The notes under the pieces were generated by a model. The model saw only the letters and a program-made list of their open reading frames with translations. It made no database searches and was not told the DNA's origin. The position numbers and the translations under genes are program-made. A stretch of 62,706 bases of DNA, the filler included. It is 4 parts of 4 records of this genome, joined end to end, with 100 filler letters (N's around TTAATTAATTAA, not from the genome) between each part and the next. Parts side by side here need not be neighbours in the genome. Positions count along the whole stretch, not along the records: positions 1 to 14,461 come from DRR723986_11667; 3 more parts are not named here. One strand, written 5' to 3'. This document shows positions 1 to 62,706 of this stretch, piece after piece; within the stretch, counting starts at the first letter, position 1; each line of letters begins with the position of its first letter.

Positions 1-1
1 C

Positions 2-64
2 ATGCTCGACCCAAGCGACCCCTGGCCGGGCGGCTACAAGCTCAGCGACACCTGGGGTGCGTGA
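2..64 (+). CDS. 3' end of a proline racemase family protein (trans-3-hydroxy-L-proline dehydratase-like), 5'-truncated
   Basis: Manual translation gives MLDPSDPWPGGYKLSDTWGA*, matching the DPxDPxxxGY C-terminal motif of the proline racemase/hydroxyproline epimerase-dehydratase family; not in the ORF track. Confidence 0.7.
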   Translation: MLDPSDPWPGGYKLSDTWGA

Positions 65-335
65 TTGTCGGGCTGAGGTGACGTAGAGAATGACTGGTCT
101 TGTTGGGGTGTTTCCCTAGCGGGACTTGTCATAAAAATCGATATGGCTCTACTGGCAAGCTTCCTTACGGCATTCGTCTATAAGGAAAAACGTCAAGTAA
201 ACTGAATTCCTCAACTCCATTCCTCTAAAGCGAATTTTGGAGGAAAGGAAAAATTATCAGTATCGGCCGGTTAAGACTTGTGAGTGGTGCAGGAAAGCAT
301 TTTAGTAGCGCCAAGACCTGAATATTTGCGAACGC

Positions 336-1196
336 ATGATTATGGACAAATTGGCGAAAAGAGGCGTTTGCCTCATTGGTTGCGGTTTCATGGGCAAGGC
401 TCTGGTGGAAGCCTGGCTGGCAAAGGGAATGCCTGCCGGTTCCATCTACGTGCGCGATCCCCGACCGTCCGGCTGGCTGCAAAGCCAGGCGGGCGTCAAC
501 ATCAACGAGCCTTTCCCGGCGTCTCCGGCCGCGATTGTCATCGCCACTCGTCCGCAGATCGTGGAGAAGGTTCTGGCGCCGCTCGGCTCCTTCGGTGGTG
601 GCGAAACGGTGATCCTGTCGATTGCGGCCAGCAAACCGATTTCGGTGCTGGAAAAGCAATTCCCGGATGGAACGCCAATCATTCGCGCGATGCCCAACCT
701 GCCGGCAACGGTCGGCTCTGCTGTCTCGACCTTTGTTGCCAACGAGGCGCTGACTGCCAGTCAGAAGGTGGAAGCCCTCAAGCTGATTGCCGCCTTCGGC
801 TCTGTTGTTGAATTGCCGGACGAAGACCTGCTACCGGTGGTTACTGCCTTGTCCGGTGCGGGGCCTGCCTATGTGTTTGCCATGGCCGAGGCCTTTGCCG
901 CGGCAGGGGCACGCCTTGGTCTGCCGGAGGACCTTGCTCATGAGTTGGCCGTGCGTACAGTGGCTGGCGCCGGGCGCATGCTTGCGCAGCCGGACGCGGA
1001 TGCGACCGGGTTCCGCGTCGCCGTGACGTCCAAAGGCGGCACGACCGAAGCAGGCATGCTGGAGTTCATGGCTGACGAGAACGGCATTCAGGATCTCGCC
1101 CGCCGCACGGTTGAAGCCGCTGCCGAGCGCTGCAAGGAACTGTCCGGACTGAAACCCGCCGAGCAGCCCAGGACCCTGCGGCTCGTCAGGGACTAG
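336..1196 (+). CDS. proC: pyrroline-5-carboxylate reductase
   Basis: GCGFMG Rossmann motif, SIAA, RAMPN, TALSGAGPAY and VTSKGGTT signatures. Confidence 0.93.
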   Translation: MIMDKLAKRGVCLIGCGFMGKALVEAWLAKGMPAGSIYVRDPRPSGWLQSQAGVNINEPFPASPAAIVIATRPQIVEKVLAPLGSFGGGETVILSIAASKPISVLEKQFPDGTPIIRAMPNLPATVGSAVSTFVANEALTASQKVEALKLIAAFGSVVELPDEDLLPVVTALSGAGPAYVFAMAEAFAAAGARLGLPEDLAHELAVRTVAGAGRMLAQPDADATGFRVAVTSKGGTTEAGMLEFMADENGIQDLARRTVEAAAERCKELSGLKPAEQPRTLRLVRD

Positions 1197-1238
1197 CGGC
1201 GAGTTCGAGCAGAACCCACCTGGCTCTTCTACAGGTCT

Positions 1239-2675
1239 CTAGGCCTTCAGAACCGAGGCTATATCCGAGGTTTGCAGCCGTTGGTAAGCGGATTTGACTG
1301 TGCTGCCAAAGGCCGCTGATCCTGGCAGGTCGTCGCCGAAAACCTCCGAGAGCGACAGCATCCTGTCGACATACGCATTGCCGTCCGTTTCCTGCACAAT
1401 GGTGCCAATCCTTGCGGACAGGGGGTCGTTCAACGGCAACGAGACGCCCGTTCTTGAAACACCGCGGCAATAGAGCATCCATGCGGCAACGGCGAGTGCC
1501 GATAGCGGCCAGGGGCTGTTGTCCTTCAGATGTTGCCGGATTGGGGCCAGCAGCCGTTGCGGCAGTTTCTGGCTGCCGTCAGAAGCGATCTGGGTGGTCT
1601 TGTGATGAAGCGCGGTGTTTTCAAACCGGGCAATCAGGGCTTCGGCATAGGCCTTGATATCGACACCGTCCGGCACGGCCAGCGTCGGGGCCTGTTCGTT
1701 CAGCATCAGGGCGAGGGCTGCCTGCCGGAAGGCCGGATCGGCCATGCAGTCGGCAATCGTTTCCTTGTCTGCCAGCGCCCCAAGATAGGCGAGAAACGAA
1801 TGGCTGCCGTTCAGCATCCGAAGTTTCATGTCTTCAAACGGCGCCACATCTTCAACGACTTCAGCACCTGCCAGATGCCAGTCCGGACGTGGGCCGGCAA
1901 ACCGGTCTTCAATTACCCACTGACGGAAGGTCTCGCACAGGATACCGTTCCGGTCAGCGTGACCTAGTGCGTTCTCAAGCGTTGCGAACGAACTGTCGGT
2001 CATTGCCGGTGTGATGCGGTCGACCATGGAGCAGGGGAAAGTGCAATTGCCTTCGATCCATTCTGCCAACTCCGGGTTGAGCCGCGCGGCGAAATCCAGG
2101 ACCGCACGGCGGCACAGCTCGCCGTTGGCGGGAAGATTGTCGCACGACAGGATCGTCAAACCGGCGAGACCGGCTGCCTGCCGCCGCCTGAGGCCTTCCA
2201 CCAGCACGCCGATGGCCGTGGAAGGGGCATCTGGCGTTGCAAGGTCTCGCCGGATTCCGGCGTTGTCTTCATCCAGCCTGCCGTCCTTCAGGCAATACCC
2301 TTTCTCGGTGATTGTCAGTGTGATCACGGCGAGATCCGGATCGGCGATCCGGTTCGGCAAGGCGTCGACGCCATCACGCTTGGGGTGAACCGTCGCACAG
2401 ACTGCGCCGACCTGGCACAACGAGAGGTCGTCACCGGACATCTCGCCGACAGTGAAAAGTCCGTCCGCCTCGTCAAGACCGGTGAGTTCGTCCGCACCGG
2501 AGTTGAGCCGGGCAACTGCGACACCCCAGTCGCTTTTCGTTCGGCGTAGCATCTCGTCGTGAAACACCAGAACATGCGCCTTGGCAAAGGCGCCGAACCC
2601 GATGTGCAGCAGTCGGATGCGCAGCTTTGTCCGGTCGTAGTCGACCGATTCAACCAAGTGACTGACGCTGCTCAT
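1239..2675 (-). CDS. uxuB: D-mannonate oxidoreductase / fructuronate reductase (mannitol dehydrogenase family)
   Basis: HIGFGAF, TITEKGY, SCDN, FPCSMVDRITP, KLRMLNGSH and DGSQKLPQR motifs; start moved to ATG 2675, which overlaps the GH31 stop (ATGA). Confidence 0.88.
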   Translation of the reverse strand: MSSVSHLVESVDYDRTKLRIRLLHIGFGAFAKAHVLVFHDEMLRRTKSDWGVAVARLNSGADELTGLDEADGLFTVGEMSGDDLSLCQVGAVCATVHPKRDGVDALPNRIADPDLAVITLTITEKGYCLKDGRLDEDNAGIRRDLATPDAPSTAIGVLVEGLRRRQAAGLAGLTILSCDNLPANGELCRRAVLDFAARLNPELAEWIEGNCTFPCSMVDRITPAMTDSSFATLENALGHADRNGILCETFRQWVIEDRFAGPRPDWHLAGAEVVEDVAPFEDMKLRMLNGSHSFLAYLGALADKETIADCMADPAFRQAALALMLNEQAPTLAVPDGVDIKAYAEALIARFENTALHHKTTQIASDGSQKLPQRLLAPIRQHLKDNSPWPLSALAVAAWMLYCRGVSRTGVSLPLNDPLSARIGTIVQETDGNAYVDRMLSLSEVFGDDLPGSAAFGSTVKSAYQRLQTSDIASVLKA

Positions 2676-5062
2676 GACTGGCTCACCGTGAAGTCGATTG
2701 TTTCGCCCGTTCTCCGCTCGGTCCCGTTGACGGCCAAGGTGCCGGCACCGGCCAGCCAAAGGGTGACCTTGTCGAAAGCGGGTTGCCAGTTGCCGGATCT
2801 CTGCCAATCCAGATGGACTGTTTCACCTGTTCGGGAGAGGCAAAGCCGGGTCAAACAGCTCTCGCCAGCCAGTGCGTATACCGTGTCACCGTCATCGTCA
2901 TAAAACTGCGAGTGCCTGTCCGGTGTTCCTTCCGGCTGTGGGTAGATACGCCACGTGCGCAAGGTGTCGGAAGACGGTGTCGACCTCAGGTTTTCGGCTG
3001 CCATCGGCAGCACCGTACCGCCTCGAACGAACAGCGGAATGGTATCAAGAGCCACCGGAACGTCGATCATCTGGCCGCCTTCATGCCAGTTGCTGCCGTC
3101 AAAGGCCCACCAGCCTTCTTCGTTGGCAGGCAGCGTGACCCGCCGCGACGTTGCGCCTTCCTCGACCACTGTCGCGACCAGAAGATCCCGGCCCAGCAGG
3201 AAGTCGAATTCAGCCTCCCGGCAGGCAGGGTCGTTCGGATAATCCAGGAACAGAGGCCGCAGCATCGGCTCGCCTTCGGTCACGGCACGGTGCAGCAGGC
3301 CGTAAAGATAAGGGATCAGCTGAGCCCGGAACTTCAGCGCGTTGCGTACGAGCGGCGTTATTTCCGGATACATCCAGGCTTCGTTGGCGGTGCCGTCGTC
3401 GTTCCAGGAATGGATCGTGAAACGCGGATGGAAAATGCCGTTCTGTACCCAGCGCAGGAACAGCTCCGGCTCCGGCCGCGGGCCGGCAAAGCCGCCGACA
3501 TCGTGGCCGATGTTGTAGAAGCCGGAGAGGCTGAGGCCGAGGCCCATCGGAATGTTCCAGCGCAGCGTGTCCCAGCTGGTGAAATTGTCGCCTGTCCAGG
3601 TCTGGGCATAGCGTTGCGTGCCGGGGCAGGCGCAGCGGGAAATCAGGTAGGGCCGCTTTTGGGGCTGATCGGCGACCTGCGCTTCATAGGACGCGCGCGT
3701 CATCAACTGGCTGTGCAGCGGCCGGATCAGATTAACCGGGATCGGCTTGCCGAAACCGGCGCAGACGGCCTCATCGTCCCATACTTCATATTCGTTGTTG
3801 TCGTTCCAGGTGCAGGCAATGCCTTTGGAAAAGAGCTTTTCCTTCAGGTTTTGTTGCCACCAGGCGACAGTGTCCGCGTTGGTGAAATCAAGGTGGGAGC
3901 CGTAACCGTCCCAGAACGGCGATTGCTCGGGTGCCCCGGTTTCGCTGTCACGAATGAACAGACCGGCCTCCGCGACCTCCCCGAACATCGGGTGGTCGTC
4001 CAGCAGCACCGGCTTGATATTGGCGATGAGGTTGATGCCGGCCTCGGCATAGGCCCGGGTCATGGTCTCGACATCGGGGAAGCGGTCGGTGTTCCAATGG
4101 AACACGTAGCGCTTGCCCTTGATGGCTGTATAGCCCGACGACATCTGGAAACTGTCGCATGGCATGTCTTCTTCCGACAGCTTGCCAAGGAACTCCATCA
4201 GCCGTTCCTGTGCATTTTCGGAATCGGTATAGGCCATGGTCGAGCCGGAATACCCAAGCCCCCACCGCGGCATGAAGGCGGTGCCGCCTGTCAGCCCGTG
4301 ATGCTGCTTGACGATATCCAGAACGCTCGGTGCCCAGCTGAAGTAATAGTCAAGGTCACCATCGGCAGCGCGGAAGGCGCGGAAAGGCAGGTGGTAGTTG
4401 TCTTTCTCGTTGCCGAGGTCGAACCAGCAGGGAGCCAGCGTGTCGTAGTAGAGCCCGACTGCGCCGAGCCGGCCCTTGTCGGTGATGGTGAAGGGAATGT
4501 GCTTGTAGAGCGGGTCTGTGGTTTGCGCGTCGTAGCCCATGGCATCGAGGTTGCGCATCTCGAAGCGCCTGCCGGTGCGCTCCAGGCCACCGGCCTTTTC
4601 GCCGAGACCGTAGTATCGCTCATCCGGGTTTCGCCGCATGAAATGATGATTGCGATGGTCGCGACGCCCGATCATGTAGGCGTCCTGGGTCCGGTCGCGG
4701 GCGATCTCCTGCCAGGGTTCGCCGGCAGCAGGCCGGCTTTCCCAGACGAAGGCAAGCGGGGTATTGATGGTCAGGCGCAGGTTTTCCGTTTCCAGGACAA
4801 GCCTGCCGTCCTGCTCTTCCAGCATGAAGTCGGGGCAGGAAAAGCCTGCGAGGTCGTCCCGCGTACGGCCGTCGAACGGCACGTCGCCTTCCGGTGCGAT
4901 GGCCCAGGTCCGGTCCAGACGATAGGTCCCGTCCTTCAGCAGAACAACACGGATGAGCGCATTTTCGAGAACCTTGACCACCAGGCGGTGCCGGTTCTCG
5001 ACTTCAAGTGCGATCCCGGCGCTGGAGCGGCCCAGGTAACGCCAGTTTATGAGGGCTTTCAT
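2672..5062 (-). CDS. glycoside hydrolase family 31 (alpha-glycosidase)
   Basis: YGLGEK, DPLYKHIPF, nucleophile WNDNNE, acid/base WTGDN, GHDVGGFAG; start taken at ATG 5062 just after dctM. Confidence 0.9.
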   Translation of the reverse strand: MKALINWRYLGRSSAGIALEVENRHRLVVKVLENALIRVVLLKDGTYRLDRTWAIAPEGDVPFDGRTRDDLAGFSCPDFMLEEQDGRLVLETENLRLTINTPLAFVWESRPAAGEPWQEIARDRTQDAYMIGRRDHRNHHFMRRNPDERYYGLGEKAGGLERTGRRFEMRNLDAMGYDAQTTDPLYKHIPFTITDKGRLGAVGLYYDTLAPCWFDLGNEKDNYHLPFRAFRAADGDLDYYFSWAPSVLDIVKQHHGLTGGTAFMPRWGLGYSGSTMAYTDSENAQERLMEFLGKLSEEDMPCDSFQMSSGYTAIKGKRYVFHWNTDRFPDVETMTRAYAEAGINLIANIKPVLLDDHPMFGEVAEAGLFIRDSETGAPEQSPFWDGYGSHLDFTNADTVAWWQQNLKEKLFSKGIACTWNDNNEYEVWDDEAVCAGFGKPIPVNLIRPLHSQLMTRASYEAQVADQPQKRPYLISRCACPGTQRYAQTWTGDNFTSWDTLRWNIPMGLGLSLSGFYNIGHDVGGFAGPRPEPELFLRWVQNGIFHPRFTIHSWNDDGTANEAWMYPEITPLVRNALKFRAQLIPYLYGLLHRAVTEGEPMLRPLFLDYPNDPACREAEFDFLLGRDLLVATVVEEGATSRRVTLPANEEGWWAFDGSNWHEGGQMIDVPVALDTIPLFVRGGTVLPMAAENLRSTPSSDTLRTWRIYPQPEGTPDRHSQFYDDDGDTVYALAGESCLTRLCLSRTGETVHLDWQRSGNWQPAFDKVTLWLAGAGTLAVNGTERRTGETIDFTVSQS

Positions 5063-5070
5063 GACAGATC

Positions 5071-6372
5071 CTAGTAGCCGAGGAGAACGCGCGGCAGGAA
5101 CAGGCTGAGGGCAGGTACGTAAGTGACCAGCAGCAGGAGAGCGACCAGAACCGCGTAGAAGCCGAGCATGGGTCTGAGTACCTGGCCGATCTTCACCCCG
5201 CCGACCGAGCAGCCGACAAAGAGTGCCGACCCCACTGGCGGTGTACAGATGCCGATACACAGGTTGAAGGTCATGACGACGCCGAAATGCACCGGGTCCA
5301 TGCCGAGATCTTCCACCACCGGCAGGAAGATGGGGGTGAAGATCAGCAATGCGGGCGTCATGTCCATGAAGGTGCCGACCACAAGCAGCGCCAGGTTGAT
5401 GATCAGCAGCAGGACGAGCGGATTTTCAGAAAGGCTCAGCAGCGTATCGGAGATCGAATAGGGGATATCCGCAAAGGCCATCGCTTTCGACATGGCGATG
5501 GAACAGCCGATCATCAGCAGCACGATGGACGTTGTCACCGCGCTTTCCAGGATGATGCCTGGAAGTTCGCGCGGCGAGATTTCCCTGTACCAGATCACGC
5601 CCAGGAAGAGCGTATAGACAACAGCAACGGCTGAAGCTTCGGTTGCGGTGAAGATGCCGCCGATGATGCCGCCCATGACGATCACGATCAGGCCAAGCGG
5701 CAGCATGGCGTCCAGCGTCTTGGCGATAACTTCCTGGCCACTGGGCCGTTCGGCAACCGGATATCCCCTGCGCTTGGCAATGATGCCGGCGACAACCATC
5801 AAGCTGAGCCCCATCAGGATGCCCGGAATGTATCCGGCAACGAACAGGGCCGCGATGGAGGTGCCGTTGGTAATCAGCGAATAGACGATGAAGGTTGCGC
5901 TCGGCGGGATCAAAAGGCCTGTCGGGCAGGAGGCGATGTTGACCGCCGCGCTGAACGCCGGATCGTAGCCTTCCTTCTTCTGAAGCGGAGACATCACGCC
6001 GCCGACAGCGGCGGCCGAGGCAACGGCGGAGCCCGAGATGGAGCCGAACATCATGTTGGCGATGACGTTGCAGTGGGCAAGCGCGCCGGGCAGGCGGCCG
6101 GCCAGAACCTTGGCGAACTCGATCAGGCGCATGGCGATGCCGCCCCGGTTCATGATGTTGCCCGCCAGAATGAAGAACGGAATGGCCAGCAGGGTGAAGC
6201 TGTCGAGACCGGAGGCGACCTGCTGCGCGACGATATAGACCGACTGGTCGAACGACATGAACAGCAGGAAAGTGGCGAAAGCTGCAAGACCGATGGCGAA
6301 GGCGATCGGTACGCCCAGGATCATCAGAAAGGCGAATGTCCCGAACAGGACGAGGACAGATTGGATATCCAT
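5071..6372 (-). CDS. TRAP transporter large permease (DctM)
   Basis: Highly hydrophobic; LLAIPFFILAG, FGSISGSAVA, LIPPS, TPPVG motifs. Confidence 0.95.
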   Translation of the reverse strand: MDIQSVLVLFGTFAFLMILGVPIAFAIGLAAFATFLLFMSFDQSVYIVAQQVASGLDSFTLLAIPFFILAGNIMNRGGIAMRLIEFAKVLAGRLPGALAHCNVIANMMFGSISGSAVASAAAVGGVMSPLQKKEGYDPAFSAAVNIASCPTGLLIPPSATFIVYSLITNGTSIAALFVAGYIPGILMGLSLMVVAGIIAKRRGYPVAERPSGQEVIAKTLDAMLPLGLIVIVMGGIIGGIFTATEASAVAVVYTLFLGVIWYREISPRELPGIILESAVTTSIVLLMIGCSIAMSKAMAFADIPYSISDTLLSLSENPLVLLLIINLALLVVGTFMDMTPALLIFTPIFLPVVEDLGMDPVHFGVVMTFNLCIGICTPPVGSALFVGCSVGGVKIGQVLRPMLGFYAVLVALLLLVTYVPALSLFLPRVLLGY

Positions 6373-6397
6373 GAAGTTACTCGTTCCCGGTCAGGTT

Positions 6398-6922
6398 TCA
6401 GTCCAGAGGGCCGCCGACGCTGGCGGTGCCTTCCTGCTCGTTCGGGCCGCGGCCAGTGCGAAAGAGGTCGGCCAGAAATGTCAGGCAGTAGTAGAGAATG
6501 CAGAGCCCGGAGAACGGGATCGCGATATAGACGAGGCCCATGGGCAGGCGTAGCGCCGGGGATACCTGTTGGGTTTCCAGCGTCCGGCTGACCAGGTCGA
6601 GCCCGCCGTAGACCATCACGACCCCTGCAAAGAGTGCGATGGCGGCAATGATGCCGACATTGACAAGAAGGCGCAGGATGCCGGTGGTGATGACGGGCAG
6701 CAGGTCGATGGCAAGGTGTCGTCGCTGGCCGAAGGTGTAAGCCCCGCCCAGCAGAGCAACCCAGATGAACAGGAAACGGGCCATTTCATCTGTCACCGTG
6801 CTCGGGCTTTGCAGCACGTAGCGCGAGACGACCTGCCAGACGACACAGGCAACCAGGACGGCGAAGGCGATGGTGATGACGAGACGCAGGACCATGTCCA
6901 CGCCTCTGGTGATGACTGTCAC
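6398..6922 (-). CDS. TRAP transporter small permease (DctQ)
   Basis: QVVSRY, DEMARFLFIW, HLAID; GTG 6922 preceded by a GGGAGG RBS. Confidence 0.92.
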   Translation of the reverse strand: MTVITRGVDMVLRLVITIAFAVLVACVVWQVVSRYVLQSPSTVTDEMARFLFIWVALLGGAYTFGQRRHLAIDLLPVITTGILRLLVNVGIIAAIALFAGVVMVYGGLDLVSRTLETQQVSPALRLPMGLVYIAIPFSGLCILYYCLTFLADLFRTGRGPNEQEGTASVGGPLD

Positions 6923-7008
6923 GATATTCCTCCCGCGCAGGCCTCGTTCTTGCCGCGGCAACAGGCGCGGCGTGGGCTCCGACACTTTAAGACATGCGTC
7001 AGGAAATT

Positions 7009-7026
7009 AAATTGGTCAACCAATTT
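7009..7026. promoter_or_regulatory. UxuR/ExuR-type (FadR/GntR) operator palindrome
   Basis: AAATTGGT-CA-ACCAATTT, identical to the hexuronate repressor consensus AAATTGGTnnACCAATTT, lying between the divergent dctQ and dctP. Confidence 0.85.
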
Positions 7027-7037
7027 TCCAAAAAAGG

Positions 7038-7069
7038 TTGACTGATTTTGAAAATTGGACGAACAATTC
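7038..7069 (+). promoter_or_regulatory. putative sigma70 promoter of the dctP-uidA-regulator-uxuA operon, overlapped by a weaker second operator
   Basis: TTGACT at 7038-7043; degenerate operator AAATTGGACGAACAATTC at 7052-7069 covering the -10 region. Confidence 0.55.
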
Positions 7070-7169
7070 CTCATCCGCGGCGGTCTGGCCTTGCAAGTCC
7101 CGCGGCCAACCGATCCGTTCCGGCACGGAACGCAAGTCCTGCGGCCAAGGCTGCAATTGGGAGGAAATC

Positions 7170-8150
7170 ATGTCGAAATTCGTTAAGCTGGCGGCTGTTC
7201 TTGCCGCGGGCGTCGTCGCTCTGGGTTCTGCCGCCAGCGCCAAGACGCTGCGCCTCAACCACAACAACCCGGAAGACCATCCGCTGCACAAGTCGATGCA
7301 GTTCATGGCCGAGCGCGTTGAAGAGCTGACAGACGGTGATCTGAAAATCCGCATCTATGCCAATGCCCAGCTTGGCACCCAGCGTGAATCCATGGAGCTG
7401 ATGCAGAACGGTTCCCTGGACATGGCCCGTTCCAACGCATCCGAGCTGGAGGCCTTCGAGGAATCCTACGGTGCGCTCAACCTGCCCTACATCTTCGTCA
7501 GTGCCGACCACTACTACGACGTTCTGACCAATGACATCGGTGCGGACATTCTTGCCTCGTCCGAGGACAAGGGCTTCATCGGCCTTGCCTATTACATCGA
7601 GGGCGCACGTTCCTTCTACGCCAACAAGGCGATCCATTCCCCGGCCGACCTGAAAGGCATGAAGATCCGCGTTCAGCCGAGCCCGTCCGCCATTCGCATG
7701 GTTGAGCTGCTCGGTGCCAACCCGACCCCGATTGCCTGGGGCGAGCTTTACAGCGCCCTGCAGCAGGGTGTTGTCGATGGCGCTGAAAACAACCCGATCG
7801 CGCTTACGTCCGCCCGTCACGGCGAGGTTTCCAAGTTCTATTCCGACGACGGCCACACCATGATCCCGTCCGTCGTGATGATTTCCACCAGCTCCTGGAA
7901 CGATCTGACCGACGAGCAGAAGGAAGCCATGCGCACGGCCGCACGTGAATCCATGGATTTCCACCGCGAGCAGTGGGATGCCATGAGTGCGGAAGCGGTC
8001 GAGACCGCGAAGAGCGAACTCGGCGTGGAATTCGTCGAAGTGGAAAAGGGCCCGTTCATCGAAGCGGTCCTGCCGATGCATGAGGAAGCGGCGGCCAAGT
8101 CTCCGGTCGTTGCCGACCTGATCAAGCGCATCAAGGCAGCTGCGCAATAA
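7170..8150 (+). CDS. TRAP solute-binding protein (DctP family)
   Basis: Signal peptide ending AASA, NAQLG, DLKGMKIRVQ, ELYSALQQGVVDGAENN; ATG 7170 with GGAGG RBS. Confidence 0.95.
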   Translation: MSKFVKLAAVLAAGVVALGSAASAKTLRLNHNNPEDHPLHKSMQFMAERVEELTDGDLKIRIYANAQLGTQRESMELMQNGSLDMARSNASELEAFEESYGALNLPYIFVSADHYYDVLTNDIGADILASSEDKGFIGLAYYIEGARSFYANKAIHSPADLKGMKIRVQPSPSAIRMVELLGANPTPIAWGELYSALQQGVVDGAENNPIALTSARHGEVSKFYSDDGHTMIPSVVMISTSSWNDLTDEQKEAMRTAARESMDFHREQWDAMSAEAVETAKSELGVEFVEVEKGPFIEAVLPMHEEAAAKSPVVADLIKRIKAAAQ

Positions 8151-8190
8151 CATCTGAAAACACCTGAAAGTCCCGCCGGAGACCTGACCG

Positions 8191-10011
8191 ATGCTCGAAC
8201 GCTCCCATCTCGCCGACAACGCCTTGCAGGCGCTGCATGACGAAGACTATGACGTGCCCTTCAACACGCAGTCCTTGTGTCATGACGGCCTGATCTTCAT
8301 GGGTGGGCGGGCATCGGAAAGCCTTGATGGCGACTGGACTTTCTGTGTCGATCTGCTCGACACCGGCCTCCGGCAGAAATGGTTTGCCATGCTGCCGGAG
8401 GCGCCGGAAAACCGCACTGAACCCTGGGACTATGATCCCTACATGGGGGAAACGGTGCCGGTTCCATCCAACTGGGCGATGATGAAGGAGAAGTGGTACT
8501 TCTTCGAAGGCAGCGCCTGGTACACGCGGGCTCTCGACATCGAGACGGTGGACAGTTCCAAGCGCCAGTTTCTGAGGTTCGGTGCCGCGAGCTACGACTG
8601 CAAGATCTTCCTGAACGGCGAGTTCCTTGGCAACCACTACGGTGCCTCGACACCTTTCTGCGTCGAGCTGACGGGCAAACTGAAGACCGGCCGCAACTGG
8701 ATCATGGCCTGCGTCAACAACATCCGGACACGCGACCGGGTGCCGATGCGCAATACCGACTGGTTCAACTACGGTGGTCTCTATCGGGAAGTGGCATTCT
8801 TCGAAACACCGAAGACCCTTATCAAGGACTTCTTTCTCTACCTTGTGCCGGACGGCACATATTCCACGCTGCGGGTCGAAGTCACCGTCGACGGTGTGCC
8901 GGCAGGTGCTGTGACGCTTTCCATTCCCGGGCTTGGCATTGAAAAAGAAATAGTTCTGGATGCGGACGGCAAGGGAACGCTCGACATTTCAGCCCGGCCG
9001 CAACTATGGAGCCCGGAAGCACCCGTCCTTTATGATGTCAGCGTCACCTGCGGCGAAGACCGTGTGTGCGACCGGATCGGTTTTCGCCAGATCGAGCGCC
9101 GCGGCACGGATATTCTGCTGAACGGGGCACCACTGTTCCTTCGGGGGATTTCCGTCCACGAGGACGATGCACTCCTCGGCAAGGTGACAAATGAGGATGA
9201 TTTGCGCCGCCGCTTTGCCCATGCGCGCGAACTGGGCTGCAACTATCTGCGTCTTGCACATTATCCGCATCACGAACGGGCGGCTCAGATTGCTGATGAA
9301 CTCGGCTTTTTGCTATGGGAGGAAATCCCGGTCTACTGGGCCATCGATTTTGCCAATCCGGCGACCTATCGCGATGCTGAAAACCAGTTGTCGGAACTGA
9401 TCAAGCGGGATCGCAACCGGGCAAGTGTCGTCATCTGGTCCGTCGGAAACGAGAATCCTGACACGGATGCCCGGCTTACCTTCATGAAAGGCCTTGCCGA
9501 AACCTGCAAACGTCTCGACCCGACCCGGCTGACTTCCGCAGCCTGTCTGGTGAACCATGCCCGGAACCGGATCGAGGACAGGCTCGCGGCGCATATCGAT
9601 ATCATCGGCCTCAACGAATATTACGGCTGGTATGAAGAGAATTTCGATGACCTTGCCGCGATCGGGGAGAACTCGGACCCGGACCGTCCGGTGGTGATTT
9701 CGGAAACGGGCGCTGACGGCGTTATAGGTGAGAAAGGTCCGAAGTCTGGCCTCTTCAGCGAAGATTACATGGCCGAAGTCTACACCAGGCAGATCGCAAC
9801 TCTGCGCGAACTTGGATATATCAAAGGCATGTCGCCGTGGATACTTTACGATTTTCGTGTTGAACGGCGCCAAAATATTTTCCAGAACGGCTATAACCAC
9901 AAGGGGCTGATTGCCGCCGACAAGAAAACCAAGAAAAAAGCATTCCATATCCTGGCCGACTATTATCGCGAGATTGCAGCTGCCGGGGAGGGTGCGAGGA
10001 AGGCCTCATGA
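8191..10011 (+). CDS. uidA: beta-glucuronidase (GH2)
   Basis: DWFNYGGLYR, RLAHYPH, acid/base WSVGNE, NEYYGWY, nucleophile ISETG and the GUS-specific NxKG motif (NHKG). Confidence 0.88.
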   Translation: MLERSHLADNALQALHDEDYDVPFNTQSLCHDGLIFMGGRASESLDGDWTFCVDLLDTGLRQKWFAMLPEAPENRTEPWDYDPYMGETVPVPSNWAMMKEKWYFFEGSAWYTRALDIETVDSSKRQFLRFGAASYDCKIFLNGEFLGNHYGASTPFCVELTGKLKTGRNWIMACVNNIRTRDRVPMRNTDWFNYGGLYREVAFFETPKTLIKDFFLYLVPDGTYSTLRVEVTVDGVPAGAVTLSIPGLGIEKEIVLDADGKGTLDISARPQLWSPEAPVLYDVSVTCGEDRVCDRIGFRQIERRGTDILLNGAPLFLRGISVHEDDALLGKVTNEDDLRRRFAHARELGCNYLRLAHYPHHERAAQIADELGFLLWEEIPVYWAIDFANPATYRDAENQLSELIKRDRNRASVVIWSVGNENPDTDARLTFMKGLAETCKRLDPTRLTSAACLVNHARNRIEDRLAAHIDIIGLNEYYGWYEENFDDLAAIGENSDPDRPVVISETGADGVIGEKGPKSGLFSEDYMAEVYTRQIATLRELGYIKGMSPWILYDFRVERRQNIFQNGYNHKGLIAADKKTKKKAFHILADYYREIAAAGEGARKAS

Positions 10012-10748
10012 CCAGCGATCCTGCAAAGCGCCGGTACCAGGAAATTGCCGAACTTCTCGCAAGGCGTATCGAGGAGGGGGGCTACAGGCCCGGCGACAAG
10101 TTTCCGACCGAGCGACAGATTTCGGTCGAACTCGGTATCAGCCGCTCCCTGGTGCGTGAAGCTTTTATCGTTCTGGAAATCGAAGGCTATCTGGACGTGC
10201 GCAAGGGCTCCGGCAGCTATGTGGCGGCCGGTGAAAAGATTTCGCTGCATATTCCGAAGGCAGACTACGGACCCTTCGAATTGCTGCAGGCCCGCCAACT
10301 CTTGGAAAGCAGCATTGCCGGCTTTGCCGCCACCACGATCACCAAAAGCGACATCATTCATCTGCGGGAGACGCTCGATCTGGAGCGCAGGGCGATCGAA
10401 CACGGTGAGGAAGATTACACCGCCGACCGGCAGTTCCACCGGCAGATCGCCGAAGCAACCCAGAACAGTGTTCTGGTGGACCAGGTGGAAGACCTCTGGA
10501 ACAAGCGTGAAAACAGTTCCATGTGGGCTCGGCTGCATGACCGCATCTTCGATCTCAGCTACCGGGCCAAATGGCTGGATGATCACGCCGAAATTCTGGA
10601 GGCGTTGCGCCACCGTAACTCCGAGAAGGCGCGCCTTGCCATGTGGCAGCACTTGGAAAACGTTCGCCTGACTCTGCTTGAGCTTTCGGACGTCGGCGAT
10701 CCTGATTTCGACGGTTACCTTTATACCCCGGCACAGGCCGCGCCCTGA
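10008..10748 (+). CDS. GntR/FadR family transcriptional regulator (UxuR/ExuR-like)
   Basis: N-terminal wHTH (PTERQIS...SRSLVREA...RKGSG); FCD domain with GPFELLQARQLLES as in ExuR/UxuR. Confidence 0.9.
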   Translation: MTSDPAKRRYQEIAELLARRIEEGGYRPGDKFPTERQISVELGISRSLVREAFIVLEIEGYLDVRKGSGSYVAAGEKISLHIPKADYGPFELLQARQLLESSIAGFAATTITKSDIIHLRETLDLERRAIEHGEEDYTADRQFHRQIAEATQNSVLVDQVEDLWNKRENSSMWARLHDRIFDLSYRAKWLDDHAEILEALRHRNSEKARLAMWQHLENVRLTLLELSDVGDPDFDGYLYTPAQAAP

Positions 10749-10829
10749 ACGCCGGCGAATGATGTGCGCCATACACAAGACCCCAAACACAAAACGCTGC
10801 AGCGATAACAACAAGAAAGACTTCAGGCG

Positions 10830-12011
10830 ATGATCGAAAGCTGGCGCTGGTTCGGACCGCAGGACCCCATCTCCCTGAGGGATATCCGCCAGACAGGTGC
10901 ACGCGGCATCGTCACCGCCCTGCATGATATTCCCAACGGCACCTTCTGGCCGGAAGAGGAAATCGCGTCCCGCCGTCGCATGATCGAGGCAGCCGGCCTG
11001 GAATGGGTCGTCACCGAGAGCATCCCGGTGCATGAGGACATCAAGACCGGGGCGCCCGGATGGGAAAAGTGGGCGGTAAACTGGGCGGAGACGGTTCGCG
11101 CCCTGGCGCGCCAGGGCATCAGGACGATCTGCTACAATTTCATGCCCGTGCTGGACTGGACCCGGACGGATCTCGACTACGAACTGGAAGACGGTGCAAC
11201 CGCCCTGCGGTTCGAGTTCGCGGCTTATGCCGCGTTCGATCTGTTCATTCTGCAGCGGGAGGGCGCTGAGGCGGACTATGATGCTGCCGATATTGCGCTT
11301 GCCGAGGAACGCTTTGCCCGGATGTCCATCGAGGAGCGGGACAGGCTGACCGCCAATATCATTGCAGGATTGCCCGGTTCGGAAGAAAGCTACACGCTGG
11401 AGACATTCCGGGACCGCCTCGCGTCTTATCGCGGTATCGGCCGGGAAGAGCTTTTCCGGAACCTTCAGAACTTCCTTGAAATCGTCGTGCCGGCCGCCGA
11501 GGAGGAGGGGGCTGTCTTGGCCATCCATCCGGATGACCCGCCGAGGTCTCTCTTCGGTTTGCCGCGAATTGTCGGGTCGATCGGTGATCTGCAGCGAATT
11601 GCCGGCATGAACCCGTCAATGGCAAACGGCTTTACCGTCTGCTCCGGATCGCTTGGTGTCAGCGCCGGCAACAATATTCCCGAAATCATCGATGCATTGG
11701 GTGAGCGGATCCATTTTGCCCATCTGAGGGCAACTAGGCGCGAGCAGGATCCCCGCAGTTTCCGCGAAGATGCGCATCTTGAGGGCGACGTCGATATGGT
11801 CGCCATCATTCGTGCACTGCGGCGCATGGAACGACAAACGGGTAAGTGGATCCCGATGCGGCCGGATCATGGGCATCGCATGTTGAACGATCTCAGTGGA
11901 ACATCGACGCCCGGGTATCCGGCGATCGGCCGGTTGCGGGGACTGGCGGAGCTGCGCGGTGTGACCCGGGCGGTTGATATTCTGGACACAGTCGAAGCGG
12001 CGGCTGAATAG
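10830..12011 (+). CDS. uxuA: mannonate dehydratase
   Basis: WRWFGP, ESIPVHEDIK, CYNFMPVLDWTRT, HPDDPP, MRPDHGH. Confidence 0.97.
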   Translation: MIESWRWFGPQDPISLRDIRQTGARGIVTALHDIPNGTFWPEEEIASRRRMIEAAGLEWVVTESIPVHEDIKTGAPGWEKWAVNWAETVRALARQGIRTICYNFMPVLDWTRTDLDYELEDGATALRFEFAAYAAFDLFILQREGAEADYDAADIALAEERFARMSIEERDRLTANIIAGLPGSEESYTLETFRDRLASYRGIGREELFRNLQNFLEIVVPAAEEEGAVLAIHPDDPPRSLFGLPRIVGSIGDLQRIAGMNPSMANGFTVCSGSLGVSAGNNIPEIIDALGERIHFAHLRATRREQDPRSFREDAHLEGDVDMVAIIRALRRMERQTGKWIPMRPDHGHRMLNDLSGTSTPGYPAIGRLRGLAELRGVTRAVDILDTVEAAAE

Positions 12012-12128
12012 GTCATTCGGGCAAGGCAATAACCTTGACCGGGCGCGGTATCCGATTACATCCATCTGCTGAGAAACTTCACGGCAATGGCGATGGCACC
12101 GGTCATGCCCGAGATCCCGGAGACCTGA

Positions 12129-12527
12129 ATGGAAAAGAATGTCGATTACCTTGTAGAGGACGGGCACGATGTCATCCTCATAGAAGGACTGAAAGTCGCG
12201 ACGCAGATCGGCATTCTGGACAGCGAGAAAAACCGGACACAAACCGTCTGCTTCGATATCGAAATGCAGACTGTTACCGGCTATCGCCGGATCGTGCGCG
12301 AAACGGGTGCGTTTGTTTCCTATGCCGACGCGGTCGAATTCATTCTGCAAAAGGCAGCCTCCGGCGGTCATATCGACCTGGTCGAGGATTGGGCTGAAGC
12401 CGTTGCGGATTTCGTTTTGACGAATGAGCTGGTTGAAGGCGTCAGCGTGAAGGTCACCAAGCCGGACATCTTTGAGGAAGCCGCGGGCGTCGGCATTCGC
12501 ATCAAGCGCCGCCGGCAGTCCCGTTGA
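12129..12527 (+). CDS. folB: dihydroneopterin aldolase (FolB family)
   Basis: IGILDSE, VSY, LVE and VTKP keep the Glu/Tyr/Glu/Lys active-site set; ends in GVGIRIKR. Confidence 0.8.
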   Translation: MEKNVDYLVEDGHDVILIEGLKVATQIGILDSEKNRTQTVCFDIEMQTVTGYRRIVRETGAFVSYADAVEFILQKAASGGHIDLVEDWAEAVADFVLTNELVEGVSVKVTKPDIFEEAAGVGIRIKRRRQSR

Positions 12528-12626
12528 CCTTGCCCTCTCGCCGCATTTTCCTATCTGCCCTGAAACCTGCCTGATCCCGCCCGGCATTTCCGGGCAAGAG
12601 GTTCGACACCGGGAGCCCCGCCTCAC

Positions 12627-13511
12627 ATGATTTCCGCCGATCGCCTGCTTCCTCTCTGGCTCAAATATCGCGATGCTCTCGAAGCACCGATCCGAACCTT
12701 CGAATTTGAAAAGTTTGGCCGGCGGTTCGAGGACCGCACCTATCAGATGGGCGTCCTGAACCTGTCACCGGACAGCACCTATCGCGAAACGGTTTGCCAT
12801 ACCTTCGAAGCGGCGCTTTATCGTGGTCGGCGCATGACGCTGGAGGGGGCGGCGATGGTTGACATCGGCGCGGAGTCGACCGGCGAGACTGCGGACATCG
12901 TTGCGGCCGAGCGGCAGATCGACCGCATGCGCCCGGTCGTAAAGGCTCTTGCCGACGAAGGCATTCTTGTTTCCGTTGAAACCTATCATCCGGAAGTGGG
13001 CGTCGCCCTACTGGAGGCCGGAGCAGGAGTGGTCAATCTGACGGGACGCGTTGACGACCCGGCCTTCTACGAGTCGATTGCGAAGCATCAGGCCGGTATC
13101 GTCCTGTGTTACACACCGGGCAAGAATGCCCGTTCCGATGATTACCTGCCGCCGGCTGAAGATATCTTCGATCACCAGCTCACATTCTTCCGCGAGAGGG
13201 TCCATCTGGCCACAGAAGCCGGGATCGAGCGGCTGTGGGTTGACCCCGGCTTCGGCTTTGCGCTGCACTTGCCGGACGGGCCGGACCGGATCCGGTATCA
13301 GACCGACAGTATTCTCCAGTCGTTCCGCCTGCGGGAACTCGGTTGGCCGGTGACCGTGCAGTTGACCGGGGCAGTGTATCTGTTCCGTGATGAAGTTCGG
13401 GTGGCGCAGACCAGCGCGGCAACTCTGGCCGTCATGTCGAGAGCAAACCTGGTGCGCAGCCATGAAGTGCCACGCGTGCAGCCGGTCCTGAACCTGCAGG
13501 ATTTCGCCTGA
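12627..13511 (+). CDS. dihydropteroate synthase-like pterin-binding TIM-barrel protein with a non-canonical active site
   Basis: MGVLNLSPDS, DIGAEST, VDPGFGF and RSHEV align to FolP motifs, but FSDGG, STRPG and SRK are missing. Confidence 0.8.
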   Translation: MISADRLLPLWLKYRDALEAPIRTFEFEKFGRRFEDRTYQMGVLNLSPDSTYRETVCHTFEAALYRGRRMTLEGAAMVDIGAESTGETADIVAAERQIDRMRPVVKALADEGILVSVETYHPEVGVALLEAGAGVVNLTGRVDDPAFYESIAKHQAGIVLCYTPGKNARSDDYLPPAEDIFDHQLTFFRERVHLATEAGIERLWVDPGFGFALHLPDGPDRIRYQTDSILQSFRLRELGWPVTVQLTGAVYLFRDEVRVAQTSAATLAVMSRANLVRSHEVPRVQPVLNLQDFA

Positions 13512-13586
13512 AGAGTTGGCCGCTTCCCAGAGTCTGTTTCTTGAGGGGCAAGCCGAGACAAACCCGAGCCAACCGGAGGAGTGCAT

Positions 13587-14342
13587 ATGGTAACCGACAG
13601 GATCGCACTGGTGACAGGGGCCGGCAAACGGCTCGGCAAGGCCATCGCCAGGGGGCTGGCGAATGAAGGTTATGCCATGGGCCTCCATTACAATTCTTCT
13701 GCCGAGGGTGCGCAGGAGCTTCATGACGAGATTGTCGCCGAAGGCGGCAAGGCCGCACTCTTGCAGAAAGACCTGAGCCGGCCGGAGACGGCCGGTGGCC
13801 TGATCGAGGACGCGGCCGCTGCACTGGGTGGACCGGTCGAGGTGCTGGTGAATTCCGCATCCGCGTTCAATACAGACAGCTTGTCTGACCTGACGATCGA
13901 TACCTGGCAGTTCCTGATGAACGTCAATGCGGCCGCGCCGGTATTCCTGATGCAGGCATTCGCCAACCAGGATCCCTTGCCGGAAGGCGGCGCGATCGTG
14001 AACATGCTCGACACCCAGATGCTGTCGGCGTCCCCGGAACGGTTCAGCTATTTTTGCGGAAAGTTCGCGCTCGACGGGGCGACCCGTCTGGCTGCCTACG
14101 ATCTGGGACCCAGGGGCATTCGCGTGAATGCGGTTGCTCCGGGCCTGATCCTGCCGAGCGACCAGACCCAGGAAAACTTTGACGCTAGGCAGAAGTTGAC
14201 GCCAATGGGGCCGGGCCTCGGGCCTGATGATGTGGTTGATGCGGTGATCTATCTGGTGGGGGCCAAACAGGTGACCGGACACACGCTGGTGGTGGATGCC
14301 GGGCAGCGGCTGATGGGCTTCGGAAACGCGCCAATCGGATGA
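13587..14342 (+). CDS. SDR oxidoreductase, pteridine reductase (FolM/PTR1-like)
   Basis: TGAGKRLG (with the Arg typical of pteridine reductases), HYNSS, LVNSAS, YxxxK (YFCGK), RVNAVAPG; ATG after GGAGGA. Confidence 0.8.
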   Translation: MVTDRIALVTGAGKRLGKAIARGLANEGYAMGLHYNSSAEGAQELHDEIVAEGGKAALLQKDLSRPETAGGLIEDAAAALGGPVEVLVNSASAFNTDSLSDLTIDTWQFLMNVNAAAPVFLMQAFANQDPLPEGGAIVNMLDTQMLSASPERFSYFCGKFALDGATRLAAYDLGPRGIRVNAVAPGLILPSDQTQENFDARQKLTPMGPGLGPDDVVDAVIYLVGAKQVTGHTLVVDAGQRLMGFGNAPIG

Positions 14343-14419
14343 AATTGAGGAAATCCTTGGGATTTCATGGTTAGCGAATGGTTAATATCCACTGCCACGA
14401 AAGTGGGGCGAATTTTCTT

Positions 14420-14461
14420 TCAAAAAAAATCAAAACCGGTGTTGACGGGTTGGGTTGGTCT
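14420..14461 (+). promoter_or_regulatory. probable rRNA operon promoter (UP element and -35), cut by the contig end
   Basis: A-tracts at 14422-14435 then TTGACG at 14442-14447; assemblies commonly break at rrn repeats; no rRNA sequence is present. Confidence 0.55.
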
Positions 14462-14561
14462 NNNNNNNNNNNNNNNNNNNNNNNNNNNNNNNNNNNNNNN
14501 NNNNNTTAATTAATTAANNNNNNNNNNNNNNNNNNNNNNNNNNNNNNNNNNNNNNNNNNNN
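14462..14561. other. artificial contig spacer
   Basis: N44 + TTAATTAATTAA (stops in all six frames) + N44. Confidence 0.99.
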
Positions 14562-15231
14562 CCCTTTGCTCTTCATCTGGCACAAGTGTTACTGTGCTGC
14601 CTTCCCATAAACTCCATTCTTTTGCAAAGCGTAGTCGCGTTTCCTCAAATTCTGGCTCGGTTAAGCGCTTGTAATAGGCGGCGATAATGTCTTCGCGTTC
14701 TTCTTCAGGCACAAGCCCCGTAAAACGTGACCATGATTCCGGGAAAATACGGCCCGTCCCATCGCGGTAGAACCAGTCTAGTTCACGTTGTCGCATTAGG
14801 AAAATGCCGCGCAAAATAAGGCCGTTCACATGGCTTGGAAATGCTTGCGCATACAGTAGGGAAAGCGTGCTGCCCCATGATCCGCCAAATAGAAGCCATT
14901 TTTCGATACCCAGATGGATTCGAATTTGCTCCATATCTTTGACCAGATGTTGGGATGTATTATTTTCCAGTGATGCATGCGGCTTGCTTTGCCCACAGCC
15001 GCGCTGATCAAATAAAATGATGCGGTATTTGTTTGGGTTGAAAAAGCGCCGCTGAATACCGCTACTGCCGCCACCGGGGCCACCATGAACAAAGAGTACT
15101 GGCTGCCCATTTGGGTTGCCAGATTGTTCAACATATATTCTGTGGTCATCCTCCGTTGCTATCCACTCCTTGTGAAAGGGTTGAATGGCAGGGTATAATG
15201 TCCGCAGGGCTACTTTCCCGTCCGCGCGCAA
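14562..15231 (-). CDS. pip: proline iminopeptidase, 3'-truncated
   Basis: LYPAI, HGGPGG, FDQRGCG and nucleophile GGSWG. Confidence 0.93.
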
Positions 15232-15439
15232 TTTTATTCCTTTTTTTTAAGTCTAGCCGGGCTGTTGAGCTGTGACAAGCGCGACCATGCGTTTGTGGGC
15301 ACTCAAAAAAATTTGGCATGGCCTTAAAAACGATGTAGATGAAGTGTTCTAGCGTAAAGCTGGAACAGCGTGTGTGGAGGGCGCTAACAATTGTTTAACG
15401 GTGATTAGTGTGCAGAATCACTGAAAAAATGAGGTTATT

Positions 15440-16453
15440 ATGCCACACGAACAGTGTATGCGCCTGAATGATGAAGCCAAGGCACGATTGAAAATCTTGT
15501 TCCTTGCGAAATGGGCCGAAGGCGACGGAACGCCCGACTCGGAAGATGGCACGCACGCCACCTATCACTATGAATTACGGGAAACGCTTAAGGAAATTGG
15601 CTTCAATGTTGAAGCTTGTGGCCGTTATGAGCGATTGTTTGAAGCGCGCGATTATGATTTTCTTTTCACTCTGTTCAATAGGGGCGGTTTCGTAAACAGC
15701 GAGATGTTGGCACCGCTTTTGTCAACTTACTATAAAACACCGTTTTTAGGGGCCAGCCCCATTTTGCGTGGCTTGGGCGATGACAAGCATCTGATGAAAC
15801 TGGCAGCTAAAAGCCGCGGCCTATCAACGCCCGACTGGGAAATTTACCGTCGGGGCTGTCCGTCGCTTGCTGCACCAAATTTCAAAACCGATAGGTTAGT
15901 GGTTAAGCCAAATGCCAGTTCCGCTTCCTGGGGCATCAAGGCCGTTGAAACCTGGTCTGGCGCTAAAGAGCATATTGAATATCTACATTCGCTGGGCCAT
16001 GACGCTATTGTTGAAGATTTTGTTGATGGCTATGAATTGGCGGTGCCAATCATTGGGGGGCGCAGCCCTTGGATATTGCCGATTGTTCGTTTTCTGGTGG
16101 ATGACCCTCTCGCCATTCGGTCTTACGAACAAAAGCGACATCTGACGGAAAGCGATGATGTGGTGCTGGAAATATACAAAGAACAGCCGATTATTGATCG
16201 GCTGCATCGCTATGCGGAGAATATTTTACCTGAAATTTGGCCGTGTGATTATGCTCGCATGGAATTCAAATATGACCCTAAAACGGATGCCTTGAATTTT
16301 CTTGAGATTAACTTGAGCTGCAATTTATGGTCAAAAAAAGCGGTGCCATTTGCAGCGCGCGGGGCCGGTGTTGAATACCCGGAATTGATCGAAACAATTC
16401 TGTGTCATAGTATGCTGCGTCAAGGGCTTATAAGATCGAACGATCTTATTTAG
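15440..16453 (+). CDS. ATP-grasp protein, distantly D-Ala-D-Ala ligase-like, function unknown
   Basis: PFLGA, DDKHLMK, VVKPNASSASWG, IVEDFVDG, ARMEF, FLEIN; lacks the Ddl GGxSxE and HGxxGEDG motifs. Confidence 0.75.
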   Translation: MPHEQCMRLNDEAKARLKILFLAKWAEGDGTPDSEDGTHATYHYELRETLKEIGFNVEACGRYERLFEARDYDFLFTLFNRGGFVNSEMLAPLLSTYYKTPFLGASPILRGLGDDKHLMKLAAKSRGLSTPDWEIYRRGCPSLAAPNFKTDRLVVKPNASSASWGIKAVETWSGAKEHIEYLHSLGHDAIVEDFVDGYELAVPIIGGRSPWILPIVRFLVDDPLAIRSYEQKRHLTESDDVVLEIYKEQPIIDRLHRYAENILPEIWPCDYARMEFKYDPKTDALNFLEINLSCNLWSKKAVPFAARGAGVEYPELIETILCHSMLRQGLIRSNDLI

Positions 16454-16478
16454 ACGACTATAAATAAAGGATTTGCAG

Positions 16479-17291
16479 GTGAAAAAATTCCATGCGGTCG
16501 TGATGGCGGCGCAGCGGGTCGGCGTGGTCAATGAATTGGCCGCTGATGCGGGCGTTTCTCACAAGTGCCTCATAGAAATGGGCGGCAAAAAACTTGTTGA
16601 ACATGTGTTGGATTGTCTGGACGCAAGCCCGGAAATTGAGCAGGTGACAGTATCAATTGATCAACTTGAGGTGCTGGACGGTGTTGCTGCTTTTGAGCGT
16701 ATGAAGGCGTCCGGTAAAGCGCGGGCAGTTTTGGCTGGCGCTGACTTATATTCCAGCTTTAGGGCAGCCGTAGACGGGGAAGGCTTGCTACCAGCCTTGG
16801 TGACAACCGCGGATAATGTTCTTTTGTTGCCGTCAATGGTGGCGCATTTTTGCGCAGAAATTCACAAGGCCAATGCCCGGTCAGCTATCGCGATGACTGA
16901 AAAAAAGATATTGCTGGATGTCTACCCGGACGGCCAGCGACGTTTTCACAAGTTTGCCGACAATGAATATTCCAATTGTAATCTTTATGCGATCATGGAC
17001 CAGGAGACGGTAAACCTCGTGAGCGTTTTTCAAACCGGTGGCCAGTTTGCCAAGTCTTTATATCGGGTTTTAAAGGCCTTTGGCTTATGGAATGCCATAG
17101 CGTACCGGTTTGCAATTTATAGCTTGGATCAGGGTATGAATCGTATGTCGAAAAAGTTCAACACATCGGTTATTGCAGTAAGAATGCCTTTCCCCGAAGC
17201 GCCGATTGATGTGGATAACTTTCGCTCCAAAAAATTAGCCTCGGAAATTTTGGCAACGCGAAAAACCGCAAAAGCTAGTGCCTCAAACTAG
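16479..17291 (+). CDS. MobA-like / GT-A fold nucleotidyltransferase
   Basis: AVVMAA...HKCLI N-terminus, LVTTAD, YSNCNLY and IDVD; GTG start with AAGGA RBS. Confidence 0.75.
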   Translation: MKKFHAVVMAAQRVGVVNELAADAGVSHKCLIEMGGKKLVEHVLDCLDASPEIEQVTVSIDQLEVLDGVAAFERMKASGKARAVLAGADLYSSFRAAVDGEGLLPALVTTADNVLLLPSMVAHFCAEIHKANARSAIAMTEKKILLDVYPDGQRRFHKFADNEYSNCNLYAIMDQETVNLVSVFQTGGQFAKSLYRVLKAFGLWNAIAYRFAIYSLDQGMNRMSKKFNTSVIAVRMPFPEAPIDVDNFRSKKLASEILATRKTAKASASN

Positions 17292-17401
17292 GTCACAATT
17301 GAAGGCGTTTTTCGATAACTGCTTGCGTTAACCGCTTTTGTTAGCAAGTCTATGAAATCGAATGTAAAAAGTAGGGCATTGGTTAAAGCGATGGTTTGCG
17401 C

Positions 17402-18559
17402 ATGAAGACTGCGGTTGAAAACAATGACTTTGTCACTGTCGAGGTGACTGACGGCGAAAGGCGTGTCCTCCTGAAGGGGGATTGGGTTATTGAAAATGCA
17501 CATGCCATTAACCAGGTCATGCGCTCTTTGTTTCCGCCTAAATCTAGCCAATCAATTCCCACGTCAGCTTCGCTGCTTGACTGCGGTGGACTTACCTCTT
17601 TGGATACTACAGGGGCCGTTTTGGTGCGGCGTTTTGCGGGTGAGGTGGGCGAGCACTGTGAAGCAACCTTAACCGGTGTACCAGACGCCCATAAACCTCT
17701 TTTGGACGTTATTACCTGCTGCCCGCCCGAAGCACGCACAGAACCCGAGACGATGCCTTGGTATATGGCAATTTTATCAGGAACCGGTGAAGCCTTCTGG
17801 ATGGCGGTGCGGTCGTTTGCACGGCTGCTGAGTTTTCTGGGCCTAATGCTGGTGCGTTTGATGGGGTCCATTTCAGATCCGGGCCGGGTTCGACTTATCC
17901 CAATTATTCATCAAATGGATGTAACAGGCATGCGTGCCATGGGCATTGTCGGCTTGATTTCCTTTCTTATTGGCGCGGTTATGGTGAACCAAGGTGCCAT
18001 TCAATTGGCGCGCTTTGGTGCTGATATTTTTGTTATTGATATGATGGGTATTTCACACCTGCGCGAATTGGGTATTTTGCTTACCGCAATCATTATTGCG
18101 GGCCGGTCGGGCAGCGCTTTCACCGCCCAAATTGGGTCGATGGTACTTAATGAGGAAGTAGATGCCATGCGCACCCTTGGCATGGACCCTATTGATGTAC
18201 TTGTATTGCCGCGGTTGATTGCGTTGTTGGTATGCCTGCCGTTGTTGGCATTTTACGCGGATGTTGTAGGCATTGCGGGCGGCTTGCTGATGGCGTGGAT
18301 TCAGCTGGATATATCCCCCGGAAACTTCATCGTATACTTCCGAGAGGAAATATCTGTTGATCATTTCTGGGTTGGCATCATCAAAGCGCCGTTTTTCGCG
18401 GCAATTATCGCCACATGTGGTTGCTATCAGGGTTTGCGGGTAGAGGGCAGCGCCGACGCGCTTGGCTCGCGCACAACCAAAAGCGTTGTACAGGCGATTT
18501 TTCTGGTCATTGTATTCGATGCCTTGTTTGCCATATTTTTCACCAGCATTGGGCTATAG
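17402..18559 (+). CDS. mlaE: MlaE family permease with N-terminal STAS domain
   Basis: STAS LDTTGA; LRELG, AGRSGSAFTAQIGSM, EEVDAMRTLG, TTKSVV. Confidence 0.92.
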   Translation: MKTAVENNDFVTVEVTDGERRVLLKGDWVIENAHAINQVMRSLFPPKSSQSIPTSASLLDCGGLTSLDTTGAVLVRRFAGEVGEHCEATLTGVPDAHKPLLDVITCCPPEARTEPETMPWYMAILSGTGEAFWMAVRSFARLLSFLGLMLVRLMGSISDPGRVRLIPIIHQMDVTGMRAMGIVGLISFLIGAVMVNQGAIQLARFGADIFVIDMMGISHLRELGILLTAIIIAGRSGSAFTAQIGSMVLNEEVDAMRTLGMDPIDVLVLPRLIALLVCLPLLAFYADVVGIAGGLLMAWIQLDISPGNFIVYFREEISVDHFWVGIIKAPFFAAIIATCGCYQGLRVEGSADALGSRTTKSVVQAIFLVIVFDALFAIFFTSIGL

Positions 18560-18568
18560 GGGCGATTG

Positions 18569-19375
18569 ATGGATGGTTTGATGCAAAGCCCTAGCCCAAC
18601 GCCAGTCCCTGGTACTGACGACGCGATCATTAAAATTCGGGGTTTGAAAACCGCGTTCGGTGACCATGTTGTGCATGAAAACCTGGACCTTGATGTCAAC
18701 CGCGGTGAAATTCTTGGCATTGTCGGGGGGTCCGGTTCAGGCAAGTCGGTTTTATTGCGCACAATTATTGGCCTGAATAAGCAAGTTACAGGAACTGTTG
18801 AAATTAATGGACGTAACCAATCAGGGCTGTCCCGCGCTGAGGAGCGCGCTTCGCGTCAGGATTGGGGCGTGTTATTTCAAGACGGTGCCTTGTTCAGCTC
18901 ATTAACGGTTGCCCAAAATATACAGGTGCCTCTACGCGAATATTATGACCTGCCGCTTGATGTTATGGATGACCTTGCCCGCAGCAAAGTTACCATGGCA
19001 GGCTTGCCGCTTGAGGCGGCATGCCAGTTTCCGTCAGACCTGTCAGGCGGCATGCGCAAGCGGGCGGCCCTAGCGCGCTCTTTAGCGCTAGACCCAAAGG
19101 TCTTGTTTCTGGATGAGCCAACCGCCGGGCTTGATCCTATCGGTGCAGCAGCTTTCGATGGGCTGGTGAAAGACCTAAGCGTGTCGCTTGGGCTGACGGT
19201 ATTTTTGGTAACTCATGATCTCGACACTTTGTATAGAGTGTGCGACCGTATTGCGGTATTGGGTGATAAACGTATGTTAATCAATGCGCCGCTTAGCGAG
19301 GTTGTGAAATTTGACCACCCATGGGTAAAAGAATATTTTGGTGGTCCGCGCGCCCGCGCTGCGGGCGTTGTGTAA
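18569..19375 (+). CDS. mlaF: MlaF family ABC ATPase
   Basis: GGSGSGKS, LSGGMRKR, FLDEPTAGLDP. Confidence 0.92.
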   Translation: MDGLMQSPSPTPVPGTDDAIIKIRGLKTAFGDHVVHENLDLDVNRGEILGIVGGSGSGKSVLLRTIIGLNKQVTGTVEINGRNQSGLSRAEERASRQDWGVLFQDGALFSSLTVAQNIQVPLREYYDLPLDVMDDLARSKVTMAGLPLEAACQFPSDLSGGMRKRAALARSLALDPKVLFLDEPTAGLDPIGAAAFDGLVKDLSVSLGLTVFLVTHDLDTLYRVCDRIAVLGDKRMLINAPLSEVVKFDHPWVKEYFGGPRARAAGVV

Positions 19376-19403
19376 GGTTAGGTAGGGAATAGGAAACAGC
19401 TGA

Positions 19404-20375
19404 ATGGAAACCCGCGCGTCATATGCATTAGTTGGCGGTTTTGTTCTGACTTTTTTGGTAGGCCTTGTAGCTTTTGCTATCTGGATTGCCAAGGTTGATC
19501 TGGATGCAGAGTACCGGGATTATGACGTCTATTTTGAGGGTACTGTCAGCGGCTTGCTGAAACGCAGCATTGTTTATTATTCGGGCATACCCGTTGGTGA
19601 TGTCCGTGATATAACGCTCGCTCCTAATGACCCTAGCAAAGTACGAGTTTGGATCAGATTACGCGCTGAAGTGCCGGTGAGCGACGAATCCATTGCCCAA
19701 TTGGAATTTCAGGGGTTAACAGGCGTGGCGTATATTGAACTTTCTGGCGGATCGCCGGACGCGCCGCCGCTTTTGCCGCACCCCGGGCAGGAACGCCCTA
19801 TTATTAAGTCAGAGCCGTCGCCGATTTTAGAAATATTCCAAAGCGCACCCAATCTGGTGAATGAAGCAATTATAGCGGTTGGCCAGCTGCAAAAGCTATT
19901 GAGCGATGAAAATGTTGCCAGCGTGTCCGGAGTGCTGCGCAATAGTGACCGCCTGACCAGGAACCTAGCCGATGGCACTGAACAGCTACCGGCCATTGTG
20001 GCTGATGTCAGGGAAATACTCACCCAAACCAAAGCGGCTACCGAGAAAATAAACACGCTGGTTGAAAATGGAAACACCCTGCTGGAAGGGGACGCCAAAA
20101 CCCTTGTGACCGAGGCCATTACCACAATGCAAACGGCAAATACATTGCTGGCGCGTGTTGACAATATGGTCGTCGCGAACGAAGGCGCGGTTACTCAATT
20201 TGTCAATACCAGCCTGCCTGAGGTATCTCGGATGATTCTTGATCTGCGCGTAACCGCGAGAAACTTGTCACGCTTGATGAGCCGCATTGAGCAAAACCCG
20301 ACCGAGATTATTTTTGGCACTAAAGAAACAGAATATGATCTAAAAAAACGCAGCACCGTTAAGGATGGCAATTGA
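19404..20375 (+). CDS. mlaD: MlaD/MCE family protein with helical extension
   Basis: METRASY N-terminus, TM anchor, MCE motifs GIPVGDV and QGLTG. Confidence 0.9.
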   Translation: METRASYALVGGFVLTFLVGLVAFAIWIAKVDLDAEYRDYDVYFEGTVSGLLKRSIVYYSGIPVGDVRDITLAPNDPSKVRVWIRLRAEVPVSDESIAQLEFQGLTGVAYIELSGGSPDAPPLLPHPGQERPIIKSEPSPILEIFQSAPNLVNEAIIAVGQLQKLLSDENVASVSGVLRNSDRLTRNLADGTEQLPAIVADVREILTQTKAATEKINTLVENGNTLLEGDAKTLVTEAITTMQTANTLLARVDNMVVANEGAVTQFVNTSLPEVSRMILDLRVTARNLSRLMSRIEQNPTEIIFGTKETEYDLKKRSTVKDGN

Positions 20376-21043
20376 TGGAAAACCAAGCTGACAAATTAAG
20401 CAATGTATGCCGCGCTTTGGCATGTGGTTTTCTCGGCTCTGTTATGCTGGCCGGTTGTGGCCCTATCATCTCTTTCGGTGATGATGGCCCTGCCGACAAT
20501 GTCTATAGCTTGAAATATGCTGAAGCAAACACCAATACCAGCGATATGGCCACGATCATTTATGTGGAAGAACCTCTCATGAGTGATGGGCTGGGCGGTG
20601 TGAATATTGCCGTTGCGCTTGAAAACAGACAACGCACCATCTTGCAAGGCGTGCAATGGTCGGCAAGTTCCACCGATTTGATTCGAGATTATTTTATTCG
20701 CGCCATAGGCAGCAATTCAGGCACGCGGCTTTTGGGGCAGGGTGCCATTGATGTGCAGGCCGGATGCAGGCTGGGCATTAAGGTTTGGGCGTTTGAATTC
20801 GTTCCCGGTGCTACGGCTCGTGATGATCGTGTAGACATTGAGGTAGAGTTTATTTTGATCAGATATAGTGATAACCGGTTGATTGGTCAGCCTACTTTCT
20901 CAACTGCTCAGCAAGTTAGCGTGTCAGACGGTGAAAATATCGTTGAGGCTTTCCATCAGGGTATGTCCTCCATCAGTCAGGACGCAAGCGCATGGCTTGG
21001 CCCGGTTGCGTCTCAGTGTGCCTTGACACCTGCGGCACAGTAA
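20375..21043 (+). CDS. ABC-type transport auxiliary lipoprotein (PqiC-like)
   Basis: Lipobox LAGC; last gene of the mlaEFD operon, translationally coupled. Confidence 0.75.
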   Translation: MENQADKLSNVCRALACGFLGSVMLAGCGPIISFGDDGPADNVYSLKYAEANTNTSDMATIIYVEEPLMSDGLGGVNIAVALENRQRTILQGVQWSASSTDLIRDYFIRAIGSNSGTRLLGQGAIDVQAGCRLGIKVWAFEFVPGATARDDRVDIEVEFILIRYSDNRLIGQPTFSTAQQVSVSDGENIVEAFHQGMSSISQDASAWLGPVASQCALTPAAQ

Positions 21044-21079
21044 ACTTCTAAAACTGCGGGCTTTAAAACGGTTATAGCT

Positions 21080-22312
21080 TTATTGCTGAGACGCTCTAGT
21101 GCGCCTGAAGGGCCGTTGTCGGTTTTCATACCATGACCATGCAAAAATAACGACACCAATTACGGCGACAAAAACAAAGGGTGCCCCCGGCATTGCTTTG
21201 CTGAAGAATAGCGCTGCAGCAATCGGCCCGGCAATTCTTCCAATCGCAGAAAACCCATTGGAAAGGCCCAGGGCTGCCCCTTGAACGCGCCGGTCTGTGC
21301 TGCGTGAGAGCAGGCTGTTGAGTGCAGGGTAACTAATGGTTAAAGCACCGAGTACCAGCGGAAAGCCTATGGCGGCCGTTATAGGGCTTTCGGGCCCGAA
21401 AATAATGATTAAACAGCCCACCACATGAAACACAGAACTTAGTTGCAATGACCGGATCTCGCCGATTACGCGAAATAACGGGTCTACCGCCCAAATCTGG
21501 ACAATAAAGATAAAACCGCCGCTTCCCATAAGCAGATAACCCACTTCAAGTGCTGTCCAGCCTAGCACGCTCTCGGCCCAAAACGGTGCAATGGAAAAAC
21601 TAATGCTTTGGCCAACCGCCGTTACAATAAACATGATGAAAAGCGATAGCCGGTTGGGGCCTAAAATGATTGAGCGCCAGTGCGAATCTGGTAAGGGCGA
21701 TTCTGGTTGCTTGGTGTTTTCTATCGCTTTGCCGTCATTGGGTGTGTTGGATACTGAGGGCACACTATTGGGGTTTGTCTCCGGCACATAAATTGCGGTT
21801 AATATCATTGCTGTAAGGGATAGCCCGCAGGCCACCATGCCTGGCAGGAAAACACTGGTGTCGCCGCCGATTGTACTGAGAAACCCGCCAATGCCGGGTC
21901 CAAAGGCAAAGCCAAGGCCAAAGGCTGCGCCAATTTTTGCTAGGGCTTTGCCGCGGCTGGCATCATCGCTCATGTCTGCCATTGCAGCCATGACAATACC
22001 AACATTGCCGGTCATGGCACCAGACATGGCGCGCGCAAAGAAAACCATCCATAAACTGGTGGAGAATGCTAGCAACAGGTAGGCAAGGGCCGCCCCAAAG
22101 AATGTGATCGCTAGGGCAGGCTTGCGGCCAATACGGTCAGAAACTTTACCCCACATGGGACCAAAGACAAAAGCTGCAAGCGCGTATACTGATACAAGAG
22201 CCGTGCCTGTCAGGGTGTCGCCGCCATACGCATTGGTTAGGAACGGCAGAATAGGCACAATCATGCCAAAGCCGACCAAATCAATGAAAATTGCCAAAAG
22301 TATAACGGGCAT
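21080..22312 (-). CDS. MFS transporter (TetA/DHA1-like)
   Basis: IDLVGFGMIVPILP, motif A GKVSDRIGRK, GLGFAFGP; ATG 22312. Confidence 0.9.
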   Translation of the reverse strand: MPVILLAIFIDLVGFGMIVPILPFLTNAYGGDTLTGTALVSVYALAAFVFGPMWGKVSDRIGRKPALAITFFGAALAYLLLAFSTSLWMVFFARAMSGAMTGNVGIVMAAMADMSDDASRGKALAKIGAAFGLGFAFGPGIGGFLSTIGGDTSVFLPGMVACGLSLTAMILTAIYVPETNPNSVPSVSNTPNDGKAIENTKQPESPLPDSHWRSIILGPNRLSLFIMFIVTAVGQSISFSIAPFWAESVLGWTALEVGYLLMGSGGFIFIVQIWAVDPLFRVIGEIRSLQLSSVFHVVGCLIIIFGPESPITAAIGFPLVLGALTISYPALNSLLSRSTDRRVQGAALGLSNGFSAIGRIAGPIAAALFFSKAMPGAPFVFVAVIGVVIFAWSWYENRQRPFRRTRASQQ

Positions 22313-22450
22313 GTGCCGTTTCTTCCCTGAAATAAATGAACACGGGCAGTGCGCAGCGAGCTGTCTCGCGCTTGGTGATAGACCGGATATAGTGTTAAAC
22401 ACAGAAAAGTAATACAGATTAATGCTTATTTTTTCGTGGAAAGGAAGAGC

Positions 22451-23263
22451 GTGCGACCTGACGTATTGTCAATGCACCGATTTTACCAAAGCCCGGTTGG
22501 TGCTTCGGTAAGCCAGCTTATCCACCAGTGTATCCACCCTATGTGGAAAGCGCCGGCAGCAAGTTTGTATGGTTTAGGCTATGCCCTGCCTTATCTTGAC
22601 CTATCGTTTGCACCACAAAATTTGGCCCAACAAACTCCGCCAGCGCATGCGTGTTTTGCGCTAATGCCTGCCGCTCAGGGTGTTTGCCATTGGCCTTCCA
22701 TCAAAGACAGCGCCACAGCACTGGTTGATGACTATCATTTGCCCGTAGCGGATTCGTCCGTAGAAAGATTGTTGCTGGTGCATGCACTTGAGCATACCGA
22801 CCGTCCGGCGCATTTGTTCCGTGAAATATGGCGGGTTTTGGCACCGGGCGGGCAGGTTATTGCCGTAGTGCCTAATCGCCGTAGAACTTGGTCTGCGCTG
22901 GATTCAACGCCTTTTGGCCATGGGCGGCCCTATTCCCGTTCGCAGTTATCAACATTGATGCAAGACCAAATGCTGCCGATGGAAAAGTGGGACACGGCGC
23001 TTATGGTGCCGCCATTAAAGTTGCCGGGCGCATCGCGCATGATGAAGATGATGGAGCGAAGCTTACATTCTGTCGGTAAAAATATGGGTGGTGCGCTTAT
23101 CGTTTCGGCTGAAAAGCAGGTTTATGGTGCTTTATCAGAATCAAAGGGCCGTGCTTCTCAGCAAAAAGGCAAAGCGCAAGTAAAACCTGTCTACACGGGG
23201 CTACCGCTAAACCGAGGCGATCAGGCAACAATTTCATCTAAACTGGATGAAAAGACCAAATAG
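22451..23263 (+). CDS. class I SAM-dependent methyltransferase (YafS-like)
   Basis: GLGYALPY, LVHALE, REIWRVLAPGG, TPFGHGRPYS. Confidence 0.85.
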   Translation: MRPDVLSMHRFYQSPVGASVSQLIHQCIHPMWKAPAASLYGLGYALPYLDLSFAPQNLAQQTPPAHACFALMPAAQGVCHWPSIKDSATALVDDYHLPVADSSVERLLLVHALEHTDRPAHLFREIWRVLAPGGQVIAVVPNRRRTWSALDSTPFGHGRPYSRSQLSTLMQDQMLPMEKWDTALMVPPLKLPGASRMMKMMERSLHSVGKNMGGALIVSAEKQVYGALSESKGRASQQKGKAQVKPVYTGLPLNRGDQATISSKLDEKTK

Positions 23264-23376
23264 TCATTGTTTTATTATGTCGCGATCTATATTTTTCCTT
23301 TTATAAAATTTCAACTTTGATCAATGTGTAACACGCGTATTTACCACGTGAATAACCACGCTAACGGAGACTATTT

Positions 23377-23586
23377 ATGACCGATAAACCTGCTGAATCA
23401 AGCATGGACGAAAGCCAGGAAATGGCAATCAGACAAGTAGCCAATGCCTTGCACCGCCTAAACGATGCTGTTATCGGCGCGGTTAGCAAGGGCGTAACCG
23501 TTGAACTGATGCGCGCGTCTCGCTATCACAATGAAGAAGGCGCATGGGGTGATATGCTGGTGCCGATCATTCACAAGCAGGATTAA
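23377..23586 (+). CDS. small protein resembling the Sinorhizobium SMc00767 acetate-metabolism regulator family
   Basis: AIRQVANALHRLN...GVTVELMR...GAWGD pattern recalled for this family; GGAG RBS. Confidence 0.65.
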   Translation: MTDKPAESSMDESQEMAIRQVANALHRLNDAVIGAVSKGVTVELMRASRYHNEEGAWGDMLVPIIHKQD

Positions 23587-23628
23587 TCTCCTGGCAAAAG
23601 CCGGGACCAAACCCTGAAAGAGCGTTAG

Positions 23629-24129
23629 ATGGCCCATATTCCTACACCTAAATTAGCAACCGCTGACGTCAGCGATGCCAAAGGGTCGGATGTGTCTATC
23701 GTGCGCCTTGCACTGAATGATTATGGTGGCCGGCGAGACTTCGCTGGCCCCTCCGTTACCATAAGGACTTTAGATGACAATTCTCAGGTAAAAGCGCTCG
23801 TGGCGACCCCCGGCGAAGGCCGTGTAATTGTTATTGACGGCGCTGGCAGCACTCGCACCGCCCTCTTGGGGGGTAATTTGGCCTCCGATGCTGCCCGAAA
23901 TGGCTGGGCCGGTATTGTTATCAACGGTTGTGTGCGAGATTTGCATGAAATTTGCGCCGAAGACATTGGGATTAAGGCTATTGGCACTTGCCCGCGCAAA
24001 AGCGCGAAAGCCGGCTTGGGTGAGGTCGATGTGGAAATTGCCCTCGGCGGTATTGTCATCAAGCCCGGCTACTGGATTATTGCAGATAGCGACGGTGTCA
24101 TTGTCTCTCGCGAACTGCCCTCGCTATAG
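23629..24129 (+). CDS. rraA: RraA/MenG family protein (HMG aldolase / oxaloacetate decarboxylase-like)
   Basis: TADVSD, DDNS, GRVIVIDG, ALLGG, GCVRD, ADSDGV. Confidence 0.88.
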   Translation: MAHIPTPKLATADVSDAKGSDVSIVRLALNDYGGRRDFAGPSVTIRTLDDNSQVKALVATPGEGRVIVIDGAGSTRTALLGGNLASDAARNGWAGIVINGCVRDLHEICAEDIGIKAIGTCPRKSAKAGLGEVDVEIALGGIVIKPGYWIIADSDGVIVSRELPSL

Positions 24130-24157
24130 GGTAGGAATACCCAATAACCGGCCAAAC

Positions 24158-24772
24158 CTAATGATGACTATCCAGCAAAAATAAAGCCTGATCAGCGAAC
24201 CAGTTGGCGCGTTTAAGGCCCATATTCAGGCGGGTGCCGTCCTTCTGGTGGGGTACGAAATCTAAAAGATTGATATTTTCTTCGACAATTAAGTCGTGCA
24301 GGTCGAGGATGGTACAGAAATGGATATTTTCGGTGTTATACCACGTGCGGTGCAGGCTTTTTGTCACGGGCATTCTGCCGCGCCCAATCAAGCTAAAACG
24401 CACTTGCCACTGGCCAAAATTTGGAATGGTGACAATGGCTTTTTTGCCGATGCGCAACAGCTCCAGCAGCACTGTTTTGGGTTGGCGCACGGCCTGTAAT
24501 GTGCGCGATAGAATAACGGTGTCAAAGCTTTGGTCGGGGTATTCGGATAGGTCATTATCCGCATCGCCCTGAATGACGGGTAAACCCCTTGCAACACAAT
24601 GGTTCACGCCAGTTTGGCTGATCTCAATGCCGCGGCCGTCCACCCCTTTGGTTTTGACGAGAAAGTCTAGCAGCTCACCGTCTGCGCAGCCGATATCAAG
24701 CACGCGTGCGCCGGGTTCAACCAGGTCAGCGATAAGCTGCAAGTCAGGGCGTATCTTTGTGGCTTCACTCAT
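24158..24772 (-). CDS. metW: methionine biosynthesis protein MetW
   Basis: RVLDIGC, YPDQSFD, PNFG, NIHFCT; coupled to metX. Confidence 0.93.
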
Positions 24773-25923
24773 GGGGCCACCCCTTCTTCAGGAGCCAGTC
24801 GAAAAGAGCGCTCAGCGCTGGCCAGAAAACCCTCCAGCATGGCGTCCATTTCCGGATTTTCCAACAGAAATGCATCGTGGCCGTGCGGCGTTTCTATCTC
24901 GGCAAAGCTAACGGGTGCGCCTGCTGCATTCAGCGCGTGCACAATGCGCTTGTTTTCAATGGTTGGATAGAGCCAGTCAGACGTGAAGCTGACAACGCAG
25001 CAACGCACATCGCGTGCGGCAATGAAAGCGTCAGCCAAACGGCCGCTGTACCGGCTTGCAATGTCCAGATAGTCCATCGCGCGGGTGATATAGAGGTAGC
25101 TGTTGGCATCAAACCGGTCAACAAAAGTTGATCCTTGGTGCCGCAGGTAACTTTCAACCTGAAAGTCAGCATCAAACCCAAAGGTTACTTCGTCGCGCTC
25201 TTGCAGGTTGCGGCCAAATTTTCGTGTCAGGGCATCTTCGGAAAGATAGGTAATGTGGGCTGTCATACGCGCAACCGACAGCCCTTTGTCTGGCGGCGTG
25301 TTGCTTCTGTAATAACGGCCTTGCTGCCAGTTGGGGTCTGCCATAACTGCTTGGCGGCCTACTTCGTGAAAGGCAATATTTTGCGCTGTATGCCGCGCTG
25401 CTGAAGCAAGCACAACCGCGCTGTGAAGGCGTTCGGGGTATGTGGTTAACCATTCCAGCACCTGCATACCACCCATGGAACCGCCAAGCACCATCAACAG
25501 TTTCTTGATTTTGAGACTATCCAACAGCGCCGCCTGCACACGGACCATATCGCGTATGGTAATCACGGGAAACTCAATGCCCCAGGGTTCGCCAGTTGCA
25601 GGGTTTATGGTGGACGGCCCTGTGGTGCCCATGCAACTGCCCAGCACGTTGGAGCACACCACGAAATATTTGTCCGTATCAATGAGTTTGCCGGGACCAA
25701 TGATACGTGACCACCAACCGGGTTTATTTGTGACCGGATGTGGACCAGCAGCATATTGGTCGCCGGTGAGCGCGTGGCAAATTAAAATGGCATTGCGGCC
25801 GTCATCTGCCAGCGTGCCATATGTCTCAAAAGCCACCGTTACAGGCGATAGCGCTGCCCCGCCGTCCAGCTTCAGCGGTGCGTCTTCAAACAAGGTAACG
25901 CTGTTGATGTTGCCTGATGTCAC
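24769..25923 (-). CDS. metX: homoserine O-acetyltransferase
   Basis: [28 protein letters not shown]. Confidence 0.95.
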
Positions 25924-26153
25924 GCCTTAAACTCCGGATACGCTTATCATTGTTTTGCGGTTCTATTGTCCGCTTCAATACCGGCGACAGCAAAGCCTTA
26001 TGGCTGGCACTTGTCAACAGGTACAAACTTTCCTTTGCCTTTACCGGGTTTGCGGTCTAACTGTAGGCGATATTTTTATACAGAATACTGGCTGTATACG
26101 GCTGCCCGGTTAGGTTAGGGCACAGATAGGCCAACCGAGTGCTGGAGAGTGAA

Positions 26154-27272
26154 TTGGCGACTTCAAAAGACATATCAAACGCCTACCCACAAGCTCATGA
26201 CTGGATTACCGGCATGGCACCTTATGTGCCGGGTAAAGCCAAAGTTGATGGTGTCGCCAATCCGGTGAAACTGTCGTCCAACGAATGTGCTTATGGCCCC
26301 AGCCCCGCGGCACTTGAGGCTTTCAGACAGTCTGCAGACAAAATTCTGCGCTACCCTGAGGCGGACTCTGCTGCCCTGCGGCAGGCCATAGCCGGTGTAT
26401 ATAATTTGGATGCAGAGCGTATTATCTGCGGCGCTGGGTCTGATGACATCTTAACGCTACTGATTCATTCCTATACCGGGCCGGGCGATGAAGTAATTTA
26501 TTCGCAACTTGGCTTTATGGTTTACCCGGTTCAAACTGCCGCTGTCGGGGCAACCGGCATTGCTGTGCCTAACAAAAACTGGGCCGCAGATGTGGACGGT
26601 ATTCTGGCGGCGGTCACCAGCGATACCAAGCTTGTTTTCATTGATAACCCCAACAATCCAACTGGGGCCTACTTGCCGTGGCAAGAGATAGAACGCCTGC
26701 ATGCGGGCTTACCTGATAGCGTGATTTTGGTTCTGGACGCAGCCTATGCCGAATGCGTAACCGCTGAAGATTATCAGGCCGGGACGTCCTTGGTGGAGCG
26801 AACCAGCAATGTTGTCATGACCCGGACATTTTCAAAAATGTATGCGCTTGCGGGTTTGCGAGTTGGCTGGGCATATGGCCCCCCTGCAATCCTTGATATT
26901 TTGAACCGGGTGCGCATGCCGTTTAATGTGTGCTTACCCGGACAGCCTGCGGCCATCGCGGCCGTGGAGGACACAGACCATCTTGCTCGCTCGATCGAAT
27001 TTAACCATGAATGGCGCGCTACTATGACAGCGCGGCTCGATGCACTGGGCCTGGATGTGGTTGCCAGCCAAACCAATTTCGTGCTGGTTGGGTTTCCGGA
27101 AGGCCAAACTCACGGCGCCCGTGCTGCCAATGAATTTTTAATGAAAAATGGCTACATTGTGCGGGCCCTGCCTGCGCTGCCAAACCACCTGCGCATTTCA
27201 GTTGGCAAGGCAGAGCAAAATCAGGCGGTTTTGAGCTTGCTGACTGAATTTATGAATGGATCCCCGCAATGA
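26154..27272 (+). CDS. hisC: histidinol-phosphate aminotransferase
   Basis: KLSSNE, NPNNPTG, DAAY and PLP-lysine motif RTFSKMYALAGLRVG; start approximate. Confidence 0.93.
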   Translation: MATSKDISNAYPQAHDWITGMAPYVPGKAKVDGVANPVKLSSNECAYGPSPAALEAFRQSADKILRYPEADSAALRQAIAGVYNLDAERIICGAGSDDILTLLIHSYTGPGDEVIYSQLGFMVYPVQTAAVGATGIAVPNKNWAADVDGILAAVTSDTKLVFIDNPNNPTGAYLPWQEIERLHAGLPDSVILVLDAAYAECVTAEDYQAGTSLVERTSNVVMTRTFSKMYALAGLRVGWAYGPPAILDILNRVRMPFNVCLPGQPAAIAAVEDTDHLARSIEFNHEWRATMTARLDALGLDVVASQTNFVLVGFPEGQTHGARAANEFLMKNGYIVRALPALPNHLRISVGKAEQNQAVLSLLTEFMNGSPQ

Positions 27273-28192
27273 CGAACGCTGCACCCGTGCAAAAGCTAAC
27301 CATCATTGGTGGGGGGTTAATTGGTTCGTCGGTTGCGCGCGCGGCTAAAGCCGCGGAGGCCGCACAAGAGATTGCGCTTGTCGATACAAATAACGAGCAC
27401 CTTGAGAAAGCCCGCGCGCTTAAAATTGCTGACAGCTACCATTCTGCTGCCGCCAGCGGTGTTGAAGGTGCTGATCTGGTTATCATGGCGGTGCCTGTTG
27501 GCGCGATGGCATCCGTTGCAGAAAATGTCGCCGGTAGTTTGCAGGCCGGTGCCATTTTAAGCGATGTGGGCTCGGTTAAAAACAGCGTGCTTAAGTCAGT
27601 GGGGCCCTTGGTGCCAGCGGGCGTGCATTTCATTCCGGGGCATCCGGTGGCGGGTACGGAACAATCTGGCCCCGAAGCCGGTTTTGCCAGCTTGTTTGAT
27701 GGCCGGTGGTGCATTTTAACCCCGCCAGATGGCGCCGATAAAGGCGCAGTTGAAACCCTGTCTGCATTCTGGACCAAGCTGGGCAGCAAAGTTGATATCA
27801 TGACCGCTGACCACCATGACCTGGTGCTGGCGATCACGTCGCATGTGCCGCACTTAATTGCCTATAATATTGTGGGTACTGCCAATGATCTGGAAACGGT
27901 TACGCGTTCAGAAGTAATTAAATATTCTGCGGGCGGCTTTCGCGACTTTACCCGTATTGCTGCGTCTGACCCCACCATGTGGCGGGATGTGTTCTTGAAC
28001 AACAAGGATGCTGTTCTGGAAATGCTGGGCCGGTTTAGCGAAGACCTTACGGCCTTGCAGCGCGCCATTCGTTGGGGTGACGGTGATGCCTTGTTTAATC
28101 TATTCAGTCACACGCGGGAAATTCGCAAACGTATCATCGATGCCGGGCAAGATGACGATGCCCCTGACTTTGGACGCCCGCACGATTCTTGA
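27269..28192 (+). CDS. tyrA: prephenate/arogenate (cyclohexadienyl) dehydrogenase
   Basis: GGGLIG, DVGSVK, GHPVAG, HDLVLAITSHVPH, GGFRDFTRIA. Confidence 0.92.
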   Translation: MTNAAPVQKLTIIGGGLIGSSVARAAKAAEAAQEIALVDTNNEHLEKARALKIADSYHSAAASGVEGADLVIMAVPVGAMASVAENVAGSLQAGAILSDVGSVKNSVLKSVGPLVPAGVHFIPGHPVAGTEQSGPEAGFASLFDGRWCILTPPDGADKGAVETLSAFWTKLGSKVDIMTADHHDLVLAITSHVPHLIAYNIVGTANDLETVTRSEVIKYSAGGFRDFTRIAASDPTMWRDVFLNNKDAVLEMLGRFSEDLTALQRAIRWGDGDALFNLFSHTREIRKRIIDAGQDDDAPDFGRPHDS

Positions 28193-28214
28193 TGTGAACC
28201 TGCTTCAAGCCTTT

Positions 28215-29150
28215 TTATCGATCAATAACACGCGGTAACACCAGTATCTGTTGGCTACCAAGTATGGCGGTGCCATTTTGTAGCATTAGTGCTGTGTCGC
28301 CCGTCGGCGCATTACCCACGGATATGCCGAGGGCCCTCATCGACTTGTTGAACGCCGCCCAATCTGAAACGTTGATAGCAGCGCTGCCGAGCGGCCTAAA
28401 GTTTTCGTCCAGCGTTACATCGCCGTTTGCTGTTACCACTGCACCGCCGCTACTCCATGACAGGGCATCCATTTCAACCAGTCCGCCTTCATCGCGCCAG
28501 TTGGCCAGATATGACTGCGACCAATCTTGAATGCCAGGGCCACTAATGCCGCCTGTAAAATCCAGCGTGCTGGCCCCGCGTTGAGCAAAAAACTTAAATT
28601 CCAAAGTGCGCTTCTCGTATAGTCCGCCCCCATCAACGCTTTCGCTATTGTCTTTGCCGAGCAGCAAGCTCCATGCGTCAAGCGGGGCTACAAAGCCCGG
28701 TGATTGCAGGCGCATGTCATCTGCGCCAGCAGAGTCAATTTTGATAACGGTTTTATCACCGGCATGTAGGCGGTAGCTGGCCTGCACAAAGTCCTCATCA
28801 AAGGCAATTATGCCGCGCCCCAGGCCTGCTGAAAAGCCTTTGGCCTGGGCGACCCAGTGGTCAGGGGTCCAAAGGTGAGAAATAAGTGTAAGATTTTCTG
28901 CACCAATATCCAAACCACGGTTGCGGGTGTGAATGTTTAGGTCCTCCACGTCCAGCACCAACCGATAAGGAAAACCGGACAGGGTTATTTTGCTGTGCTG
29001 CACAGACAACCCCTGGTCCAGCCAGCTGGAAAGTGCTGCTGTCATGGTTTTTTGCATTCGAAACCCAACGGTATACCAAAGGGCAGTATATCCAAGCGCG
29101 AGCAGGACCAGCGTGGTCACAATCGCTCTCAGTTTAAATGCTCCGGACAT
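28215..29150 (-). CDS. DUF2125-like membrane-anchored protein
   Basis: N-terminal TM ending YTALW and a SGFPYR motif; usual position next to tyrA. Confidence 0.7.
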   Translation of the reverse strand: MSGAFKLRAIVTTLVLLALGYTALWYTVGFRMQKTMTAALSSWLDQGLSVQHSKITLSGFPYRLVLDVEDLNIHTRNRGLDIGAENLTLISHLWTPDHWVAQAKGFSAGLGRGIIAFDEDFVQASYRLHAGDKTVIKIDSAGADDMRLQSPGFVAPLDAWSLLLGKDNSESVDGGGLYEKRTLEFKFFAQRGASTLDFTGGISGPGIQDWSQSYLANWRDEGGLVEMDALSWSSGGAVVTANGDVTLDENFRPLGSAAINVSDWAAFNKSMRALGISVGNAPTGDTALMLQNGTAILGSQQILVLPRVIDR

Positions 29151-29191
29151 GGGGTTTCCTCTAATTTCTATAACTTTATTGGCAAGCAGCG

Positions 29192-29758
29192 TTATGCGCG
29201 CAACGTGCTCCGCGTGAATGTAATAATGAATTTGGTATATTCCAAGGCAAGGGATTGTATCGAACTTTCAGCCGCCACAGGGTGCGCTATTATTGTGCAG
29301 TTTGGCAGGGCAGTTTGCAGCAATAGCAGACTTCGACGCATGTGATAGTCGGATGTGACTAGATAAATTGATGTGTATCCATGCCCCGTTACCCATTCAG
29401 CGGAGTGTTCCGCATTGTCGATGGTATTTACAGAAGCCCGGTCCAGGTCCACGCAGCAATCAAATAACTGTTGGGGCGCATTGGTAATTTGCCTCAGGTC
29501 CTTGGTGGCAACCGATGGATGAACACCAGAAATCAGCATGCGTGCGCCTTTTTTTTCTGTCAACAATTTCATGCCCGCTTGCAAGCGGCCATCGTCGCCC
29601 GTTAACACGATAATGCCCCCAGCGGATTTAGCGTTTGATGAAAGGTCAAGCTTTGGCAAGGTTGCAGCAAATAGCACGAAACCAACAATCCAAGCCCCTA
29701 CAGATAAAACTGCCGCTGCAATTAGCATATTGATCAGTGATTTTGCCTTCAGTCCCAT
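29192..29758 (-). CDS. YdcF/ElyC (DUF218) family protein
   Basis: IIVLTG, LISG, NTIDNA, LVTSDYHMRRS, EYTK. Confidence 0.88.
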   Translation of the reverse strand: MGLKAKSLINMLIAAAVLSVGAWIVGFVLFAATLPKLDLSSNAKSAGGIIVLTGDDGRLQAGMKLLTEKKGARMLISGVHPSVATKDLRQITNAPQQLFDCCVDLDRASVNTIDNAEHSAEWVTGHGYTSIYLVTSDYHMRRSLLLLQTALPNCTIIAHPVAAESSIQSLALEYTKFIITFTRSTLRA

Positions 29759-29765
29759 GCGTTAC

Positions 29766-30644
29766 CTACATCATATCTCTCAGTGCACTGCGCACAGTAA
29801 GTCGTGCTGTGGTCATGGTCAGAATAGCGGCAACAAGGGGTAAGGCCAAAAGCCATAAGCTTAGGCCGCTTTCTGGCGCCAGCGATGAAACCAGCCCTTC
29901 GCCCAACTCAGTGGCCATGGATGAAACAGTCCATAGGGTAATTGCGGCAAAGGCAATGCCGAAAATGCCCCCCTTTATACCGTGCGCTAGGTAGCGCAGG
30001 TCAAAAGCGCGGCAAATTACACTGTCTTCTGCCCCCATCAAATGCATGATTGCTATAGGTTCGGCATGGGTTGCAAGGCCTGCTCGGCAGCCAAATATAA
30101 CAATGGCAATGGTCGATAAAATAACCATGGCAACCACAGCCGTCAAAACCAGTTGTAGCACAGAGGCCAAGTCTAGAATTTGTGTTAGCCAAGCCTGATG
30201 ATCGTCCAGGCGTGCGTCAGGGGCTGTGGCTTGCAGGCGTTCACCGAGTGCACTCATATTCATTTGTATGGAGCCGTCAAGCGCCACATCAATCAGGTTA
30301 GGGAGCGGCAAACTGGCATCAATAGGCATGTCGCCAAGCCAGGGTGAAACAAGTGCCATAACATCGGCGCTGGCAAGAAGAGTTGCACTGGACACCCCCG
30401 GTGTTGCTCTTAATAGCGTTAAGGCAGCCTCTGTTTGCTGGTCGCGTGCGTCTGCATCTGCAACAATAACCTGAACCGTAACGTTAGAGGCCAAATCGCC
30501 GCTCCAGCGGTCAATGCCTGTACCAATTGCAACGGCGCTGGTTATTGATAATGCGCATAAAAACAGCATAACGCCGATTACCCACGGTAATAAGCCCTCA
30601 CGGTCTTTCGACTTGGGTAAAAATTGCAGTGTGTGCCCCCACAT
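29766..30644 (-). CDS. ftsX: cell division permease FtsX
   Basis: Four-TM layout, LPLP, DDHQAW, HLMGA; directly downstream of ftsE. Confidence 0.88.
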   Translation of the reverse strand: MWGHTLQFLPKSKDREGLLPWVIGVMLFLCALSITSAVAIGTGIDRWSGDLASNVTVQVIVADADARDQQTEAALTLLRATPGVSSATLLASADVMALVSPWLGDMPIDASLPLPNLIDVALDGSIQMNMSALGERLQATAPDARLDDHQAWLTQILDLASVLQLVLTAVVAMVILSTIAIVIFGCRAGLATHAEPIAIMHLMGAEDSVICRAFDLRYLAHGIKGGIFGIAFAAITLWTVSSMATELGEGLVSSLAPESGLSLWLLALPLVAAILTMTTARLTVRSALRDMM

Positions 30645-30647
30645 ATT

Positions 30648-31334
30648 TTAAACCCCTTCGCTCGTCTTGGACGCGCTTTGCTGCAGGCTTAATTTACCTT
30701 TATCAAGGCTTAGAACCGGGGCATTAATAGCGCTGACTAGCTCAGCGTCATGAGTTGCAACAATGGTGGTGGTGCCGATTTTGTTCAACTCGACAAATAA
30801 ATGCATAAGCCGACGAGACATCTCAGGGTCTACATTGCCGGTTGGCTCATCGGCCACCAAAAGGTCAGGTTTGTTGATCACGGCGCGGGCGATAGCAACG
30901 CGCTGTTTTTCTCCACCAGACAGCGTTGCTGGTTTGGCATGCATGCGGTCTTCAAGGCCCACCCAACTGAGCAATTCTTCCACATGGTCGGCGACTTGAA
31001 TTTTTTTTGCCCCCTTTATGCGCAGGGGTAAGGCAACATTTTCAAAGGCAGTTAAATGGTCAAACAAACGAAAGTCTTGAAATACAACGCCGATGCGCCG
31101 CCGCATACGGGGTAGTTCATCCCTTTCAAGTGTTGCAAGGTCTTTGCCGAAGAAATTGACCAACCCTCGTGAGGGCTTGTGCGCTAAATATAGCAACTTT
31201 AACAAAGTTGTTTTGCCTGCGCCGGAAGGGCCTGTGAGGAAGTGAAATGAACCTTTTTCAAGTGAAAACGAAACATCCTGGAGGATTTCAGTCCCCATGC
31301 CATAACGCATTCCAACATTTTCGAAAGTGATCAT
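30648..31334 (-). CDS. ftsE: cell division ATPase FtsE
   Basis: [38 protein letters not shown] 31334. Confidence 0.95.
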
Positions 31335-31545
31335 ATAAGGTGACCCAACATCATTTTCAGCACCTTGGCACAGGTGTGATAATAGGTCCATACCCAGAAA
31401 ATCAGTTCAGCATGTTGTGCGCGCAAGCGCAGGCGATGCTTGTATTTGTTTCGATATATCTTATAGAGTTGTGTGAAGGCAATTTTAACTATTTACGGAT
31501 AGTTTGTGGCCAGTTTATTGACGCGTAAGGAAATGTGGACGCGAT

Positions 31546-32586
31546 ATGATCCTTGTTTGTCCTTCCTGTGATTCAAAGTTTAAAGTTCCCGACAACGCTA
31601 TTCCGCCGGAGGGCCGTAAAGTGCGCTGCGCGCAGTGTGGCTCGGCTTGGCATGCAACAACGGCTCATGAATTAAAGCGACCCTCGCAAACAAATACACC
31701 GCAAATGCCGGTTTCAGCTGAAATTGATGCCGGGATGGCAGCCCGTGCCGCAGCCATAAGGCAAGCCGTTGGGGAAACGGAAAGCCCGAACACAGATTTT
31801 GGGGCTGAGGAAAATCTGTTTGATGAGAGCCCTGAAGGCGACAATGTTCAACCGGCTGTGGATGCGGGACATCCCCCCAAAGATGCTGGCTTGGCAGATG
31901 CGTTTGATGACGAACAGATATCAGAGTTTGATGAGTATGCTGTAGACGAACCAGACGACGACTTTGATGATAATCTGGATGCGGATGAAGGTGATGATAT
32001 CTTGGCCCGCCGGCGCAGCGACCTGAGACGTGACGCAGAGCGTCGTTCAAACGAGATGAAACGACGATTTATCACTGTCGGATGGATTGCTTTGTTGCTG
32101 TTTATACTGGGCGCACTTGGGTCGCTGATTTTTGCGAAAGACTCCGTTACCAAAGCGTTTCCCGGCACTAACCAGCTGTATGATTTTTTTGCTGAAAACC
32201 GTAGCAGTGCAGACAGATATCTGCCTGAAGAAGGCACGCGCGTAACCCCGCCCATTACTGAAACAGAGGTGTATGTTAGTGCAGGTCTTATTGAAGATAG
32301 AACACGCCTGGAGACAATTGACGGCCAGCCTCATGTGATTATTGGCGGCGAATTGAAAAACACCGGCAATCGAGCCGCGAATGTGCCGAAAGTTGAAATT
32401 AGTATTAAGGACAAGCAAGGCAATATTCTCGATCAGTGGGTTTTTGATCCGCCCGGTTTGGTATTGCGGCGCTTGAGCAAACTGCCTTTCGAGGCACGTA
32501 GGCCGGTGCCCCCCGGTATGGCCAGTGTGGCCATTCGGGCGCTTGAAGGCACGAAATCCAGCAATGAAGCACCTTCAAGGCTATGA
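31546..32586 (+). CDS. MJ0042-type zinc-ribbon / DUF3426-like membrane protein
   Basis: CPSC...VRCAQC zinc finger, long acidic linker, one TM helix, periplasmic beta domain. Confidence 0.82.
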
Positions 32587-32610
32587 AGATGCGGATATGA
32601 GAGTGCTGCT

Positions 32611-33165
32611 ATGAACCCGTTTTTTGATTGGGACAAAGCCGGAGATGCACACCACGGCATTGAACCGGTTTTTACCGCTGATGAAATTATTACAAAAGTA
32701 GACGATTTGGCCGTGCGCTTGGTTCGCTGGTTCGACGAGGAGCCTGTGGCGCAGGTTTTGATGAACGGTGCCATGATGTTTGCTGCCGACCTTTCCCGGG
32801 CTATGTCTGTGCGTGGCTGCGTAATGGAAATGGATTTTATCCAGACACAGAAAGACCCGAAAACCAAAAAAGTTGACCTGACCGCCGCGTCAAATCTGGA
32901 TGTACGGGGCCGGGATGTATTGTTGATTGACGATATTTATGACGACGGCGGGTCGCTTGCGTGCGCTTATGAACATTTTAATGCGCTGGGCGCGCAGTCG
33001 GTTACCAGCGTGGTATTGCTTGACAAAAGCGATGGTCGAGCCACTAAAATAAAGCCGGATTTTGTGGGGTTTGAGTGCCCTGATATTTTTGTTATCGGTT
33101 ACGGCATGGATGTGGCGTACCGCTACCGGGAGTTGCCGTTTATCGGCAAAATGGGCCGAGCATAG
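32611..33165 (+). CDS. hpt: hypoxanthine phosphoribosyltransferase-like protein (divergent)
   Basis: FAADL, VLLIDDI PRPP loop, LLDK, FVIGYGMD, YRELPFI; conserved synteny. Confidence 0.75.
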   Translation: MNPFFDWDKAGDAHHGIEPVFTADEIITKVDDLAVRLVRWFDEEPVAQVLMNGAMMFAADLSRAMSVRGCVMEMDFIQTQKDPKTKKVDLTAASNLDVRGRDVLLIDDIYDDGGSLACAYEHFNALGAQSVTSVVLLDKSDGRATKIKPDFVGFECPDIFVIGYGMDVAYRYRELPFIGKMGRA

Positions 33166-33185
33166 AGAGCGTAAGGATTGAGTGG

Positions 33186-33563
33186 TTGGCACGCATTTTA
33201 TTAGCTGAAGATGAAGGTACTGTGCGCGAGTTTGTCTCGCGGGTGTTGACCATGTACGGCCACAGCGTGCTTGAGGCCGAAGACGGCGCACAAGCTGTTG
33301 AGCTTATGAACAAACATCATTTTGACCTTCTGCTCACCGACATTGCGATGCCGGTTATGGACGGTATTTCATTGGCGCTAAAGGTGCGGGACGCCCGGCC
33401 TAATGTGCCGATTATTTTAATGACCGGCTACGCCAACGAAAGCCAGCGTGCGCATAACCTGTCGGTTCTTATTGAAGAACTATTGTCTAAACCGTTCAAT
33501 AAAGATCAGTTGATCAAGGCTGTTAATAACGCCCTTGCCGGCGCAGAGCTTAGCCCTTCGTAG
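33186..33563 (+). CDS. single-domain response regulator, CpdR-like
   Basis: MARILLAEDE, LLLTDIAMPVMDG, MTGY, KPF; lies between hpt and lysA. Confidence 0.85.
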   Translation: MARILLAEDEGTVREFVSRVLTMYGHSVLEAEDGAQAVELMNKHHFDLLLTDIAMPVMDGISLALKVRDARPNVPIILMTGYANESQRAHNLSVLIEELLSKPFNKDQLIKAVNNALAGAELSPS

Positions 33564-34827
33564 GGTTTAGCCAACCGGGTACACTGTCCAAACCAATCAA
33601 ATCATCCAGTGATGGCCGCGCGCGGACGACGGCATACTCATCATCGTTTACCAGCACTTCAGGTACCAATTCGCGCGTATTATAAGTGCCGGACAGAACT
33701 GCGCCGTATGCCCCGGCGGACTTGAAAGCAACCAAATCACCGGGTGTCAGTTCTGGCGTAGGACGAGCCTTGGCAAAGGTGTCGCCGCTCTCGCACACGG
33801 GGCCAACAAAATCAGCCTTTATGGTGTGGTCGGTCAAAGGTTCATCCACCGGCTGAATGGCATGATAGGCATCATACATAGCAGGGCGGATAAGGTCGTT
33901 CATGGCGGCATCTACAATGTAGAAGGTGCGGTCTTCCCCTTGTTTTACATAGAGAAGTTCGGACAACAGAATGCCTGCATTGCCTGCAATCAGGCGGCCA
34001 GGTTCAAGAATAATGCTGCAATCCATGTCGCCGAGTACCTGTTTGATCATGGCACCGTATAGGCCAGGGCTGGGCGGGCTTTCTTGCGCTGGGTCGTAAG
34101 GAATACCAAGCCCGCCGCCAAGGTCGATGTGGTCAATGGCATGGCCACTAGCCCGCAGTCGTTTGACCAAATCAAGCACCTTTTCAAAGGCAGCTTTAAA
34201 GGGTTCAAGGTCGGTCAGCTGGGAGCCGATATGAACGTCGACACCGGTTGCGCGCAGGTTTGGCAGTTCGGCGATACGGGCGTAAACAGCTTCGGCTTTT
34301 GACCAAGCGATACCGAATTTATTTTCGGATTTTCCGGTGGCAATTTTGTGGTGGGTTTTGGCATCCACGTCCGGGTTCACCCGCACGGACACAGGGGCTG
34401 TAAGCCCCAGCCTGCCTGCAACAGCGCTTAAAACCTCAAGCTCAGGTTCGCTTTCCACGTTGAATTGTTTGATACCAGCTTTCAGGGCAGTTTCCATCTC
34501 ATTGGGTTTTTTGCCTACGCCGGAAAAGACTATTTTTTCGGCGGGGATTCCGGCCCGAAGAGCGCGAATTAGCTCGCCTTCGCTGACAACATCAGCGCCG
34601 GCGCCTTCGGCTGCCAAGGTGGCGAGAACCGCCTGGTTGCTATTGGCTTTCACGGCGAAGCATACAAGGGCGTCAAGGCCTTCAAAAGCCTCGGAAAATA
34701 CCTTCAGGTGCCGTTTCAGGGTGGCGGTTGAATAAACATAAACCGGGGTGCCAACCTCGCGCGCGATGGTCTTGAGCGACACATTTTCAGCGAACATTTC
34801 GCCGTTTTTGTATGAAAAATGGTCCAT
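33550..34827 (-). CDS. lysA: diaminopimelate decarboxylase
   Basis: FAVKAN, HIGSQ, DLGGG, EPGR, GPVCESGD, GAYG. Confidence 0.97.
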   Translation of the reverse strand: MDHFSYKNGEMFAENVSLKTIAREVGTPVYVYSTATLKRHLKVFSEAFEGLDALVCFAVKANSNQAVLATLAAEGAGADVVSEGELIRALRAGIPAEKIVFSGVGKKPNEMETALKAGIKQFNVESEPELEVLSAVAGRLGLTAPVSVRVNPDVDAKTHHKIATGKSENKFGIAWSKAEAVYARIAELPNLRATGVDVHIGSQLTDLEPFKAAFEKVLDLVKRLRASGHAIDHIDLGGGLGIPYDPAQESPPSPGLYGAMIKQVLGDMDCSIILEPGRLIAGNAGILLSELLYVKQGEDRTFYIVDAAMNDLIRPAMYDAYHAIQPVDEPLTDHTIKADFVGPVCESGDTFAKARPTPELTPGDLVAFKSAGAYGAVLSGTYNTRELVPEVLVNDDEYAVVRARPSLDDLIGLDSVPGWLNPTKG

Positions 34828-34829
34828 TT

Positions 34830-35012
34830 TTAGAACTTAACTCGGCTTTTTTGGAAAGAAACAGGCGAAAATTGGAGAAAAACTGGCGATTTTTGGAAAA
34901 AAGCGGATGAAATTTCTGACCGGCTTGGCGGTTTGACATCACCCTTTTTTCCGCAGGCTGAAATTGTGGTCAGGGCGAGGGCTAAAATTACCGCGCGCAC
35001 AAAATAGGTCAT
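34830..35012 (-). CDS. small lipoprotein (LppL/LptM-like)
   Basis: Lipobox ISAC followed by GKKG...PP; lies between argH and lysA. Confidence 0.75.
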
Positions 35013-36526
35013 TTGGTTTCCCTTTCGAACATGTCTTCCGGTGGCAATTCATCCAGCTGATCGGATAGTGCCTCAATAGCCAATTCTTTTTTGGCATTTT
35101 GAACCGCGGCGCGCACATTGCTTGGTGCCGTGCCGCCAAAGGAGGTGCGGCTGGCCACCGATGCCTCTACCGATAACACAGTGAAAACATCGTCGGTAAT
35201 TTTTGGCTCCACCTTCTGCATTTCAGAAAGCGGCACGTCTGAAAGGTCCAGCCCGTTGTCTTCGGCATATTTCACGATGGCGCCGGTTACATGGTGCGCA
35301 TCCCGGAAAGGCAGGTTCAGCGCCCGCACCAGCCAGTCGGCCAAGTCGGTGGCGGTGGAATAGCCCAGCCCTGCGGCTTTTTTCATGGCCTCGGTGTTGG
35401 GGTGAAAGTCACCCAGCATGCCGGTCATGGCAACCAAACACAGCTCAAAGTCGTCAACCGCCTGAAAAACTGGCGCTTTGTCTTCCTGCATGTCTTTGGA
35501 GTAGGCCAGCGGCAAGCCCTTCATCACCATCATCAGGCCGTTCTGCGCGCCCATAATACGGCCAACCTTCGCGCGCACCAGCTCGGCGGCGTCCGGGTTG
35601 CGCTTTTGCGGCATGATCGACGAACCGGTGGAGAAGGCGTCGGATAGTTTGAGGAAGCCAAAGGCAGACGTGGCCCACAGCACAATTTCGTCGGCCAGCC
35701 GGGACAGGTGCACCGCGCCGATCGACAGCACAGAGAGGAACTCCAGCGCAAAATCCCGCGCAGAAACCGCATCCAGCGAATTGGCCATGGGCCTGTCAAA
35801 GCCAAGGTCAGCAGTGGTTTGATGCCGGTCGATGGGGAAGCTGGTGCCAGCAAGGGCGGCGGCCCCCAGCGGGTTTTCGTTCAGCCGCGCCCGGCAGTCG
35901 GCCAACCGCGACCGGTCGCGCGATACCATCTCAAAATAGGCCATCAGGTGGTGACCGAGGGTAACGGGCTGTGCGGTTTGCAGGTGGGTAAAGCCGGGCA
36001 TAATGCTGCCCGCATAGGTTTCCGCCGCGTTCAACAGCGCGGTTTGCAGGCTCGCATATAGTTCGTCGAGGTTGTCGATAGCGCCGCGGGTCCAAAGGCG
36101 GAAGTCTGTCGCCACCTGGTCGTTGCGGGAGCGCGCAGTGTGCAGCCGCGCCCCGGCGTCGCCCACCAACTCGCGCAGGCGGGCTTCAATATGCATGTGA
36201 ATGTCTTCAAGCGCGGGGTCAAACACCATGTCGCCCGCGCTGATTTCCTGCGCGATCTGATCCAAACCGGCTTCAATGGCCGTACAGTCTTCAGCAGTAA
36301 GGATTTCACAGTCTGCCAGCATGCGGGCATGTGCCTTTGAGCCAGCGATGTCTTCCTGGTACAGGCGCTTGTCAAAATCGATGGAGGCGTTGATTTCCTG
36401 CATAACAGCAGACGGCCCGCCGCCAAAACGCCCACCCCACATGCTTTGGGATTTATCCTTGGGGCTTTGTGATTGGCTTTCCGGTTGCGGAATATCACGG
36501 GTATTTGGCTTTTTTTGATCGCCCAC
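35009..36526 (-). CDS. argH: argininosuccinate lyase
   Basis: [35 protein letters not shown]; probable GTG start at 36526 (the ORF-track start is over-extended). Confidence 0.96.
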
Positions 36527-36695
36527 GGCCTTGTCTTTCCTGCAACAGCATTTATGGTCTTGGTCTATAGCGTAACTCCGCTTATATGCGGGCGGTAAAA
36601 GCATTGCAATCCGGGGTTTTGAGTGCCAGTAACTTTTATTGAGCCCCAGAGCAATGCAAAGAGCATTCTCTTTAGGGTTAAAGGAGGCAACATTC

Positions 36696-37286
36696 GTGTC
36701 GAAAACAACAATAATGGCAGTGGTGCTGGTCGGCTTACTCGCCGTCGGTGGCTTTATGGTTTTCAAGCCTGCAGGCGATGTTAGCGGCGGTGCTGGTGGG
36801 GGCATTGAACCCTACCTTGTGGGCGAAATGGCCAAACTCACCGTGCCTGCGGAAACCCAGATGCTGTCCGACCATATCATTATGGCCGAGACCGGGGAGC
36901 CGAAAAAACTGTCGGCGATGAAGGGCCGGGCCATGCTGATAAACCTGTGGGCGCCGTGGTGCGCCCCCTGCCGGGCTGAAATGAAAGAGTTGGCGAACCT
37001 GCAGCACGAACTGGGTGACGACACATTCGAGGTTATCGCGATTAATGTAGACCGCGGCGGCATCCGCCAAGCGGAAGAAACATTGATCGAATGGGGCATT
37101 GAGGGCTTGGGCCTTTACGCCGAGCCGACCATGGCGATCGCCTTTGATCTGGCCGAAGGCGCCCTGCCCACTAGCTTTGTGGTGGACAAAAACGGTGAAA
37201 TTCGCGCGCTGTTCCTCGGCCCCCTCGCATGGGACAAACCCGAAGGCCTAGCCCTGTTTGAAGCGCTTAAGAAGGGCGAGGTATAA
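36696..37286 (+). CDS. tlpA: TlpA family thiol:disulfide reductase
   Basis: [10 protein letters not shown], cis-Pro LPTS; GTG start with AAGGAGG; divergent from argH. Confidence 0.9.
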
Positions 37287-37428
37287 CTCGTTTCCAGCGC
37301 AAAGCGGACACAAGAAAGTGCTCGCCAACACACCGTTGCTAGCTAGGGTCAAGTAGTTTGTACTCGACCCAAAACGGATATTTGTTAAAAATACAATGTC
37401 GAATATTTGACAGTGACTGGAACTCGTT

Positions 37429-39108
37429 GTGACCGACATGGAAAAAAATGAGGCAGAATACGAAGAAAGGCTTCGCCGTCGTTTGAAGATTCTTCGCGAG
37501 AAATTTAAAGCAGGTAAAATTAGATTCACTAAAGGGCTCGATATCGAAAATAGCCTTCTCGCGGTGCGAGAAGGCTCTGATGGTGAAATTGATCTAAGCA
37601 CGGTGGATAGTCGAGTTCGTTCTATGGCATTAGCTATTGCCGCTCTGCATGATAGGGAAGAGCTGAAAAACGAAGCTTCCTTGAGTGAAATTCAAAACAG
37701 TTACTTCGAGTTTATCGAAGGGAATTTTGGGAAATTCTTTGAGGTGATGGTGAAGCGAGGTCTTACACCTCATGACGTAGGGCGTTCCTTCATTCAAACC
37801 CAAGAAGGCATTGACGAGATTACCGAGAATTTGGAAGAATTTTTGAGTGTAGTAGATCAGTTTTGGGAGGGTGCAGGCGAAATTGCCCATGTACATGTTG
37901 AAGATCTACACAGCAATATAAAGGGCATTTTTGGTGGAGATTTATTTCCATCGCAGGATGAGAACATTGCATCCAAATGCGGCATATATACCGACACCAT
38001 CGTTTTACCTGACCCATTCCTGCGCTCCAAGCATGTGTTTGCCCAGTATTCAAAAAAAGATCAGGCATATTACTTAATCAAGCATGCAATGAATGTACTT
38101 CAATATAAGGATTTAGCATGTGCTGATCTAGGGACTCCAATTGTCGTAATACTTCCGGATCGAGCAGCTTTGCAAAGAGAAGAACGAGAATTTTTTCATA
38201 ACTTAGGTAAAGAAGATTCGCTAGTTCATGCAGGAAAGCTTTTTAATCGAAAATTTGAATCCTTTGAAGAGTTATTAGCGTTCGCTCAAGAGTTAGATAC
38301 AATTGAAAAGGCTGTCGCGGAAATCCGCGACGAGAAGAGGGTTCTGTTTGACACGGAATGGACAGGGGATGTCGCCTCACAATTAAAGCAAGCGACCAAG
38401 AGCAAACACTACAAACCCTTTGCGGATTCGCCCGGCGTGTTGCTAGCGTCTCAATCTTTGGGACGGATGAGTGTTAGCAATGAGTTGTTAGTTAAATCTC
38501 GCCGCTTGAACGGCACTCCGATAATTGAGGCCCCAACATCATGGCAGTATTTGGTTTGGAAAATGGAGTACGATGCAGAAAAAGCTGAAAACGAATTACA
38601 TTCAAAAGATCTACATATTGTGAAGGGGTTAAATGACTTAGCTGGTAGCGATATGCAGTGGTTAGGAAATATTCCACCAGAGTCATTAATCGCAATCCGC
38701 AAAGAAGGCGCAATGGAAGAAATACGAAGTATTTTGGGTGATGGGATTAACCAGCTTATCGAAGTTAACCCATCAAATTATCATCGTAGTCGTGACCAAA
38801 TTTTTGATAATATTAGCAATGCCTTTGCGCAGCACCAGAAAAATGTTGATGAATTGAACGCTAAAAATTGGAAATTCGGAGGCAGAGATATTGGCTCTTG
38901 GGTAGTAGTAGGCTCCCTTGAAGTAACCGCTGCAGTGACGGGGATACCTGTGTGGGGGTTGGCAACCATTGCCGCTGATCAAATACTAGATGTGCCTAAG
39001 CTTAAAGATATACCGCAATCTATTCGAGACTTGGCTGATGAAAATAATAAGGTAAAGAAATCGCCGGTGGGAATGCTTTTCAATATAAACAAAAAAGGCT
39101 CCCAATAG
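37429..39108 (+). CDS. hypothetical protein (559 aa), AT-richer than its flanks
   Basis: Long open frame with distinct codon usage; no family recognised; hydrophobic hairpin near the C-terminus. Confidence 0.85.
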   Translation: MTDMEKNEAEYEERLRRRLKILREKFKAGKIRFTKGLDIENSLLAVREGSDGEIDLSTVDSRVRSMALAIAALHDREELKNEASLSEIQNSYFEFIEGNFGKFFEVMVKRGLTPHDVGRSFIQTQEGIDEITENLEEFLSVVDQFWEGAGEIAHVHVEDLHSNIKGIFGGDLFPSQDENIASKCGIYTDTIVLPDPFLRSKHVFAQYSKKDQAYYLIKHAMNVLQYKDLACADLGTPIVVILPDRAALQREEREFFHNLGKEDSLVHAGKLFNRKFESFEELLAFAQELDTIEKAVAEIRDEKRVLFDTEWTGDVASQLKQATKSKHYKPFADSPGVLLASQSLGRMSVSNELLVKSRRLNGTPIIEAPTSWQYLVWKMEYDAEKAENELHSKDLHIVKGLNDLAGSDMQWLGNIPPESLIAIRKEGAMEEIRSILGDGINQLIEVNPSNYHRSRDQIFDNISNAFAQHQKNVDELNAKNWKFGGRDIGSWVVVGSLEVTAAVTGIPVWGLATIAADQILDVPKLKDIPQSIRDLADENNKVKKSPVGMLFNINKKGSQ

Positions 39109-39264
39109 TCAAAACACATCAACGCAATAGTGTGCTGTATCGAAGTTATTAGAATTTGTAACGCATATTGGTCTAGCTTGGATATTCCAAAAAGTACGCG
39201 CGCTTTTGGCCGGCAATTGACTTCAACTGAGTTCACAGCTGAAAAATAAGTCGGGAAGAATATC

Positions 39265-39774
39265 ATGGACGAACAATTATACTATTTTTCCTACGGCTCC
39301 AATATGTCTGTTAAGCGCTTGAGGGGTCGAACCCCAAGTGCCGAACTGATCGGTGCTCATTCCTTGCCAAAATATAGTTTGAGATATCATAAAGAGAGCA
39401 AAAAAGATGGTTCAGGTAAATGCGATGCTTTCTATTCTGGCAAAGAGGAAGATGTAGTTCACGGGGCGCTGTTTGTAATTCACGTTTCAGAAAAGCCTGA
39501 GTTAGATCGCGCCGAAGGGCTCGGCTTCGGATACGAGCAGAAAGAAGTGGTAGTTATCAGTTGCGACGGAAACAGGGTGCAAGCGATCACCTATGTAGCT
39601 ACAAGTATCGACGAAGCCTTAAAACCATACTCTTGGTACTTAAATCACGTTCTGATTGGCGCAATAGAGAGTAGGTTGCCGGATTGGTATATAGCCAAGC
39701 ACATCCAATCGATTAAAGCGATTGAAGACCCAGACCGGGAACGGGATGCCAAAGAGCGCAATATTCATAGGTGA
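39265..39774 (+). CDS. gamma-glutamylcyclotransferase (AIG2/ChaC-like)
   Basis: YFSYGSNM, VHG, catalytic LDRAEG, PYSWY. Confidence 0.88.
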   Translation: MDEQLYYFSYGSNMSVKRLRGRTPSAELIGAHSLPKYSLRYHKESKKDGSGKCDAFYSGKEEDVVHGALFVIHVSEKPELDRAEGLGFGYEQKEVVVISCDGNRVQAITYVATSIDEALKPYSWYLNHVLIGAIESRLPDWYIAKHIQSIKAIEDPDRERDAKERNIHR

Positions 39775-39909
39775 ACCGGTTCTTACGGGTATTAGGTGCC
39801 TGCTCTTCTCCATGAGTGGATGGCTGCTTCTTTCATAAAAGAGAGATTAATGGTACCTAATGTAACAACATCTCAGTCAACTCAGGTCACGAAACTATAG
39901 GAGAACACC

Positions 39910-40896
39910 ATGGCGATGCTGGAAATTAAACTTGACGGCGCATGTGTGTCCGACTTTGCCCGCTTCAAGTTTACTGGGTTCAAAAAAATTATCGTAGCGA
40001 TTGCTGTATTGTTTTTTGGCCCGTTGGCATTGTCACCCGCTGTTGCCCAAGATTTACCCCAGGATGTAATGGAGCATCTTGACCTTGCCTATTATGAGGG
40101 CGAAGGCTTTAGTGATGAAAAGCACCGCTTGGACCTCCTCCTACCAAAAGGTCGGCCCGTGGTTGCCACCATGTTGTGGATCCACGGCGGGGCCTGGGCC
40201 TTTGGGGACCGTAAAAGGGACATGGAACTGGCCCGCGCTTTCGCGCGTGAAGGGGTTGCGGTGGCGAATATGTCATACCGCTTGAGCCGGGGTGACTGGA
40301 GAGGGGAAGAATTTCCCTCAACCGGTGTAGAGCACCCGGCACATATTAAAGATGTGGCACGGGCGTTTGCCTGGGTGCACAAAAACACAGACAAATATGG
40401 CCTTGATAAGGGCCGTCTTTTTGTCAGCGGTTTTTCGGCGGGTGGGCATCTGTCAGCGCTGCTTGCCATGGACGCGCGGTATCTGGCGGCCCATGGCCTG
40501 TCACTGTCAGATATTCGGGCGGCTATTCCTGTTGCCGGTGGCTATGACATGGAAGACTATTACCGCGCGATTGAAGAGGGCATGGGCAAGGATGTTGCCA
40601 TTGGGCATGTGCTGGGTGTTTTTGGGCCGCGCGAGGGGCTGGCTGACGCCTCGCCCATGACGTATTTGCAAGGCGCGTCTATTCCCATGCTGGTTTTGAC
40701 GGAGGGGCAAACCGCACCCTATACCCGGGTTTTTGAAGAGGCTGTCACTGAGCGCGGAAAAAGTGATTTGATCGGTTTCAGCTATTACGACGATGAGACA
40801 CATGCGTCTTTGCTGGCAAGCTTGAGCCTTGAGGAAAGCCCGGCGAGAGATGAAATGCTCAACTATATTTCATCAATGGTTGGTGAGACGGACTGA
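39910..40896 (+). CDS. secreted alpha/beta hydrolase (HSL-family esterase)
   Basis: HGGAW oxyanion motif, YRL, GFSAGG nucleophile, ASP, ETH; signal peptide. Confidence 0.85.
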   Translation: MAMLEIKLDGACVSDFARFKFTGFKKIIVAIAVLFFGPLALSPAVAQDLPQDVMEHLDLAYYEGEGFSDEKHRLDLLLPKGRPVVATMLWIHGGAWAFGDRKRDMELARAFAREGVAVANMSYRLSRGDWRGEEFPSTGVEHPAHIKDVARAFAWVHKNTDKYGLDKGRLFVSGFSAGGHLSALLAMDARYLAAHGLSLSDIRAAIPVAGGYDMEDYYRAIEEGMGKDVAIGHVLGVFGPREGLADASPMTYLQGASIPMLVLTEGQTAPYTRVFEEAVTERGKSDLIGFSYYDDETHASLLASLSLEESPARDEMLNYISSMVGETD

Positions 40897-40942
40897 CCGA
40901 TTCCCAATTCATTGACTTTATGCATAGAAGTCGGTTTGAATT

Positions 40943-40975
40943 AAGGCCTGGTTTCTTCCGTTGGGCCTTTTTTCT
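40943..40975 (+). terminator. possible intrinsic terminator after the esterase gene
   Basis: AAGGCCT...GGGCCTT stem followed by a T run. Confidence 0.4.
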
Positions 40976-40987
40976 TTTGGGGTGGTG

Positions 40988-41926
40988 ATGATGCGCATTG
41001 GTTTGTTTTTTACTATTTTTGTTTTTCTCTTTTCGGGCTTGTCTGCTTTTGCCCAGGACAATCAGACTCAGGACACTTGGCCTGACCTTAAAGGCGACTA
41101 TTTGGGGCAAGAGGTGCCGGGCGCCACGCCGCAGGTTTTTGCGCCCGGCCTGATCTCCCTTGACGGCGAGCGCGAGCTGAACTCTGTCTTCTCGCCGGAC
41201 GGGCGGATTTTTATGTTTTCCCGTGTGGTGAACGGTGCCTTCAAAATGTTTTTCAGTTTTCGCCGGGGTGACGGCACCTGGCAGGAGCCGCGCATGGCCG
41301 CGCTTTCGAAAACATTTCCGGCGCACCGCGATGTGGATATGGCCTTTTCGCCTGACGGTGAGTGGCTTTATTTCATTTCTGACCGCCCGTTGCCGGGCTA
41401 TTCGCTGGAGCGCTACAACATCTGGCGCAGCCGTATCACCCCTTACGGCCTGCACACGCCGGAACCGCTGGGTGCGCACATCAATGGCCCCGGCCATGAG
41501 CTTTACCCCATGATTGTGGGTGATGGCAGCCTGTATTTCTCGGCGGTGCGGGACGACAGCATTGGCCGACGCGACAGTTACCGCGCCCAATATGCGAACG
41601 GCGACTTTGAAGCCCCGGTTAATTTGGGGCCCAGCATCAATAGCGAGGTAGATGAAGGCGACATTTATGTAAGCCCGGATGAGAGTTACATGATTCACGT
41701 GGCAGCCGGTCGGCCAGATGGCTTGGGCGACGGCGACCTTTATATCAGCTTCAAGCGTGACGACGGAAGCTGGAGCCCGGATGTGAATATGGGGCCAACC
41801 ATCAACACCGCAGGCATTGACTATTGCCCCATGGTGACCCCGGACGGGAAATATTTCTTCTTTACCCGCGGTAATGACATCATGTGGGTGGACGCGAACA
41901 TACTGGACACCTACCGGAGCAAATAG
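40988..41926 (+). CDS. secreted PD40/WD40-like beta-propeller protein (TolB-like)
   Basis: Signal peptide; repeated FSPDG/SPDE/TPDG blades and NLGPSIN. Confidence 0.82.
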   Translation: MMRIGLFFTIFVFLFSGLSAFAQDNQTQDTWPDLKGDYLGQEVPGATPQVFAPGLISLDGERELNSVFSPDGRIFMFSRVVNGAFKMFFSFRRGDGTWQEPRMAALSKTFPAHRDVDMAFSPDGEWLYFISDRPLPGYSLERYNIWRSRITPYGLHTPEPLGAHINGPGHELYPMIVGDGSLYFSAVRDDSIGRRDSYRAQYANGDFEAPVNLGPSINSEVDEGDIYVSPDESYMIHVAAGRPDGLGDGDLYISFKRDDGSWSPDVNMGPTINTAGIDYCPMVTPDGKYFFFTRGNDIMWVDANILDTYRSK

Positions 41927-41939
41927 AGGGGCCGACATT

Positions 41940-42269
41940 ATGGATGGCATGGCTTTACTGCGGTATCTTCCCTACATAGTTTCCAGCGTGTTTGTGGTTG
42001 TGGGCTTGCCCTTGGCTTTTAACATGGTTGCGCCGAACGGTGCTTATGGCATCCGTATAGCGAGAACCATGGCGGACACTGAAACGTGGTATGCGGTTAA
42101 TAAAGTGGGCGGTATATCGATGGTTGTATGCGCGGTGCTGTCGATGGTTATTGTTTTCTTGCTTCATAAACACTGGGGTGTGGACACCGAGATTAAGGTG
42201 CTCGTGCCGGTTTTTGTGCCGGTGGTGATGGTCCTTCTGAGTATCTCAATTGCGCTGAATACTGCGTGA
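41940..42269 (+). CDS. SdpI/YfhL family membrane protein
   Basis: PNGAYGIR...TWYAVN motif and three TM helices. Confidence 0.75.
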   Translation: MDGMALLRYLPYIVSSVFVVVGLPLAFNMVAPNGAYGIRIARTMADTETWYAVNKVGGISMVVCAVLSMVIVFLLHKHWGVDTEIKVLVPVFVPVVMVLLSISIALNTA

Positions 42270-42322
42270 CTACTAGCCCTTATTGCCAGGTGGCGTTTAG
42301 TAAACGCGGGAGGGGCGGTTCA

Positions 42323-43129
42323 TTAAGAGCCTGCTGTTAGCTCTGGCACACTGTCGGCCCGCAAAAACCGGTGTGTTGCCATCATTCTTGGTTGGTCATG
42401 AACGTTGGGTGCGCCGCTGTGCAGCGCGCGCATATCCATAAAATAGGCATCACCGGGTGAGCCGGTAAGCTCTATGATACTCAGCGTCGGGTCTTGGGGT
42501 GCGTCGCTTCGGTTGTGATGCTGGCTCGGCGGGGTTGATTGCGCGCAGGGCGCAGCCATCAGCTTTTTGAAGCCAGGCTCTTGCCTGATCTGTTTGGTGA
42601 CATCGCGGGGGCGGATAAAGCCGCCGTCATTCAGAAGCCGGTGCGAGCCCGCTACAACCAAGGTGCCGCCGCCTTGTGGTTTGATCTCACTTAACAGGAT
42701 GAAAAGCTGAACACCAGCCCGCCGCCCGCTGGCGAGGCGTGCAATATCAACATGCCAACCGTCATTGGGTATAAACCATTCGCCGTCATTGGGCAGTGTC
42801 ACCAGTATTTGGGGGCGTTTGAAAAACGCTCGGTCAAGATCGGCATGATCCAGAAGGCTGTCAACAATCGGCTTGATGCCGGGCTCATTGATCAAATGCT
42901 CAACTTCAGGGAGCTTGTTACCAATTTGTTTTGCGCTATAGCCTTTGTCTGGCCACGGTGGCCGGGGTTTGTCCTTGAGCCGCCATTCGCCGTTTTTGGA
43001 AAGGCCCAAGGGCTCAAACCGGGACAGGATTGAGCACCGCGCACGAGATATGACTTGCTCTGACAGCAAGGATTTGATTTTCAAAATGCCAGTGGCATCG
43101 AACTCTATGAGCTGGTCTTCGGTCATCAT
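42323..43129 (-). CDS. phytanoyl-CoA dioxygenase (PhyH) family Fe(II)/2OG oxygenase
   Basis: WHVD, GGTLVVAGSH, ALHSG...N...R triad and 2OG-binding residues. Confidence 0.85.
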   Translation of the reverse strand: MMTEDQLIEFDATGILKIKSLLSEQVISRARCSILSRFEPLGLSKNGEWRLKDKPRPPWPDKGYSAKQIGNKLPEVEHLINEPGIKPIVDSLLDHADLDRAFFKRPQILVTLPNDGEWFIPNDGWHVDIARLASGRRAGVQLFILLSEIKPQGGGTLVVAGSHRLLNDGGFIRPRDVTKQIRQEPGFKKLMAAPCAQSTPPSQHHNRSDAPQDPTLSIIELTGSPGDAYFMDMRALHSGAPNVHDQPRMMATHRFLRADSVPELTAGS

Positions 43130-43349
43130 AGGGTCATTTTTTGACTTCCCATTTTAAATACAAATCTTGCCAGAACAGGGTCGCGATGGCCAGAAAACTC
43201 TCGCGGACGCTATCAGAGATATATTTTACCCGTTTATCCTAGACTTAGGTTTAGAAGGACTTTCAAACGGTTCTTGATTCTGTTTAGGTGTGTTAGGGTG
43301 TAACAAGTTTATTGTCGCAAAGCCCCGCAAACTTGAAGAGGCATGTTTC

Positions 43350-44450
43350 GTGAGCAAATTCAGCAGTATCGGTTTCTTGATTGGCCTTATGATTTCAGCA
43401 GCGTCGATTTTTGCGCCAGTCGCTATGGCGGAAGACTATGACTATAGAACCATAAGGTCGCCGCGCACATTAACCGCAGAAGAAACTGAAGTGGCGGCGG
43501 CCCAGTATCAGCGATATTGTAGCCTGTGCCACGGTGCCGACCGGCAGGGTTATGTGAATGACCACGCACCGTCATTGCGCAGCAAAAGCCTGTTTCGGTC
43601 CGGTGTGCCGCACGAGGTGCTGCGCCCGATACAATATGGCCGGGACGGCACCGCCATGGGCGGTTATCTGGACGAGGTTGGCGGCCCGCTTACGCTGGAT
43701 GAAACCTGGAACCTGACCTACTGGTTGTTTTGGCAGGCGGATACGGAGCGGGTGCGCATTACCAAGGAATTGGTGAGTGGCGACGCGGATCTTGGTGCGG
43801 CCCTTTACGCGGAAAATTGCACAACATGCCACGGCGCGAACGGTGAAGGCGTGAATGCGCCCGCGCTAGGCAATCCATCAGCTTTGTCGCACAACTCGGA
43901 CGAATTTATTCGCTATGCAATCCGCGAGGGCCGCGACGGCACACCCATGCAGCCGTGGAAAAACACACTTTCTTCCGACGATATTGATAACATCACCGCT
44001 TTCCTGCGCAGCCGGGCCAGCGGCTGGGAGCAATCCCGCGTGACGCTCAGGGAAGTGCCGACGCCTGATCAGTATGTGATCAACAAGCAAGGCGATGACC
44101 CGGAATTTGACCTGCAAGACGGGCGCTATGTTTCAGCGGCCGACCTTTTGACCGCGATGCAGGACAAGAAACGCATGGTGCTTTTGGACACCCGCGTGAC
44201 ATCTGTGTGGCAGCGTGTGCACATTGAAGGGGCGGTGCCGATGCCTTACTATAGCGACTTTGACGCCATCGTCGGTGACTTGCCGAAGGATGTGCAGATT
44301 GTTGCTTATTGTTCCTGCCCGCGCGCGGCGGCGGATGATGTGGTTCGGCGGCTGCGAAGCCGCGGTTTTACCCGCACCGCGACTATGTATGAAGGCATTT
44401 TTGGCTGGATGAATATGGGCTATCCGGTGATCAACGGCCAATCTGAGTAG
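43350..44450 (+). CDS. periplasmic di-heme cytochrome c fused to a rhodanese domain
   Basis: Signal peptide, CSLCH and CTTCH with downstream Met ligands (TAM, TPM), then LLDTR, HIEGA, YCSCP, EGIFGW. Confidence 0.85.
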   Translation: MSKFSSIGFLIGLMISAASIFAPVAMAEDYDYRTIRSPRTLTAEETEVAAAQYQRYCSLCHGADRQGYVNDHAPSLRSKSLFRSGVPHEVLRPIQYGRDGTAMGGYLDEVGGPLTLDETWNLTYWLFWQADTERVRITKELVSGDADLGAALYAENCTTCHGANGEGVNAPALGNPSALSHNSDEFIRYAIREGRDGTPMQPWKNTLSSDDIDNITAFLRSRASGWEQSRVTLREVPTPDQYVINKQGDDPEFDLQDGRYVSAADLLTAMQDKKRMVLLDTRVTSVWQRVHIEGAVPMPYYSDFDAIVGDLPKDVQIVAYCSCPRAAADDVVRRLRSRGFTRTATMYEGIFGWMNMGYPVINGQSE

Positions 44451-44541
44451 CAGAAAAATTCAAAATAGCGCCGCTTGGGAGTAATAAGGTATACCTATGT
44501 ATCTGGCCGCCTGCCACACTGCGAGTAGGGACTCTCCAAGG

Positions 44542-45066
44542 TCATGGCGCGTCTTCTTCCGTGGGCGCTGGATCCAAAAGCCAAAAAGCGGCATTGTTGG
44601 GCAAAGTAGCTTGTGCATTCATTTTGGTTTTTGCATAGGCTTTAAAGTCATCACTGAAAAGAAAACTGCGTTCGGTAAATATTGTTTTTACAAAAGGTGC
44701 GGTAAGCGCTAGCGCGGAGATGCCGTCCCAAAATTGCCGGCGGCTTTCCAGGAGCGAGTCTTCTTCCCTTTTATAATATATGTCTTGCAAATTGATTAGC
44801 ATTTTCATGGCTATGTGGCTTGCAAGGGCGCGTTCTTCCTGTGTTAAGGAATCCATATCATTTTGAGCTTTTATGAATGCGCGGTTTACCTCTGGAACAC
44901 TGACCGAGCTGTATATGTCTATGGTTGACCTGTGGACTGCTTCAGACGCAGCTATTTTTGATTGTGTTGTATTTTGTTTAATTTGAATGCCAACAAATAC
45001 GAGCGAAGCAACGATGGCAATAACACCGATGATTTCCGCGAGATATGCAAGATTTTCTAGAGTCAT
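44542..45066 (-). CDS. hypothetical membrane-anchored protein
   Basis: N-terminal TM (AEIIGVIAIVASLVFVGIQIKQNT) followed by a helical domain; at the contig edge. Confidence 0.75.
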   Translation of the reverse strand: MTLENLAYLAEIIGVIAIVASLVFVGIQIKQNTTQSKIAASEAVHRSTIDIYSSVSVPEVNRAFIKAQNDMDSLTQEERALASHIAMKMLINLQDIYYKREEDSLLESRRQFWDGISALALTAPFVKTIFTERSFLFSDDFKAYAKTKMNAQATLPNNAAFWLLDPAPTEEDAP

Positions 45067-45067
45067 T

Positions 45068-45167
45068 NNNNNNNNNNNNNNNNNNNNNNNNNNNNNNNNN
45101 NNNNNNNNNNNTTAATTAATTAANNNNNNNNNNNNNNNNNNNNNNNNNNNNNNNNNNNNNNNNNNNN
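45068..45167. other. artificial contig spacer
   Basis: N44-TTAATTAATTAA-N44. Confidence 0.99.
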
Positions 45168-45306
45168 AACTGAGCTCAGTTTCTCGTAGACTTCAGTAGG
45201 ACTGTTTGGAGTCGCTCGAAATTATTGGCAACGGCCAGCGCGTGCCCACTCGACGTTCGGCAACTCAACGATCGGCGACTGAAGCCCAGCATGGAGGGTG
45301 CTAGCA

Positions 45307-45939
45307 ATGAAGATGGAGTGCTTTTGGCCTGGCCTACCGTCTGCGTGGCATCTGGGTGACCTGCGTGGCTTGGTAGTTAGCGTTGTTTTCGGTTGGGCTC
45401 TCACGTTAGCGCTGGCATCGACATTTATCTGGCCCGTTTGGGTTCATCCCGTTGTACGAGGTTTGCTGTGGGTGTCCATTGTTGGCTACTGGTTGTTTGA
45501 ATCGGTGCGAGCGAGCTGGAGCTTCAAAGATCGGATCGTTCACCAAAGTGTCGGGCTGTCAAAAGAATTCTTGGACGCACAGCAGGCCTACTTGGAAGGC
45601 AACTGGTTTGACGCCGAGGCCTTGCTGTTAGAGATAATTGACCGCAAGCCTCGCGATGCAGAGGCGATATTAATGTTGGTTGGCGTGCTGCGTCACACCC
45701 AACGTTGGCAGGCCGCGCTGCGACGATTGTCTCAGCTCGAAACACTACAGTCGGCCAGCAACTGGCGGTACGAAATTTCCCGGGAACGTCAGTTGATTGA
45801 AACGGCAGTTTCAGAGGCAGACCAGGGCAACGAACAAGACGGCGATCAAGACAGCGAACTTGGTAGCCAGCCCGATTCCGATGCGGAATTGCCTTCGGCG
45901 GCGAATGCAGAAGCAACGGTGGGCGGTGAGCAGCAGTGA
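45307..45939 (+). CDS. membrane protein with TPR-like C-terminal domain
   Basis: WPGL motif, two TM helices, AQQAYLEGNW...PRDAEA TPR-like helices, acidic tail; start approximate. Confidence 0.7.
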   Translation: MKMECFWPGLPSAWHLGDLRGLVVSVVFGWALTLALASTFIWPVWVHPVVRGLLWVSIVGYWLFESVRASWSFKDRIVHQSVGLSKEFLDAQQAYLEGNWFDAEALLLEIIDRKPRDAEAILMLVGVLRHTQRWQAALRRLSQLETLQSASNWRYEISRERQLIETAVSEADQGNEQDGDQDSELGSQPDSDAELPSAANAEATVGGEQQ

Positions 45940-46202
45940 CAGGCAGGCGGCGCGATCCAGCGGCCCTCGAGATTAAAGAAAAGGCTGCGGGTTTTCGCAG
46001 GCCAGTGACCTGCCAGCAAGGCGGAAAAATCGCTACGATAAGAAAAACTGGGTCGAGTTTACGGACAAGCTTGAGGAATGTGTCCAGTTTCGCGTTTCAG
46101 TGATCTCCTCAGGTGAATTTGGCTGGCACGTAATTGCTGGAGCATTGTGGTTTTGCCTGACGGGTTGTTGGTTACGTCGGCCATTTTGGCTGGTTTCCTC
46201 AC

Positions 46203-46219
46203 TTGGCATACCGTTTGCT
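46203..46219 (+). promoter_or_regulatory. putative sigma54 (-24/-12) promoter of clpC
   Basis: TTGGCATACCGTTTGCT with exact GG-N10-GC spacing, about 175 nt upstream of the ATG. Confidence 0.6.
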
Positions 46220-46394
46220 TTGATGGTTTAGATCTGGCCGACGTTGATAAGATTCAATTGTCGACTTGAGAATTGATTCGAACAATAAAAGAGACGATCA
46301 GACGGAAATTGGTCGCTTCTGAATGAAACATTGATTTTCGCAGACGTCTGTCTTCGGATACTCGGTGGCAACGCCACTTTTGAAGGGGTCAAGA

Positions 46395-48935
46395 ATGTAC
46401 GAGAGATTTACTGACCGGGCTCGCAAGGTCATGCAGCTAGCCAATCAAGAGGCTCAGCGTTTTAACCATGAGTACATCGGTACCGAGCACGTTTTGTTGG
46501 GGCTTGTGAAAGAGGGCAGTGGAGTTGCCGCGAACGTCTTGAAGAATCTGGACGTTGATCTGCGTAAGATTCGCCTAGAAGTTGAGAAGCTTGTCCAAAG
46601 CGGCCCAGAGATGGTCACCATTGGAAAGCTGCCTCAAACGCCACGTGCCAAGAAGGTCATCGAATACTCGATGGAAGAGGCACGGAATCTGAACCATAAC
46701 TACGTTGGAACCGAGCACATCCTGCTTGGCCTATTGCGCGAGCAAGAGGGCGTTGCGGCACAGGTCCTGATGAATCTTGGGCTGAAGCTTGACGATGTTC
46801 GGGAAGAAGTCCTGAACCTGCTAGGCCACGGAATGGATAGCGGTGAAGGTGGTGAGCGTGGCGGTCGCGAAAGCGGCGGAGAGCGCGAACCCAGCAGCAG
46901 CTCTTCGAAAAGCTCAAAGAGCAAAACGCCAGCACTGGACAGCTTTGGACGCGACCTGACCGAATTGGCTAAGCAGTCTAAGCTAGATCCGGTTATTGGC
47001 CGAGCTCGTGAAATTGAGCGAGCCGTTCAAGTACTTTGCCGCCGAAGTAAAAACAATCCAGTTCTCCTGGGAGAGGCCGGCGTCGGCAAAACAGCCATCG
47101 TTGAAGGTTTCGCGCAGCGTGTCGTTGCTGGCGACGTTCCTGAAATTCTCGCCGACAAGCGAATTGTTGTGCTTGATCTCGCCATGATGGTTGCTGGTAC
47201 CAAGTACCGCGGTCAGTTCGAAGAGCGAATCAAGGCGGTGATGAACGAAGTTCGCCGCGCTAAGAATACAATTCTTTTCATCGACGAGCTGCACACCCTG
47301 GTCGGTGCAGGTGGTGCCGAAGGTGCTATCGATGCGGCAAATGTCCTCAAGCCAGCTTTGGCTCGGGGTGAAATCCAGTGCATCGGTGCAACGACCCTGG
47401 ATGAATACCGGAAGTACATCGAAAAGGACAATGCTCTGGCTCGACGATTCCAAGAAATCGTTGTCGAACCGACCAGTAAGGATGAGACCATCGAAATCCT
47501 TATGGGACTGCGTGAGCGTTACGAAGAACACCACCGCGTCAAGTTTACTGATGAGTCGGTTGTCGCCGCCGTTGAAATGAGTGAGCGATACATCACCGCT
47601 CGGTGCTTGCCAGATAAGGCGATTGACGTCATCGATGAAGCCGGTGCTCGAATCCGTCTTCGTAATATGTCTAAGCCACCAAATCTCAAGGAACTTGATG
47701 ACGACATTGAGAAGCTGAACAAGGACAAAGAAGACGCGGTTGCAAACCAAGACTTCGAGAAAGCCGCTTCGCTTCGCGATAAAGCTGACAAGCTTCGAAA
47801 GAAGAAGGAAGAGATCACCCAAGAGTGGCGTGAGAAGAGCCGTGAAACTGACGGCGTCGTTGACGAGGATGTGATCAGCGAAGTTGTCTCGAAGATGACC
47901 GGAATTCCACTCACGCGGCTCAGCACAGAAGACAGTGCTCGGCTCATGGAGATGGAAGACGAGCTGCACAAGCGAGTCGTTAGTCAGGGCCAAGCCGTGT
48001 CGGCAATTGCCAAGGCAGTTCGTCGAAGCCGCAGTGGTTTGAAGGATCCGCAGCGACCTACAGGTTGCTTCGTTTTTGCTGGCCCGACTGGTGTTGGTAA
48101 AACCTTGCTGGCCAAGGCGCTAGCAGAGTTCATGTTTGGCGACTCCGATGCACTCGTTCATATCGATATGAGCGAATACATGGAGAAGCACAACATCAGC
48201 CGCTTGATCGGTGCACCTCCGGGATACGTTGGTTACGAAGAAGGTGGGCAACTGACCGAGAAGATTCGTCGTCGACCGTACGCGGTCGTGCTGCTTGACG
48301 AAATCGAGAAGGCTCACCCCGATATCTTCAACATGCTCCTGCAAGTCATGGAAGAAGGGCGACTCACCGATTCATTTGGCCGTAATGTTGACTTCCGCAA
48401 CGTGATTTTGATCCTCACCACAAATGCTGGTGCGGATGCGATCAAGAACGAATCCGCCTTCGGGTTCCAAAAGCCCGACGGTGATGCGTCTTATGACAGC
48501 ATGAAGTCGCGTGTTATGGATCAGATCGAACGCGTCTTCCGACCTGAGTTCCTCAATAGGTTGGATGATACGATTATCTTCCGTCACCTCACCAAGGAAG
48601 ATTTGAAGAAGGTGATCGACTTCGAACTATCCAAAGTTCGATCGCGTCTGCAAGACCGTGGCTTCGAGCTTGAATTGACCGAAGAAGCGAAGGAGTTCCT
48701 GATCGAGAAGGGTGCGAACCTGGACTACGGAGCACGACCGTTGCGTCGAGCATTGGAGCAGCGAATCGAAGACCCTATGGCCGAAGAGATTCTTCGTGGT
48801 GCGTTCGAGGGCGTGAACACGATTGTGGTCGACGCCGCCAAGGACAGCGAAGGCAAGACGATTCGTCTCGAATTCCGTGGTGAGAAGCGCGAGCAGGAAG
48901 AGCCTGTCGCAGTCGCATCAAGCGAAGAAAGCTAA
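46395..48935 (+). CDS. clpC: ATP-dependent Clp protease ATPase subunit ClpC
   Basis: MYERFT, double Clp-N domain, Walker A motifs GEAGVGKT and [11 protein letters not shown] coiled coil ([11 protein letters not shown]), FGF ClpP-docking loop. Confidence 0.96.
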
Positions 48936-49010
48936 CCGCGGAAGTTCGCAGGTCATCCCCGCACTCTTTCCAGCAGTGGGCAGAGGCGGGCGAAAAAACG
49001 ACGACACAAG

Positions 49011-49040
49011 AACACACCTCTCACAGAGGTGTGTTTTTTT
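49011..49040. terminator. intrinsic terminator (probably bidirectional) between clpC and the csrA fusion
   Basis: AACACACCTCT-CAC-AGAGGTGTGTT perfect 11-bp stem plus T run. Confidence 0.85.
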
Positions 49041-49779
49041 ATTTAGGCTTCGCTGGTTCGATCGCAGCTTTAAGGCGTTCGCGTTTGAGGGGCTTGAGAA
49101 ACCACTCATCGCAGCCGTCTGGGCCGATTGGAACGTCGTTGTCTTCCCGTGGGCGATCGCTCAGGGCAAAGACTTGCAGCCTCTTCAGACTTGGCTCATT
49201 TCGGATCGTTTTGAGAATCGCCCGACCGTTTAGTTTGGGGCAATCCATATTGATCACGACATAGCTAACGCCCGCATTCCGCATCAGGCAGAGCGCTTGC
49301 TCCTGATCTGATAGAACATGGAGCGGTGTGCAGATATTCTCCGCCTGTTTTGCCAGAAGTGTGTCGCAGTCTTCGCTGCCGCTTAGTAGCAGCCCGCGAA
49401 TGCAACTTGCTTCTCGAACACACCCCGCTTCAACTTGCTTGGCCTGCTGAATTAGATCATCAAGGCTTCGCTTGGCGAGCTCCAGCATTTCAGGTGCGTT
49501 TTCGTCGTTTCGATCGTCAATCGCGGCATTAGCCTTCAATAGATGGCTAATGATATCGCGGATTCTATCCTGAGCAGTCTTGTTGGAAAAAACGCAGTCC
49601 GCGCAGAAGTCCTTTTCTTGCGTTGGGAATTTTGAGAGTTCATCCCTGACAATGGTCAGCTCACGCGGCGCCTCGACTCCAAGTCGAACACGCGCGCCGC
49701 TCAACCGAAGAACTTTTATGCGCACACCCAGCTCTTTGAAGCACAAAGCTTCATGTTGGCCTCGGGTAAGTACGAGCAT
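49039..49779 (-). CDS. CsrA (carbon storage regulator) domain fused to a degenerate receiver domain
   Basis: MLVLTR...VRLGVEAP...IVRDEL N-terminus; C-terminal REC-like segment VVINMDCPKLNG...FALS...FLKP. Confidence 0.85.
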   Translation of the reverse strand: MLVLTRGQHEALCFKELGVRIKVLRLSGARVRLGVEAPRELTIVRDELSKFPTQEKDFCADCVFSNKTAQDRIRDIISHLLKANAAIDDRNDENAPEMLELAKRSLDDLIQQAKQVEAGCVREASCIRGLLLSGSEDCDTLLAKQAENICTPLHVLSDQEQALCLMRNAGVSYVVINMDCPKLNGRAILKTIRNEPSLKRLQVFALSDRPREDNDVPIGPDGCDEWFLKPLKRERLKAAIEPAKPK

Positions 49780-50110
49780 GTCTTTCTATCTCCGCAAAAG
49801 TATCAGCTAGAAATGTATTGCGATACATTCCGGGTTCCATCTGGAAAGAGGCAAAGACACTTGGGCAAATTGACTACTTCGCAAAGTTCGCCGTCGGTAT
49901 CCTTCCATAATGGTTGCGGCGAGCAAAGGGCTTCTGGCTTCACAGCCGTTGTTTTTTGCGGGTTACCGTGACGCAAGCACTCGTTAGACTGTCGTATATG
50001 CCATATTGGGGCGTATATTGCGACGTAGGAGATAGCTCTGGCGAACCTGCGCCAATGTCATTGAAACCGGATTCAAAATCCGTAAAGGCGACATTGAGTG
50101 CCTTGTTAGG

Positions 50111-51679
50111 ATGTTCTGGCGAGCAAAGTTAAAGAGGGGTAGGGCATTGTTCAACAGGATTTGCAAATCGTCGCACTGGCCCGTTGCAGCCTTGTCTGCT
50201 GCATTGGTTTGTGTTGGATGCTCTACATCTGGCACGTCCACCGGTGATGGGGCGGCTGACGAGACCGACAAGCCCTCACAAAGCTCTGAGCACACACAAG
50301 CAGCGGAGCCTGCTGCCGGAAGTCGGGAGGGAACCAATGAGGCGTCGGACGATCAAGACCATGAAGCTACTTCGAAACAAAATGCTATCAATGACCCTAC
50401 CGGAAGGACAGAACCCGCCGGTGACCAGGGAACAGCGACTGCAGTTCCAGCATTTGTTTTGCCGGATTGGCCAAGCCGACCTGTTGATTCAGCTCAGCTT
50501 CGCCAGGAAGCCTCAGACCTTGCCCTTCTGGTCGTAGAGACCGCACCGCAAGATCCGAATGCCTGGGAGGTGAAGGCTCGGTTCGACCTGCTGTTCGGTG
50601 AGACAAACGCAGCCAAGCGGGCTTGGGAACAGGCCTTGAAGTTGGATGGTGGGTATGCGTTCGCGCTGCATGGCATTGGCAAAGTTGCCGTGTTGAATGG
50701 GCGATTTGATGCTGCAATCGAGGCGTTACGTCGCGCCTACGAGAAGCTGCCTGACCTTGCCGACGTCGTTCATGATCTGTCAAACGCGTACACGAAGAAC
50801 GGACAAGTTGAGCAGTCGGTAAAGGTCTTAGAGGAGTATGTTCGCAAACATCCTGATGCGACTGAAACTTATGTCCTGCTTGGAAACGCTCATCTTACGC
50901 TTCGGCAATTTGAAGCTGCGCGGGACTCGTTTACGAAAGCCCTCGAGTTGTATCCCGACCTACCCAGGGCCCAACAAGGGCTGGGAGCCGCATTGGTGCG
51001 ACTGGGGGATAGAGAACGGGCTCGCGAATTGCTAGCGGCCCAGAGAAAATCACGAACCGCCGAAGCGAAGAATCGATCCGCAGACGAGGTGTTCCGAGAT
51101 GAATTGAGCGAGACGGCGGTCCGCTACTCATTTGCGGCCAGAGTCTTGCAAAGTACAGGGGATGTTCCAGCCGCGGTGAAGGCACTGATGAAAGCTGTCG
51201 TTCTTGATCCGAATAATGGTGACACTTGGGGCCTCCTGATCGATCTACTAAGCATCAATAAGTATTGGGACGCCGGCGTAGAGGTGGCGCAGCGGATGGT
51301 TTCTGAGAACCCACAGAACGCGAATTTCCATTTTACGCTTGGAGGTTTGCAGGTTCGTGCGGGACGGATCGCTGATGCGAGAGATGCGTTTAAGCGAGTT
51401 ATCGAGCTCTTACCGGGCGCGGCTCAAGGGTACGAGGCCTTGGTCCGCGTGAACGTACAGACTCAATTCGATCAGGCAGCTACTTTAAAGTTAGCTCAAG
51501 AGCTTGTCGAAGTACGAGGCAGCGCTAACGACTACGAACTCTTGGGGCAAGCTAATGCGGTGGCAGGGCGATATTCGGAAGCCAAACAGGCCCTGGCCAA
51601 AGCAATTAAGCTGGAGCCAAGCAACGATAAGTACCAAATGGCGATGCAAAAATTGCAAAGGTTCTTGGATTCACGCTGA
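50111..51679 (+). CDS. TPR-repeat protein, probable lipoprotein
   Basis: Lipobox-like CVGC, low-complexity linker, many TPR units. Confidence 0.82.
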   Translation: MFWRAKLKRGRALFNRICKSSHWPVAALSAALVCVGCSTSGTSTGDGAADETDKPSQSSEHTQAAEPAAGSREGTNEASDDQDHEATSKQNAINDPTGRTEPAGDQGTATAVPAFVLPDWPSRPVDSAQLRQEASDLALLVVETAPQDPNAWEVKARFDLLFGETNAAKRAWEQALKLDGGYAFALHGIGKVAVLNGRFDAAIEALRRAYEKLPDLADVVHDLSNAYTKNGQVEQSVKVLEEYVRKHPDATETYVLLGNAHLTLRQFEAARDSFTKALELYPDLPRAQQGLGAALVRLGDRERARELLAAQRKSRTAEAKNRSADEVFRDELSETAVRYSFAARVLQSTGDVPAAVKALMKAVVLDPNNGDTWGLLIDLLSINKYWDAGVEVAQRMVSENPQNANFHFTLGGLQVRAGRIADARDAFKRVIELLPGAAQGYEALVRVNVQTQFDQAATLKLAQELVEVRGSANDYELLGQANAVAGRYSEAKQALAKAIKLEPSNDKYQMAMQKLQRFLDSR

Positions 51680-51750
51680 TTGACTTTGACGAGTTTATCA
51701 CGCGGGAATGGCAGACACAGGATTCAACACGGCAGAAAGTTCAAGCGCTT

Positions 51751-53478
51751 ATGACAAAGCAGTCAAAATCTGACTCCAGTGCAGTGTTGTCTGTTGGGGC
51801 AATGTGCAGTGTACTTTCGCGCGGCGTGTCTAAAGTGCGCTGCATCGCTTGTCTAATGGCCTCGTGGGTGATTGTCTGTGGTGGTGTGATCGATGTGTGT
51901 CAGGCACAAATCAAATTCCGTGATGTAACCAAACAAACGGGTATTACCTTTGAGCACTTCAGTGGCCGCACTGGGAAGCACTACATCGTTGAGACCGTAA
52001 CTGCCGGTGTTGTTACGTTTGATTACGACGGTGATGGGTTGGTAGACATCTACTTGCTAAACGGATCTCCGCTGCAAGTAGGTGATTTGGATGGCGGTGA
52101 GCCAGAGACCGCACCCCGAAATCGACTTTACCGGAACATGGGCGGATTCCGCTTTGTCGATGTGACGAACCAATCAGGTGCGGGCGACACCGGTTTTGCG
52201 TTGGGGGGAGTCGCTGCCGACGTTGACAATGACGGCGATGCAGATCTGGTGATTACCAACTTTGGCAACAGCGTGATTTTGGAAAACGAAGGGGATGGTC
52301 AGTTTTCGCGTCGCGCGACTGATCCAACTGGAAAACCGCGAGTTGGCGCTGGCGTGGTCGCGCTGGACATTGAAAACGATGGCGACTTGGACTTGTACTT
52401 AGCCAACTATGTTGATTTTAGTTTTGACAAAGATGTGAATCGGACCATCTTCGGTGTCCCTGCGGCGCCTGGACCGAAAGACTACGATCCTGACTTGGAT
52501 ATGCTGTGGGAAAACGATGGAGCAGGGCAGTGGCTGGATGCGACGAACAAGAGTGGCATTGCCTCTGCTGCTGGCCCCGGCATGGGCGTCGTTGCCTTCG
52601 ATGCAACCGGTGATGGCCTTAGTGATATCTTTGTTGCGAACGATTCCGCTGCAAACATGTTCTGGGAAAATCTTGGCGAGGGGCGATTTGAAGAAAACTC
52701 TTTGCTGACTGGGCTGGCCTACGATGTGACGGGAGCCCAACAGGCAACCATGGGAGCTGACGCAGCAGATTGGAATCGAGACGGAATTGTCGATGTGGTC
52801 ACGACGAATTTCATTGATGAGATTCCGACACTATATGAAAACTCCGGGTTGGGATATTTCGATGACATTGGACCCGCGGCGGGGCTCGGTGCAGCAGATC
52901 GCAGTCTGACGTGGGGAGTCGGTTTCGCGGACTTCGACAATGACTCTTGGAGCGATCTGTTCATTGCAGCAGGGCATCTAATCTCTGGCGTGACGAAACT
53001 CAACGACAGTGAAACCTTTGAAGCTCCTAATTTAGTACTGCGAAACGAGGGGGGGAAACGGTTTGAGGCGGTTGCCACTGAGAATGGACCGTTGGCCGTA
53101 GAGCAAGTCAGCCGTGGAGCGGCACTGGAGGATTTCGATTCTGATGGTTTGGTCGACATCGTCGTGGTGAACTTAAACGACTCTGTACAAGTAATGAAGA
53201 ACGTGACGAGCTCGCCTGGCGAGTCTTTCCGGCTGCGTTTGGTCGGCACTTCTGCCAGTCGCGATGCGGCTGGGGCGATCGCGAGAATTCTGCTAGACGA
53301 TGGTTCTCAGCTCACGGGAGTGGTCTTGCGAGGCCGCGGCTATCAAAGTGGTTTCGGCGACACGCTGCACTTCGGCATTGGTAGTCGAAGCGTTAAATCA
53401 GTAGTCGTGCAATGGCCCGGTGGGAAGAAGCAACAGGTCGCTGCCACTGGCCAGGAAATGATCATCGTTGAAGATTAA
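51751..53478 (+). CDS. FG-GAP repeat / ASPIC-UnbV (CRTAC1-like) protein
   Basis: Repeated DxDxDG Ca-binding motifs, SRGAALEDFDSDG, C-terminal LHFGIG...WPGG. Confidence 0.92.
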   Translation: MTKQSKSDSSAVLSVGAMCSVLSRGVSKVRCIACLMASWVIVCGGVIDVCQAQIKFRDVTKQTGITFEHFSGRTGKHYIVETVTAGVVTFDYDGDGLVDIYLLNGSPLQVGDLDGGEPETAPRNRLYRNMGGFRFVDVTNQSGAGDTGFALGGVAADVDNDGDADLVITNFGNSVILENEGDGQFSRRATDPTGKPRVGAGVVALDIENDGDLDLYLANYVDFSFDKDVNRTIFGVPAAPGPKDYDPDLDMLWENDGAGQWLDATNKSGIASAAGPGMGVVAFDATGDGLSDIFVANDSAANMFWENLGEGRFEENSLLTGLAYDVTGAQQATMGADAADWNRDGIVDVVTTNFIDEIPTLYENSGLGYFDDIGPAAGLGAADRSLTWGVGFADFDNDSWSDLFIAAGHLISGVTKLNDSETFEAPNLVLRNEGGKRFEAVATENGPLAVEQVSRGAALEDFDSDGLVDIVVVNLNDSVQVMKNVTSSPGESFRLRLVGTSASRDAAGAIARILLDDGSQLTGVVLRGRGYQSGFGDTLHFGIGSRSVKSVVVQWPGGKKQQVAATGQEMIIVED

Positions 53479-53552
53479 CACACTGATGAAGAAGGGAGTG
53501 TCTGGTTTGGGCATGACCAAGACAGCATCGAAATCGTGCACTGAGGACTAGT

Positions 53553-54785
53553 GTGAATAAAAAGTCGAAACGTAAAGGGCGTAGCAAGTCCGCACCGCCC
53601 AAAAAGAGCAACGACCAGGGGAGAGCCTTACGGCTGCTCGTTGGATGCATCGTTGTGCTCGTTGTTGGGTTGGCTTTGCGGATGTATTGGTCCAATCAGG
53701 AGCAAGCCAAGCTGCGTGACTTGAAAAGCCGCGTCATCTCGGCGCAAAAGGTTGGAGACTGGCCCGCGGTGGAAGAGGCAGCTCGCGAGTGGGCTACCTT
53801 GCAGCCCGATGAGTATGAGCCGTGGGGATATGCAAGTGCCGCCGCGGAACAATTGGGTGACGTCGGTCTGGCAATTGATTATCTGGTCAGAATGCCAGAT
53901 TCAGCACCTGTCGAGGCGTACCATAAACTGGGGCTAATGCAGATGGAGCAGGCTATCCAGCCGCAAGAATCCTATGAGACCTGCTTGAGAACCCTCCAGA
54001 CCTATCCGGAAGATACCGAAACGCACACTCGCCTGCTTTACTACTACACCATGACATGCCAGCGAGAGAAGCTGCGAGATGAGATCCGTCGGGTCATCGA
54101 GTTAGGTTGCGACACTTCGGTTACGTATGTTTATCTGTTCACCGGGGATTGGCTGACCTTTACCAACGGATACACCACAAACAAACTGTGGTTGGAACGC
54201 GATCCTGGCAACGAGCTATACGATGTCGCGGCGACGATCCACCTGTTCACTCGTCAGGTGGATGACGAAGGGAATCGAAAGGAAACGGCTGAGGACTTGC
54301 AGGAATACGAGAACGCTCTGTTTGAGCAGCGGGAGCGGTATCCTGAAAATATCGAGCTGTTGGCCGCTGAGCTAGAACTGCGTTGTGAGAACGGTGATCT
54401 CGAGATAGTTGAAGAGCTTCAGGCCGCGACGCCCGAGGAAACGCTCGCGAAAGACCATCGCTTCCGTCGTTTCGAAGGCTGGCGTCAGTCAGCCCTTGGC
54501 CAGTGGGAGGCCTCGCGGGAAGCCTACATGCAGGGGCTTGCCATTGAACCATTCGATTGGGACATCCAAACCGAGTTGGAGTTGGTTCTGAGACGCTTGA
54601 ATGAACCTGAGTCTGCTGCCGACATTCGAGAAGTCGCCGAGCAGGGACGCAGAATTGCGAGAGCCATTCAGGTTGCCCCGAACCTTTTTGATGTTCCAGC
54701 GGAAACTCTAGAGGATCTGGCGGATTACTACGCCGCCTGCGGTATGGAAACCGAGTCAAAGCGGTTAAGAGCTTTGATCCTTTAA
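53553..54785 (+). CDS. membrane-anchored TPR-like protein
   Basis: Basic N-terminus, one TM helix, helical repeats. Confidence 0.75.
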   Translation: MNKKSKRKGRSKSAPPKKSNDQGRALRLLVGCIVVLVVGLALRMYWSNQEQAKLRDLKSRVISAQKVGDWPAVEEAAREWATLQPDEYEPWGYASAAAEQLGDVGLAIDYLVRMPDSAPVEAYHKLGLMQMEQAIQPQESYETCLRTLQTYPEDTETHTRLLYYYTMTCQREKLRDEIRRVIELGCDTSVTYVYLFTGDWLTFTNGYTTNKLWLERDPGNELYDVAATIHLFTRQVDDEGNRKETAEDLQEYENALFEQRERYPENIELLAAELELRCENGDLEIVEELQAATPEETLAKDHRFRRFEGWRQSALGQWEASREAYMQGLAIEPFDWDIQTELELVLRRLNEPESAADIREVAEQGRRIARAIQVAPNLFDVPAETLEDLADYYAACGMETESKRLRALIL

Positions 54786-54798
54786 CTGACTGGTTTCG

Positions 54799-54840
54799 TG
54801 CTGCCTGGCGGCGGTCGAAAGTTTAGACCTCGCAGGCAGC
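54799..54840. terminator. stem-loop between convergent genes
   Basis: GCTGCCTG...CAGGCAGC stem with an inner GGTC/GACC pair; no T run. Confidence 0.35.
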
Positions 54841-54957
54841 CTGCCTCGCGAGCCAACCACAATAACGGGTAGTTGAGTCGTCTAGCAGTCGAGCCGGCTG
54901 ATTTGCGCCGTTATCTGTCCCAATACAAGGGACGAGTTACTGCTCACGTGTAGAGGC

Positions 54958-56319
54958 TCAGACTTTATCGGCTGTTGGGTGAACCCAGGGGGCTCGATAT
55001 GGGCGAGCGAGGAGTCCGTTCGCCTCGTCGTCATCAACCACTTGATGATTGGCGGGGTCCCATTCGAGAGTGCGGTCAAGTCCCATCGACATGTTCGCTA
55101 ATATGCACGACGCCGACGAAATGTGGCCTTGCTCGATGTCAGCAACCGGCTTTCCACGTGAACCAACGGCAGCCAACCAGTCGAGCATGTGTCCGCGAAT
55201 GGCAGATGCAACATGCTGTTCTAGCCTCAAAGCATCCTTGTCCGGGATGTCGGTTGGGTACTTGTCGAACTCTAGCAGTGCGGTTCCCGAAAGTGGTTTC
55301 CCTCCACCGCGCGGGATGAATTCCCACTTGTTGACGCTCATCTTCAGGGTGCCCTTGTCGCCGTAGATGAATGCTGCCCATGGATAGTCCGGATCAGGTG
55401 CCTGTCCCCAGCTTCGGTGCGTCCAAACGACATCCAGGTCATCAAATTCGAACGTTGCGGTTTGCGTGTCCGAGATGTTAGCGCGGCTCTTCTTGTCGAC
55501 CATGATGCCGCCACTGCTGGTGACACGCTGCGGCCACCCCAGTTCAAGCGCCCAGCGAACCATGTCGAGCATGTGAACGCACATGTCGCCAACGATTCCG
55601 TTCCCGTACTCCATGAATGCTCGCCACTTGCGTGGATGCTGCAGACCACAGTAAGGAATCATTGGCGCTGGACCGGTCCACATTTCGTAATCTAAGTTGG
55701 CAGGGGGCTGCTGGTCCGGGGGCGTTTCACGGGACCGCATGTGGTAGTAGCAGCAAACCTCCGCAAATGCGATGTTACCCAAAAGGCCTTCGCGGATAAC
55801 TTTGTCGCGAGCGTCGATCAAGTGTGGAGTGCTGCGTCGTTGCGTGCCAACCTGCACGACCTTGTCGTGTTTTCGCGCCGCTGCAAGCATCGCATGGCTC
55901 TCGACGACATCAACGCCGGTCGGCTTCTGGACGTAGACATCCGCGCCCGCCTTAACAGCCTCAATCATCGGAAGAGCATGCCAGTGATCGGGGGTGCCGA
56001 TAATCACTAGGTCAAGGTCTTTCTCGCCAAGCATCTTGCGATAGTCTGAGTAGGTCCTGGGGCGTTTTTTACTTTGCTGGCGTGACTCGACGACATCGGC
56101 TGCCTCGCTGAGCATCTTGCTGTCGACGTCGCAGAGCGAAACCACTTCTACCGGAGCAACATTTAGTAATTGGGTCAGATCGCATTTACCGTACCAGCCC
56201 GTGCCAATGACACCAACGCGTTTGGGCTCTGATTCAATGACATTCGCAGCCGACTCCTTGGCTGCAGCGGTGAGTGCAGTAGCAGCGCCGACGGCTTGTA
56301 GGAAATTGCGTCGTTTCAT
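54958..56319 (-). CDS. Tat-exported Gfo/Idh/MocA family oxidoreductase
   Basis: MKRRNFL twin-arginine signal, GTGWYG, TPDHWH, YVQKP, QVGTQRRS; ATG 56319 with GGAG RBS. Confidence 0.92.
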   Translation of the reverse strand: MKRRNFLQAVGAATALTAAAKESAANVIESEPKRVGVIGTGWYGKCDLTQLLNVAPVEVVSLCDVDSKMLSEAADVVESRQQSKKRPRTYSDYRKMLGEKDLDLVIIGTPDHWHALPMIEAVKAGADVYVQKPTGVDVVESHAMLAAARKHDKVVQVGTQRRSTPHLIDARDKVIREGLLGNIAFAEVCCYYHMRSRETPPDQQPPANLDYEMWTGPAPMIPYCGLQHPRKWRAFMEYGNGIVGDMCVHMLDMVRWALELGWPQRVTSSGGIMVDKKSRANISDTQTATFEFDDLDVVWTHRSWGQAPDPDYPWAAFIYGDKGTLKMSVNKWEFIPRGGGKPLSGTALLEFDKYPTDIPDKDALRLEQHVASAIRGHMLDWLAAVGSRGKPVADIEQGHISSASCILANMSMGLDRTLEWDPANHQVVDDDEANGLLARPYRAPWVHPTADKV

Positions 56320-56470
56320 GGAATTCTCCAGTAGCCCTTTTGGCAAGATAAGTTGTTCAGTAGCAGCGAGATGACGCGCAGACGGCCGAGACTCAAGGCA
56401 GCTAAATTCTAGGGAGTCGCAGCCAGCCCATGGTCGCATTTGCACGGTCGGGCCTATTCTACACTGTGGC

Positions 56471-56673
56471 GAGTGGTACCGTGGAGACTCACGATGCGAG
56501 CCACAATCGACGAAGGGGCTCAGACAAAAAGAGTCAGCCCTCGAGCGGCGGAGAAAGTCCGGCTTGCGCGATGGAGGTGTTTTTCCTTAACGCATAGAGT
56601 CGTTCTCTTACGCGTCGCAGCTCTCGGGCAAGCGCGTGCATCGTCGGTCTGTTCAGGCGAACCCCACTCTTTT
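56471..56673 (+). ncRNA. putative ~200-nt structured ncRNA (6S-like rod; family not established)
   Basis: Nested pairings GAGTGG/CCACTC, AGAC/GTCT, ACGATGC/GCATCGT, GAGC/GCTC, CGACG/CGTCG; TACACT -10 ending 5 nt upstream; TTTT after the 3' strand; intergenic. Confidence 0.55.
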
Positions 56674-56811
56674 GCAATCAATGCGCCGCCTAATCCGGAC
56701 GCTCGCGGTGGCTCTTGGTTCCTGCAAATTCTGATGCAAGTCTATCCTGTGGTCGGCGGGGTAGGGCAGGGCGATTGAGCGATACGGCCTGGCCCTTGGT
56801 CGAGAGCTTGG

Positions 56812-57063
56812 TCAGGCAGCCTTCGTGCTCTCGTTTTGATCGGATTCTTCGCTCTTCTTGCGGCTTTGCAAATAGCTCTCTAGCACGCTTTCGATCTTGG
56901 CATTGAGTGCGTCGAGTTCGTCGAGGACTTGATTGTGCTTTTTCTCGAGCTGTTCGATGAACGCAATTCCTTCACCCGATGTTTCTTCGTCGAGTTCTTT
57001 GTGCTGCAGGGCCGTTACGTCAGCCTCAGCAATTTCGGACTCAGCTACTTCGGACTCAGCTAC
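56812..57063 (-). CDS. 3' part of a hypothetical acidic coiled-coil protein, 5'-truncated
   Basis: Manual translation VAESEVAESEIAEAD...LEKKHNQVLDELDALNAKIESVL...TKAA*; not in the ORF track. Confidence 0.7.
   Translation of the reverse strand, partial: VAESEVAESEIAEADVTALQHKELDEETSGEGIAFIEQLEKKHNQVLDELDALNAKIESVLESYLQSRKKSEESDQNESTKAA
57025..57063. repeat. 15-bp coding tandem repeat (VAESE)n running into the contig end
   Basis: CTCAGC-AATTTCGGA / CTCAGC-TACTTCGGA / CTCAGC-TAC. Confidence 0.8.
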
Positions 57064-57163
57064 NNNNNNNNNNNNNNNNNNNNNNNNNNNNNNNNNNNNN
57101 NNNNNNNTTAATTAATTAANNNNNNNNNNNNNNNNNNNNNNNNNNNNNNNNNNNNNNNNNNNN
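57064..57163. other. artificial contig spacer
   Basis: N44-TTAATTAATTAA-N44. Confidence 0.99.
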
Positions 57164-57165
57164 CT

Positions 57166-60100
57166 CCGTTGAAGTCAAATGGAAGCCCGATGCCAAACTC
57201 GAATTTCTACAACGCCCCGCTCAATGGTTTTGCCTCTGGGTCATCGGGGGTTAACCTGGGCAGTGATTATCGGGCCATCATGGATGACTTTTATTACTAT
57301 GGGCAGTATGGGGGCTATTATCGTTACGGTTTTACGATTAGTCCCTATGCGAATGCGACAACTGCATTCTATTATCGCTGGAAAGAAGGATGTAGTGACC
57401 CATCCAGCATTGGATGCTATGACCAGGTCACTATCAATGATGATGTTAGCCGTCAAAATTTCGCGAACTGGTTTTCCTATTACAGAACACGCGAAATGGC
57501 TGCCAAAGCCGGTATCGGAACTGTGTTTGCGAATTCTGCGCTTCGAAATGACTTTCGTCTTGGTTGGGGACGTATAAATAAAGGCGAAAGCAATATTGAT
57601 GATGCTTCTGGTATTCGTGCAGTAATAGAGGGGGTTCGGCCTTATGAAGATGTTAAGTCGAACTTTATCAGTTGGCTTTATGGCCATAATGCTACTGGTT
57701 CGACGCCCCTTCTGAAAGCACTCGAGGGTGCTGGGAAGTATTACGAGAACAGTAAGCGAGCCTGGACTGATGATCCGTCCTCCTCCTCCGGCACTCCGCG
57801 AGAGTGCCGAATCTCCGCCACCATGCTTATGACGGATGGTTATTACGACACTTCGAGCGGGTCTGCTCCCGACCTTAACAGCTATGCCGATGATTCCAAC
57901 GGTCCAGTGCATGAAAACAGTACAGGTGCCAAAGGTCAGTACAAGGCTGTATCACCCTTTAGTGATGGATACACCGGTCGGGTTTCGCTGGCGGATGTCG
58001 CCGCCTATTACTGGAAGCGGGACTTGCGCCCTGACATAACCAACTTTGTGCCGACCATTGATGCAACGGATGATGGCAACAGAAAGACTTTGGGTAACCC
58101 TGCCTTTTGGCAGAACATGATGACCTACGGCATTGGTTTTGGTGTTGAGGGCACGGTATCCAGAGACGATGCGATTGACGCGGCACTAGACGGAACGTCG
58201 GTGAACTGGTGGGGAGGCGATAACGATGAAGACAAGATCAACGATCTGCTTCATGCCTCAATCAACGGGCGTGGTGATTTCTTTAGTGCCGGCGATCCGG
58301 AAACATTCCGCGCAGAGCTTGGAAATCTTCTGGGACAATTCTTGGACAGCTCTGGCTCGGCAACTGGCCTGGATTTTAACGTAGCTACGATTGAGTCGGA
58401 GGGTGCGTTGGTTTTCTCCAGCTCTTTTGAATCCAATGGCTGGACTGGAGATATCAAGGCTAAAACCTTCAAAAAAGGCAGTGATGGACTGCCAACAGAG
58501 GCTACTGGCACAGAGAACAAGGGGTGGTCTGCTCAGCAGTTGCTGGATAAAGTCGTGCCAGATGAGCGTGTAATCCTGACTTGGGATGGCAGTCAGGGGC
58601 AACCGTTCCGTTGGGATAACCTGACGACCGAGCAAAAGGCTGATCTAAATACAGGAACGCCTTCTTTGGGAGAGAAGCGTCTTGAGTATCTTCGAGGCAA
58701 AAAAAGGGCGGATATGCCAGCGACAGATGCTCCCTATTTCCGCCAGCGTAGTCACCTTCTGGGTACCATCGTTAATTCCACTCCGAGATTCGTAGGTAAG
58801 CCAGATTCCGGTTGGCCTAACAACATTCCCAATGCCAGTAAATACTCGGTCTTCTACAATGACAACCTTGAAAGGGATCCCGTGGTCTACGTAGGATCAA
58901 ACGACGGCATGCTTCACGGTTTTAAAGCAACTGATAGGGATGATGACGGTGGCAAAGAAGTTCTTGCCTACGTGCCTTCTTTTGTGTCTTCAACTGAGTC
59001 CGGCAAAGGCCTCCATCAGTTAACCAAGCCGGAATATGACCATCGTTTCTATGTCGATCTCAACCTGGAAGTAGTGGATGTTTATACCGGTGGCCGAAAC
59101 GATAAAGGCAACATCAGCAACAAAGAGGAATGGCGTACGGTGCTAATCGGGGGGGCTAGGGCTGGAGCCAAAGGCATCTTTGCGCTGGACGTCACAGACC
59201 CCGATGGTTTTTCTGAAGCTGATGCCGGTAAGCATGTACTTTGGGAATTTACGAGTAATGATGACGACCGGTTGGGCTACCTCGTTGAGCCGCCAGAAAT
59301 AGCGTTGAGAGACTGGGGCGGAGCTAAAGGCGTGCGCTGGACGGTTTTCCTCTCGAATGGTTATAACTCATCCACTGCATCAACAGGTTTTTTCATGCTG
59401 GATCTTGAAGCGGGTATGGATGGCTGGAGTAGCAGCGACTATGAGTACGTGGAGTTTGAGAAGGGATCTGGTCTTTCTCCGCTGGCAGTGATCGATACCG
59501 GTGAGGATTACATAGCGGATCGGGTTTATGCCGGCGACAGAGACGGAAATATGTGGGTCGCTGATGTCTCCGAGGGGGCTAAATCCAAGCTCTACTCTGG
59601 ACCATACTTCACGGCAGGTCAGCCTATTACGGCTGCGCCGGCAGTCGCTTTGTCAGTTGACTCTGGAAACGATCCGGATCTGATGATCCTGTTCGGAACT
59701 GGGCAATATCTGGAAGCCAAGGATAATGGAACCACAGATACCCAGTACTTCTATGCGGTTCATGAAACTTCCGGCCCAGCCGGTGACCCGGTACTCCCGC
59801 CATTGACAGCTAGTGATCTGGAAGCAGTGAATCTGACCACCAGTGGCAGTACACGAAAGATATTGGAAACCGAACCTCGTATCGACTACACCAAGGACCG
59901 TGGCTGGTACATACCGCTACCAACCTCGGGCGAGCGAATCGTCAATTACCCGATTATTCGCGGTGAGTACGTTTACGTGAATACGATCATTCCAGGGTCG
60001 AACCCATGCCTGGGTGGCGGCGATGGTTGGATAATGGGCATGGAGATAGTAAGGGCTAAAGGCTCAACGCCAATCTATAAGGCGTTCAAAAAACTGGATG

Positions 60101-60261
60101 CTGAAGGTGCGGGCATCAAAGTCCAGAGCACCCCCTCTCAGCTGTCTATCTGGGGCAATCTTCTGACCTTTGGTACAGGGCTGGGTGGTGCTGGCTTTGA
60201 AGAGCTGGATCCTTTTGACGATGTGCTCGGTCGGAGAGGCTGGAGAGAGATTACCGAATGA
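57166..60261 (+). CDS. pilY1: type IV pilus adhesin PilY1/PilC, 5'-truncated
   Basis: QNFANWFSYYRTR, vWA-like TPL and MTDG, LADVAAYYW, LLGTIVNSTP, VGSNDGMLHGF, YAGD, GRRGWREI end. Confidence 0.93.
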   Translation, partial: PLKSNGSPMPNSNFYNAPLNGFASGSSGVNLGSDYRAIMDDFYYYGQYGGYYRYGFTISPYANATTAFYYRWKEGCSDPSSIGCYDQVTINDDVSRQNFANWFSYYRTREMAAKAGIGTVFANSALRNDFRLGWGRINKGESNIDDASGIRAVIEGVRPYEDVKSNFISWLYGHNATGSTPLLKALEGAGKYYENSKRAWTDDPSSSSGTPRECRISATMLMTDGYYDTSSGSAPDLNSYADDSNGPVHENSTGAKGQYKAVSPFSDGYTGRVSLADVAAYYWKRDLRPDITNFVPTIDATDDGNRKTLGNPAFWQNMMTYGIGFGVEGTVSRDDAIDAALDGTSVNWWGGDNDEDKINDLLHASINGRGDFFSAGDPETFRAELGNLLGQFLDSSGSATGLDFNVATIESEGALVFSSSFESNGWTGDIKAKTFKKGSDGLPTEATGTENKGWSAQQLLDKVVPDERVILTWDGSQGQPFRWDNLTTEQKADLNTGTPSLGEKRLEYLRGKKRADMPATDAPYFRQRSHLLGTIVNSTPRFVGKPDSGWPNNIPNASKYSVFYNDNLERDPVVYVGSNDGMLHGFKATDRDDDGGKEVLAYVPSFVSSTESGKGLHQLTKPEYDHRFYVDLNLEVVDVYTGGRNDKGNISNKEEWRTVLIGGARAGAKGIFALDVTDPDGFSEADAGKHVLWEFTSNDDDRLGYLVEPPEIALRDWGGAKGVRWTVFLSNGYNSSTASTGFFMLDLEAGMDGWSSSDYEYVEFEKGSGLSPLAVIDTGEDYIADRVYAGDRDGNMWVADVSEGAKSKLYSGPYFTAGQPITAAPAVALSVDSGNDPDLMILFGTGQYLEAKDNGTTDTQYFYAVHETSGPAGDPVLPPLTASDLEAVNLTTSGSTRKILETEPRIDYTKDRGWYIPLPTSGERIVNYPIIRGEYVYVNTIIPGSNPCLGGGDGWIMGMEIVRAKGSTPIYKAFKKLDAEGAGIKVQSTPSQLSIWGNLLTFGTGLGGAGFEELDPFDDVLGRRGWREITE

Positions 60262-60677
60262 AGACTTCAACATATGCCCCGTGCAACCGCATCGCTGGCT
60301 TCACGCTGATTGAGCTGATGATTGTAGTGGCTATCATCGGAATCATTGTGTCGATTGCTTATCCGTCTTATCGCGAGAACGTTATGGCCACCCATAGGGC
60401 AAATGCCCAGGCAGACTTGATGGAGCTCGCACAATGGATGGAGCGAAAATATCTCCAGCAAAACTACGATTACACGGGTGGGGGAACCCCCACCCTGCCA
60501 CAGACTCAGTCTCCTGAAACTGGAAAGGCTATGTATCAACTGACACTGAGTGCCGTTGCCAAAAACAGCTTTGAGCTGAAAGCAACCCCAAAAGGTGGGC
60601 AAACTGGTGATCGCTGCGGTACGCTAACGCTGGAACATACGGGGCAAAAAGGTGCAGGTGACACTGACTGTTGGTGA
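60258..60677 (+). CDS. pilE: type IV minor pilin PilE
   Basis: G|FTLIELMIVVAIIG prepilin site, AYPSY, C-terminal D.CG.L.L...CW; coupled to pilY1. Confidence 0.9.
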   Translation: MKTSTYAPCNRIAGFTLIELMIVVAIIGIIVSIAYPSYRENVMATHRANAQADLMELAQWMERKYLQQNYDYTGGGTPTLPQTQSPETGKAMYQLTLSAVAKNSFELKATPKGGQTGDRCGTLTLEHTGQKGAGDTDCW

Positions 60678-60682
60678 GCTTT

Positions 60683-60704
60683 AGGGGGGATGCCCCCCCT
60701 TTTT
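60683..60704 (+). terminator. intrinsic terminator after pilE
   Basis: AGGGGGG-ATGC-CCCCCCT hairpin followed by TTTT. Confidence 0.7.
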
Positions 60705-60720
60705 CCCATTCGTCTCTGTT

Positions 60721-61284
60721 CTAGCATTCTAGTAGATCGCCGTTAGCCTTGTCCGGGATACCATCTCCATTGGTATCTTTTGCAACTCTTATACTCCCTC
60801 CCCTGCGAATGACAAAATGCGCCGCTTTCTTTGGGTTTTTGTCATCCGGGCACCAGGTGATATTGCCTAAATCGCTCAGAATCATTCCGTTGGGGCGGTA
60901 TTGGAAAAAGCTTCGGTGCAGTGATGCAACTTTCAGAAACCCTCGTTTTGGAGGCGAAAAAACCCGGATAATCTGATTCTTATTGGTCAGTTTTCTTTTG
61001 TTTCCGGGGTCCTTGAATAGTGTGATGGGCTTGTTCCAGTCTTTGCCGCACTCTTTGGTAGAAGTGAGCGGACACAGCGTGAGTATCGTGCCAGTGAGCA
61101 CAGATCGCTCTCTCCCCATCGCAAGAGTGCCAAGAATTTCGTTAATGACTGCTTTACGTTGGCTGTTGTCTATGAGGTATTGTGTTGAAGGTACTGCTAC
61201 CGCGGCGGCAATAACGATAATGGCCGTTACGATAGCCAGTTCAATGAGGGTTACGCCTTTCTGGCGCTTTTTAGCGTTAATCAT
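60721..61284 (-). CDS. fimT: GspH/FimT family minor pilin
   Basis: KG|VTLIEL prepilin motif, LCP...C..DW, C-terminal Cys. Confidence 0.8.
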   Translation of the reverse strand: MINAKKRQKGVTLIELAIVTAIIVIAAAVAVPSTQYLIDNSQRKAVINEILGTLAMGRERSVLTGTILTLCPLTSTKECGKDWNKPITLFKDPGNKRKLTNKNQIIRVFSPPKRGFLKVASLHRSFFQYRPNGMILSDLGNITWCPDDKNPKKAAHFVIRRGGSIRVAKDTNGDGIPDKANGDLLEC

Positions 61285-61411
61285 CCCTGATTTTCCTTTT
61301 GCTCTCGTCCTGAAAGCGTTGCTCTGGTCAGACTCCTGATCTTAGGTAAGGATACAACTTGTTACACCGTTGACCTGATGGGGATTTTCGCGGTGTTTTG
61401 TGAGAGATATC

Positions 61412-62704
61412 CTACTCCATCCCCAACTTCTTCAACCTATACCGCAACGCCCGAAAACTGATCCCCAGTCTTTTGGCCGCCGCCGTTTTATTCCACCTCG
61501 TTGCCTCTAGAGCCTTTTCAATGGCCTGTCGCTCAATACTTTCCAGATAACCTTCGAGATCAATCTCGCCCTCTGGTACCGGCGCGGCGGCAGCATCCGT
61601 TTCTGACTCCGTCCCTCTGGTCGCCGAGCCCGAGCCCGCTGGCGCAACACCGCCGCCAAGATGCAGATCCCCGGCATCAATCAGGTCTTCGTCGCACAGG
61701 GTAAAAGCGCGCTCCAGAATGTTCTCCAATTCCCGCACGTTACCGGGAAACTCGTAGCCTTTGAGTCGCTCGATGGCGGCCGGGGTGAGTATGGCCGGGT
61801 CGCATTCGTATTCCCGGGCTATGCGTTGGAGAATGTGCTCGGCCAGCAGCGGAATATCATCCGCGCGCTCGCGCAGCGGCGGAACAGCAAGTTCAATAAC
61901 GTTGATCCGGTAAAACAGATCCTGGCGGAAGTCGCCTTCCTGAACCAGTTCCGGGAGATTTTTATGGGTGGCGCTGAGTGCCCGGATGTCCACCGGCACT
62001 TCTTTGGTGTCACCGACCGGTCGAACGGCTTTCTCCTGAATGGCACGCAGCAGTTTTACCTGCATGGCCAGTGGGAGGTCGGCCACTTCGTCCAGAAACA
62101 GGGTGCCACCATCGGCGGAGCGAAACAGGCCCTGTTTATTTTCGACGGCTCCGGTAAAACTGCCTTTCTTGTGGCCAAAGAACTCGCTTTCCATCAACTC
62201 CGAGGGGATGGCTCCACAGTTCACGGCGACAAAGGGGCCGTCACTTCGGGGGCCTTGCAGATGAATCATGCGGGCAACCAGCTCCTTGCCGCTGCCAGAC
62301 TCGCCACTGATAAACACCGGTGCCTGGCTTCGGGCGAGCTTCTTCGTCTGTGTGCGCAGTTTCCTGATTTGCGGCGAGTCGCCCAGAAGCAGGCCGGGCT
62401 CATCGGAATCGGCGGTTTCGCGGGCTTTGGGTTCGGACAGCTTCAGGGCGCTGTTGACGAGTTCCCGTAGCCGGGGTAGCTCCACAGGCTTGGACACGAA
62501 GTCAAATGCGCCGGCTTTGAGCGACTCGATGGCGGTGTCCATGCTGCCATAGGCGGTAATCACGGCAACGGGGGTGCAGGGCGTGTGTTGCTGAATCCAG
62601 TGTACAAGCTCTATGCCATTGCCGTCGGGAAGGTTCATGTCGGTCAGGCAGAGCTGGGGTTTGTGCTGTTGCAGAAGTTTTCTGGCGCTGGCCAGATCTG
62701 GGGC
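61412..62704 (-). CDS. pilR: sigma54-dependent response regulator PilR, 5'-truncated
   Basis: REC (CLTDMNLPDG), GESGSGKE, GSFTGA, FLDEV, Fis HTH ending RWNKTAAAKRLGISFRALRYRLKKLG. Confidence 0.93.
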   Translation of the reverse strand, partial: APDLASARKLLQQHKPQLCLTDMNLPDGNGIELVHWIQQHTPCTPVAVITAYGSMDTAIESLKAGAFDFVSKPVELPRLRELVNSALKLSEPKARETADSDEPGLLLGDSPQIRKLRTQTKKLARSQAPVFISGESGSGKELVARMIHLQGPRSDGPFVAVNCGAIPSELMESEFFGHKKGSFTGAVENKQGLFRSADGGTLFLDEVADLPLAMQVKLLRAIQEKAVRPVGDTKEVPVDIRALSATHKNLPELVQEGDFRQDLFYRINVIELAVPPLRERADDIPLLAEHILQRIAREYECDPAILTPAAIERLKGYEFPGNVRELENILERAFTLCDEDLIDAGDLHLGGGVAPAGSGSATRGTESETDAAAAPVPEGEIDLEGYLESIERQAIEKALEATRWNKTAAAKRLGISFRALRYRLKKLGME

Positions 62705-62706
62705 GG

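Follow-up and report, generated by a model that had tools for sequence, protein, structure and literature searches.

In the DNA of a marine Roseibium bacterium, the middle gene of a three-gene pterin cluster encodes a dihydropteroate synthase (DHPS, FolP) paralogue from a distinct family. This family evolves under purifying selection, occurs together with canonical FolP, and has FolB, HPPK and dihydropterin-type reductases as recurrent neighbors. Our preferred reading, to which we assign a probability of roughly 0.45, is that the paralogue uses DHPPP, that its acceptor for the pterin-methyl group is not pABA, and that the neighboring short-chain reductase (SDR) then reduces the product. The window, meaning the whole stretch of 62,706 nucleotides that was analyzed, consists of four contigs joined by N linkers, with the trio located at the end of contig 1 (1-14461). 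An earlier note on this DNA had described three co-oriented pterin genes unaccompanied by folK, folE or folC, and we indeed find three ORFs in one orientation at positions 12129-14342 and none of those three other genes within the 14.4-kb contig.

Table 1. Coordinates of the trio and adjoining features, counted along the window.
Feature	Position	Strand	Description
FolB'	12129..12527	+	divergent dihydroneopterin aldolase, 132 aa; PF02152 65.1 bits, TIGR00526 60.2 bits
FolB'-paralogue spacer	12528..12626	+	99 nt
DHPS paralogue ('DHPSL')	12627..13511	+	294 aa; TIM barrel, remodelled pABA/loop region, N-terminal extension
FolM/PTR1-type short-chain reductase (SDR)	13581..14342	+	253 aa; likelier start ATG 13587 behind GGAGG
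Artificial contig junction N44-TTAATTAATTAA-N44	14462..14561	.	end of Roseibium-like contig; not biology

In complete Roseibium genomes (L029, L007), an rRNA operon lies 3' of the SDR gene, and thus nothing has been lost downstream of the trio at the contig end. No riboswitch or other RNA element around the trio, the spacer at 12528-12626 included, matches Rfam at E<=1, and scans for promoters and terminators in the same surroundings give chance-level results. One promoter-like site lies at 12603-12631, and such sites do not exceed the count in shuffled sequence. RNA-library contigs span the trio and both spacers in four of four runs; two of them are 10-14 kb long and may be DNA carry-over, and so this coverage proves neither transcription nor an operon transcript.

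The proposal that the middle protein departs from ordinary FolP is borne out, in that it belongs to a separate and conserved paralogue clade whose pABA/loop region has been rebuilt. It matches Pterin_bind (PF00809) with 117.6 bits over profile positions 1-178 of 244 only, and its score of 130.7 bits against the DHPS equivalog TIGR01496 falls under the 162.6 cut-off. Members of the paralogue family elsewhere score 112-131 bits with this model, versus 288-339 bits for intact canonical FolP proteins of the same genomes; the frameshifted canonical FolP of genome G005 reaches 164.5 bits on part of the model only. The PF00809 match, an AF2 model and Foldseek all place the paralogue in the Pterin_bind TIM-barrel fold. 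The model has a pLDDT of 93.2 and is confident in loop 1 as well (92-95 across residues 41-60), and its top Foldseek matches are all DHPS or Sul (TM 0.73-0.77). The extra N-terminal helix of the earlier note corresponds to approximately 38 additional residues, which are modelled as helices 4-13 and 15-19 followed by a hairpin. In a tree of the DHPS family made with FastTree only, the paralogue clade (42 rows) is split from canonical DHPS (82 rows) with a support of 100. For a third subclade, an Atlas hint suggests Actinomycetota as the taxon; the Actinomycetota clusters that the Atlas names may be either FolP2 or part of the paralogue family. The database name of the family is uniformly 'dihydropteroate synthase', and we found no paper on it.

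The paralogue also differs in the active site, which we read from HMMER alignments to solved DHPS structures and from alignment A1; every motif replacement previously listed for the middle protein holds in both. Loop 1 is NLSPDSTYRET versus NVTPDSFSDGG in DHPS, and loop 2 is ESTGET versus ESTRPG, such that TYRET and STGET stand where FSDGG and STRPG would be expected. Similarly, the paralogue has SVET for SVDT, VVN-LTG for INDV and a C-terminal RSHE for RVHD, and TVQLTGAVYL replaces the G-SRK segment, while VDPGFGF is retained. Loops 1 and 2 of DHPS, together with its Lys and Ser, bind PPi, Mg and pABA, and K221 also touches the pterin ring in both DHPS and Sul enzymes, according to the available portion of one study (PMC10328974).

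Residue counts over 82 canonical and 42 paralogue rows fall into two groups. One comprises residues common to both clades, namely N22 (82/82 canonical versus 42/42 paralogue), N115 (82/82 versus 41/42), D185 (82/82 versus 39/42), R255 (82/82 versus 38/42) and H257 (81/82 versus 33/42); the DPGxGF motif and F190 persist in 33 of the 42 paralogue rows. The other comprises residues that are lost entirely or for the most part: K221 (80/82 versus 0/42), D116 (82/82 versus 0/42), F28 (78/82 versus 0/42), R63 (70/82 versus 5/42) and P64 (75/82 versus 8/42). Position 96 is D in 80/82 canonical rows versus E in 40/42 paralogue rows. The window protein keeps N45, N137 and D206 as well as the C-terminal R-x-H (R277 and H279), and it has E118 for D96 and A249 for K221, leaving the canonical pterin pocket incomplete. 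Judged by these alignments, the predicted pterin and pyrophosphate residues are retained and those on the pABA side are replaced.

The paralogue is under strong purifying selection, with dN/dS values of 0.02-0.07, and it is the best conserved of the trio genes in 45 of 45 Roseibium-like loci. Motifs specific to the family are common to four phyla. At least 559 relatives occur in metagenomes, as counted by a scan that used the narrower alignment A3, with the 80 metagenome loci biased toward a Verrucomicrobia/Gammaproteobacteria-like subclade.

Both flanking proteins have recognizable relatives. FolB' exceeds the PF02152 cut-off of 31.8 bits, reaches only 23-26% identity with canonical FolB proteins from relatives, and shares with canonical FolBs (alignment A4) the invariant residues E33, Y65, E86 and K111, which we take to be catalytic; it qualifies as a FolB family member. 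The cluster copy is the sole FolB-family match in each of the two Roseibium genomes searched (G001, G002). The best profile match of the SDR is NF006597, at 246.6 bits (cut-off 281), and its score against the pteridine reductase model NF006598 is 155.5 bits (cut-off 288), both under threshold. The TGX3RXG cofactor signature, defined for FolM/PTR1-type reductases in the accessible part of PMC1971073, is present as TGAGKRLG at residue 12, and the catalytic YxxxK as YFCGK at residue 157. Among solved structures, 5tgd ('FolM alternative dihydrofolate reductase') is its closest relative, at 125 bits. In alphaproteobacterial genomes that carry the paralogue, this SDR is the single best NF006597-like protein, and relatives that lack the paralogue have a true NF006597 SDR scoring 350-379 bits.

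FolB, paralogue and SDR genes sit side by side in 45 of 46 genome loci of the Roseibium-like kind (the exception is L032), and thus the three genes co-occur well beyond this window in an arrangement that is not due to chance. The earlier note had named a failure to co-occur in other genomes as a refuting outcome, and its idea withstands that check. Three lineages associate the paralogue with pterin-branch genes and a dihydropterin-type reductase, with varying partners. In other alphaproteobacteria (L046, L051, L052, L054, L058), the cluster includes HPPK, which lies between FolB and the paralogue. Two of these loci (L046 and L052) have the order FolB-HPPK-paralogue-SDR with overlapping reading frames, HPPK being translationally coupled to the paralogue. 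Gammaproteobacterial loci are ordered MBL hydrolase-SDR-HPPK-paralogue-methyltransferase-FolB, a six-gene cluster that occupies 5817-10268 in L056, and G005, a member of this group, carries additional copies of FolB and HPPK, one of each, reserved for the paralogue cluster. The cyanobacterium Lyngbya has the order NUDIX-TmpR-paralogue next to HPPK and FolB, and its TmpR scores 377.6 bits against NF012208 (cut-off 325). Overall, three SDR subtypes annotated as dihydropterin or dihydrofolate reductases adjoin the paralogue. In 21 of 21 verrucomicrobial genome loci, the surroundings gave no match to HPPK, FolB, a related SDR or a methyltransferase, and no acceptor-making gene is conserved beside the paralogue. 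The methyltransferase found next to it in gammaproteobacterial and soil lineages is divergent and EgtD-like; the alphaproteobacteria G001 and G004 and the cyanobacterium G006 have true EgtD (350-397 bits), not this divergent form, and an EgtD search of G003 gave no match.

Comparisons among Roseibium genomes and other genomes with paralogue loci reveal that ordinary folate synthesis exists alongside the cluster. The separate canonical FolP whose presence the earlier note wished to see established is encoded in 10 of 11 genomes checked (the exception is one MAG), and FolA in five of five; therefore, the paralogue is not the housekeeping enzyme. In Roseibium, HPPK is encoded beside canonical folP. 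The earlier idea of a self-contained pathway that does without folK fails, because HPPK lies within the cluster elsewhere and because the FolB and HPPK of alphaproteobacterial clusters serve folate synthesis too. Specifically, 5/5 alphaproteobacterial genomes with the paralogue have no FolB besides the cluster copy, and 3/3 of those with HPPK in the cluster have no other HPPK, and so these enzymes also work in ordinary folate synthesis. This entanglement is unusual: the divergent cluster FolB, and elsewhere the cluster HPPK, stands alone, and relatives without the paralogue carry canonical versions in their place, which suggests replacement.

Given these observations, we infer that DHPPP is the substrate, that pABA is not the acceptor, and that the SDR acts on the product. 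The paralogue, which is predicted to be active, would bind 6-hydroxymethyl-7,8-dihydropterin pyrophosphate (DHPPP) supplied by FolB and HPPK and would ionize it as DHPS does. The pterin-6-ylmethyl group would then go to a nucleophile that is not p-aminobenzoate, after which the FolM/PTR1-type SDR would reduce the 7,8-dihydro product to its tetrahydro form. The non-pABA acceptor is deduced from the replaced residues. Even DHPPP binding is only predicted, since K221, a pterin-ring contact of DHPS and Sul in the part of PMC10328974 available, is lost and D96 is changed to E. Moreover, because the alphaproteobacterial FolB and HPPK neighbors are housekeeping copies, their position beside the paralogue may mean no more than membership in a folate operon. 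The verrucomicrobial loci with none of the partners, and the absence of a conserved acceptor-making neighbor, also count against this reading. A more speculative extension, which we hold tentatively and consider somewhat doubtful, is that the product is an undescribed 'pteroate analogue' whose dihydropterin 6-methylene is joined to a non-pABA nucleophile. The SDR would reduce this analogue, and in the gammaproteobacterial and soil lineages the neighboring EgtD-like methyltransferase would then methylate it. Such a compound might be a tetrahydropterin cofactor or signal of a new kind, drawing on the DHPPP pool that also feeds folate; its makers would be Alpha- and Gammaproteobacteria, Verrucomicrobia, cyanobacteria and at least one alga.

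Perhaps, instead, FolB and the SDR make up a route to tetrahydromonapterin or tetrahydroneopterin, comparable to FolX/FolM or PruA, and the barrel binds a pterin without alkyl transfer, acting in DHPPP hydrolysis or elimination, as a pterin carrier or sensor, or in MeTr-like methyl transfer. The standing of the SDR as the best NF006597-like protein where the paralogue is present fits this alternative, as does the prediction, in the portion of PMC1971073 available, that where FolM-like genes sit in pterin gene clusters, their role is to produce reduced, unconjugated pterins; a change of chemistry could likewise explain why K221 and D116 are gone. Nevertheless, we consider this route rather unlikely. 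The coupling of HPPK to the paralogue in L046 and L052 and its duplication for the paralogue in G005 indicate a pyrophosphate ester as the substrate, and the pyrophosphate-side residues N22, R255 and H257 are conserved. In addition, a search of 18 genomes for an aromatic amino-acid hydroxylase (Biopterin_H) gave no matches, such that the classic use of a cofactor of this type is missing. One paralogue (P0130) is fused to a pterin-4a-carbinolamine dehydratase (PCD) domain, a point in favor of the same route, but this fusion belongs to a single eukaryotic lineage and PCD adjoins canonical FolP as well (G003, G098). PCD occurs in 18/18 genomes with or without the paralogue and has no discriminating value. 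A hydroxylase-cofactor function was rejected on the hydroxylase count. A PruA-type operon was likewise set aside, given that Agrobacterium pruA adjoins neither folB nor a folP-like gene (PMC4488946).

It is unlikely that the paralogue duplicates DHPS in folate synthesis, with pABA or p-aminobenzoyl-glutamate as its acceptor, and that, with an SDR-type DHFR, it provides a bypass or folate-fragment salvage, possibly insensitive to antifolates. The order folB-folK-paralogue-SDR does resemble a folate operon, the partner SDRs are of alternative-DHFR types (5tgd FolM, TmpR NF012208), and DPGxGF and F190 are largely retained; extra conserved arginines, such as R53 (32/42), could also bind more carboxylates. 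However, the pABA-holding Lys and Ser are missing in 42/42 rows, as is F28, and R63 and P64 are mostly gone, whereas pABA-using Sul enzymes keep the Lys and Ser contacts in the section of PMC10328974 available. The subthreshold TIGR01496 score and the canonical FolP and FolA already present in these genomes argue in the same direction, and the methyltransferase partner would have no explanation.

In methanopterin synthesis, a DHPS homologue works with an arylamine acceptor that is not pABA. By that analogy only, the paralogue might belong to a tetrahydromethanopterin-type pathway with ribofuranosyl-aminobenzene phosphate as its acceptor, but this is extremely improbable, and the H4MPT pathway was rejected, because beta-RFAP synthase (TIGR00144) is found in 0 of 5 paralogue-bearing genomes while the control search matched 4 archaea. 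Finally, a decaying or non-functional folP duplicate, as the loss of several canonical catalytic residues might suggest, is refuted for practical purposes by the low dN/dS, the greater conservation of the paralogue than of its neighbors, the motifs common to four phyla and the abundance of metagenome relatives.

DHPS is the classic target of sulfa drugs and serves as a signature enzyme when folate synthesis is predicted from genome sequences. Labelling a widespread paralogue without the pABA site as 'dihydropteroate synthase' would be a systematic mis-annotation, and genomes would be credited too often with folate capacity or with sul/folP genes. If the paralogue does couple DHPPP to another acceptor, it would define a new branch of pterin metabolism and would give a function to the FolM-like reductases whose clustering with pterin-branch genes was noted in 2007 (PMC1971073, in the portion available).

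Among known systems, FolP (TIGR01496; PDB 6day, 3tyz, 1aj0) is the closest sequence relative of the paralogue (100.6 bits), sharing its TIM-barrel fold and the residues N22, N115, D185, R255 and H257. In contrast to FolP, to which it is 28-31% identical, the paralogue scores below the equivalog cut-off, lacks K221, D116, F28 and most instances of R63/P64, has E for D96, carries the N-terminal extension, and is six residues shorter in the segment after strand 7. The sulfonamide-resistant Sul1-4 enzymes are likewise divergent members of the DHPS family with comparable scores (Sul2 89.9 bits; 7s2k TM 0.77), but the paralogue has no specific kinship to them and lacks the Lys and Ser that contact pterin/pABA as they make dihydropteroate from pABA (PMC10328974, available part). 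Actinobacterial FolP2 (Rv1207, PDB 2vp8) is also a second folP copy, yet it is farther from the paralogue than canonical DHPS is (58.5 versus 100.6 bits) and, as far as the available part of its description goes, clusters with cell-wall genes rather than pterin genes. The trio SDR resembles FolM, PruA, PTR1 and TmpR in its TGX3RXG and YxxxK motifs and has FolM as its closest solved relative; it differs from FolM/PruA/PTR1 in its subthreshold NF006597 score, and from Agrobacterium PruA in adjoining both a folB and a folP-like gene.

The three co-oriented genes for a FolB, a DHPS-like protein (hereafter the paralogue) and an SDR that the earlier note had read from the sequence are all borne out. 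They lie at the end of contig 1 (positions 1-14461, GC content 0.60), whose proteins are 88-99% identical to those of Roseibium (Labrenzia/Stappia) genomes. The contig ends approximately 120 nt past the SDR gene, where an rRNA operon follows in complete Roseibium genomes, and so the unit comprises three genes here. The sugar-acid block 5' of the trio is unrelated to it and is syntenic with most Roseibium loci. GC content falls to 0.51-0.54 in the later contigs, which may therefore come from another organism or bin. The SDR carries the motifs YFCGK and TGAGKRLG, the latter matching TGX3RXG, which a passage of PMC1971073 gives as the signature of PTR1 and FolM. The best-matching solved structure for the SDR is 5tgd ('FolM alternative dihydrofolate reductase').

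Coordinates of the features discussed (window positions unless a locus or genome contig is named)
Feature	Position	Evidence or content
Linkers N44-TTAATTAATTAA-N44 joining four contigs into the 62.7-kb window	14462-14561; 45068-45167; 57064-57163	
Glucuronide/mannonate (sugar-acid) utilization block	336-12011	Mannitol-type dehydrogenase, GH31, TRAP DctPQM, GH2 beta-glucuronidase-like protein, UxuR/ExuR-type GntR regulator, UxuA
FolB	12129-12527	PF02152, 65.1 bits
DHPS-like paralogue	12627-13511	Pterin_bind, 117.6 bits, profile positions 1-178 of 244 only
SDR	13581-14342	Best NF006597, 246.6 (cut-off 281); next NF006598 'pteridine reductase'
Paralogue, MAG locus L032	L032 8001-8885	88% identical
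Divergent EgtD/EasF-like SAM methyltransferase	L056 8834-9892; L125 6259-7305 (-)	Methyltransf_33, only 27-71 bits
Fourth Pterin_bind protein, Roseibium	G001:C1 5455470-5456147; G002:C48 437831-438508	~318 aa, 97-99 bits
PCD (Pterin_4a) directly beside canonical FolP	G003:C4 195333-196619; G098:C5 58121-59298	

The paralogue represents a robust family of DHPS paralogues that is probably mis-annotated. It scores 130.7 bits against the DHPS equivalog TIGR01496, under the cut-off of 162.6. Scanning 1.84 billion representative proteins gave 41 matches at E<=1e-30; weaker matches formed an unbroken series of canonical DHPS. In a tree built with FastTree only, from 124 rows (full-length matches of 260-440 aa plus 13 translated loci), a branch with SH-like support of 100 separates 42 paralogue rows from 82 canonical rows. 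The AF2 model (pLDDT 93.2, pTM 0.92) is confident also in loop 1; its top structural matches are DHPS and Sul2 (TM 0.73-0.77), with no competing fold. At least 559 relatives were recovered in a metagenome scan, most from soil, peat and freshwater records. A full-text literature search, with subscription journals outside its scope, found no paper on the family; the SEED spreadsheet of PMC1971073 might list members.

HMMER alignments to solved DHPS, and likewise alignment A1, confirm each of the motif swaps and the N-terminal extension that the earlier note described. In the parts of PMC10328974 that bear on these sites, the DHPS reaction is SN1 via a pterin carbocation, pyrophosphate and Mg2+ are bound by loops 1 and 2, which also form the pABA site, and Sul1 and Sul2 hold the pterin by conserved Asn, Asp and Lys and pABA by Ser and Lys after strand 7. 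Read against these roles, the column counts indicate that the paralogue retains most of the pterin/pyrophosphate side, and that the pABA side has been replaced.

Residues at canonical DHPS sites in the 124-row alignment
Site	Canonical (n=82)	Paralogue (n=42)
N22	82/82	42/42
N115	82/82	41/42
D185	82/82	39/42
R255	82/82	38/42
H257	81/82	33/42
F190	77/82	33/42
K221	80/82	0/42
D116	82/82	0/42
F28	78/82	0/42
R63	70/82	5/42
P64	75/82	8/42
D96	D in 80/82	E in 40/42
Loop-1 Asp	D in 67/82	R in 32/42

A separate canonical FolP, the presence of which the earlier note had proposed to check, accompanies the paralogue in all but one of the 11 genomes checked, the exception being the MAG G007. Genomes with the canonical enzyme are two Roseibium, an Afifellaceae, a Hyphomicrobiaceae, a gammaproteobacterium, Lyngbya and five of six Verrucomicrobia. 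In the two Roseibium genomes it reaches 247-250 bits (PF00809), and elsewhere 288-339 bits (TIGR01496); the gammaproteobacterial copy is frameshifted (164.5 bits). FolA is found in 5/5 genomes. The distribution of the paralogue is patchy: 12 of 81 genomes in a family sample and 2 of 201 in an order sample, counts that include the query genomes (two and one, respectively). Besides FolP, MetH and the paralogue, Roseibium encodes a fourth Pterin_bind protein.

The order FolB-paralogue-SDR, whose conservation was also to be checked, holds in 45 of 46 Roseibium-like loci. The exception, L032, has neither FolB nor SDR beside the paralogue, which is flanked there by unrelated genes (PhyH-like dioxygenase, FMO-like, CMD and other SDR genes); a rearrangement or a mis-binned contig could account for this. 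Five more distant alphaproteobacterial loci (L046, L051, L052, L054, L058) have the order FolB-HPPK-paralogue-SDR, with overlapping reading frames in L046 and L052. Gammaproteobacterial loci L055-L057 (and fragments L103 and L104) have, in this order, an MBL-fold hydrolase, an SDR (TGX3RXG), HPPK, the paralogue, the EgtD/EasF-like methyltransferase and FolB. In Lyngbya, a NUDIX gene, a TmpR-type SDR (NF012208, 377.6, over the cut-off of 325), the paralogue and a thioredoxin-reductase-like flavoprotein are adjoined by HPPK and FolB on the opposite strand; TmpR itself has a history in Thermus. Thus, in three lineages, and with three different SDR subtypes, the paralogue became linked to pterin-branch genes and a dihydropterin-type reductase. 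In gammaproteobacterial loci, and in many from soil or peat metagenomes, the methyltransferase is an immediate neighbor of the paralogue. Among 80 metagenome loci biased to a Verrucomicrobia/Gammaproteobacteria-like subclade, it is 4-146 nt downstream in 38 (36 convergent, 2 co-directional). It adjoins the paralogue in none of 21 Verrucomicrobia genome loci, where no neighbor was informative, and is absent from the alphaproteobacterial genomes searched, two of which have a true EgtD instead.

The suggestion of a pathway without folK does not stand, given the HPPK inside the cluster in other alphaproteobacteria. The cluster FolB is the sole FolB in 5/5 alphaproteobacterial genomes with the paralogue, and the in-cluster HPPK the sole HPPK in 3/3 genomes having one there; in Roseibium the single HPPK adjoins canonical folP. 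Five relatives lacking the paralogue have canonical FolB (119-128 bits, versus 59-65 for the cluster FolB of two Roseibium genomes) and a true NF006597 SDR (350-379 versus 246-250 bits). Identity between the cluster FolB and those relatives' FolBs is only 23-26%, but it retains E33, Y65, E86 and K111, which we take to be the catalytic residues. So in these alphaproteobacteria the divergent FolB and SDR of the cluster take the place of their canonical counterparts, and the cluster is intertwined with folate synthesis. That Roseibium has only the divergent cluster versions suggests that an acquired cluster displaced the native genes. A second FolB and HPPK fully dedicated to the cluster are present only in the gammaproteobacterium G005, which gives the strongest hint that DHPPP feeds a parallel pathway. 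All the observations of the earlier note hold, and its interpretation is supported in part.

Our tentative reading, with a probability of roughly 45%, is that the paralogue would transfer the pterin-6-ylmethyl group from DHPPP to an acceptor other than pABA, that the adjoining SDR would reduce the 7,8-dihydro product, and that in some lineages this product may be methylated. An unlikely rival is a monapterin/neopterin route formed by FolB and the SDR, with the barrel protein carrying out other chemistry or only binding a pterin. Somewhat less probable still is a bypass using pABA or pABA-Glu, paired with an SDR-type DHFR. A methanopterin-type enzyme is highly improbable, with RFAP synthase in 0/5 genomes, and a decaying duplicate, equally improbable, is refuted by selection on the paralogue: dN/dS is 0.017-0.071 against seven Roseibium orthologues (dS saturated in several pairs), and it is the most conserved gene of the trio in 45/45 loci (median identities: paralogue 90%, SDR 82%, UxuA 78%, FolB 68%).

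A further lead is P0130 (413 aa; UniRef name, chlorarachniophyte Amorphochlora amoebiformis), a eukaryotic algal family member fused C-terminally to a pterin-4a-carbinolamine dehydratase (PCD) domain (PF01329, 40.4 bits). P0132 resembles a second eukaryote-style form, its N-terminus carrying a long extension. However, PCD is also found next to canonical FolP, in the alphaproteobacterial genomes G003 and G098. PCD occurs in 18/18 genomes tested and aromatic amino-acid hydroxylase in 0/18, which makes these 'orphan' PCDs.

As for known systems, passages of 10.1101/472472 concern the origins of sul genes rather than the paralogue clade. In the relevant portion of PMC4488946, pruA is unlinked to folB or folP. 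In passages of PMC1971073, actinobacterial FolP2 is the only case for which two copies of folP are mentioned, and folM-like genes are described as clustering with pterin genes.
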